Assembly: GCF_000196355.1 (NCBI RefSeq)
Contig: NC_007614.1
Coordinates: 2,310,001 to 2,342,000, forward strand
Source of the DNA: Nitrosospira multiformis ATCC 25196
GTDB taxonomy: Bacteria; Pseudomonadota; Gammaproteobacteria; Burkholderiales; Nitrosomonadaceae
DNA length: 32,000 nucleotides
Direction: 5' to 3'
This document shows positions 1 through 32,000 of this stretch, one piece after another. Under the pieces are notes generated by a model. It was not told where the DNA came from. It saw only the letters and a program-made list of their open reading frames with translations, and searched no databases. Both the position numbers and the translations under genes were made by a program. Numbering within the stretch: the stretch's first letter is position 1; every line of letters starts with the position of its first letter.

Positions 1-135
1 GTACTGCTTCTTCCAGCGGTAGAACGTCTGTTCCGAGATTCCCACCTGCCGGATCAGATCCGCCACCGGCATCCCAAGCTCCGCCTGCTTTAATACCGCT
101 ACGATCTGTTCTATTGAAAACCGCTTCTTCTTCAT
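1..135 (-). CDS. IS3-family transposase OrfA, N-terminal 45 aa (partial)
   Basis: My translation is MKKKRFSIEQIVAVLKQAELGMPVADLIRQVGISEQTFYRWKKQY. This is the typical HTH N-terminus of IS3/IS407-group OrfA and parallels [14 protein letters not shown]...EQTFFRW of the orfA at 8945-9211. Confidence 0.8.
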   Translation of the reverse strand, partial: MKKKRFSIEQIVAVLKQAELGMPVADLIRQVGISEQTFYRWKKQY

Positions 136-214
136 GGCAAACACCCCTCCTTTCAAGGTCAAGTTTGCCGAAAAACTCACTTTCTGTCTGGTCCTGAATT
201 CCTAAAGCAGATCA
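1..214 (-). mobile_element. IS3-family insertion sequence, orfA-proximal end only; the element continues beyond the window start
   Basis: The OrfA start codon is at 135 on the minus strand. The terminus AGCAGATCA at 206-214 matches the orfA-proximal terminus (TAGCAGATCA, 9271-9280) of the complete IS3-family copy at 8082-9280. Confidence 0.7.
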
Positions 215-762
215 CCCTGATACTGCTAACGCAATTCTATATAGAACAATAAAACCCTTTCCTATAACGATTACATCAAAGGATGGAACTTCAAAGCAAA
301 CGTTATATGTGGGTATTCCCGACAGGACAGGAGAAAGGGGAGGGGTTGAAGAGTTCTGGATTGATAGAGGATATTTTGTAGACAGAAAAGTTAATCTAAC
401 TTTCATAAATGGAGTTTTGACTCAAGATGAGACTACGTACCCGAGCGAAATATTAGGTTTCCTATCCTTACCTCTTGAACTTCTTAATGGGATATCATTA
501 TAACTGGAAGGTTTGATCAACGAACAGCAGAACTCCAAAAGCAGAAAGCCTACCTTGATGCGCTAAAACAACGTAACGAAGTACTACATGCTCCCGCAGA
601 TGCAGGAAAGGCGCCATAATATAATGTATGAATACGACGACTTCGTGACAGTTTTGAAAAATTCAGACTGTTTTCAAGAAGTCATTCGTGAATTACAAGC
701 GCAAAGAGATATTTCCAAGGTGGTTGGTTTTACGTGAGAACCACTTGGGTATACGGGCGTTT

Positions 763-1752
763 CTAATAACTAACCTTAAACGTGGGGCTATCCTCGGGCC
801 GGGTCTTGCGATGATCATAGATCCGGGTCGTGGCGATATTCGCATGCCCGAGCCACTCCTGCACCTTGGCGATGTCTGCCCCGTTGTCCAGTGCATTGGT
901 TGCGGCCGTGGCGCGCATGACATGTGGCCCCATGTTTTCCCCAAAAATCCCCAATTTCCTTAAATACTTCAGTACCACCTCGAAATAGATGGAATCGGGC
1001 GTGAGGGCCGTCAGGGTATGACCGTGCACATTGTTTTTGACTGGCCTAAACAAGGGCGCATCGGGATCGTGTCCATGGCCCGCGGCCTCCAGATACTCTT
1101 CGATCAGGGTCAGTGTGCCGGGGTGGGTGGGAATGAAGCGCATCTTGCCGCCCTTGCCCTTGATGCGCAGATGCGGCACTCCGCGGCGCGACTGGTTGTA
1201 GTCTTTCACCTTGAGGCGGGCCAATTCTTCGCGGCGGATGCCGTGATAGAGCAGGGCGGAGAGAATCGCCCGGTCGCGCTTGCCCTTGAGTGTCTTGGCA
1301 TTGGGAGCCTCGAGCAGGGCGCGCGCCTGGACGTCCCCCAATGCCGGCGTCTTGCCCTGCCAGGATTCTACCGGGGGGCGCTTCACGCCTTTGACCGGAT
1401 TGTGCGTGACCGCATTGGCTTCGCATAGGTACTCGAACAGGGAGGAGAGGGCCGCCAGTTTCCTGCGGATGGTGGCACCGCCCAGCTGCTCTTCTTCCAG
1501 GCGCTTCCTCCAGGCGAGCACATGGCTGCGGGTAATGAGCCGAAAATCCTCCGGGCTGACGATGCCGGCAAAAGCCATGAAGCCGCGCAAATCGTTCTGG
1601 TACGCGCGTCGGGTCTGCAGGCTGTCGATGTTGGCGAACCATTCGATCTCGGGTGGAACTTCCGCAAGTTTGCGAAATTGGGCGGAGGTCAGGGCACTGC
1701 CGGCGGCAGGCGCAGCCGGGGCGGCGGGGGAAATCATCAGTTCTTCACTCAT
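763..1752 (-). CDS. Tyrosine recombinase / phage-type integrase
   Basis: 329-aa ORF. The C-terminus HVMRATAATNALDNGADIAKVQEWLGHANIATTRIYDHR carries the R..H..R..Y catalytic signature (LGH...TT..Y). An N-terminal SAM-like core-binding region is present (TRRAYQNDLRGF...HVLAWR). Confidence 0.85.
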   Translation of the reverse strand: MSEELMISPAAPAAPAAGSALTSAQFRKLAEVPPEIEWFANIDSLQTRRAYQNDLRGFMAFAGIVSPEDFRLITRSHVLAWRKRLEEEQLGGATIRRKLAALSSLFEYLCEANAVTHNPVKGVKRPPVESWQGKTPALGDVQARALLEAPNAKTLKGKRDRAILSALLYHGIRREELARLKVKDYNQSRRGVPHLRIKGKGGKMRFIPTHPGTLTLIEEYLEAAGHGHDPDAPLFRPVKNNVHGHTLTALTPDSIYFEVVLKYLRKLGIFGENMGPHVMRATAATNALDNGADIAKVQEWLGHANIATTRIYDHRKTRPEDSPTFKVSY

Positions 1753-2041
1753 GCCAATTTATCCTGGGGGGAAGTACGGCTATATCTATGTTGATCATGT
1801 GGATAACCCTTTTTCAACACAAATAACCAATACCAGGCGACGATCATGGGGACGGAGGCGAATCCTCCCGCTCCCGGATCTTCTCCCTCCGCCTTCACCA
1901 ACATATCTGTGGCAGTGACCGAGATACAGGGCGAGGGCTGGGAAAAACTCCAACCTGCATCTCCCCAAATTTTTTCCCATATATATATATGCACACCATT
2001 GTCATATAGCCGCCTATTTGGGTCAGACCGGTTACAGCTGG

Positions 2042-2329
2042 TCAACCGGCACGCTTGCGCGCCGCCAACAATTTTCTCGCGCGCTCGACGATCCGCTCAC
2101 GATTGAACTCGCTCAATTGTCCAGCCGCAACCTCACTTAAAGCCTGCTCGATGTCCGTCTTGAGCGCGGCAAGTTCCTCCTGTCGAAGCTCGCGCCGAAC
2201 CTTCCAGTCGCGCAGCGCCTCGCGAATCACTTCGCTCGCCGAGGCGTAGTCGCCATCAAGAACGGCGGTCTTGATCGTTTGGCTAAGTTCAGGGGTGAGC
2301 GTGATGGTCAGGCGCTCGAGTTCGGTCAT
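2042..2329 (-). CDS. parD: ParD-type (RHH/CopG, COG3609-like) type II antitoxin
   Basis: 95 aa. The pattern LTITLTPELSQTIKTAVLDGDYASASEVIREALRDW...RELR is the characteristic ParD N-terminal ribbon-helix-helix followed by a helical tail. Confidence 0.8.
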   Translation of the reverse strand: MTELERLTITLTPELSQTIKTAVLDGDYASASEVIREALRDWKVRRELRQEELAALKTDIEQALSEVAAGQLSEFNRERIVERARKLLAARKRAG

Positions 2330-2397
2330 TTAAGTGCCAATAACAAGTTCTTCATGATCATACTTTATCATACTCTGGGATTCAATCTAGAGCAAGA

Positions 2398-2433
2398 TTT
2401 TACCCATGATAAAATATGTTATCATGGGTAAAA
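2398..2433. promoter_or_regulatory. Perfect inverted repeat (15-bp arms, 6-nt spacer) about 70-100 bp upstream of parD; candidate operator
   Basis: TTTTACCCATGATAA-aatatg-TTATCATGGGTAAAA. It is preceded by the direct repeat ATCATACT..ATCATACT at about 2355-2375. Confidence 0.5.
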
Positions 2434-2578
2434 TAATAAGAGAGGAGAGGCAATTTTCTTGGCAATCAGGAAACAATTAGCCAGCTCAAAAGTAAGAAGC
2501 CTCATGCGGCGATTGCTCAACGCGTCCGCACATTCTTTATTTGGTAGGTTTGCAATTTCCGCAAGGGTGCGATAGAGG

Positions 2579-2986
2579 CTAATGCGTTGCGAATCTTAAA
2601 CGGTTACCGTCCGGGTCTGTTACCACCATTTCTCGAGTTCCCCATGGGGTGTCTTGGGGTGCCTCAATAGTGGTAATGCCTCGATTAGTAAATTCACTAT
2701 AGCAGTTGTCAACATCCGGAACTATGAAGTAGACCGCGCCACCAACTTGACAATCTCCAGTATGCTCCGTCAGAAAAATAACCTGATCTTTCCTGGTCAA
2801 TTGTATAAAGAGAGGAAAGCTTGGCTCGAACTGATGCTTCCAATCAACGCTGAAGCCCAAGCCTTCGACATAAAACGGCAGGCTAACAGTGGCGCTGATT
2901 ATCCGCAGTTGCGGTATAACTGTTTGGTTCAATATAAATTCCTTTGTTATTCCTGATACACACTTGAACACGCTATTGCTTCTCAC
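2579..2986 (-). CDS. VOC-superfamily (glyoxalase / bleomycin-resistance-like) protein
   Basis: The run VIPQLRI..ATVSLPFYVEGLGFSVDW...FIQLTRKDQVIFLTEHTGD...VYFIVPDVDNCYSEF...APQDTPWGTREMVVTDPDGNRLRF is a typical Ble/glyoxalase-fold pattern. The true start is probably the TTG near 2932, which follows AAGGA. Confidence 0.75.
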   Translation of the reverse strand: MRSNSVFKCVSGITKEFILNQTVIPQLRIISATVSLPFYVEGLGFSVDWKHQFEPSFPLFIQLTRKDQVIFLTEHTGDCQVGGAVYFIVPDVDNCYSEFTNRGITTIEAPQDTPWGTREMVVTDPDGNRLRFATH

Positions 2987-3049
2987 TCTCTTATGTCGCG
3001 TCAGAGATTCATAATTAAGATAAATTCTCTATGGCTCGCGAGATGCTCG

Positions 3050-3197
3050 TTAATCCGTCATTCGGAGCATTTTGGCTATTTCTGAAATACGATAAGGCTT
3101 CCTTATAAATCTAAAGTTTTCTATGGGAGGATTTTCAGCTCTTGATGCAGGAAAGGTACAACCCGAAGCCAAGATTACTTTGATATCGGGAAGAAGG
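3050..3197 (-). pseudogene. Out-of-frame C-terminal remnant of the kinase's receiver domain
   Basis: A different frame, starting right after the kinase stop, reads NLLPDIKVILASGCTFPASRAENPPIENFRFIRKPYRISEIAKMLRMTD*. This corresponds to beta4-alpha5 of a CheY-like receiver. The middle part, including the phospho-acceptor Asp, is absent. Confidence 0.7.
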
Positions 3198-4814
3198 TTA
3201 CGTGGTGATCTCCAGAAGATCCGCCTGATCATCCACCACCAATGCCTTCTCATTTCCGCTTGCCAGGCCCCCGGAACCTTCATTCGTATCCCCTTCCAGC
3301 GCTGGCACGAATAGGGAAATAGCAGTGCCTTTGCCCACCGCCGTTTCAATTACCATATCCCCGCCGAATTGCTTGATCGTCCCGTACACCTGACTCAGCC
3401 CCAGCCCTGACCCTTTGCCAACCTCCTTAGTGGTAAAGAACGGCTCCACGGCTTGGGCCGCTACTTCCGGCAGCATCCCTGTACCGGTATCTTTCACAGT
3501 AACTTTCACATAGCGTCCTGCTGGCAGCTCATTGATTTCCTTTTCATCCAGTTCGAGCTGTTCAGTACTCAACGTAATAGCGCCCCCATCGGGCGTAGCG
3601 TCACGCGCATTGATAACCAGGTTTAATAATGCCGCCTCGAAGTGCGGCGCATCGATGATTACCGGTGGTAAAAGCGGATCAAGTTTCACATCAAACTCAA
3701 CAGAACCTTTATTGGCTCTGCGAAGTACCGGTTCAAAAGAACGTATGACGTGATTCAAATTGTACTTATCTTGCTTTAAGGGTTGCTTGCGAGCAAACGT
3801 CAACAATTGTTGCGTTAACATCGTCCCCTGAGCGGCTGCGCGCTGCATGCTTTCGAGCATCCGGGTGGAAGTTGGCGTCTGTGCTTGCTTTGCAATGATT
3901 TCAATCCCGTTGACAATGACGTTAAGCAGGTTATTGAAGTCGTGAGCAATCCCGCCCGTCAATTTGCCGATCGCTTCCAGCTTCTGGGACTGGAACAAGG
4001 CTTCTTTGGCACGCTCCAGCGCCTGCTCGGCCTCTCGCTTTCCCGTGATATCGCGCGTGATTTTTGCAAAACCAATCAATTCGCCAAGAGCGTTTCTAAT
4101 TGGGTCTATCACTACATTTGCCCAAAACCTGGAGCCGTCTTTCCGTACCCGCCAGCCTTCGCCTTCAAAGCGACCATCCGCTTCCGCAGTCTGTAATGCC
4201 ACCAATGGCAAGTCCTTGGCCTTGTCTTCCTGTATATAAAAGCGGGAGAAATGAGTGCCAACGGCTTCAGTTTGATCGAAGCCAGTAATCCGACGTGCCC
4301 CTGGATTCCAATTGGTAATGGTGCCATCTACCGACAGCATGTAGAGCGCGTAGTCCGTCACGCCCTCGACCAGTAACCGGAATTGCTCCTCACTGGCGTG
4401 CAGAGCCTCGGTTGCCTTCTTGCGCGCGGTAATATCACGGGTGATTTTAGCGAAACCAATCAGCATGCCCTCGGGATCCCGAATTGGATCAATGACGATG
4501 CTGGCCCAGAACCGATTGCCATCCTTGCGCACGCGCCAGCCTTCATCTTCGAATCTTCCCTCTTTGGCTGCCGTTTGCAAGGCCTTGAATGGAATATTGG
4601 CCGCCCTGTCTTCCTCTGTATAAAACCGGGAGAAGTGCTGACCTATGATTTCTTCAGCCGTATAGCCTTTAAACCTCTGCGCACCAGCATTCCAACTGCA
4701 GACGCGGCCTTCAGGGTTGAGCATGTAAAGCGCGTAGTCAGTTACGCTGGCAACGAATAGCTGAAAGCGTTCTGATTCAGCATATGACTCGATAGAAAGG
4801 GAGGACAGTGTCAT
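3198..4814 (-). CDS. Sensor histidine kinase: two tandem PAS/PAC domains, HisKA, HATPase_c, then only the first strand of a receiver domain before a stop
   Basis: Two PAS units share DYALYML..G....WN.GA.R..G...E..G.HFSRFY..ED.A...P..ALQTA...GRFE.EGWRVRKDG.RFWA..VIDPIR. The H-box is GGIAHDFNNLL and the G-boxes are DTGTGM and GKGSGLGL. The protein ends KALVVDDQADLLEITT*. The ORF-track start is TTG at 4835; ATG at 4814 has the better SD (GAAGG). Confidence 0.85.
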   Translation of the reverse strand: MTLSSLSIESYAESERFQLFVASVTDYALYMLNPEGRVCSWNAGAQRFKGYTAEEIIGQHFSRFYTEEDRAANIPFKALQTAAKEGRFEDEGWRVRKDGNRFWASIVIDPIRDPEGMLIGFAKITRDITARKKATEALHASEEQFRLLVEGVTDYALYMLSVDGTITNWNPGARRITGFDQTEAVGTHFSRFYIQEDKAKDLPLVALQTAEADGRFEGEGWRVRKDGSRFWANVVIDPIRNALGELIGFAKITRDITGKREAEQALERAKEALFQSQKLEAIGKLTGGIAHDFNNLLNVIVNGIEIIAKQAQTPTSTRMLESMQRAAAQGTMLTQQLLTFARKQPLKQDKYNLNHVIRSFEPVLRRANKGSVEFDVKLDPLLPPVIIDAPHFEAALLNLVINARDATPDGGAITLSTEQLELDEKEINELPAGRYVKVTVKDTGTGMLPEVAAQAVEPFFTTKEVGKGSGLGLSQVYGTIKQFGGDMVIETAVGKGTAISLFVPALEGDTNEGSGGLASGNEKALVVDDQADLLEITT

Positions 4815-5212
4815 TTTTACCTTCATATAAAGCAAGCTAATGATTATTTGCCTAAGGAAAGCTTACTCATCATGCGTGTTTCCGAAATGGAGGGTACCTG
4901 GGAACCTCAGTTCTCGGATATATACTGATGAGGTGTTATATTTTAATCAGGACCTCCTCAGGAGGGAAAATAAATGGATAAGAGCTATCAAGTCGAACAA
5001 GGCAGCGATTATCAACCCAGCGAGTATTGGACCTTGCTTTAGAGGCACAGGAATCGAGGGCACCAATTGCTACGGGTATCCCCTCCCAGAAAAGCATTTT
5101 TTAACACCTTATTTTCTCCTTTCTTCTTTTTAATTGAGATTTATGCCAAATGGCAAGCTAGAGAAGCAAGAAATACGCCAGTGTTCTTTTTCCATAAGGT
5201 TTAGAGGTTTAT

Positions 5213-5692
5213 GTGAGAAAGGCTAGAAGGGAAGTAAAAATCTTTCCTGTCAAATCCTGGACACTCGGCAACGGGCAGAACATCGTCCGCAACTTCGACC
5301 TCGATGGGCGCATCACAAGCCATAGCCTTGGATCGCTTGCCTACGATGCGGCTTCGCGCATCACCGGCATATCCCTGGGCGGCGTCAGTATCGTAGGCAG
5401 CAGCAAGACTTACGGCTATGATGCCACGGATCGGCTGATTTCCTTCAGCGACGGAACGTCGGCTGAGACCTATGCTTATGACGCAGCTGGCAATCGCACT
5501 GGCCAGACCATCAACGGCATGGCCTACACCTACTCCGTGAGTTATGCCAGCAACCGTCTGGACGCGATGGCCGGACCGGGCAGTTCCCTGCACTACAGCT
5601 ATGACGCCAACGGCAGCCTGGTCAATGACGGCCAGAGGAGTGAGTCACTTACCTTGACAATCCGTATTCATCATGATCTAGTTTTCAAATGA
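5213..5692 (+). pseudogene. RHS / YD-repeat protein fragment, truncated at both ends
   Basis: Repeated YD motifs are present: YGYDATDRL, YAYDAAGNRTGQ, YSYDANGSLVNDG. There is no N-terminal domain, RHS core end or toxin tip. Homology stops near 5640. Confidence 0.7.
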
Positions 5693-6019
5693 AGGAGCCC
5701 GCGACAATTATTCAAAGAAGGAGTGACTCGTCATGAAAACAGCCTTTAGTTCTAAAGTAATGCGAAGCTTGATCCTTGCCGCCTCCCTGTGCGGGAGTGT
5801 CGGCTTCCTTTCCCCTGCCTTCGGCCAGTCTTTCGATACCTCATACCTTATCGACCTGAACACGAAAGAATGGACCAGATTGGGAACTTTGGGGAGTTAC
5901 GGTTCCATTTATTTCGGTTCCACTTCCGCATACGCCATCAATGATTCCGGACGGGTGGTCGGTACGGCTAGCACAATTCCTCCTTCTGATCCTAATGATC
6001 AATTATTTTATATTCCTAG

Positions 6020-6834
6020 GGCCTGTTCACAGTAGTTGATTTGTGTTTACATCCGGAATTTGGATGTGGGTCATGGATCGGGACATGTTGAGCGATGCGC
6101 AGTGGGCTCGTATTTCGGGACTATTGCCGGGCAAGCCAACCGACAAGGGAGGGCGAGCGGCGGATAACCGGTTGTTCGTTGAGGCGGTGCTATACACGGC
6201 GCGGGTTGGAAACCCCTGGCGCGACCTGCCGCCGAAGTTTGGGAACTGGCATTCGGTGTATGTGCGCTTCGCGCGCTGGGAAGCCAACGGCGTGTGGTCG
6301 CGTGTTGCCGAAGCGCTCCAGGGCGAGGCCGATCTGGAAGAGCTATTCATCGACTCAACCGTCGTGCGTGCGCACCAGCACTCGGCTGGCGCGTCAAAAA
6401 AAACGGTAGCGATCAGGCGATCGGCCGCTCGCGTGGTGGGCTGACTACCAAGATCCATGCATGCGTGGATGCCTTGGGCAATCCATTGCGCCTGATCCTC
6501 ACCGGTGGCCAAGTAGCCGACATTACACAAGGGCCCGCACTGATCAATTCCATCAAGACTGATGCAGTTGTCGCCGACAAGGGATACGACAGCCACGTGT
6601 TCGTCGCAGTGATCACCGAGACGGGGGCTGAGGCCGTCATCCCGTCTCGGAGCAACCGATGCGCCTCGCGCGAGTTCGATCGGGAGCGGTACAAAGCGCG
6701 TAACCTGGTGGAGCGATTCTTCAATCGGCTCAAACAATTTCGTCGCCTCGCGACCCGCTACGACAAACTCGCCAACCGCTTCAATGCTTTCTTGCATCTG
6801 GCTTGCGCCTACATCTGGCTACTGTGAACACGCT
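6020..6834 (+). mobile_element. IS5-family IS (IS427/IS1031-like) with 4-bp CTAG target duplication
   Basis: The terminal IRs are GGCCTGTTCACAGTAG at the left end and CTACTGTGAACACGCT at the right end. With the flanking CTAG included, the two 20-nt ends match at 18 of 20 positions in my alignment. CTAG lies at 6016-6019 and 6835-6838. Confidence 0.85.
6064..6827 (+). CDS. IS5-family DDE transposase made from two frames by a programmed -1 frameshift
   Basis: OrfA reads MDRDMLSDAQWARISGLLPGKP...VRAHQHSAGASKK. OrfB reads GRSRGGLTTKIHACVD...ADKGYDS...ERFFNRLKQFRRLATRYDK. An A8 slippery run sits at 6396-6403 and orfB is in the -1 frame. Confidence 0.85.
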
Positions 6835-8129
6835 CTAGTTCTATTGGTTTTATTACTGGCCCAAATGGAGTCGGCATTACCGAGGTGGGTTTTAATCCCC
6901 GCGATCTCAACAATTCTGGACAGGTAGTGGGAGGTCTTCAGGTCCCTCAAGACGTGCCCCTTTTTTTCCACTCGTATATCACTGGACCGAATGGGGAGGG
7001 AAGGACTCCGATAAAGTCTTTAGCTAAAAATGAATCTGACTTCACTGTAGCTTACGGTATCAATGATGCCGGACAGGTAGCAGGGGGATCATGGACGGGC
7101 GAAGGCGGTTCGAATCATGCTTTCATAACTGGCCCAAATGGTGTGGGCACGATAGATCTAGATCTTTTCGGCGGAAATCACAGTAGGGCCATCGGCATTA
7201 ATAATACTGCCCAGGTAGCGGTCGAGGCAGAGATGGCCGATTATTCGACGCGCGCTTTCATCACCGGTCCGAATGGCGTGGGCATGACTGACCTCGGCAC
7301 TCTTGGTGGAGCCAGCAGCTTTGTTTCCGGAATCAATGACAGCGGGCAGGTAGTGGGACATTCTGAGACTGCCGCAGGTTCCAGGCATGCTTTTATCACC
7401 GGTCCGGATGGCCAGGACATGATCGACCTGGGTACGCTCGGCGGGAGCTTCAGCAGCGCGGCGGATATCAATGAGGCCGAACAGGTAGTGGGAAGTTCTG
7501 AAACCGCAGCAGGTTCCGAGCATGCTTTTATCACTGGTCCGCATGGAACCGGCATGATGGATTTGAACGCGCTGGTGCATCTGCCTGAAGGCGTTATCCT
7601 CACCACCGCAACCGGGATCAATAATGTCGGTCAGGTTATAGCGATCGGCACAGTCCCGGAACCCTCATCCTACGCCCTGATGCTCGCGGGCCTGGCTCTC
7701 GTCGGGATAGTGATTCGATGCAGGGAAGTTGTTTAAAGCAGCGGCACTTTAAGTAGCAATAGGTCTTGCGGAGAAGCTGGGTCACCCTGAAGGGGAGCGT
7801 CAGTTACTTTCAATACCAGGATCAATGGAAGACTCCCTACTCTCCCACATCAAGATGAGAACGGAGGAAAGCCCTATGATCCTCGAAGTAACGATTTTTG
7901 CCCCCCGAGCATAAGGATTAGTTCGAGGATCCATGTATAGTTAAGTTAATATGAGTTATGTAAATAATATAACTTAGCGTAAGCTACTTATATATGCTGG
8001 CGGTGGAGGATGCAATCCTAGTTCACTTGGGAATGCCCAGGTAAACGAGCAGCTTCTCGTTTTCAGCTTTGAGAGTTACCCTGACCTGCTATTGATTTTT
8101 GTAGCCAGTTTCGAAGTGGGTCTTCCGGT

Positions 8130-8951
8130 TCAAACATTCTGGATTTGCAACCTTTGCAAGCCTGCCTGGGCTGGAGTTCGGTTGGCGAGCGCAGAATGCG
8201 GGCGCTCGTTGTTATAAAACTGCCGCCATTTCTCGATCAATACTTTCGCTTCCTGCCGTGTGATGAACCATTCGCGGTTGAGGCATTCATCACGCAATTT
8301 ACCGTTGAAGCTTTCCACGAATCCATTCTGCCAAGGGCTGCCAGGCTTGATAAAGGCTGGCCCCACGTTATTGTCTCGCAGCCATGTCATTACTGCGGTT
8401 GCAGTAAATTCAGCGCCATTGTCCGAGCGAATAAAGGCAGGCTTTCCATAGATACGCATCAGCCGTGACAGGGTCAGGATGACATCCTGGTTACGCAGCG
8501 ATTTGCCGACTTCGATTGCAAGGCACTCACGCGTATGCTCATCCAGCACGCAAAGCAGCTTTAGCGTCTGCCCATTGGCCAGCCGGTCATGGACGAAATC
8601 ATAAGTCCAGACACTGTTTGGTTTTGTTGCTCCAGGAAGGCGTATATCCGTCCCGCAGCGGCGTTTCCTGGGCCTGCGCCTGGGCAAGCTTAGTCCCAGC
8701 TTACCCCACAAGCGCCACACACGCCCCATACTCTGATCAGTCATGACAGCAATGCGCCGATACCCAAAACGGGGATAGCGGCTTGATGCTTCAATTATCC
8801 GTGTGGCAACAGCACGATCCTTAACGGGCTGCTTGACCTCATAACTGCCAATACGACGGCTTACCCCGACAATTCGACACGCTGATCGCTGCGATAACCC
8901 CTTGCCCGTCAAAATTCCAAGCGCTTCGCGTCTGGCTGCCGGGGTTACCAT
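8130..8951 (-). CDS. IS3-family transposase OrfB (rve/DDE integrase domain)
   Basis: Contains YPRFGYRRI...[10 protein letters not shown]...[12 protein letters not shown]...IRSDNGAEF...[23 protein letters not shown]. Confidence 0.9.
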
Positions 8952-9211
8952 TTTTTTGTGGCAATCTCCTTCAAACCCTCGATAGCCAGCATCTGCTCAG
9001 CAACAATCTTCTTCAGCTTCGCATTCTCCGACTCCAGATCCTTTAACCGGCGCGCATCCGATACCGTCATACCTCCAAACTTCGTGCGCCACCGGAAAAA
9101 TGTCTGCTCCGTAATGTTGTGCTTGCGGCATACATCTCGGATAACCACCCCATCCGCTTCACCTTCCCTCAGTATCCCAATAATCTGCTCTTCACTGAAT
9201 CGCTTCTTCAT
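8945..9211 (-). CDS. IS3-family transposase OrfA (HTH plus leucine zipper)
   Basis: Reads [16 protein letters not shown]...[16 protein letters not shown]...[23 protein letters not shown] lies upstream of the ATG at 9211. The A AAA AAA slip site is at 8951-8957 and orfB is in the -1 frame. Confidence 0.85.
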
Positions 9212-9474
9212 TTTCGCCTCCATGTCAAAATTAACATGAAGACTCACTTAGAGGGTGGTCACAAAATTCTTAGCAGATCAACCCACCCCCTTCACCCCTC
9301 TTGCCTTACTCACTCGGCTGGGGCTTCGGGCGTGGATAACTCTCCAACCTAATCATCTCTTCCAACGGGCGAGAGTTCCATTGCGGCAAGCTCTCCCGCA
9401 GCAAATTCCAACCCTAAAATGGTCGTATGGAATCATACTTAGGGGTCGTCTCAGAAAACGGATCGCAAAGTACA

Positions 9475-10006
9475 TTAAGGCTGTTCGGAAGCCGGAATCC
9501 AGCGATAAAGCGTTGGAATGGATACGCCGAGGTTCCTGGCCACATCCCGTGGCGGTACGCCATTAGTTAACAGTTTTTTTGCAGAAGCGATCTTGCTGTC
9601 GGTCATCTGGCGTTTTCGGCCGCCCTTGCGCCCTAGCTGGCGAGCGACTTCCAGGCCGGTATGCGTGCGCTCTATCGTCAGTTCCCGCTCCATCTCGGCG
9701 AGGCTGGCCATGACATGGAAGAAGAAACGGCCTTATGGGGTACCGGTATCGATAGCGTCGGTGAGGCTCTTGAACTGGACGCCTTGCTTATGGAGCTCGC
9801 CAATGTATCCGGTTTATGGCGGGGTAGAGACAGGATATGTCCAGGGCGAAAGCCTAAAATCCTGACCGTTTCCTTTTGACCGAGAGTGCGCCCGCCGCCT
9901 GCGCAAATGAATATTCTCACTTCACCATCCAATACGCCTGGTGTCAATGCTGAGTCGGATTGCGCCCTTCTACCCGGACTGATGAATAAGTGTCGCTATG
10001 GGGCAT
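9475..10006 (-). pseudogene. Small serine recombinase (resolvase/invertase), decayed
   Basis: The C-terminal part is recognisable: GRFFFHVMASLAEMERELTIERTHTGLEVARQLGRKGGR...VARNLGVSIPTLYRW. There is an in-frame TAA at 9733-9735 (LTDAIDTGTP*GRFFF) and at least one frameshift upstream (RIF...RPGHIL is in another frame). The N-terminus reads YSSVRVEGRNP where Y.RVST..QN is expected, so the catalytic Ser is lost. Confidence 0.75.
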
Positions 10007-10058
10007 TACCCGGGTTCCCCTGCCCGAGATCCTTCCTCCAAAAGTGGAGTTGCCCCTA

Positions 10059-10907
10059 TTAAACCGGACAGGATGCGGTTAGTAACTGGCTGCGGATGAA
10101 TTGTCTTGGCGACTTCATCTTCAGCCCCTTGTGAGGATGGAATTCATTGTAATCCTCGAACCATTGGGCAAGCTGCGCCATTACGGTTTTTGCGTCGGGA
10201 CGATCATGGACATAGACGTAATCCCGCTTGAAGGTTTTGACGAAGGCCTCGGCCATACCGTTGGATTCGGGACTTCTGACGGGAGTAAAACAGCTGATGA
10301 AGCCCATATCCTTTGCAAAAGCAGTTGTCTCGCTGGCGGTGTAACAGCTGCCATTGTCGCTGAGCCACTCCACCCTGTGTGGGAGCAGGTCAACGGTGCC
10401 GAAGCGCCGCTCAACGGATTCAGTCATCAGATCGCGCACCATTTCCCCAGTAATGCCGCCAGTGGTGGCAACATGGCTGATGACTTCACGATCACAGCAA
10501 TCCAGGGCGAAGGCAACACGCACTACTTGCCCATTCCAGCAGGGAATCTCAAAACCATCCGAACACCAGCGCAAATTGGAACGCAAGGTAATGACCTTGC
10601 CTTCATGAGACAGCACGCGCTGTTTGCCCGTATATCGGGCCAGCAGCAGGCCATTCTGGCGCATGATGCGATAGACCCGCTTGTGATTGACAGCAGGCTT
10701 GCCCATTCTCTCCAGTTTGCGGTTAAGGAGAGCGCAAATCCTTCTGTATCCGTAGGTCGCGCGGCAATCCACAATTTCGCGGATCAAGGGCAACAGCCAG
10801 GCATCATCAGCCTTGTTGTAGCGGCAACGAAAAGACTTTTCCTGCGGCTTCATCCGTTCCACAAGACGGGAGCGCGCCACACCCATGGTGTCTGCAATGG
10901 CCTTCAT
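10059..10907 (-). CDS. IS2-group transposase OrfB (InsD-like DDE domain)
   Basis: Contains YGYRRICALLNR...NLRWCSDGFEI...ALDCCDREVI...WLSDNGSCY...SPESNGMAEAFVKTFKRDY. Confidence 0.9.
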   Translation of the reverse strand: MKAIADTMGVARSRLVERMKPQEKSFRCRYNKADDAWLLPLIREIVDCRATYGYRRICALLNRKLERMGKPAVNHKRVYRIMRQNGLLLARYTGKQRVLSHEGKVITLRSNLRWCSDGFEIPCWNGQVVRVAFALDCCDREVISHVATTGGITGEMVRDLMTESVERRFGTVDLLPHRVEWLSDNGSCYTASETTAFAKDMGFISCFTPVRSPESNGMAEAFVKTFKRDYVYVHDRPDAKTVMAQLAQWFEDYNEFHPHKGLKMKSPRQFIRSQLLTASCPV

Positions 10908-11329
10908 GGCAAATCGTCCGGTGGCAGCAAGGGCATGCGCGAGATCAGTTTTTTTTCATGCGCAAGCTTCACCGCTTCCGTGAGAATCTCGTTCTCCAGG
11001 GTTTTCTTGCCCAGAACCCGCTCCAACTCCCGGATCCGCTTCTTCAACTCTTTCACCTCGGCCGCAGACACTACCGCATCACCACTACGCACTGCTTCTT
11101 GTCCGCCCTCAGCCATAAGCTTCCTCCAGCGAAATAACAAGCTCGGAGCAATACCATATTTTCGCGCCACATACGAGACACTCATGCCCGGCAAGCGGGA
11201 TTCCTCAACAGCTTTTAATTTCTCACCCAGGGTCCAGCGCCTGCGGCGCTCAACCCCGGTTACTACTTCAATACGATCCAAACCTGAAGCACTATGCATA
11301 GCACCAGGCATATGCCTATCTCCTGTCAT
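10904..11329 (-). CDS. IS2-group transposase OrfA (InsC-like)
   Basis: Reads ERRRRWTLGEKLKAVEESRLPGMSVSYVARKYGIAPSLLFRWRK...LGKKTLENEILTEAV. An A8 slip site is at 10949-10956 and orfB is in the -1 frame. Confidence 0.9.
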   Translation of the reverse strand: MTGDRHMPGAMHSASGLDRIEVVTGVERRRRWTLGEKLKAVEESRLPGMSVSYVARKYGIAPSLLFRWRKLMAEGGQEAVRSGDAVVSAAEVKELKKRIRELERVLGKKTLENEILTEAVKLAHEKKLISRMPLLPPDDLP

Positions 11330-11599
11330 CAGTGCATCTGTGTCCGGTTCAATTGGGGGCTACTACAAAAAGTAAATTGCGACATCGTCCCATAGTAACA
11401 ATCTTTGAATACTCCTGTTTCGGCTAGAAAATTACTCAGCCTCAAATTGCCCATCCACAACAGGAAGACTTCCATCCCGCCCCATCCTTTTCCCCATTAT
11501 TTTGTAAAAAGCAGTCCTTCAGATCTTCGAGATGTCGAAGATCCTTACATAGAATGGAAGCAGCCCGTTTTTTCCCTCCTTAATCAATCTTTTAAATTT

Positions 11600-11615
11600 T
11601 GGCACGTTTCATGCT
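11600..11615 (+). promoter_or_regulatory. Sigma-54 (-24/-12) promoter of the PEP-CTERM gene at 11684
   Basis: TGGCACGTTTCATGCT against the consensus TGGCACG-N4-TTGCW. GG and GC have the canonical 12-nt register. It lies about 70 nt upstream of the ATG. Confidence 0.7.
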
Positions 11616-11683
11616 TGTATTGATACAACCACACTTCCTGTGTGGTTGACCATTCAAGAAAAATATCAATACAAGAGGGAAAC

Positions 11684-12382
11684 ATGAATAAACTTATCGC
11701 AGGAGCGCTCACGGGTGCTGCACTGATGACAACACCGTTGGGAGCTTCTGCACTCGTCATCGACATCAATACGTATCTCACCGGCAATCCCGCCGGCAAC
11801 AATGTCACGGTTGCCACACTGACACTCACCCAGAACGGGAACAGCGTGGATTTCAAATTCGAGAATTTCGTGAGCAATCTCGGTGCAATCGGAGATGACG
11901 CGTTTATTTCCGGCCTGTTGTTCTCCTACGATGGCTCGCCTCAGCTTACGAGCAGCTCGTTTGGAAATTTCGGGGGCACGCAACTGGTAGCTGCCGCTGA
12001 TTTCGGAATAAATCCCCCGGGAAAAGATGCAGGTTACGATTTTTACCTGGACCTGGACTATCCTACGAGCAACAAGAATCCAGCGCTCCGGTTTACCGAT
12101 GGCGAATACAGTACATGGACGGTCAGCGCGGCAAACGGATCTGCTGTTCTGGTAAGTGATTTCACTACTCTGGTCACTGCTAATGGCAAACCTGCTTCGC
12201 TTGCAATGGTGCATATCCAGCAGGTAGGTGCCGGACCAGGGGGGTCGGGTTCTTTGAAATACGTTGGGAGCGAAGCCACTCCTCCGCAGGAGGATCCGGG
12301 AACAGTTCCGGAACCAGCGACACTTGCATTGCTGGGCTTGGGGCTGGCAGGCATGGGTCTGACACGCAGACGTAAAAAATAA
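11684..12382 (+). CDS. PEP-CTERM-anchored secreted protein (paralog of 22762-23469)
   Basis: Signal peptide is MNKLIAGALTGAALMTTPLGASA. The C-terminus is VPEPATLALLGLGLAGMGLTRRRKK. The RBS GAGGGA lies before the ATG at 11684; the ORF-track start at 11642 is probably too early. Confidence 0.9.
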   Translation: MNKLIAGALTGAALMTTPLGASALVIDINTYLTGNPAGNNVTVATLTLTQNGNSVDFKFENFVSNLGAIGDDAFISGLLFSYDGSPQLTSSSFGNFGGTQLVAAADFGINPPGKDAGYDFYLDLDYPTSNKNPALRFTDGEYSTWTVSAANGSAVLVSDFTTLVTANGKPASLAMVHIQQVGAGPGGSGSLKYVGSEATPPQEDPGTVPEPATLALLGLGLAGMGLTRRRKK

Positions 12383-12403
12383 CCCTCCATTTCCTTTCCC
12401 AAT

Positions 12404-12428
12404 AAAAACCCGCTTCAAGCGGGTTTTT
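12404..12428. terminator. Bidirectional rho-independent terminator between convergent PEP-CTERM genes
   Basis: AAAAACCCGC-ttcaa-GCGGGTTTTT forms a 10-bp stem flanked by an A-run and a T-run. Confidence 0.8.
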
Positions 12429-12539
12429 ATTTCCTTACTGAGGACGTTATCCACGACTGAACAACACTATTGTTAGTAATGATGCTTTAGTTATGCAGTT
12501 GGTACGTCTGCTTATGCCGGCGAGTCATAAAAATACCTA

Positions 12540-13381
12540 GGCTCAGGACTCATTAATTGAGATAGAAGATGACAGTTGCGGCGATACAGATGGCAGAGAA
12601 GAAGGTATGGGCACAGCGGTCGTAACGCATGGCGATCCTGCGCCAGTCCTTGAGCCGAGCGAACATGTTCTCGATCCTGTGCCTTTGCCTGTAGAGGGTC
12701 TTGTCGTATTTGATCTGGATTTTGCGATTCCTTTTTGTCGGTATGCAGGGCGTCATGCCTTTGGCACGCAACGCTGCCCGGAACCAGGCAGCGTCATAGC
12801 CGCGGTCTGCAATCAGGGTTTTGGCTTTGGGCAATGACGGCAGCAGCACACGTGCTCCCTTGTAATCGCTCATCTGCCCTTCGGACAGGAGCATGGCCAC
12901 AGGCTTGCCCTGACCGTCGCAGACCACATGAAGCTTCGAGTTCAGGCCGCCCTTTGTGCGACCGATACGGCGGGGAACATCCCCTTTTTTAGCAGGCTGG
13001 CTGCCGTGCGGTGGGCCTTCAGATGCGTGGCGTCGATCATCAGCCTCTCGGGCGTTTCCTCTTTACCGGTCAGTTCCACAAAGATGCGGTTGAACACGCC
13101 CAGTCGGCTCCAGCGCACGAAACGGTTATACAGTGTCTTGTGCGGCCCGTATTCCCTGGGGGCATCCTTCCATTGCAGGCCATTCCGAATGACGTAGATG
13201 ATCCCGCTGATCACCCGCAGATCATCAACACGGGGAACTCCGTGGGACAAGGGAAAATAAGGTTTTATACGGTTGAACTGTGTTTCCGACAGGTAAAACA
13301 AATCTCTCATGGCAGCACCTCCGCCATAAGTGAATCACATTTGATCCTATTCGTGAATCATGAAATTAATAGGTCCTGAAC
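12540..13381 (-). mobile_element. IS5-family IS (IS427-group-like) with CTA target duplication
   Basis: The ends are GGCTCAGGAC... and ...GGTCCTGAAC, which are imperfect IRs. CTA lies at 12537-12539 and 13382-13384. The boundary is ambiguous by 1 nt. Confidence 0.8.
12553..13310 (-). CDS. IS5-family transposase, two frames joined by a -1 frameshift
   Basis: OrfA reads MRDLFYLSETQFNRIKPYFP...PRVDDLRVISGIIYVIRNGLQWKDAPREYGPHKTLYNRFVRW...HLKAHRTAASLLKK. After a -1 slip on A AAA AAG (12985-12990) it continues GDVPRRIGRTKGGLNSKLHVVCDGQGKP...ADRGYD...IENMFARLKDWRRIAMRYDR. Confidence 0.85.
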
Positions 13382-14139
13382 CTAACATGCCAACCATGAC
13401 AAGCGCAAGAACTGTGGGCTCCGGAATTCTGTTATTCGGCAGCTCGGCAGGTGGCAGTTCAAAATAAGCCTGATGCGTGAGTCCCTGATTACCCACGTTC
13501 AGGTATCCCGATGCAACAAGATCAGAAGAGGAATTGCTCTTTAACCAATTCATGGTCCAGTTCGCACCCTGCATGCTGAGTTCGTAGGTTTTTCCGCTGA
13601 GCACAAAATCTTTCACGAAGAAAAACCCGTTGAACACGCCATTCTTGAATTGTATGGATGGCCCGCCCAACACACCGTCATCTCCAAAATGGAAACCTAA
13701 TGGTTGACTTCCAAAGTCAATGTCGAAGATGGTGCTGTTTGAGGCGCCGGTAACTGCTGAGAGCGCAATGTTCACAGTACCGGTACCGCTCCCAGGGATG
13801 AGGCTTTGATCGAATAATACATTTCCGCTAACGCTGCCGGCAGCGCAACCGCTGCATGTATTGGTCCGCTGCAAGCCCAGGCTGTTAGCCAGCCCACCAG
13901 TGGTGAGAATCCCCCCGGAGAAATCGGCAGTCATATAAATAGGTGTTGCCTGAACAGCCGATATTGCAGAGAGCAATACTCCAGATGCAATTGCGTCGCG
14001 AAAAAATCTATTCACCTTACCCCCCATGGATAGTGAAAAAATAGAACCTGATGCCATCTTATCTACATCACACCAGATTCCTATTGGACTTAAGTACACC
14101 CTGTACTTTGGTACAGGAAAATGGGGAATGGAAAAACGG

Positions 14140-14595
14140 CCTTATCTTCACCGACAAGGGATGGGAATGGGTAGGATAAAAGCCAGGCAAACGGCGGGGC
14201 ATGCTGTACCGTGTGTACCATGGGAAAGGCTTGTCTCTGCGCTATCGACCGGAACGTCGCTCCAGAGCGCAGGTAACGCGGCCACAATGCAAGCCTGCCT
14301 CCGACCTGATCAGGCGTGGAGCCTGGATTTTGTGGTTGATCAACTCTCCAATGGAAATTGGTTCCGTTGCCTGATGATCATTGATGTCTTTACGCGGGAA
14401 TGCCTGGCAATTGAAATTGGTCAGCGGTTGTCAGGTACAGACGTGGTGACAGCGCTCAACAGGATACGCCAGAGCGGGCGCCTGCCTGGAACCCTGTTCT
14501 GTGATAACGGAAGTGAATTCACAAGCCAGATTCTTGACTTGTGGGCGTATCACAACAAAGTCAAAATCGAGTTTAGCAGGCCAGGAATACAATGA
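14140..14595 (+). pseudogene. IS3-family OrfB fragment with internal stop and frameshift, C-terminally truncated
   Basis: Reads LYRVYHGKGLSLRYRPERRSRA, then a frameshift, then [43 protein letters not shown]...LFCDNGSEFTS...EFSRPG. It breaks off before the last catalytic region. Confidence 0.8.
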
Positions 14596-14668
14596 GAGTC
14601 ATCCTCACAGGGCACTTGGAGAAACCGCACGGCTGAATTCCCCCACCAGCACTGGTTGAAACAGGATT

Positions 14669-14845
14669 TCAGATGAGAAAATACGGCCGACGACTAACCC
14701 TGGAGTTGGCTACAAAAGCTGGGCCGATCAGTGACCCCGCTGACACCGTGATCTGTAAATAGCTGCTCGCATCCCCGGTTAAAGCATCCAGCTGCAGGTC
14801 AAGATTCTGATTATCGGTGGAAACCCGCACATAGCCGATTTTCAT
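14669..14845 (-). pseudogene. N-terminal fragment of a second serine recombinase
   Basis: Reads MKIGYVRVSTDNQNLDLQLDAL. After a frameshift it continues GCEQLFTDHGVSGVTDRPSF. Nothing further is recognisable, and the fragment abuts the IS3 orfB fragment. Confidence 0.75.
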
Positions 14846-15115
14846 GAATTTCTTCTCCCTTTCGCACAACCCTTACGCAACATCACGAAGCAAAAAAACG
14901 ATGCCTTGCATTTTCCGTTTGAGTGTAGCAAAAGGCCTCCCCTTTACTGCATCAACTAAAAAGAGATTTCAAGTGATTTGGCAGGATCGCACGCCATGAT
15001 AGGAAAGCCTGAAGCGGCTGGAATGATCTGTAACAAGCAGCAACGAGAAATGGGGATGGTGAACCTTACTAATGAATTCTTGAGAGCAAATGTGGGACGA
15101 AATACCAAAATGCGA

Positions 15116-15138
15116 ACGGGAGCCAAGGCTCCCGTTTT
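15116..15138. terminator. Hairpin terminator downstream of the gene at 15158-15697
   Basis: ACGGGAGCC-AA-GGCTCCCGT is followed by TTTT on the plus strand and by TTCGCATTTT on the minus strand. Confidence 0.6.
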
Positions 15139-15157
15139 GTTGACTTGGGCTTATTGA

Positions 15158-15697
15158 TTAAGCAAGAGACCTGCGACGAACTATCGCACCTATAATACCT
15201 AGCCCCACTAGCAGCATGGCGTAGGTCTCAGGCTCAGGAATTGCTGAAACACTGATCGCGCCACTGTATAAGCCACCAAGTGAACCGTTTGCAATCCCGG
15301 AGATACTTATATACATATTTCCCCCCAAACTTGGTTCCCCTGTAAAGCCGATGGTGTTGCCACCTGGAACCAGAAATGACGCAACATTCGTATCATCGCT
15401 GTTGAAAAGAATCCCATCAGCGTTCGAGTAAAGTGATATGGAAGAGATAATGGTATTGAAGTTCTCTTCTCCCGGAATACTAAGCGGAAAATTGAGAATG
15501 CTATAGCCCGATCCACTATTGGGCGGCAGAATGAAGCTGAAAATGTCATTAAAAGGTCCAGGGGATAAAACACTGCCGGTGAAGGTTGTAGGTATTGCGG
15601 GGTTCACATTACCTAAATCGGTTACCGTAGCATTGGCGCTAGCTGTCCCGATCAACATCAAGACAAAAACGATTTTCTTAAAAAAGGAACTGACCAT
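15158..15697 (-). CDS. PEP-CTERM protein, FxDxF-type
   Basis: Signal peptide is MVSSFFKKIVFVLMLIGTASANA. It has the PFNDIFSF (FxDxF) motif. The C-terminus is IPEPETYAMLLVGLGIIGAIVRRRSLA. Confidence 0.9.
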   Translation of the reverse strand: MVSSFFKKIVFVLMLIGTASANATVTDLGNVNPAIPTTFTGSVLSPGPFNDIFSFILPPNSGSGYSILNFPLSIPGEENFNTIISSISLYSNADGILFNSDDTNVASFLVPGGNTIGFTGEPSLGGNMYISISGIANGSLGGLYSGAISVSAIPEPETYAMLLVGLGIIGAIVRRRSLA

Positions 15698-15772
15698 ATC
15701 TTTACCTTTAATTATTTTTAGAATAAGTCATAAATTTAGCTAAGCAGTAATTGCTTAGCCGAAGGAAGGGCA

Positions 15773-15788
15773 AGCAATTTTTGTGCCA
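15773..15788 (-). promoter_or_regulatory. Sigma-54 promoter of the FxDxF PEP-CTERM gene
   Basis: The minus strand reads TGGCACAAAAATTGCT, a perfect match to TGGCAC-N5-TTGCT. It lies about 75 nt upstream of the ATG at 15697. Confidence 0.8.
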
Positions 15789-15857
15789 TTTATTATTAAT
15801 ATTTTAAAACAATTATTTATGATGTGAATTTGTAAAAACAGAGGGGAAATGTAAAAG

Positions 15858-16258
15858 TTACTGACATTCCCACACTGCTTCCCATACCTCTGGCATATGA
15901 CCAGAGATTATTTCATTGGCTGTATCGTACTTCCTATTTCCACCACTACCCCCATTACGTGGCAAATTCACCAGGTTAAAACCAGCCGGATCGGTCCTAA
16001 TTACTCTCTGGGCATTAGGAAGCATGCGGCCAAGCTCCTTCTCCAATCTCTCCTTTTCGGTTTATTCAAGAAGGCCCACGTCCTTAAGTATTGCTCTATC
16101 CTTAGCAGCGCTCTGGCTAGAACCCTACTATCAGCTTGGTATTTATCGATATAGTTATCCCACCGCTTAATCCAGTCGGCCCGTTCGGCTTTCGCCTTTT
16201 CATGATTTTCGAGGGTATACATTTCAAACCACCAGGAAATTCCGATCCAAATTCTCAA
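15858..16258 (-). pseudogene. Orphan ORF split by a frameshift (85-aa and 62-aa pieces); function unknown
   Basis: Two overlapping minus-strand ORFs (16001-16258 and 15858-16046) lie in adjacent frames. I recognise no motif in them. They sit in the AT-rich block. Confidence 0.3.
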
Positions 16259-16873
16259 GTGTCTTACTTAGACCACTTTTCTACAATTGGACATAGGTAC
16301 ACTTACACTGAATATTCACCCTCCAGTCTCTCTGACCTTGCCGGGTGAGCCAACATCTCCGTAGCCCACGACCCACGCATGGGGGGAAAATACAAGGGAC
16401 GAAACACCCCTGTCCGGCAGGAGGTAGTCCGTCTTGCAGAAGAGTGGATGACGAAGACCGCTCTTGCTGGTCAACTAAACATGGGAGCCATTGCATACGC
16501 CAAAAAAGGGTTAACGAATGGTTGCACGCACGTTGGGAAACTTTGGTGGTAACGCCTCATGAAGCGCCTCTTTCTCAAGATAGACCCATTCCCCTTTGCC
16601 AGATGGACAACCTACTTGGGAACGCTCTTATTTTGATAAGCAATTCTTTTTTTATTGGTTCTGATAAGCAGATGATGGTGCTAAATTTCCTTCCTTGATT
16701 ATTATTTTTGAAGGAAATGAAAATGACGTTCGATAATTTCCCGTCTTGCTACTCACAGGTCAGGGCAGGATATACCCGTAACCCTGATCAGAAACGGTGG
16801 CCGCCTTTATAAAAGGTTGTAACAAATTCTCAGTACCCTATGCAGAGCAAGTCTTATTAGACAGGAGTGATCC

Positions 16874-17134
16874 ATGTTTGAATACGCCGTGTATATACGA
16901 ACCAGAGAGGGCTACATCACGCGCATGGATAACGTTATTTCCAACCTGGCTTACGATCCTTGGGAAACCTACGGTTCTTTGGCCCCTTACGTGCACGAAG
17001 AAGAACTCGTTGGCTTTCCTGAATCCGTAGTGCTTTGGGAAAACAGTACAGGACCAAGCGTGGGCATAGCCCCCATTAATCCTCATTCTCCCCCTGCTGG
17101 TAGTATCCTTCCCCCCGCCTTATCGGTGTGTTAG
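16874..17134 (+). CDS. Hypothetical 86-aa protein
   Basis: The ATG is preceded by AGGAG. I recognise no family. Confidence 0.3.
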   Translation: MFEYAVYIRTREGYITRMDNVISNLAYDPWETYGSLAPYVHEEELVGFPESVVLWENSTGPSVGIAPINPHSPPAGSILPPALSVC

Positions 17135-17270
17135 AGCCAAAATTGCCTGCGCAACTGGCTTGACTTAAAGCCAGGTAACACCAATTCCTGTGTCTGTTCT
17201 GATGGAGGAAGCGGTGAACAAGCACCAATTTATGCTCGATCCATTTTGTGTTACTTGGAGGAAATTAAAA

Positions 17271-18368
17271 ATGACACCCGATAGTTCCCGTTTTGCTGTA
17301 GGTATATTTATAGTGTTGGTGAGTCTCGGCGGCGCCTACGCTACTCTGAATAATTTTTCCGATCGTCCTGCCGGCTCCGCTGAGCGGTTACACGAGGAAT
17401 TGAACGTCGGTTTTGCCTCTCACTGGAGAGCTCGGACGGGCGTGAACATCAAGGTCGATCAGGCCCGGAGCAGGTCGGGGAAGCCCGTACATATTACGCT
17501 CGATGGGCTTGATATTCCCGCCCTTGCGCTGTCCTACGATGTGGACAAGCTGCATGATAAGGAAAGATTTATTGCACCTGACTTCCGTCAGCTTTTAGCG
17601 CAGGATTTTCGGACTGGCTCTTATCCTTCCCCCTATACCTCGACCATCGTATTCCTGGTAAGGAAAGGCAATCCAAAGAAACTCAAGGACTGGGGCGATC
17701 TGGTACGCTCGGATATAAAAGTAGTTACACCCAATCCAAGGCATTCTGAAAGCGGCCGCTGGAATTATCTTGCGGCGTGGGGATACGCCGTGAGGCGATC
17801 AGGCGGCAGCGAACAAGCTGCGCGTGAATTTGTCAGTCAGTTGTTTGCCAATGTCCAGACAGTGGATTACGAGGGTAAAAAGCCGGGAAACTTGGGTGCC
17901 GCCTTTGTCTTTCGCAACATCGGCGATGTACTCCTCACCTGGGAAAATGAAGCGTACCTGATCGTTCAGAACAGTGGAGCCGATAAGTTTGAAGTCATCA
18001 CCCCGTCCATATCAATAGTGGCTGAACCCGCTATAAGTGTGGTGGACGCAGCTGCACGTGGGAAAAGCACACGCCGTGTAGCGGCTTCATACATCGAATA
18101 CTTATATACACCCCAGGCGCAGCATATCGCCGCCAAGCACTATTACCGTCCCCGCGATCCGGCCATTACCACGAAGTACGTGGACAGGTTTCCGCGCCTT
18201 GAGTTGTTTACAGTTGACGAGGTTTCCAGTGGCTGGCAGAAAGCCCAGAAAATACATTTTGCCAGGGGCGGTGTTTTTGACCAGATCACCGGTGATGTTC
18301 CGAATTCTGTCGCCGTGAGGGGCGCTATCGATAGGGACCATATTCAAGCCGGCAATGCTAAAGGCTGA
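17271..18368 (+). CDS. sbp: Sulfate/thiosulfate-binding-protein-like periplasmic SBP (Sbp/CysP family), divergent and orphan
   Basis: Colinear with E. coli Sbp as I recall it: YTSTIVFLVRKGNPK, GRWNYLAAWGY, IGDVLLTWENEA, FEVITPSISI.AEP..SVVD, YLYTPQAQ.IAAKHYYRPRD, KAQKIHFARGGVFDQI. The signal-like N-terminus starts at the ATG at 17271, after GGAGGA. Confidence 0.8.
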   Translation: MTPDSSRFAVGIFIVLVSLGGAYATLNNFSDRPAGSAERLHEELNVGFASHWRARTGVNIKVDQARSRSGKPVHITLDGLDIPALALSYDVDKLHDKERFIAPDFRQLLAQDFRTGSYPSPYTSTIVFLVRKGNPKKLKDWGDLVRSDIKVVTPNPRHSESGRWNYLAAWGYAVRRSGGSEQAAREFVSQLFANVQTVDYEGKKPGNLGAAFVFRNIGDVLLTWENEAYLIVQNSGADKFEVITPSISIVAEPAISVVDAAARGKSTRRVAASYIEYLYTPQAQHIAAKHYYRPRDPAITTKYVDRFPRLELFTVDEVSSGWQKAQKIHFARGGVFDQITGDVPNSVAVRGAIDRDHIQAGNAKG

Positions 18369-18451
18369 ACAGCAAATGACAAGGAAAAACGGGAAGCTGG
18401 CTGACAAAGCCATCCTGGACTTTCCCTTGTACAAAAATTCCCATCCAACCA

Positions 18452-18477
18452 CTACAGGCCCTTTGCAGGGCCTGTAG
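18452..18477. terminator. Perfect 11-bp-stem hairpin downstream of the sbp-like gene, with no U-tract
   Basis: CTACAGGCCCT-ttgc-AGGGCCTGTAG. Confidence 0.4.
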
Positions 18478-18493
18478 CTATCGGGCTCAGTAC

Positions 18494-18881
18494 CTATTCT
18501 GCGGCAGGAGTAGACTCCACCTTTAAATTATCCGGCACCACCGCGAGCCGGATAAAGCCTGTTCCGCTTGCCGCACCAGATCGACTTTCTTGAGTCCGTT
18601 CATCCTTTGCCCGTGTTGCGACGCTACCGCCTCAGCCACAAGCCATAGCCTCCCTGGCAGAAACCCGCACCGATGTATCCGTGCTCTCGCGCTTCATCGA
18701 ACAGTGTCGACTCTGGGGGGGCAAAAGATGACGTACTCGCCCTTTTCCACCGGAGCGTCAGTTACGTGATACAGACTAATGGGAATGCTTCTGGTGACAT
18801 TGGCGCGCAGGCCTGTAGCATGGAAGATGAGCCCCAGCACCAGCAGGCCGAGCGCACGTATCCGATTCTTTGACTGGCCAT
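18494..18881 (-). pseudogene. traF: IncP/Ti-type conjugative-transfer signal peptidase TraF, frameshifted and 3'-truncated
   Basis: Reads ...GLRANVTRSIPISLYHVTDAPVEKGEYVIFCPPRVDTVFDEAREHGYIGAGFCQGGYG. This closely parallels RP4 TraF as I recall it (...TKSIPVGLY...APVEKGAYVLFCPP...ERGYIGAGFCPGGYG). At least three frames are needed, and the C-terminal SFDGRYFG region is missing. Confidence 0.7.
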
Positions 18882-19040
18882 GACTCTCCCGTCACATAAT
18901 GTCCGGATAGAGTCCATAGCTCTTACCAAGGACTGTCAATCAATAATAATTTTGAGTCTATCTTGACAAAAAACAGGAGAAAAAGTGTCAGGCAGATTTG
19001 TCAGGATTGGGTGTACCCGAATCTGACATTAATTTCCTTT

Positions 19041-19066
19041 TATTGTAGCTCAAGTGAGCTACAATA
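19041..19066. promoter_or_regulatory. Palindromic candidate operator in the dinJ-yafQ promoter region
   Basis: TATTGTAGCTCA-ag-TGAGCTACAATA has 12-bp perfect arms. It ends 28 nt upstream of the dinJ ATG. Confidence 0.6.
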
Positions 19067-19093
19067 ATTATTTTTACACATGGAGAAATAACC

Positions 19094-19369
19094 ATGTCCA
19101 AAACCGACATCGTGCGCGCCCGAATTGACGCACAAGTGAAAGAAGAAGCAAGCCGAGTATTGGGAGAAATGGGCCTGACACCCTCAGACGGCATACGCAT
19201 GTTTTTAACAAGTGTGGCCAAGAAAAAAGAGTTGCCGTTTCACCCCATGGATTTCTTCGAACCGAATGCCGAAACCATTGCCGCCATGGAAGAAGTAGAA
19301 CGCGAGGAAAATATAACGGCGTGTGAAACAGTCGAAGAATTAATGGAACAATTGAATGCGCCGGATTAA
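19094..19369 (+). CDS. dinJ: RelB/DinJ-family type II antitoxin
   Basis: Reads MSKTDIVRARIDAQVKEEASRVLGEMGLTPSDGIRMFLTSVAKKKELPF, the DinJ RHH pattern. It overlaps the toxin gene by 14 nt. Confidence 0.85.
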   Translation: MSKTDIVRARIDAQVKEEASRVLGEMGLTPSDGIRMFLTSVAKKKELPFHPMDFFEPNAETIAAMEEVEREENITACETVEELMEQLNAPD

Positions 19370-19637
19370 GTTTTCGCACACCTTCAAGCGCGATTTCCGG
19401 CGCGTGAAGTCTCAGTCACCACATCGGGACATTGACTCTCTGCTGAAAACTACAATGGACTTGTTGGTAACTGATATGCCTTTGCCAGCAAGCTGCGTTG
19501 ACCACGCCTTGAAGGGAAAATTGAAAGGGTATCGGGATTGCCACATTAAACCAGATGTGGTGTTGATTTATCGCAAGCAAGGCAATGACGTTCTCGAACT
19601 CGTACGCCTCGGCTCACATAGCGAACTTGGCATTTAG
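19356..19637 (+). CDS. yafQ: YafQ-family (RelE-fold) mRNA interferase toxin
   Basis: Contains FKRDFRRV...DHALKGKLKGYRDCHIKPDVVLIYRKQGNDVLELVRLGSHSEL, the typical YafQ C-terminal H...GSHSEL pattern. Confidence 0.85.
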   Translation: MRRIKFSHTFKRDFRRVKSQSPHRDIDSLLKTTMDLLVTDMPLPASCVDHALKGKLKGYRDCHIKPDVVLIYRKQGNDVLELVRLGSHSELGI

Positions 19638-19675
19638 CGGGTAAGGCAAGTTTAGGGCACCAGCATCCTTCCGCG

Positions 19676-19768
19676 GCTTCTCGTTTTCAGTTTTGAGAGT
19701 TACCCACCCCCTTTCGCCCCTCTTGCCTTACTCACTCGGCCGGGGCTTCGGGCGTGGATAACTCTCCA
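19676..19768. repeat. Copy B (intact) of the ~93-bp palindromic repeat element
   Basis: GGCTTCTCGTTTTCAGTTTT is followed by a long imperfect palindrome, GAGAGTTACCCACCCCCTTTCGCCCC...GGGGCTTCGGGCGTGGATAACTCTC. It starts 39 bp downstream of the yafQ stop. Confidence 0.75.
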
Positions 19769-20517
19769 GTTTTGATCAGGAATAGCTCCCAAGTATTAAG
19801 GCCACTCTTTTATCCCCCGCTTCATTTATTCCTTACTCGACCGATTGACTGTTAAGCTCCCAGGAATTTAAAACTGAAACTCGATCAGGGCTCAGACCAG
19901 CGAGCATCAGGATAAGGTCTCGGAGCACATCAACCCCAACCAGGGGATAGTTGGATCACTAAATCACGATCGATGAAAAATCTACCGCCTCATTCCTGGC
20001 TCCTTGCCTTCCTTATAATGAGAAAAGGCCAATAGCACGAATTCCCTAATTCGCTGCTGCAACTGATCGTCGTTGCGCCTGACGGTATATCCGTATTTCC
20101 CTCTACTACGCTGCTACAGCACGGATTGGCAAGCCTGCGGGCATCAGTGCCACTGGAAAAACGTGTACCAAAGTACAGTTAATTCCTTCCTGCCCAATGC
20201 TTAGAATGCGCCTGAGTAAAGTTATCCCTGGCCTATCTTTCAGAAGATCCAATGAATAGATCGGCTAGAACAAGGAGAAGACCATCGGTCGCCTATGAAA
20301 CAGATAGAGGTCAACTCCCTTTTCAAAACATAAATTCCGGAAGGAGAAGGCTCGATACTTAACGGTATTCAATAGAGATAACTCTGCCTACACGATGGCT
20401 GCAGGGGTTTCTATATGAAGTAGGCAAGGAAGTCGTAGGGTAGGTGTGAGTGAAATGGCACTTTAAAAGCACCTGCTATCTTCTTTGCTCAAGCCGCACG
20501 CCTGTTTTACCATACAA

Positions 20518-21285
20518 ATGTCTACTTTCCACCCGCACCCTCCCACCCAAAACCGCCTCCTGGCCGCTCTGCCGCCAATTGAGCTTGACGATCTGGCACC
20601 GCATCTTGAATTGGTTCATCTGCTGCCCGGTGATGTTCTCTGCAAAGCGGGGAAGCAGCTTTCCTATGCCTACTTTCCCACTTCTTCCGTCATTTCCATC
20701 CATTGCCTCCTGGAAAATGGGACATTGTCGGAGCTTACAAGCGTAGGGAGAGAAGGCATGCTCGGCGTCTCGCTGTTCATGGGAGGCGAAGATACCCAGA
20801 GCTCGGCCACAGTGCAAAGCGCTGGCTACGGCTACCGGCTGAACGCCGCATTTTTGCTGCAGGAATTCAATGAGGGGGGAATGCTACAACGCCTGTTGTT
20901 GCGCTACAGCCATGCGCTTGTCACGGAAGCTGCCCAGAATGTGATATGCAGCAGATATCATACAGCACAGCAGCGGCTATGCCGCTGGTTGATGTCCACA
21001 TGGGATAGACTTGGCTCCCAGGAGCTTGTCCTGACCCAGGAATCAATCGCCAGCATTCTGGGCATTCGACGCGAGAGCGTTACAGCAATTGCAAGAAGGC
21101 TGCAGGAAGCTGGAACGATTTGCTACCGCCGTGGCCGCATCATGGTTAATGACCAGGCCGCTCTCCAAAGGGAGTCTTGCGAGTGTTATGACATCATCAA
21201 GAAGGAATTTGACGGGGTGTTTGATGATGTGAGGGTATGTGAGAAGGCAAGGCAAAACAGCATAAATGCGGCAAATGCGCTTTAA
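20518..21285 (+). CDS. Crp/Fnr-family transcriptional regulator
   Basis: It has a cNMP-binding-like beta-roll (LLPGDVLCKAGKQLSYAYFPTSSVISI...GREGMLG) and a C-terminal HTH (LTQESIASILGIRRESVTAIARRLQEAG). The ATG at 20518 is the likely start. Confidence 0.85.
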   Translation: MSTFHPHPPTQNRLLAALPPIELDDLAPHLELVHLLPGDVLCKAGKQLSYAYFPTSSVISIHCLLENGTLSELTSVGREGMLGVSLFMGGEDTQSSATVQSAGYGYRLNAAFLLQEFNEGGMLQRLLLRYSHALVTEAAQNVICSRYHTAQQRLCRWLMSTWDRLGSQELVLTQESIASILGIRRESVTAIARRLQEAGTICYRRGRIMVNDQAALQRESCECYDIIKKEFDGVFDDVRVCEKARQNSINAANAL

Positions 21286-21470
21286 ATCAGTTTTCCGGCA
21301 TTCCCGTTCTCAAACCCGCTTCAGGTTTTTTTTGTTTATTGACCCAGTCTTTAAGGCCTGACCCTTCCTCTACTTTCAACCGCTTTAAGCTGTTTATGTG
21401 AACGAGCGAACAGAACAGTTAAGGAAGTATTAATAAAATTTTGACTAATAGCAGCTCTGTCTCCATTGCG

Positions 21471-21938
21471 ATGGGTAACATGAATCCGTCCCTTTCCGGG
21501 CACAAGGTATTGGTTGTAGACGATGAGGAAGAGATACTGGTTATCACCAGGCTGATGCTGGAGTTACACGGCGCTGAAGTGATTACTTCTCTTACTGCTG
21601 CTAAAGGGTTGGAACAGGTGCAGATACAAAGGCTCGATCTCATCATAAGCGACATCAGCATGCCTCACATGGACGGCTACCAGTTCATTCAGGCCGTGCG
21701 GAACCTCCCCGCCCGTAAAGGGAAAAACACTCCGGCCCTGGCCCTTACCGCTTTCAGCCGATCCCAGGATCGGGAAAGAGCTCTCAATGCCGGTTTCCAG
21801 GCGCATCTTTCCAAACCCGTCTCACTTCAAGTATTAATTGAGACTGTGACGCGCGTTACAAATCTGCCCACTCACTCAGCTCACTGGGGAAGACCCATTT
21901 CCTCTCCTTCTCAAGCCCGATTCGGTAGCTTGCCCTGA
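21471..21938 (+). CDS. Single-domain CheY-like response regulator (receiver only)
   Basis: Reads KVLVVDDEEEILVITRLMLELHGAEV...LDLIISDISMPHMDGYQF...PALALTAFSRSQDRERALNAGFQAHLSKP. All canonical receiver motifs are present. Confidence 0.85.
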   Translation: MGNMNPSLSGHKVLVVDDEEEILVITRLMLELHGAEVITSLTAAKGLEQVQIQRLDLIISDISMPHMDGYQFIQAVRNLPARKGKNTPALALTAFSRSQDRERALNAGFQAHLSKPVSLQVLIETVTRVTNLPTHSAHWGRPISSPSQARFGSLP

Positions 21939-22454
21939 TTTTTCTACTTTAATGCGTTTTATATTAGACTGGGGAGAGTACTAACTCCCGAGTAGAGCCG
22001 TTACCACCGTCCGTTTATTTTCCGGGCGCTGATGCGCTAGATTCTCCCTGAAACGTATGCTTTGATGCTGGGTAGAAGGAGAGGCTGAGGGAAAGCAATT
22101 TATTGAAAAGCTCCATTTAGTAAGACTGGCGTAAGCCAACTTACTGTGCTGGTGTAGCACGGTCCAAGTTCCAATACCCCCGGGAGCTTGAGGAAAGCAG
22201 AGACTTTCACCGCATGAGCTTGATTAAATTTTTCGCATTTGCGAAAATCCACGCCGCAAAGCCCCGACCTAAATGAGCCATCGGTGACAAAGCACAATTC
22301 TGCAAGAGATCAAGGAAGTTTCCCGCCTTTCCGCCATATCATCCGTTAGTGCAATCGTAATAAGCATTCTGTAAGGGTAGCCTGTTGATGCCTGTTTGAA
22401 GGCCATCGACTCGTTGCCTCACGCCCCACTTCACCCCAAAGGAAAATTTAGTTA

Positions 22455-22547
22455 ATGAAGCAGGCTATTGTCCTTACTATTGTTTCCATATTGGTTACCG
22501 GGATTGTCGTATGGGGAATTTCGATCCTGTATAAGGGCTTCTTTTAG
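22455..22547 (+). CDS. Possible 30-aa hydrophobic small protein
   Basis: Reads MKQAIVLTIVSILVTGIVVWGISILYKGFF, with AAGGA upstream. It is below the ORF-track size cut-off and lies in an otherwise ORF-free 820-bp gap. Confidence 0.3.
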   Translation: MKQAIVLTIVSILVTGIVVWGISILYKGFF

Positions 22548-22761
22548 CCTTCTCACGAATCTTCCCAACATGGGGTAGAGTAGAGTGGATCATTAGTCGG
22601 GAGTGGAACGGCATGCGTACCAGTAATGTTCGAATGCCTTGGTGATACTGGTCCGGGCAAAGGATTTGAAAAAAAGGAAGGGTCGCACTCCAGACACAGC
22701 GGAGCGCAAAAGCAATCCGCTCAGGAAGTATCGGTTCACGGCTGCATGCAGAAATAAAAAG

Positions 22762-23469
22762 CTATTCTTTACGTCTGCGCGTCAAGCCGATACCAGTTAG
22801 TCCCAAACCCAGCAATGCCAGGGTCGCTGGTTCCGGAACATTGGCCACTTGATTCGGATCCTCCTGCGGAGGAGTGCTGCCTTCGCCGCCAATGTACTTC
22901 AAGGCACCTCCTCCCGATCCCTGGATATGCACCATTGCGAGCGAAGCGGGTTTATCGCCCCCACCATTAGCATTAACCAGAACAGCAAAATCGCTAACCC
23001 GAACAACTGACACACCATCTGCAGCACTGACTGTCCACGTACTGTATTCACCGTCGACAAACCGAAGCGAAGGATTCCTATTGCTCGTAGGATATTTCAG
23101 TTCAAAGTAAAAATCGTAGCCTGCGTCTTTCCCCGGCGGGTTTATTCCGAAATCAGCGCTGCTTACCAGTTGCGTTCCCCCGAAGTTCCCGAATGAGCTG
23201 CTGTTAAGCAGAGGGACTCCATCGTAGGAAAATAAAAGCTTGGAAATAAATGCCTCATCTCCAATAGCGCCGAGATCACCCACCGAATTCTGGAAGTTGA
23301 AATCCACACTATTTCCGTTCTGGGTCAGAGTCAGCGTAGCGACTGTTACGCTGCTGCCAATGGGGTTACCGGTGAGGTGTGTACTTATGTCGATGATGAG
23401 GGCGGAAGCTGATAGTGGTGCTGTCACCAATAAAGTGCCAGTGAGCGCTCCTGCAATAAGTTTGTTCAT
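22762..23469 (-). CDS. PEP-CTERM-anchored secreted protein (paralog of 11684-12382)
   Basis: Reads MNKLIAGALTGTLLVTAPLSASA...TLTLTQNGNSVDF...FGINPPGKDAGYDFY...VPEPATLALLGLGLTGIGLTRRRKE. GGGGGA lies before the ATG at 23469. Confidence 0.9.
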   Translation of the reverse strand: MNKLIAGALTGTLLVTAPLSASALIIDISTHLTGNPIGSSVTVATLTLTQNGNSVDFNFQNSVGDLGAIGDEAFISKLLFSYDGVPLLNSSSFGNFGGTQLVSSADFGINPPGKDAGYDFYFELKYPTSNRNPSLRFVDGEYSTWTVSAADGVSVVRVSDFAVLVNANGGGDKPASLAMVHIQGSGGGALKYIGGEGSTPPQEDPNQVANVPEPATLALLGLGLTGIGLTRRRKE

Positions 23470-23530
23470 GTTTCCCCCTTGTTTTTGATATTTGTTTCCA
23501 TTCATCATGGATCCCACATTCGAAAGATAT

Positions 23531-23548
23531 AAGCACGAATCGTACCCA
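23531..23548 (-). promoter_or_regulatory. Sigma-54-like promoter of the PEP-CTERM gene at 22762-23469
   Basis: The minus strand reads TGGGTACGATTCGTGCTT (GGTACG-N4-GTGCT). GG and GC have the correct 12-nt register but with two or three deviations from consensus. Confidence 0.5.
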
Positions 23549-23724
23549 ATGTACATCTATTTAATTTAAAGGGATAAATTTCATCTCAGGCTATTTAATG
23601 TAAGAATTACCGACATTCCTAAAGCCTGAAGCGCTCACAGTCTCTTTAAGTATGAGTGTGAAATACCGAACAGCATGAGCCACCGCTTGGTATTACCCTA
23701 ATCTCCAATGTGTAATGCAATGCC

Positions 23725-25062
23725 GTGGTTACTGAACAGAATAGTTGCAGGCAACTTTTCCCGATGATAGCGCCCTCACGCAATTTATTACTCTGCAATA
23801 AAGGAAAGACCGAATTGAACCATTCGTTCTCCATGCTGCAAGCCATCGTAGAATCGACGCCCTATGGGCTTCTGGTGACCAACAAGCACGGGCACTTGCT
23901 TTGCTATAACCAGCCCTATATGGATATGTGGCGCATTCCCCCTGAGGTCATGGTCAATGCGAGACACCAGATAATTTTCGGGCATTACTCCAGTCAATTA
24001 AGAGATCCACAACAATTCCTTCACTCAACCGAGGTAATTTATGGCACGTGGTTGCCCGAAAGTTTCGACATCCTCGAATTCCTCGATGGGCGGGCATTCG
24101 AACGCCATACAAAAGCCACGACCTTGGAAGGGCCAAACATGGTGCGTGTTTGGAGCTTCAAGGACATCACTGAACGCAGGCAGGCGGAGGCCTATAAAGC
24201 GCAGTTGGCCGCAATGGTCGAGTCCTCGGACGATGCAATCATTGTCAAGGACCTGAACGCCATTATCACAAGCTGGAATGCCGGGGCGGAACGGATTTTC
24301 GGGTACCAGGCAAGCGAAATAACAGGCTCTTCCATACTGGCCTTAATTCCCCCGGAGCGTCATGAAGAAGAGAAGGGGATCATGAGCCTCGTCAAGAGCG
24401 GGAACCGCGTGGACCATTTTGAAACCATGTGGTGGGGAAAGGGCAAGAAACCGATTGATGTCTCGGTCACGACATCGGCAGTGAAGGATAGTGACGGCAA
24501 TATTGTGGGCATATCACAGATTGCGCGGGATATCACCAAGCGCAAGGAATCACAGAAACGCATCGAGTATCTTGCCCATTACGATCCGCTAACCGGGCTG
24601 CCCAATCGCGCGTTGCTCGCAGACAGAATGAAAACTGCCATCGAGAATGCCAAGCGTTATTCCTTCCAGTTGGCAGTCCTGTTTGTGGACCTTGACCACT
24701 TCAAGCTAATCAATGATTCGCTTGGTCATGAAATCGGTGACAAGCTGCTCAAGATCGTAGCCGAGCGCATGCGATCCAGGCTGCGTCAAACCGATACCGT
24801 CAGCCGGCTGGGAGGTGACGAATTTATTATCCTGCTGAGCCGGATTAATGCAGCATCCGATGCCGCTTGCGTCGCCGAGAAAATTATTGCAGCACTATCC
24901 CAGCCCTACCACCTTGAACAGCATGAGTTGGGGCTGGGCGCGAGCATCGGGATCAGCATTTATCCGGACAGCGGCAAGGATACCAGCAGCTTGTTGCGCA
25001 GTGCCGATGAAGCGATGTACTCTGCCAAAGGACAGGGTAGGAACCGCTATCATGGTCCGTAG
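23725..25062 (+). CDS. PAS-PAS-GGDEF diguanylate cyclase
   Basis: PAS motifs are present (DAIIVKDLNAIITSWNAGAERIFGY...ARDITKRK). The GGDEF domain reads YDPLTGLPNR...LFVDLDHFKLINDSLGH..GD...RLGGDEFIILL...ADEAMYSAKGQGRNRY. The start codon is uncertain. Confidence 0.85.
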   Translation: MVTEQNSCRQLFPMIAPSRNLLLCNKGKTELNHSFSMLQAIVESTPYGLLVTNKHGHLLCYNQPYMDMWRIPPEVMVNARHQIIFGHYSSQLRDPQQFLHSTEVIYGTWLPESFDILEFLDGRAFERHTKATTLEGPNMVRVWSFKDITERRQAEAYKAQLAAMVESSDDAIIVKDLNAIITSWNAGAERIFGYQASEITGSSILALIPPERHEEEKGIMSLVKSGNRVDHFETMWWGKGKKPIDVSVTTSAVKDSDGNIVGISQIARDITKRKESQKRIEYLAHYDPLTGLPNRALLADRMKTAIENAKRYSFQLAVLFVDLDHFKLINDSLGHEIGDKLLKIVAERMRSRLRQTDTVSRLGGDEFIILLSRINAASDAACVAEKIIAALSQPYHLEQHELGLGASIGISIYPDSGKDTSSLLRSADEAMYSAKGQGRNRYHGP

Positions 25063-25067
25063 CGCCA

Positions 25068-25553
25068 GTGATTGAACAAGGACCTGGCCGACTGAATAGA
25101 CGATTCGACGAAATTGGTAAAACAGTCGCGCCTCAGGTCCTGACACCTCAAAGAATGTTTTCATTCAGCCCAATCCCTTTCCGCAGCCAAGCCCCTCAGT
25201 ACGATAGCAGCATCGTCATCCCCCTGCCCAATGCGAGCGCGGATACGCGCCTGCTGGTGCGCGCCGCCCTGTGAAAATCTATCGAGGGTTTTGCCTACAA
25301 GAAAGCCGGCGTGATGCTGATGGGCATAAATGATGCGCAAATCATTCAAGAATCGTTACTGCACGAGCATGGTGCGGGCGAGCGATCGCAACGTTTGATG
25401 AAGGCCATGGATGCTCTCAATTTACGCTATGGACGCAATACCGTTTCCGTTTTTACTCCTGCATCTCCCAAGTCCTGGGCCATGGGCCGGGAAGCGATGT
25501 CGCCCTGCTATACCACGCGCTGGAGTGATGTGCCAGTAGCGCACGCACGCTGA
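25068..25553 (+). pseudogene. umuC: 3' remnant of umuC (Y-family DNA polymerase V subunit) with an in-frame TGA
   Basis: Reads ...SPIPFRSQAPQYDSSIVIPLPNASADTRLLVRAAL*KSIEGFAYKKAGVMLMG...RLMKAMDALNLRYGRNTV...WAMGREAMSPCYTTRWSDV. This parallels the E. coli UmuC C-terminus as I recall it (...KAGVML...LMTVMDTLN...MLSPRYTTRSSDLL). About the N-terminal two thirds are absent. Confidence 0.75.
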
Positions 25554-25621
25554 CAGTCTTGTTTTCGTGGATGTGAAACAGGACGGGGGCCAGCCGAAGA
25601 TACTGACCCCCTGTAATACAG

Positions 25622-26443
25622 TTATTTCAACTTTCTCATTTCCTCAGCCAGTACCCATAAGGCGCGGTTAAGCTTCACATTTTGATCGATGCCGGTCACA
25701 GCGCGGGTGGTCATGGAGCGCCCAGATTTGTTCCTCCCTCGTAGACCGCCCTTGATCATATTTTCCTGAACACGGCTGAAGGTCGTCCACATGTCGCTTG
25801 CGCGATCGGAGAAACGCCTTGGCGTCAGTAAATCCCGCTCCGTAATTGGCACTGGTTTTTCCGAATCTTCATATTTGAGGGTCAAGGCGGCTCGTGCGAA
25901 AGCCGCTTGTTCGCCTTTATTCAAGGTGAGCGATTTCATCTCTTCGAGCTGCTCATCGACTGTCTCAAAGCTCTCCAGCACACTATATGCGCCATCAATG
26001 ATGGTGTTCACGGCATCGCCGTTATGCCGCACCCGCACATCATGCAAGGTGTCTCCACAGACCATTCCATTGGCGCACACGAACCGGAACATTCCGGCCA
26101 TCATCTGGCAGGAACTGCTGCCGTCATGGCTGTTGAGCAGGATGATCTCGTTTGCTTCCTCGCCATTGATCTGGCTTGCATGGCGCAAACGAAGCATATG
26201 CCTGGTGTATTCCCGCTTCCCTTCGTCCCGCACGCGCGCCTGGCAAACCATGAAAGGCTCGAATCCTTCATGGCGCAGGCCTCGCAGGATTTCCCTGGTA
26301 GGAATGTAGGCGTACCGGTGAGAACGGCTGTGATGCTTGCCCTGGGCAAAGATTGAGGGTGCAACCCACGCTATCTGTTCATCGGACAGCGGACGTTCGG
26401 AACGGAAAACTGCAGGGGTATGGAAAGTGCTAGCGAGTGTCAT
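25622..26443 (-). CDS. DUF932-family protein, typical of ICE and plasmid backbones
   Basis: Reads MTLASTFHTPAVFRSERPLSDEQI...YIPTREIL..L...GF.PF...Q.RVR...REYT.HMLRLRH...EIILLNSHDGSSSCQMMAGMFRFVCANGMVCGD. AGGAGG lies 5 nt before the ATG at 26443. Confidence 0.75.
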   Translation of the reverse strand: MTLASTFHTPAVFRSERPLSDEQIAWVAPSIFAQGKHHSRSHRYAYIPTREILRGLRHEGFEPFMVCQARVRDEGKREYTRHMLRLRHASQINGEEANEIILLNSHDGSSSCQMMAGMFRFVCANGMVCGDTLHDVRVRHNGDAVNTIIDGAYSVLESFETVDEQLEEMKSLTLNKGEQAAFARAALTLKYEDSEKPVPITERDLLTPRRFSDRASDMWTTFSRVQENMIKGGLRGRNKSGRSMTTRAVTGIDQNVKLNRALWVLAEEMRKLK

Positions 26444-26568
26444 GATTGCCTCCTTGAAGAGATGGTTGATGAAGGAGAAGTTGTGAAAATCACATCCTCT
26501 CATTCGGACTCTCCTCGCCTCGCCCCTGGGGGCGACGGGAGTGGGGAGACAGCCCTTGCCCTCACGGG

Positions 26569-26612
26569 CAAGGGTTGGGAATGGGTGGGGTAAAAGCCAG
26601 GCAAATAGCGGG
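26569..26612. other. 44-bp relic matching the 5' part of the IS3 orfB fragment at 14155-14198
   Basis: 39 of 44 positions are identical in my alignment (CAAGGGWTGGGAATGGGTRGGRTAAAAGCCAGGCAAANNGCGGG). Confidence 0.6.
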
Positions 26613-27094
26613 ACTAAAGCTTCCCGCGTATTCGTTTATCCCCCCACAAGTCCCCCTCACAGAATGTTGGGGGGCGTTGTGGGGGGATTGGTGCGGGAAG
26701 CATTGGGCGTGCCGGCGAGGCTGGAATTCAAGTGCGCCGCGACCGCAAGGCTTTGCGGATCACAGGCCGTGACAGAAAAGCAAAGCGGCTGGCAGGGCCT
26801 GTGACAAGCGGCAAACGAGAAATGGGAAAGTTTCGCACGTGCGAAAATCCCAACGGACGACGAAGAATAACAGAAATCTACCCAGGAACTCTTGCAAAAA
26901 AGTCTCGAACCGGGAATAAGTGCGACTAATGTGGCACTCATTTTAGATAAATCTTTTTTAAGCGTTTTAACAGGCTCAAAGAATCCAGCAGGCCCATCTT
27001 TCGCTCCAGAATCGCCTCTTGAGCCTTAGCCAACGGTCAACGCGCGTAATTGACGCTGATATCCTTAACGTGCTTTAAAGTGCGAATCGTGTCT

Positions 27095-27718
27095 TTACCT
27101 CTTTCTGACACGTGGACCAGGATCGAATTCCACGCCGATCCGGTATTTCTCGACGAAGCCTGGCCACTCCACATGCTCGGGCAGATCGATGTCGTCGACC
27201 ACCTTGACCTTGCCCTGTGCCCGCTCGAACAATGCGATGCTGGTAGAGGGAAAGTTGTTGCGCGACGGATAGAGTACCCCGTCGAACAGCGGCACGTGAT
27301 CGGCATCCAACATCGCATGCACCCGAGCGGAAACCTGCTGCGTGTGCGTGTAGTCACGGCTGGCCAATTGCTCCAAGGTCAAACCAAAGTAGCCTGCCAT
27401 GACGCCTGCGGCTGTGAGGTCCGCCAATTGCAGAGCGTCCACTACACCGACCGCGCGTACCAGCCGGCTCTGGACTTCAGTCAACGTAATCGAGCGTTTG
27501 GTGTCCTGGCCCCACTGGTGTTTGTGAAACACCGACTCCATTAATGCCGTGGGTAGATCGGGGCCAAGGTAGAGCACACCATAGTTCCTGGCCGGATCGT
27601 CATAGCGGTTCGTGCCATCGTGGCCGTAGTACAGCGGCGTACCGCGGTAGGCAACTCGGCTCACATGCTGAAGTAACTCACGTGAGTCGATGCGCAGCGT
27701 GGGAAGCTCGATGCCCAT
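27095..27718 (-). CDS. RES-domain toxin (MbcT/ParT-like NAD-targeting family)
   Basis: Contains YRGTPLYYG...NRYDDP..NYGVLYLGPDLPTALMES...FDGVLYPSRNN. The R, E and S signature residues are in the expected order. It lies immediately downstream of the Xre-type partner. Confidence 0.8.
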   Translation of the reverse strand: MGIELPTLRIDSRELLQHVSRVAYRGTPLYYGHDGTNRYDDPARNYGVLYLGPDLPTALMESVFHKHQWGQDTKRSITLTEVQSRLVRAVGVVDALQLADLTAAGVMAGYFGLTLEQLASRDYTHTQQVSARVHAMLDADHVPLFDGVLYPSRNNFPSTSIALFERAQGKVKVVDDIDLPEHVEWPGFVEKYRIGVEFDPGPRVRKR

Positions 27719-27730
27719 GCCAGCCTTCCG

Positions 27731-28357
27731 TCAATGCACGCCAAGCACATTGAAGACCGCTTTTGCCACTGCATTGACCGAATCGGCAGTCACCACCTCC
27801 ACCGGCGAACGCCCGGCCAATCCTTCGAGCGGTTCGGACAGGGCGCGGTACAGCGTCCAGGCATCAACATCGAGCGCAGCCTGTAGCACGATCTGGGTCA
27901 GTTGCTGTTTCACCGGATCGAGCTGCCAGTCGGGCAACCTCTGGCCCCGCGGCCCCACGTTCAGCGCCAACAGCCGGCGCGCTTCGATGTCCTTGTAGAT
28001 CTGCTGGCGCGACTTGTTCGCCAGCCGGGCAAAGTCTGGTAGCGGCAGGTTATGCGACTGCTCGAAAGCCTCCAACAACAGGGCACGACCGCGCTGGATG
28101 TCAGTCTGGCTCGGTACCCAGCTGATGTCGGCACGCAACGCTGCAGCCTTCCTGGCCAAGGTCTGCTCCACCGGCTCCACTTCGATTTCCATGGACGATG
28201 GGAGTTCGATCGATTCAAGGCGTTCCTGCATGAACGCTTCCAGTTCGGCTGCAAAGGCCTGAGCATTCCGAATCTCGACAGTATTGGAGAAACGGCGTAC
28301 TTCATCCAAGGTCACCCTTGGCAGGTGGTTGGCAATGAATTCCAAGGTCTTGGGCAT
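27731..28357 (-). CDS. Xre-HTH antitoxin with a C-terminal MbcA/ParS (DUF2384) toxin-binding domain
   Basis: The HTH is LPDFARLANKSRQQIYKDIEARRL. The C-terminus is DAWTLYRALSEPLEGLAGRSPVEVV.ADSVNAVAKAV. It sits 12 nt upstream of the RES gene. Confidence 0.75.
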   Translation of the reverse strand: MPKTLEFIANHLPRVTLDEVRRFSNTVEIRNAQAFAAELEAFMQERLESIELPSSMEIEVEPVEQTLARKAAALRADISWVPSQTDIQRGRALLLEAFEQSHNLPLPDFARLANKSRQQIYKDIEARRLLALNVGPRGQRLPDWQLDPVKQQLTQIVLQAALDVDAWTLYRALSEPLEGLAGRSPVEVVTADSVNAVAKAVFNVLGVH

Positions 28358-28376
28358 GGATAGCTCCCGTTAACAG

Positions 28377-28664
28377 ATGGAGACAAATCTAGTCGCCTTT
28401 GTCTCTTTTGTCAACTATGACAACCAACACTCGTCAAATGGGAACGGGCCTAGCATCCAATCTGCAAGTTCGCGACTCATCAGCAAGGATGGCAAACCGG
28501 TGGCCGCTCTGGTGGATGCGGAACTGTTCGCCCGCATCCGCCGCATGTATGACCGCTTCGATGAGCTCAGCAACCGTCTGGCTGAAAGATACAGGGATGT
28601 GCCCGAGGAAGAAGGTTTGACCGAGATCGATGCTCTGGTGGAAGAGGAACGGAAGAAGCGCTGA
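28377..28664 (+). CDS. Phd/YefM-like antitoxin, with an atypical N-terminus that may be degenerate
   Basis: Reads ...LISKDGKPVAALVDAELFARIRRMYDRFDEL...EEERKKR. The stop overlaps the ATG of the PIN gene (ATGA-type coupling at 28662-28666). Confidence 0.5.
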   Translation: METNLVAFVSFVNYDNQHSSNGNGPSIQSASSRLISKDGKPVAALVDAELFARIRRMYDRFDELSNRLAERYRDVPEEEGLTEIDALVEEERKKR

Positions 28665-28723
28665 TGTCGGTGTTGCGCGTCGTGCTCGACACCAATGTGC
28701 TGGTATCGGGCCTCGCATATTCG
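28664..28723 (+). pseudogene. PIN-domain (VapC-like) toxin; only the first ~20 codons remain
   Basis: Reads MSVLRVVLDTNVLVSGLAYS, the first acidic-residue motif of PIN toxins. The frame then runs into the antisense of another gene. Confidence 0.65.
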
Positions 28724-28899
28724 CCCAAGTCCAACAACGTGGCCCCGGGAAGCGCATCGACCAGCAGATCGAGGTCGCTGCCGTCCCGGTCGGTGCCATG
28801 CAGCACCGAACCGAAGACGCGCGGGTTCGCGGTGCGGAAGCGGCCTACCGCTTCACGCACTGCGCTTCGCTTCATGTCAAGCGCAACGGACGGTCGCAT
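28723..28899 (-). pseudogene. Minimal nucleotidyltransferase (MNT-type antitoxin of HEPN-MNT modules); only the 5' ~59 codons remain
   Basis: Reads MRPSVALDMKRSAVREAVGRFRTANPRVFGSVLHGTDRDGSDLDLLVDALPGATLLDLG, which contains the GS...D.D motif. Homology ends at the junction with the PIN fragment, and there is no HEPN partner. Confidence 0.65.
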
Positions 28900-29445
28900 A
28901 GCATTCTTCCTTATCGAAACGCGTTGAGATGATAGCAAGAATAGATTTTCAAGAATTATTTTCGAGAGAAACACGTTGCAACAAATCTGACCAATTCCAT
29001 TAGATATAACTGAAACAGCAGCTTAAGAAGCTTATCCACAACCCTATCCCCGGTCTATCCCCGGTAACAGGGGAAAACCTCATTATCCCGCCCTTCACCT
29101 GGGAAAGCTTCACTGGCCCGAAGTAACGGCTATCGAAGGATGCCAGCTCACATCCGATATGAGCAGCAATTCAGACTCCTTCAAAGTGTAATCAGAAAAC
29201 GGATAGCGGGGCAGAACCTGCCTGGGCTGTCCTCTTCGCGCGGCGCGCTTGCCGGCAAAACCTTACCATTGACGGCAATTCCCCATGCATTCAATCGGGC
29301 ATATAGCAGATTGTTGCCGTTGTTGCCACCAAGAGCTGCTCCCTAGACGGGATAAACACTGGAGTAGCAGCGTGGAACACATCAATACCTTGAGAAAAAA
29401 GGTAAGTTCGTCGGCATCATAAGTTTCTACAGGGACAAAAAACAT

Positions 29446-30480
29446 TCATCGAGTCGCGATTATGGCGCCAAAGTACTCAGCGGTGAACTGTGCCGGGCTC
29501 AGCTCCGACTGATGGTAGGTGGCACGCAACGCGCTGACCGGACCCACCGGGTTGCCCCAGGTCCAGACGTCGAAATCGACTGTGCCATACTCTGTCACGA
29601 CAATCGGAGATTTCAAGACAGCGTTGTGGGTGTCATTGCCGGGCCCGGTTATGGTTTCCTTGAACATTCGCGAATCGATCGACAGAATGACGACGCTGGT
29701 CTGCGGATCGAGCTTCGCCGCGGCGGCAAAATTGTTCTTCGAACCGCGGCCGTCCGCCAGGGACACATCCTTGAACACTCCTGTCGCGCGCAACCAGTCG
29801 GCGACCTCGCCATTGGAGGAACCGCTTCCCCAATCGTCGCTTGGCGTGCCGTCGTAGCTGATAATAAAATTGTTCGCGTCACGCAGCGCGCTCATCATCA
29901 TCCACTCTGCGCTCCATTTAATTGCGTCCTTGTCGGCACTGTTCCTGTCCACCATCATTTTCGCCACCTTGGTGAAGTCCTGCGATCTGAGGCTCTCCCT
30001 CGGCCGGACCCAGACGTCGGTACCGACCGAAGCAGCGCCGCCGTTGTATAGTTGCACACAATACCGGGCTACGGACCAAGGGTCCTCCGACAACCAGACA
30101 TAAAGGAACGCGGCCTCGCCGCACAGGCCATTGCCCCCCTGGTTGACGAGGTACGGGCTATCAAGCAGAAGCTCGAGGCGATCCGCCACGCTCGTGCGAT
30201 CGAGGCCCGGCCACTTGCCCCGGCCCACCTGCCCCCGGAAACGATTGATCATCGTCTTGGCCTTGGCCACGGCTAAAGGCCGGTCGAGACGGGCGGGAGG
30301 TGAGCTCCCTTTCGACGCAAGCCCATACACCAGCGAACCCACCGAGGCCGCCGCAGCCAGCGGCAGCAGATACTTGTCCGCGTAGATGGAGAGGGGATTC
30401 TGAAAACCTGAGTAATTGGGATCGTTCATGAACAGATTACCCGTGCGGTGCGGCCGCGTCGTATATATGAAATCGGGCAA
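29446..30480 (-). CDS. Membrane-anchored papain-like (clan CA) cysteine peptidase homolog
   Basis: The TM helix is YLLPLAAAASVGSLVYGLA. VNQGGNGLCGEAAF compares with papain NQGSCGSCWAF, with the same Gln-to-Cys spacing. DTHNAVL compares with DHAV, and DVWTWG compares with NSWG. The start is either the TTG at 30480 or the ATG at 30429. Confidence 0.6.
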   Translation of the reverse strand: MPDFIYTTRPHRTGNLFMNDPNYSGFQNPLSIYADKYLLPLAAAASVGSLVYGLASKGSSPPARLDRPLAVAKAKTMINRFRGQVGRGKWPGLDRTSVADRLELLLDSPYLVNQGGNGLCGEAAFLYVWLSEDPWSVARYCVQLYNGGAASVGTDVWVRPRESLRSQDFTKVAKMMVDRNSADKDAIKWSAEWMMMSALRDANNFIISYDGTPSDDWGSGSSNGEVADWLRATGVFKDVSLADGRGSKNNFAAAAKLDPQTSVVILSIDSRMFKETITGPGNDTHNAVLKSPIVVTEYGTVDFDVWTWGNPVGPVSALRATYHQSELSPAQFTAEYFGAIIATR

Positions 30481-30481
30481 A

Positions 30482-31465
30482 TCACAGCAGATCGTAGATG
30501 GGCTGAAAGTAAGGGCCGACGGTATAGGGATACGGCGTAGACGATACCTTCTGGAATGGCACCGGCTGGATCATGTTCATGCGGCCCCCGTCGCCGTTCC
30601 AGGCCCAGCCGAACACCGGCCAGTCCCTGGATTTTGCGTACTTGACGAGATCGGCCCATGGGGTCTTGCCGCCCGAGCCGTCGTCACCGAATTCCCCCAG
30701 CATGCAACCCCGGCCCGTCGCCGCCAGTTCGTCGAGGTCGGCCGTGGTCATCGCCCGCTGCCTTGACAGCGAGAAGGCTTGCGGATAGACATGCGCCGAG
30801 AGAATGATCTTGGGATCCTTAAGGGTCTGGCCGGACTTGCCGACGACGGCAAGAGCCGCGGTGTGCGCCTCCTGCCCGAAGCCCGGGAGGTCTACGATGA
30901 TGGGGCCGTCGTAGACGCTGCGCACGGTGGCGATGGCCTGGTTGTAGCTCGCCGCATAGTCGTTGGGGGTGATGGCGTGGCCACCCCATTCGTTCATCAG
31001 GTTAATGGTGAATGCACCAGCCTTGCTTAAAGAGGAGTAGTTGGTGACCCACCAGGCTGCGGCCTTGAAGAGTTCATTCGGGTCGTCCATGAGCAGCTGG
31101 TCGTTGGTGAGGATCGCTGCGCTGTGAAAGGTCGCAATGACCGCGTACTTGCGGCTTACGGCCTCGCGGATCCAGCGCTCGGCAACCGCCTCCCGGCCCA
31201 TCTCGATCTCGATCCGCACCGACTTGATCTTGGGGTATTTCGCCATCAGGTTCCATCCCAGGTCGACGTCACCGTCGTAGTAATAGGACGGTTGCAGATT
31301 GACGCCGTTGCCGAGTCCCGCTGTGATCGCCGAGGCAACCCGACCGCCTGCAGTATACGGCGAGGACGGACTTTGAGATCCGGCGTAGCTTGCCATACCG
31401 TCGCCAGCGGCGGCATAGCCGCCAGACGGTTGCTGCAGGCTGCTGTAGTCATCGCCGCCGGCCAT
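30482..31465 (-). CDS. GH5-like glycoside hydrolase with no signal peptide and a Gly/Ser/Tyr/Ala-rich N-terminus
   Basis: Contains INLMNEWGGH (acid/base NE), SAHVYP and CMLGEFGDDG (nucleophile E), and starts GVNLQPSYY. The N-terminus is MAGGDDYSSLQQPSGGYAAAGDGMASYAGSQSPSSPY. The ATG lies 5 nt after the upstream stop. Confidence 0.65.
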   Translation of the reverse strand: MAGGDDYSSLQQPSGGYAAAGDGMASYAGSQSPSSPYTAGGRVASAITAGLGNGVNLQPSYYYDGDVDLGWNLMAKYPKIKSVRIEIEMGREAVAERWIREAVSRKYAVIATFHSAAILTNDQLLMDDPNELFKAAAWWVTNYSSLSKAGAFTINLMNEWGGHAITPNDYAASYNQAIATVRSVYDGPIIVDLPGFGQEAHTAALAVVGKSGQTLKDPKIILSAHVYPQAFSLSRQRAMTTADLDELAATGRGCMLGEFGDDGSGGKTPWADLVKYAKSRDWPVFGWAWNGDGGRMNMIQPVPFQKVSSTPYPYTVGPYFQPIYDLL

Positions 31466-31470
31466 GGGGG

Positions 31471-32000
31471 TCAGGGGAGCGGATAGGTGGGCAACAAATC
31501 CTGCCGGTTGCGCAGATACACGAGTTCGGTGGGCACCACGATCTCCCAGGGAGCCCCCACGAACACCGCACCCACGGCATGCTTCATATTGTTCCCGCTG
31601 GCATCGGGGTAGGGTTTGTCGATAATGATCGTCCAAGTCGAATTGTCTCCGACAGTGGTCTGCTCCACCTTGACGATCCGGTAGACCTTGAAGTTCACCA
31701 GAATCTCGCGGTCGACGTCATTGTCGAGCGTCAACGTCGCCGGTTGGTCATTGATGAGATCCCAATAGAAGTTGCTGTCCGTCAGCGTCAGGGTGTCGCT
31801 GCCCTGCACCGCCGCGATCAGCCCCGGCCGGTCGTTGTAGTCGCATTGATCGGCTTCTTTCAGCTCCTGGATCATGGCCACGTAGTCATCATCGCCTGGG
31901 GCCGGCGGCTCGCCGGTGGCGCCCCAGATCTGGCCGGTCTTCAGGAACCAGCTGAACACCGACTCGAGTCCGGGCCGCACTGGAACCTGCACGCGCGCGG
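31471..32000 (-). CDS. Protein of unknown function, C-terminal part only (open to the window end)
   Basis: The frame is open from the window edge to 31471. Coding-like composition and tight coupling to the GH5-like gene support it. I recognise no motif. Confidence 0.5.
   Translation of the reverse strand, partial: ARVQVPVRPGLESVFSWFLKTGQIWGATGEPPAPGDDDYVAMIQELKEADQCDYNDRPGLIAAVQGSDTLTLTDSNFYWDLINDQPATLTLDNDVDREILVNFKVYRIVKVEQTTVGDNSTWTIIIDKPYPDASGNNMKHAVGAVFVGAPWEIVVPTELVYLRNRQDLLPTYPLP

Follow-up and report, generated by a model that had tools for sequence, protein, structure and literature searches.

The window, a 32,000-nucleotide stretch of the Nitrosospira multiformis ATCC 25196 genome (NC_007614.1, positions 2,310,001 to 2,342,000), ends in three co-directional minus-strand genes, here called A, B, and C, whose features are collected in Table 1. 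The tight gaps that the earlier note reported between them were confirmed at 5 and 52 nt. B runs from an ATG at 31465 to a stop at 30482 and C from an ATG at 30429 to a stop at 29446, and each encodes 327 amino acids. An alternative TTG start of C at 30480 is disfavored because the ATG start yields MNDPNYSGFQNP, in keeping with the consensus that all sister genes show at their N termini. The cassette comprises A and two client enzymes, and its 3' two-thirds fall inside the window. The module lies in a G+C-rich, mobile-looking segment (58-62% for the module versus ~53% in the flanks) that contains a DUF932 gene, transposase fragments, and adjoining toxin-antitoxin-like genes (RES and others), in agreement with the first reading of this DNA. 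The window is identical to NCBI contig FNVK01000033.1 across 11,519 overlapping bases. A promoter and terminator scan of the module gave the same result as shuffled sequence, and a megablast search of the module against E. coli genomes and plasmids returned no match.

Table 1. Features of the cassette within the window (window positions)
Feature	Position	Strand	Remarks
3' end of core gene A (last 176 codons plus stop)	31471..32000	(-)	Open to window edge
Spacer, A stop to B start, 5 nt	31466..31470	(-)	
N-terminal tag of B, residues 1-48	31322..31465	(-)	Starts DYSSLQQPSGGY
GH5 catalytic body of B plus stop	30482..31321	(-)	Predicted from Pfam and motif alignment
Spacer, B to C, 52 nt	30430..30481	(-)	
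N-terminal tag of C, residues 1-20	30370..30429	(-)	MNDPNYSGFQNPLSIYADKY; Y6, Y16, Y20
Ala/Leu-rich hydrophobic stretch of C, residues 21-39	30313..30369	(-)	Borderline TM candidate
Cys-peptidase-like body of C plus stop	29446..30312	(-)	
Catalytic codons of B	30989-30991; 30692-30694	(-)	Acid/base Glu159; nucleophile Glu258
Codons of Gln97, Cys103, and His268 of C	30139-30141; 30121-30123; 29626-29628	(-)	
W289-x-W291-G292 motif of C	29554-29565	(-)	

The body of B matches Pfam PF00150 (E 1.4e-9; 38.3 bits against a cut-off of 23.5), and its residues N158-E159-W160, H225/Y227, and G257-E258-F259-G260 are invariant among nine tagged GH5 homologs and align with the NE and GEFG motifs of the beta-mannanases 1bqc and 1wky. 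As the earlier note had proposed from these same motifs, B is a predicted GH5 enzyme, with both catalytic glutamates conserved. Its nearest solved relatives are beta-mannanases, which are the sole lead on the predicted substrate, and the alignment with mannanase structures covers only about 170 residues (E 5e-8 to 2e-4). B has in common with the GH5 subfamily-8-type beta-mannanases (1bqc, 1wky, and 3jug) the PF00150 domain and the invariant NE, H-x-Y, and GEFG motifs, but unlike them it carries a 48-residue Tyr-repeat tag and has neither a signal peptide nor a carbohydrate-binding module. The N terminus of B, rich in Gly, Ser, Tyr, and Ala, had been described as a low-complexity region on a protein without a signal peptide; that description stands, but the region is not a peculiarity of the glycosidase, as it is the same tag that makes up the first 20 residues of the peptidase C and that defines the cassette.

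C matches no family in Pfam, NCBIfam, PADLOC, or PHROGs, and a PDB sequence search with it found nothing significant. Among 19 homologs, down to 34% identity, Q97, C103, H268, W289, W291, and G292 are invariant, and in the structural model (pLDDT 79, pTM 0.80) C103 opens a helix (103-115) and H268 opens a strand (268-272). Fold matches are weak (E 3e-3 to 0.5, TM 0.22-0.32); clan CA peptidases make up most of the best 20, and the matches include cathepsin L, the calpain core, Lpg2622, IdeS, and a CdiA-CT toxin. C resembles clan CA (papain-like) peptidases in having Cys at a helix N terminus with Gln six residues before it, and His at the start of a beta strand followed by an aromatic-rich W-x-W-G motif; it differs from them in lacking a conserved third residue (Asn/Asp) and in having the cassette tag as its N terminus. 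C carries an invariant Gln/Cys/His set on a predicted papain-like scaffold, as far as those three residues of the active site first proposed for it are concerned, whereas the Asp of DVWTWG assigned to the same site (D287) varies among D, R, N, and S, and the 19 homologs share no other Asp or Asn close to the His. A membrane anchor at the N terminus of C, also claimed earlier, is not borne out: residues 21-39 have a borderline Kyte-Doolittle mean of 1.59 over 19 residues and a pLDDT of ~30, and the C-like proteins of sister cassettes L028 and L032 reach maxima of only 0.0-0.2, with no TM stretch. Elsewhere, some paralogs of the C body carry a PG_binding_1 fusion, and others start with what inspection of the sequence by eye suggests is a signal peptide.

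The tag shared by these enzymes is a disordered N terminus of two to four repeats of about 10 residues, Y-x3-Q-x-P-x3, and the N termini of 32 proteins encoded downstream of A align as M-x-D-x-(D/N)-Y-x2-L-Q-x-P-x3-Y-x9-Y. One to three tagged client genes follow A directly; a tagged gene starts less than 200 nt after A in 45 of the 56 loci with sequence past A, and in loci other than the window the first one usually starts 6-25 nt past the A stop. We built a tag HMM from genome loci alone, keeping the 38 metagenome loci out of its construction, and ran it on 6331 six-frame segments of 62 loci. It gave about 60 matches at E<1e-3, all of them on the strand of A and 6-1820 nt past its stop codon, except for two antisense artifacts, and it recovered the tag of C (L001 6906, E 6.7e-7). 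The tag of B comprises four Tyr-centered repeats (Y7, Y17, Y27, and Y37), and the tag tyrosines keep an exact 10-residue period in nine GH5 clients. Pfam scans found nothing for the tag, and the HMM has no match inside A; NLR-type amyloid signaling, which would need a matching motif on A, was rejected on this ground.

Behind the tag, the enzyme bodies are exchanged. Clustering sorts the 64 tagged proteins into 18 groups, in which peptidases and enzymes acting on polysaccharides or the cell wall predominate; represented are, among others, Cys and Zn peptidases, GH5, GH3, a NodB-type deacetylase, an OmpA-like family, and DUF2515. In addition to GH5, Pfam matches were obtained for GH3 (2.5e-37), Polysacc_deac_1 (4e-16), Peptidase_C2 (3e-9), OmpA (4e-8), and DUF2515 (5e-23), and four other clients carry HExxH, two of them with sub-threshold Peptidase_M10/M66 or SprT-like matches. 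Many clients are peptidases with His and Cys in caspase-like His...Cys order; a gasdermin-like, protease-activated pore would leave the glycosidase and deacetylase clients unaccounted for and was likewise rejected. The trio itself recurs as one module, which answers the co-occurrence test set in the earlier note: the order A-GH5-C is found in seven further loci, and in L013, L025, L028, L029, L046, and L032 identities are 58-95% for GH5 and 47-93% for C.

The first gene of the trio had been introduced as an unknown protein cut off by the window edge. The truncation is real, and comparison with other loci places A at the center of a very large family, as a conserved core whose downstream enzymes can be swapped. 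Judged from homologs, intact A has about 942 amino acids; in the N. multiformis genome a 1-nt deletion outside the window, at about position 3339 of locus L001, splits the gene into pieces of 101 and 841 amino acids, and this frameshift after codon 101 suggests that the copy in this genome may be decaying. Intact copies include the 942-residue protein P0001 and P0112 of Sphingomonas alpina. We collected 176 homologs of about 940 amino acids, all annotated as "hypothetical" and nearly all without a Pfam domain, from hosts that include Nitrosospira, Sphingomonas, Burkholderia, Ralstonia, Pseudarthrobacter, Acidimicrobiia, Chloroflexia, Chitinophagaceae, and Bryobacteraceae. Identity ranges from 55 to 97% across at least six phyla, monoderm and diderm alike, and a profile search extends the superfamily to 3605 clusters when sequences are grouped at 50% identity; 2011 of these clusters match at E<1e-30. 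The G+C content of A tracks that of its hosts (35-62%) while protein identity stays at ~60%, which argues for strong structural constraint.

Known families give little hold on A. Scans of Pfam, NCBIfam, PADLOC, and PHROGs returned nothing usable for A, including its 101-amino-acid piece, apart from a partial PtuB match in PADLOC 2.0 (~15 bits, E 0.002-0.003), and PDB sequence searches with A alone and with a 22-sequence profile found nothing significant. These scans revealed no NTPase, nuclease, or other recognizable sensor domain, no HK97 or encapsulin signature, and zero Pfam matches. Together with the empty searches for C, this agrees with the earlier statement that the combination matches no named secretion, lysis, defense, or polymorphic-toxin system. 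AlphaFold modeled A poorly (mean pLDDT 55.7, pTM 0.29); only a helical N-domain (24-186) and a jelly-roll (440-650) are usable, so that fold searches gave generic jelly-roll matches alone, and the most conserved region, residues 650-800, is unmodeled. The jelly-roll, the sole confidently modeled beta domain, is of the C1q/TNF type, a fold typical of trimeric receptor-binding heads, and in the fold search it resembles phage tail-fiber heads, C1q-like domains, the BC2L-C lectin, and small capsids.

Across 23 genome loci with 10-kb flanks, we found no conserved upstream or downstream partners besides the tagged genes, and no phage, T4SS, or T6SS genes conserved beside A; the link to T4SS, T6SS, or phage tails that the earlier note had considered gains no support here. 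No small gene recurs as a candidate immunity gene after the tagged genes in any neighbor cluster, neither A nor the clients carry a signal peptide, PADLOC gave nothing for B or C, and literature searches found no relevant description of such a system. Behind divergent A-like genes there is likewise one variable enzyme gene, for a PLD, a metallophosphatase, an arginine deiminase, or a protein of unknown type; the tag was searched for on the neighbors of these A-like genes and is absent, and Pfam and PADLOC scans of eight such A-like proteins found nothing significant. One divergent relative, in L064, adjoins Gabija-like AAA_15/UvrD, PIN, Trypco2, and baeRF genes, and another adjoins reverse transcriptase, RadC, and ArdC genes.

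The cassette is widespread and unannotated, and the trio in the window is one copy of it. The superfamily of A comprises several thousand sequence clusters and reaches most of the major bacterial phyla of soil and fresh water; none of Pfam, NCBIfam, PADLOC, PHROGs, and the PDB includes A. The short, easily recognized tag would mark some 18 unrelated enzyme families as partners of A, which gives a directly testable hypothesis of tag-dependent binding, loading, or export.

Our results lead us to favor, with belief and doubt about evenly balanced, the reading that the cassette is a horizontally acquired polymorphic effector module in which A serves as a tag-binding carrier for tagged, swappable hydrolases. 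A would be an oligomeric carrier or scaffold, as the jelly-roll typical of trimeric heads may indicate, and would bind the repeat tag, thereby collecting leaderless hydrolases made from the same transcript. It might then retain these enzymes and/or convey them through a membrane or to the surface of a target, and there they would break down envelope polymers. The argument for a carrier role comes from the gene architecture, as the model of A is poor and residues 650-800 are unmodeled in it. Somewhat more tentatively, A and the Tyr-decapeptide tag could constitute a previously unrecognized single-protein apparatus for cargo recognition and delivery or holding in both monoderm and diderm bacteria and, as part of the same proposal, a polymorphic effector system of a new class, with a tag that might serve to load arbitrary proteins. 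Tag-dependent handling, if true, would amount to a new way of handling effectors and to a targeting signal that is portable, and it would assign a context to many "hypothetical" metagenome peptidases and glycosidases.

The closest parallels lie in polymorphic toxin and effector systems (LXG, MIX, Rhs/PAAR-linked, T7SS/T6SS), with which the cassette shares a conserved N-terminal element on unrelated enzyme bodies, bodies that are often exchanged even among close relatives, enzymes of peptidase, glycosidase, and lipase type, and mobility by horizontal transfer. In contrast to them, the cassette has in A a partner protein with no relation to known secretion or carrier components. A secretion apparatus is absent from its vicinity, the enzymes have no immunity gene behind them, a disordered Tyr-decapeptide repeat serves as the tag where those systems use a folded domain, and the cassette occurs in monoderm as well as diderm phyla. 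Measured against classical polymorphic toxins, then, the conserved N terminus and variable bodies are present, and an immunity gene and a secretion linkage or trafficking domain are absent. As in encapsulins and the loading of eCIS/PVC particles, a disordered terminal peptide marks diverse clients of one adjoining conserved structural protein, but A lacks an HK97 fold or encapsulin signature, the cassette has no sheath, tube, or baseplate genes, and the client chemistry is degradative, not metabolic. Binary and ABC-type toxins (anthrax PA with LF/EF; the Yersinia entomophaga Yen-Tc with chitinases) combine a large conserved binding or translocating component with separately encoded enzymes, which dock to that component through their N termini. 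The cassette may be likened to them, but neither its sequences nor any fold detected in it relate it to these toxins, and it lacks signal peptides.

Several features of the cassette sit uneasily with A as a carrier. There is no signal peptide on A or its clients and no known secretion gene nearby, the clients are not followed by an immunity gene as in classical antibacterial polymorphic toxins, the Tyr tag is missing from the divergent A-like cassettes, and bacterial envelopes offer a GH5 of beta-mannanase type no obvious substrate. The defense and mobile contexts (Gabija-like genes in L064, toxin-antitoxin genes in the window) suit intracellular defense equally well.

It is unlikely, but deserves to be taken seriously, that the cassette is an intracellular conflict system of the anti-phage, abortive-infection type, in which A would act as a sensor or regulator that holds the tagged enzymes inactive until a trigger releases or activates them and the producer is killed or lysed, with effectors as interchangeable as in CBASS, Avs, and Lamassu. 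A self-contained, horizontally mobile unit of two or three genes with swappable effectors would be consistent with this, as would the toxin-antitoxin genes that adjoin the cassette in the window, the Gabija-like or reverse transcriptase/RadC/ArdC neighbors of divergent relatives, the lack of both immunity genes and signal peptides, and the many peptidases with caspase-like His...Cys order; PLD, metallophosphatase, and PAD, found next to the divergent branch, are typical effector chemistries. However, PADLOC offers only the 15-bit partial PtuB match, A has no NTPase, nuclease, or other recognizable sensor domain, and the defense-island contexts come from only a few inspected loci, while the mannanase-like GH5, GH3, NodB deacetylase, and OmpA-like clients, as well as the PG_binding_1 paralogs of C, act on extracytoplasmic polymers. 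A defense module, should the cassette prove to be one, would be new and would couple its effectors in an unusual, tag-based manner. Sequestration inside the cell, with A self-assembling into a shell or large scaffold that takes up tagged hydrolases much as encapsulins load nanocompartment cargo by way of terminal targeting peptides, strikes us as improbable. The short disordered tag common to unrelated enzymes beside one conserved protein, the extreme conservation of A despite host G+C drift, as expected of a self-assembling lattice, the likeness of the jelly-roll to small viral capsid proteins, and the tight gene spacing, which suggests stoichiometric co-expression, would all fit a shell, but the same jelly-roll matches tail-fiber and C1q heads equally well, and A has no HK97 or encapsulin signature or any Pfam match, most of its model being too poor to exclude other folds. 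Moreover, the clients are degradative enzymes with external substrates rather than the oxidative-stress, iron, or sulfur enzymes of known compartments, and at 940 amino acids A greatly exceeds the size of any known shell protein.

Two further alternatives have much less in their favor than the carrier reading. We give very little credence to an ordinary prophage or tailocin cassette (tail fiber, depolymerase, endolysin) or a T4SS/ICE or T6SS effector set, to which the tail-fiber-like receptor-binding head of A, the hydrolase clients, and the mobile-looking segment with DUF932, toxin-antitoxin genes, and transposase fragments might point. A, B, and C have no PHROG match, no phage, T4SS, or T6SS gene is conserved beside A in the 23 genome loci, and the cassette is found in monoderm and diderm phyla; the earlier note had set such a prophage identity as a refuting test for its proposal, and no relative of A turned up in 2.9 million viral contigs. 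That the tag is merely a shared low-complexity sequence kept by recombination, with A and the enzymes functionally independent, also appears very improbable. Its composition is indeed simple (Y/G/S/Q/P), and it is missing from the divergent A-like cassettes, but the D/N-Y, L-Q, P, and 10-residue Y period are conserved by position across unrelated bodies and across phyla with G+C contents of 35-62%, the tag keeps strictly to the position immediately behind A, and it persists even though the enzyme bodies behind it have been swapped many times.

The three genes that the earlier note read as an unknown protein, a GH5-like glycosidase and a membrane-anchored papain-like peptidase, possibly an effector set, are real co-directional ORFs with gaps of 5 and 52 nt, and the finding is more interesting than that note had stated. 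Taken singly, the enzymes are new examples of kinds already known; the cassette, by which we mean the core protein (A) and the logic of an N-terminal tag on the proteins encoded behind it, matches no catalogued system. The module segment has a G+C content of 61 to 63%, versus about 50 to 55% in most of the window. The middle protein (B) matches Pfam Cellulase/GH5 with a score above threshold, and the papain-like protein (C) and the partial A ORF have no match in Pfam or PHROGs.

An exact match of B extended the module into NCBI contig FNVK01000033.1 (assembly GCA_900108135.1; locus L001), where 11,519 overlapping bases are identical and position 32000 of the window is position 5335 of L001, and into a Logan assembly (L002). 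In homologues, A is one uninterrupted protein of about 942 aa (P0001, at 97% identity; the closest genome match, from a Nitrosospira MAG, at 94%, makes a Nitrosospira-like betaproteobacterium the probable source of the window), and comparison with these intact proteins reveals that one T is missing here, outside the window (gct act tga aat versus ...FVATLKSS... in homologues), splitting the A gene; the identical split is present in the independent Logan assembly. In this genome, A may be a pseudogene or may be made in two pieces, and because the core gene is frameshifted, this copy of the cassette may be inactive. A promoter and terminator scan of the module gave results no different from shuffled sequence.

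Features of the module and its surroundings (window positions unless L001 is named)
Feature	Position	Strand	Remarks
A, 3' part of ORF open to window edge	ends at 31471	minus	from reading frame
A, split form	L001 3037-5864		101-aa ORF and overlapping 841-aa ORF; mostly outside window
B, 327 aa	ATG 31465, ends 30482	minus	5 nt after A
B tag	31322-31465	minus	Tyr period shared with GH5 clients of L003, L013, L020, L025, L032, L044, L045, L053
C, 327 aa	ATG 30429, ends 29446	minus	52 nt after B
60-aa ORF	29263-29445	minus	begins right after C stop
Small overlapping toxin-antitoxin-like ORFs	28377-28974	both	adjoin module
208-aa partner of RES-domain gene	27731-28357	minus	adjoins module
RES-domain gene	27095-27718	minus	adjoins module
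DUF932 gene	25622-26503	minus	near module

Across 22 genome loci with 10-kb flanks and 38 metagenome loci, the genes right after A differ in their bodies and start alike, with the consensus M-x-(D/N)-x-(D/N)-Y-x2-L-Q-x-P-x3-Y-x9-Y. Both B (MAGGDDYSSLQQPSGGY...Y...SPY) and C (MNDPNYSGFQNPLSIYADKY) open with this tag, and the fit settles the start codon of C (ATG 30429). A tag HMM, built without the metagenome loci and run on every six-frame segment of 62 loci (6331 in total), gave about 60 matches at E<1e-3; apart from two antisense artefacts, these lie on the A strand 6 to 1820 nt past the A stop. Sequence continues past A in 56 loci, and in 45 of them a tagged gene lies within 200 nt; most of the others have Tyr/Gly/Ser/Pro-rich N termini that are visibly similar to the tag and fall below threshold. 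Nine GH5 proteins with the tag all have Tyr at residues 7, 17, 27, and 37, which makes the tag a 10-residue repeat; its Y/Q/P/G/S composition is similar to that of prion-like oligopeptide repeats.

The 64 tagged proteins (clients) form 18 clusters, among which Pfam recognizes GH5, GH3 (2.5e-37), polysaccharide deacetylase (4e-16), calpain-type Peptidase_C2 (3e-9), OmpA-like (4e-8), and DUF2515 (5e-23) families. An HExxH motif was read from the sequences of four further clients, two of which have only sub-threshold Peptidase_M10/M66 or SprT-like matches. The commonest client, of about 265 aa (27 loci within L004-L061), has no Pfam match and comprises the subgroups 'NGEVTIL...FFTHAN...VLYGCD' and 'VVYxGH[ST]...AxC'; its order of strand-His and then strand-Cys is, by inference, reminiscent of caspase-fold peptidases. 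GH5 clients follow A in 15 loci, and C-like clients occur in 8, each time as the second gene behind GH5, about 1040 to 1060 nt from the A stop; the A-GH5-C trio is therefore a conserved sub-architecture inside a polymorphic system. Around A, conservation extends to no further gene, and no small immunity gene recurs after the clients.

The nearest solved relatives of B are the GH5 beta-mannanases 1bqc, 1wky, and 3jug, to which its N-E, H-x-Y, and G-E-F-G motifs align; these motifs do not vary among the nine GH5 clients with the tag. The N terminus of B is the tag, and no signal peptide is present. A total of 29 homologues of C were found. Q97, C103, H268, and W289-x-W291-G292 are invariant in 19 homologues; D287, proposed earlier as the catalytic Asp, is not. 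In the C model (pLDDT 79, pTM 0.80), C103 opens a helix and H268 opens a strand, a hallmark of the papain fold. Fold matches are statistically weak, yet most of the best 20 are clan CA peptidases, along with a CdiA-CT toxin, and so C is placed as papain-like in an unnamed family and not as a member of a named one. As for the proposed membrane helix, a hydrophobic stretch does span residues 21 to 39, borderline for a transmembrane helix, and the C-like proteins of loci L028 and L032 lack it. Other homologues (P0133, P0135, P0136, P0138, P0149, P0128, and P0129) have the same body fused to PG_binding_1 (in proteins of about 545 aa), to a hydrophobic N terminus that by eye resembles a signal peptide (one Tolypothrix protein), or to a different N-domain without known family. 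These fusions mark the C body as a portable module used in several delivery contexts, and it behaves like a domain with an extracellular site of action, probably the cell wall.

A itself has no match in Pfam, NCBIfam, or PHROGs, and PDB sequences likewise gave none, whether searched with A alone or with a profile. Its 176 close homologues (55 to 97% identity), all annotated 'hypothetical', come from Proteobacteria, Bacteroidota, Actinobacteriota, Chloroflexota, and Acidobacteriota, and an exhaustive profile search found a wider superfamily of 3605 clusters at 50% identity, 2011 with E<1e-30. Distant members (1000 to 1150 aa) have profile positions 238 to 940 in common and a different N terminus, and eight of them gave no Pfam or PADLOC match. 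The G+C content of A genes (35 to 62%) tracks host flanks; these genes have therefore long been resident in their hosts, with the protein under strong constraint. Alignment places an invariant eight-Cys cluster at residues 189 to 233 (P0001 numbering, outside the window), R-C-x3-C ... C-x-C-x-C-x3-C-x6-C-x-C, which may be a metal-binding or disulfide knot module. An F-x-x-h-R-P-x-Q motif (RFQQLRPxQ) is kept in the first ~15 residues even in distant members (A1 consensus; P0180, P0289, and P0195); it is loosely like the client tag core Y-x-x-L-Q-x-P and might occupy the same site as the tag.

Four divergent A-like genes (among L063-L067; proteins of 1000 to 1150 aa) were inspected in genomic context, and each is directly followed by one variable gene, encoding a PLD-type enzyme (PLDc), a metallophosphatase (Metallophos), an arginine-deiminase-domain protein (PAD), or a protein of no known family, in all cases without the Tyr tag. 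An A-like protein plus one variable enzyme thus seems to be a general theme of the superfamily, and within the ~940-aa clade, the window's copy included, the tag seems to provide the coupling. Some of these contexts are defense or mobile islands. The L064 gene adjoins Gabija-like AAA_15/UvrD, PIN, Trypco2, and baeRF genes.

These comparisons establish that the core is conserved and its clients strictly adjacent, that the clients share a specific tag while their bodies are swapped, that their chemistry is degradative, and that the cassette is horizontally mobile. We infer that A would recognize the tag, so collecting leaderless hydrolases, and would then hold and/or deliver them. Such gathering may serve outward delivery, in keeping with clients that have extracytoplasmic substrates and with the model of A, which is partial (mean pLDDT 55.7) and comprises a helical N-domain (residues 24 to 186) and a beta-sandwich (residues 440 to 650). 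The latter is predicted to be a jelly-roll of C1q/TNF or small-capsid type and is receptor-head-like, with fold matches to the cyanophage tail-fibre head 8ke9, circovirus and nanovirus capsids, BC2L-C lectin, ExsFA, actinophage minor tail proteins, and C1q-like heads of giant viruses. The phage, T4SS, or T6SS association raised in the earlier note was not borne out, with no PHROG match and no T4SS, T6SS, or tail genes conserved near A, and 2.9 million viral contigs contain no relative of A.

The cassette may instead have an intracellular defense role, which would fit the island contexts, the absence of both signal peptides and immunity genes, and the kinds of enzyme in the divergent branch. 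A third reading, with less in its favor, is a shell-type compartment. As to catalogued defense systems, PADLOC gave for A nothing beyond a 15-bit partial match to PtuB. A literature search found no description of such a cassette, and one may still exist.

The other loci contain no homologue of the 60-aa ORF behind C. This ORF is probably spurious and hence no candidate for an immunity gene. The genes at 25622-28974 look like remnants of a mobile element. Further along lies a DUF4113 (UmuC C-terminal) fragment.
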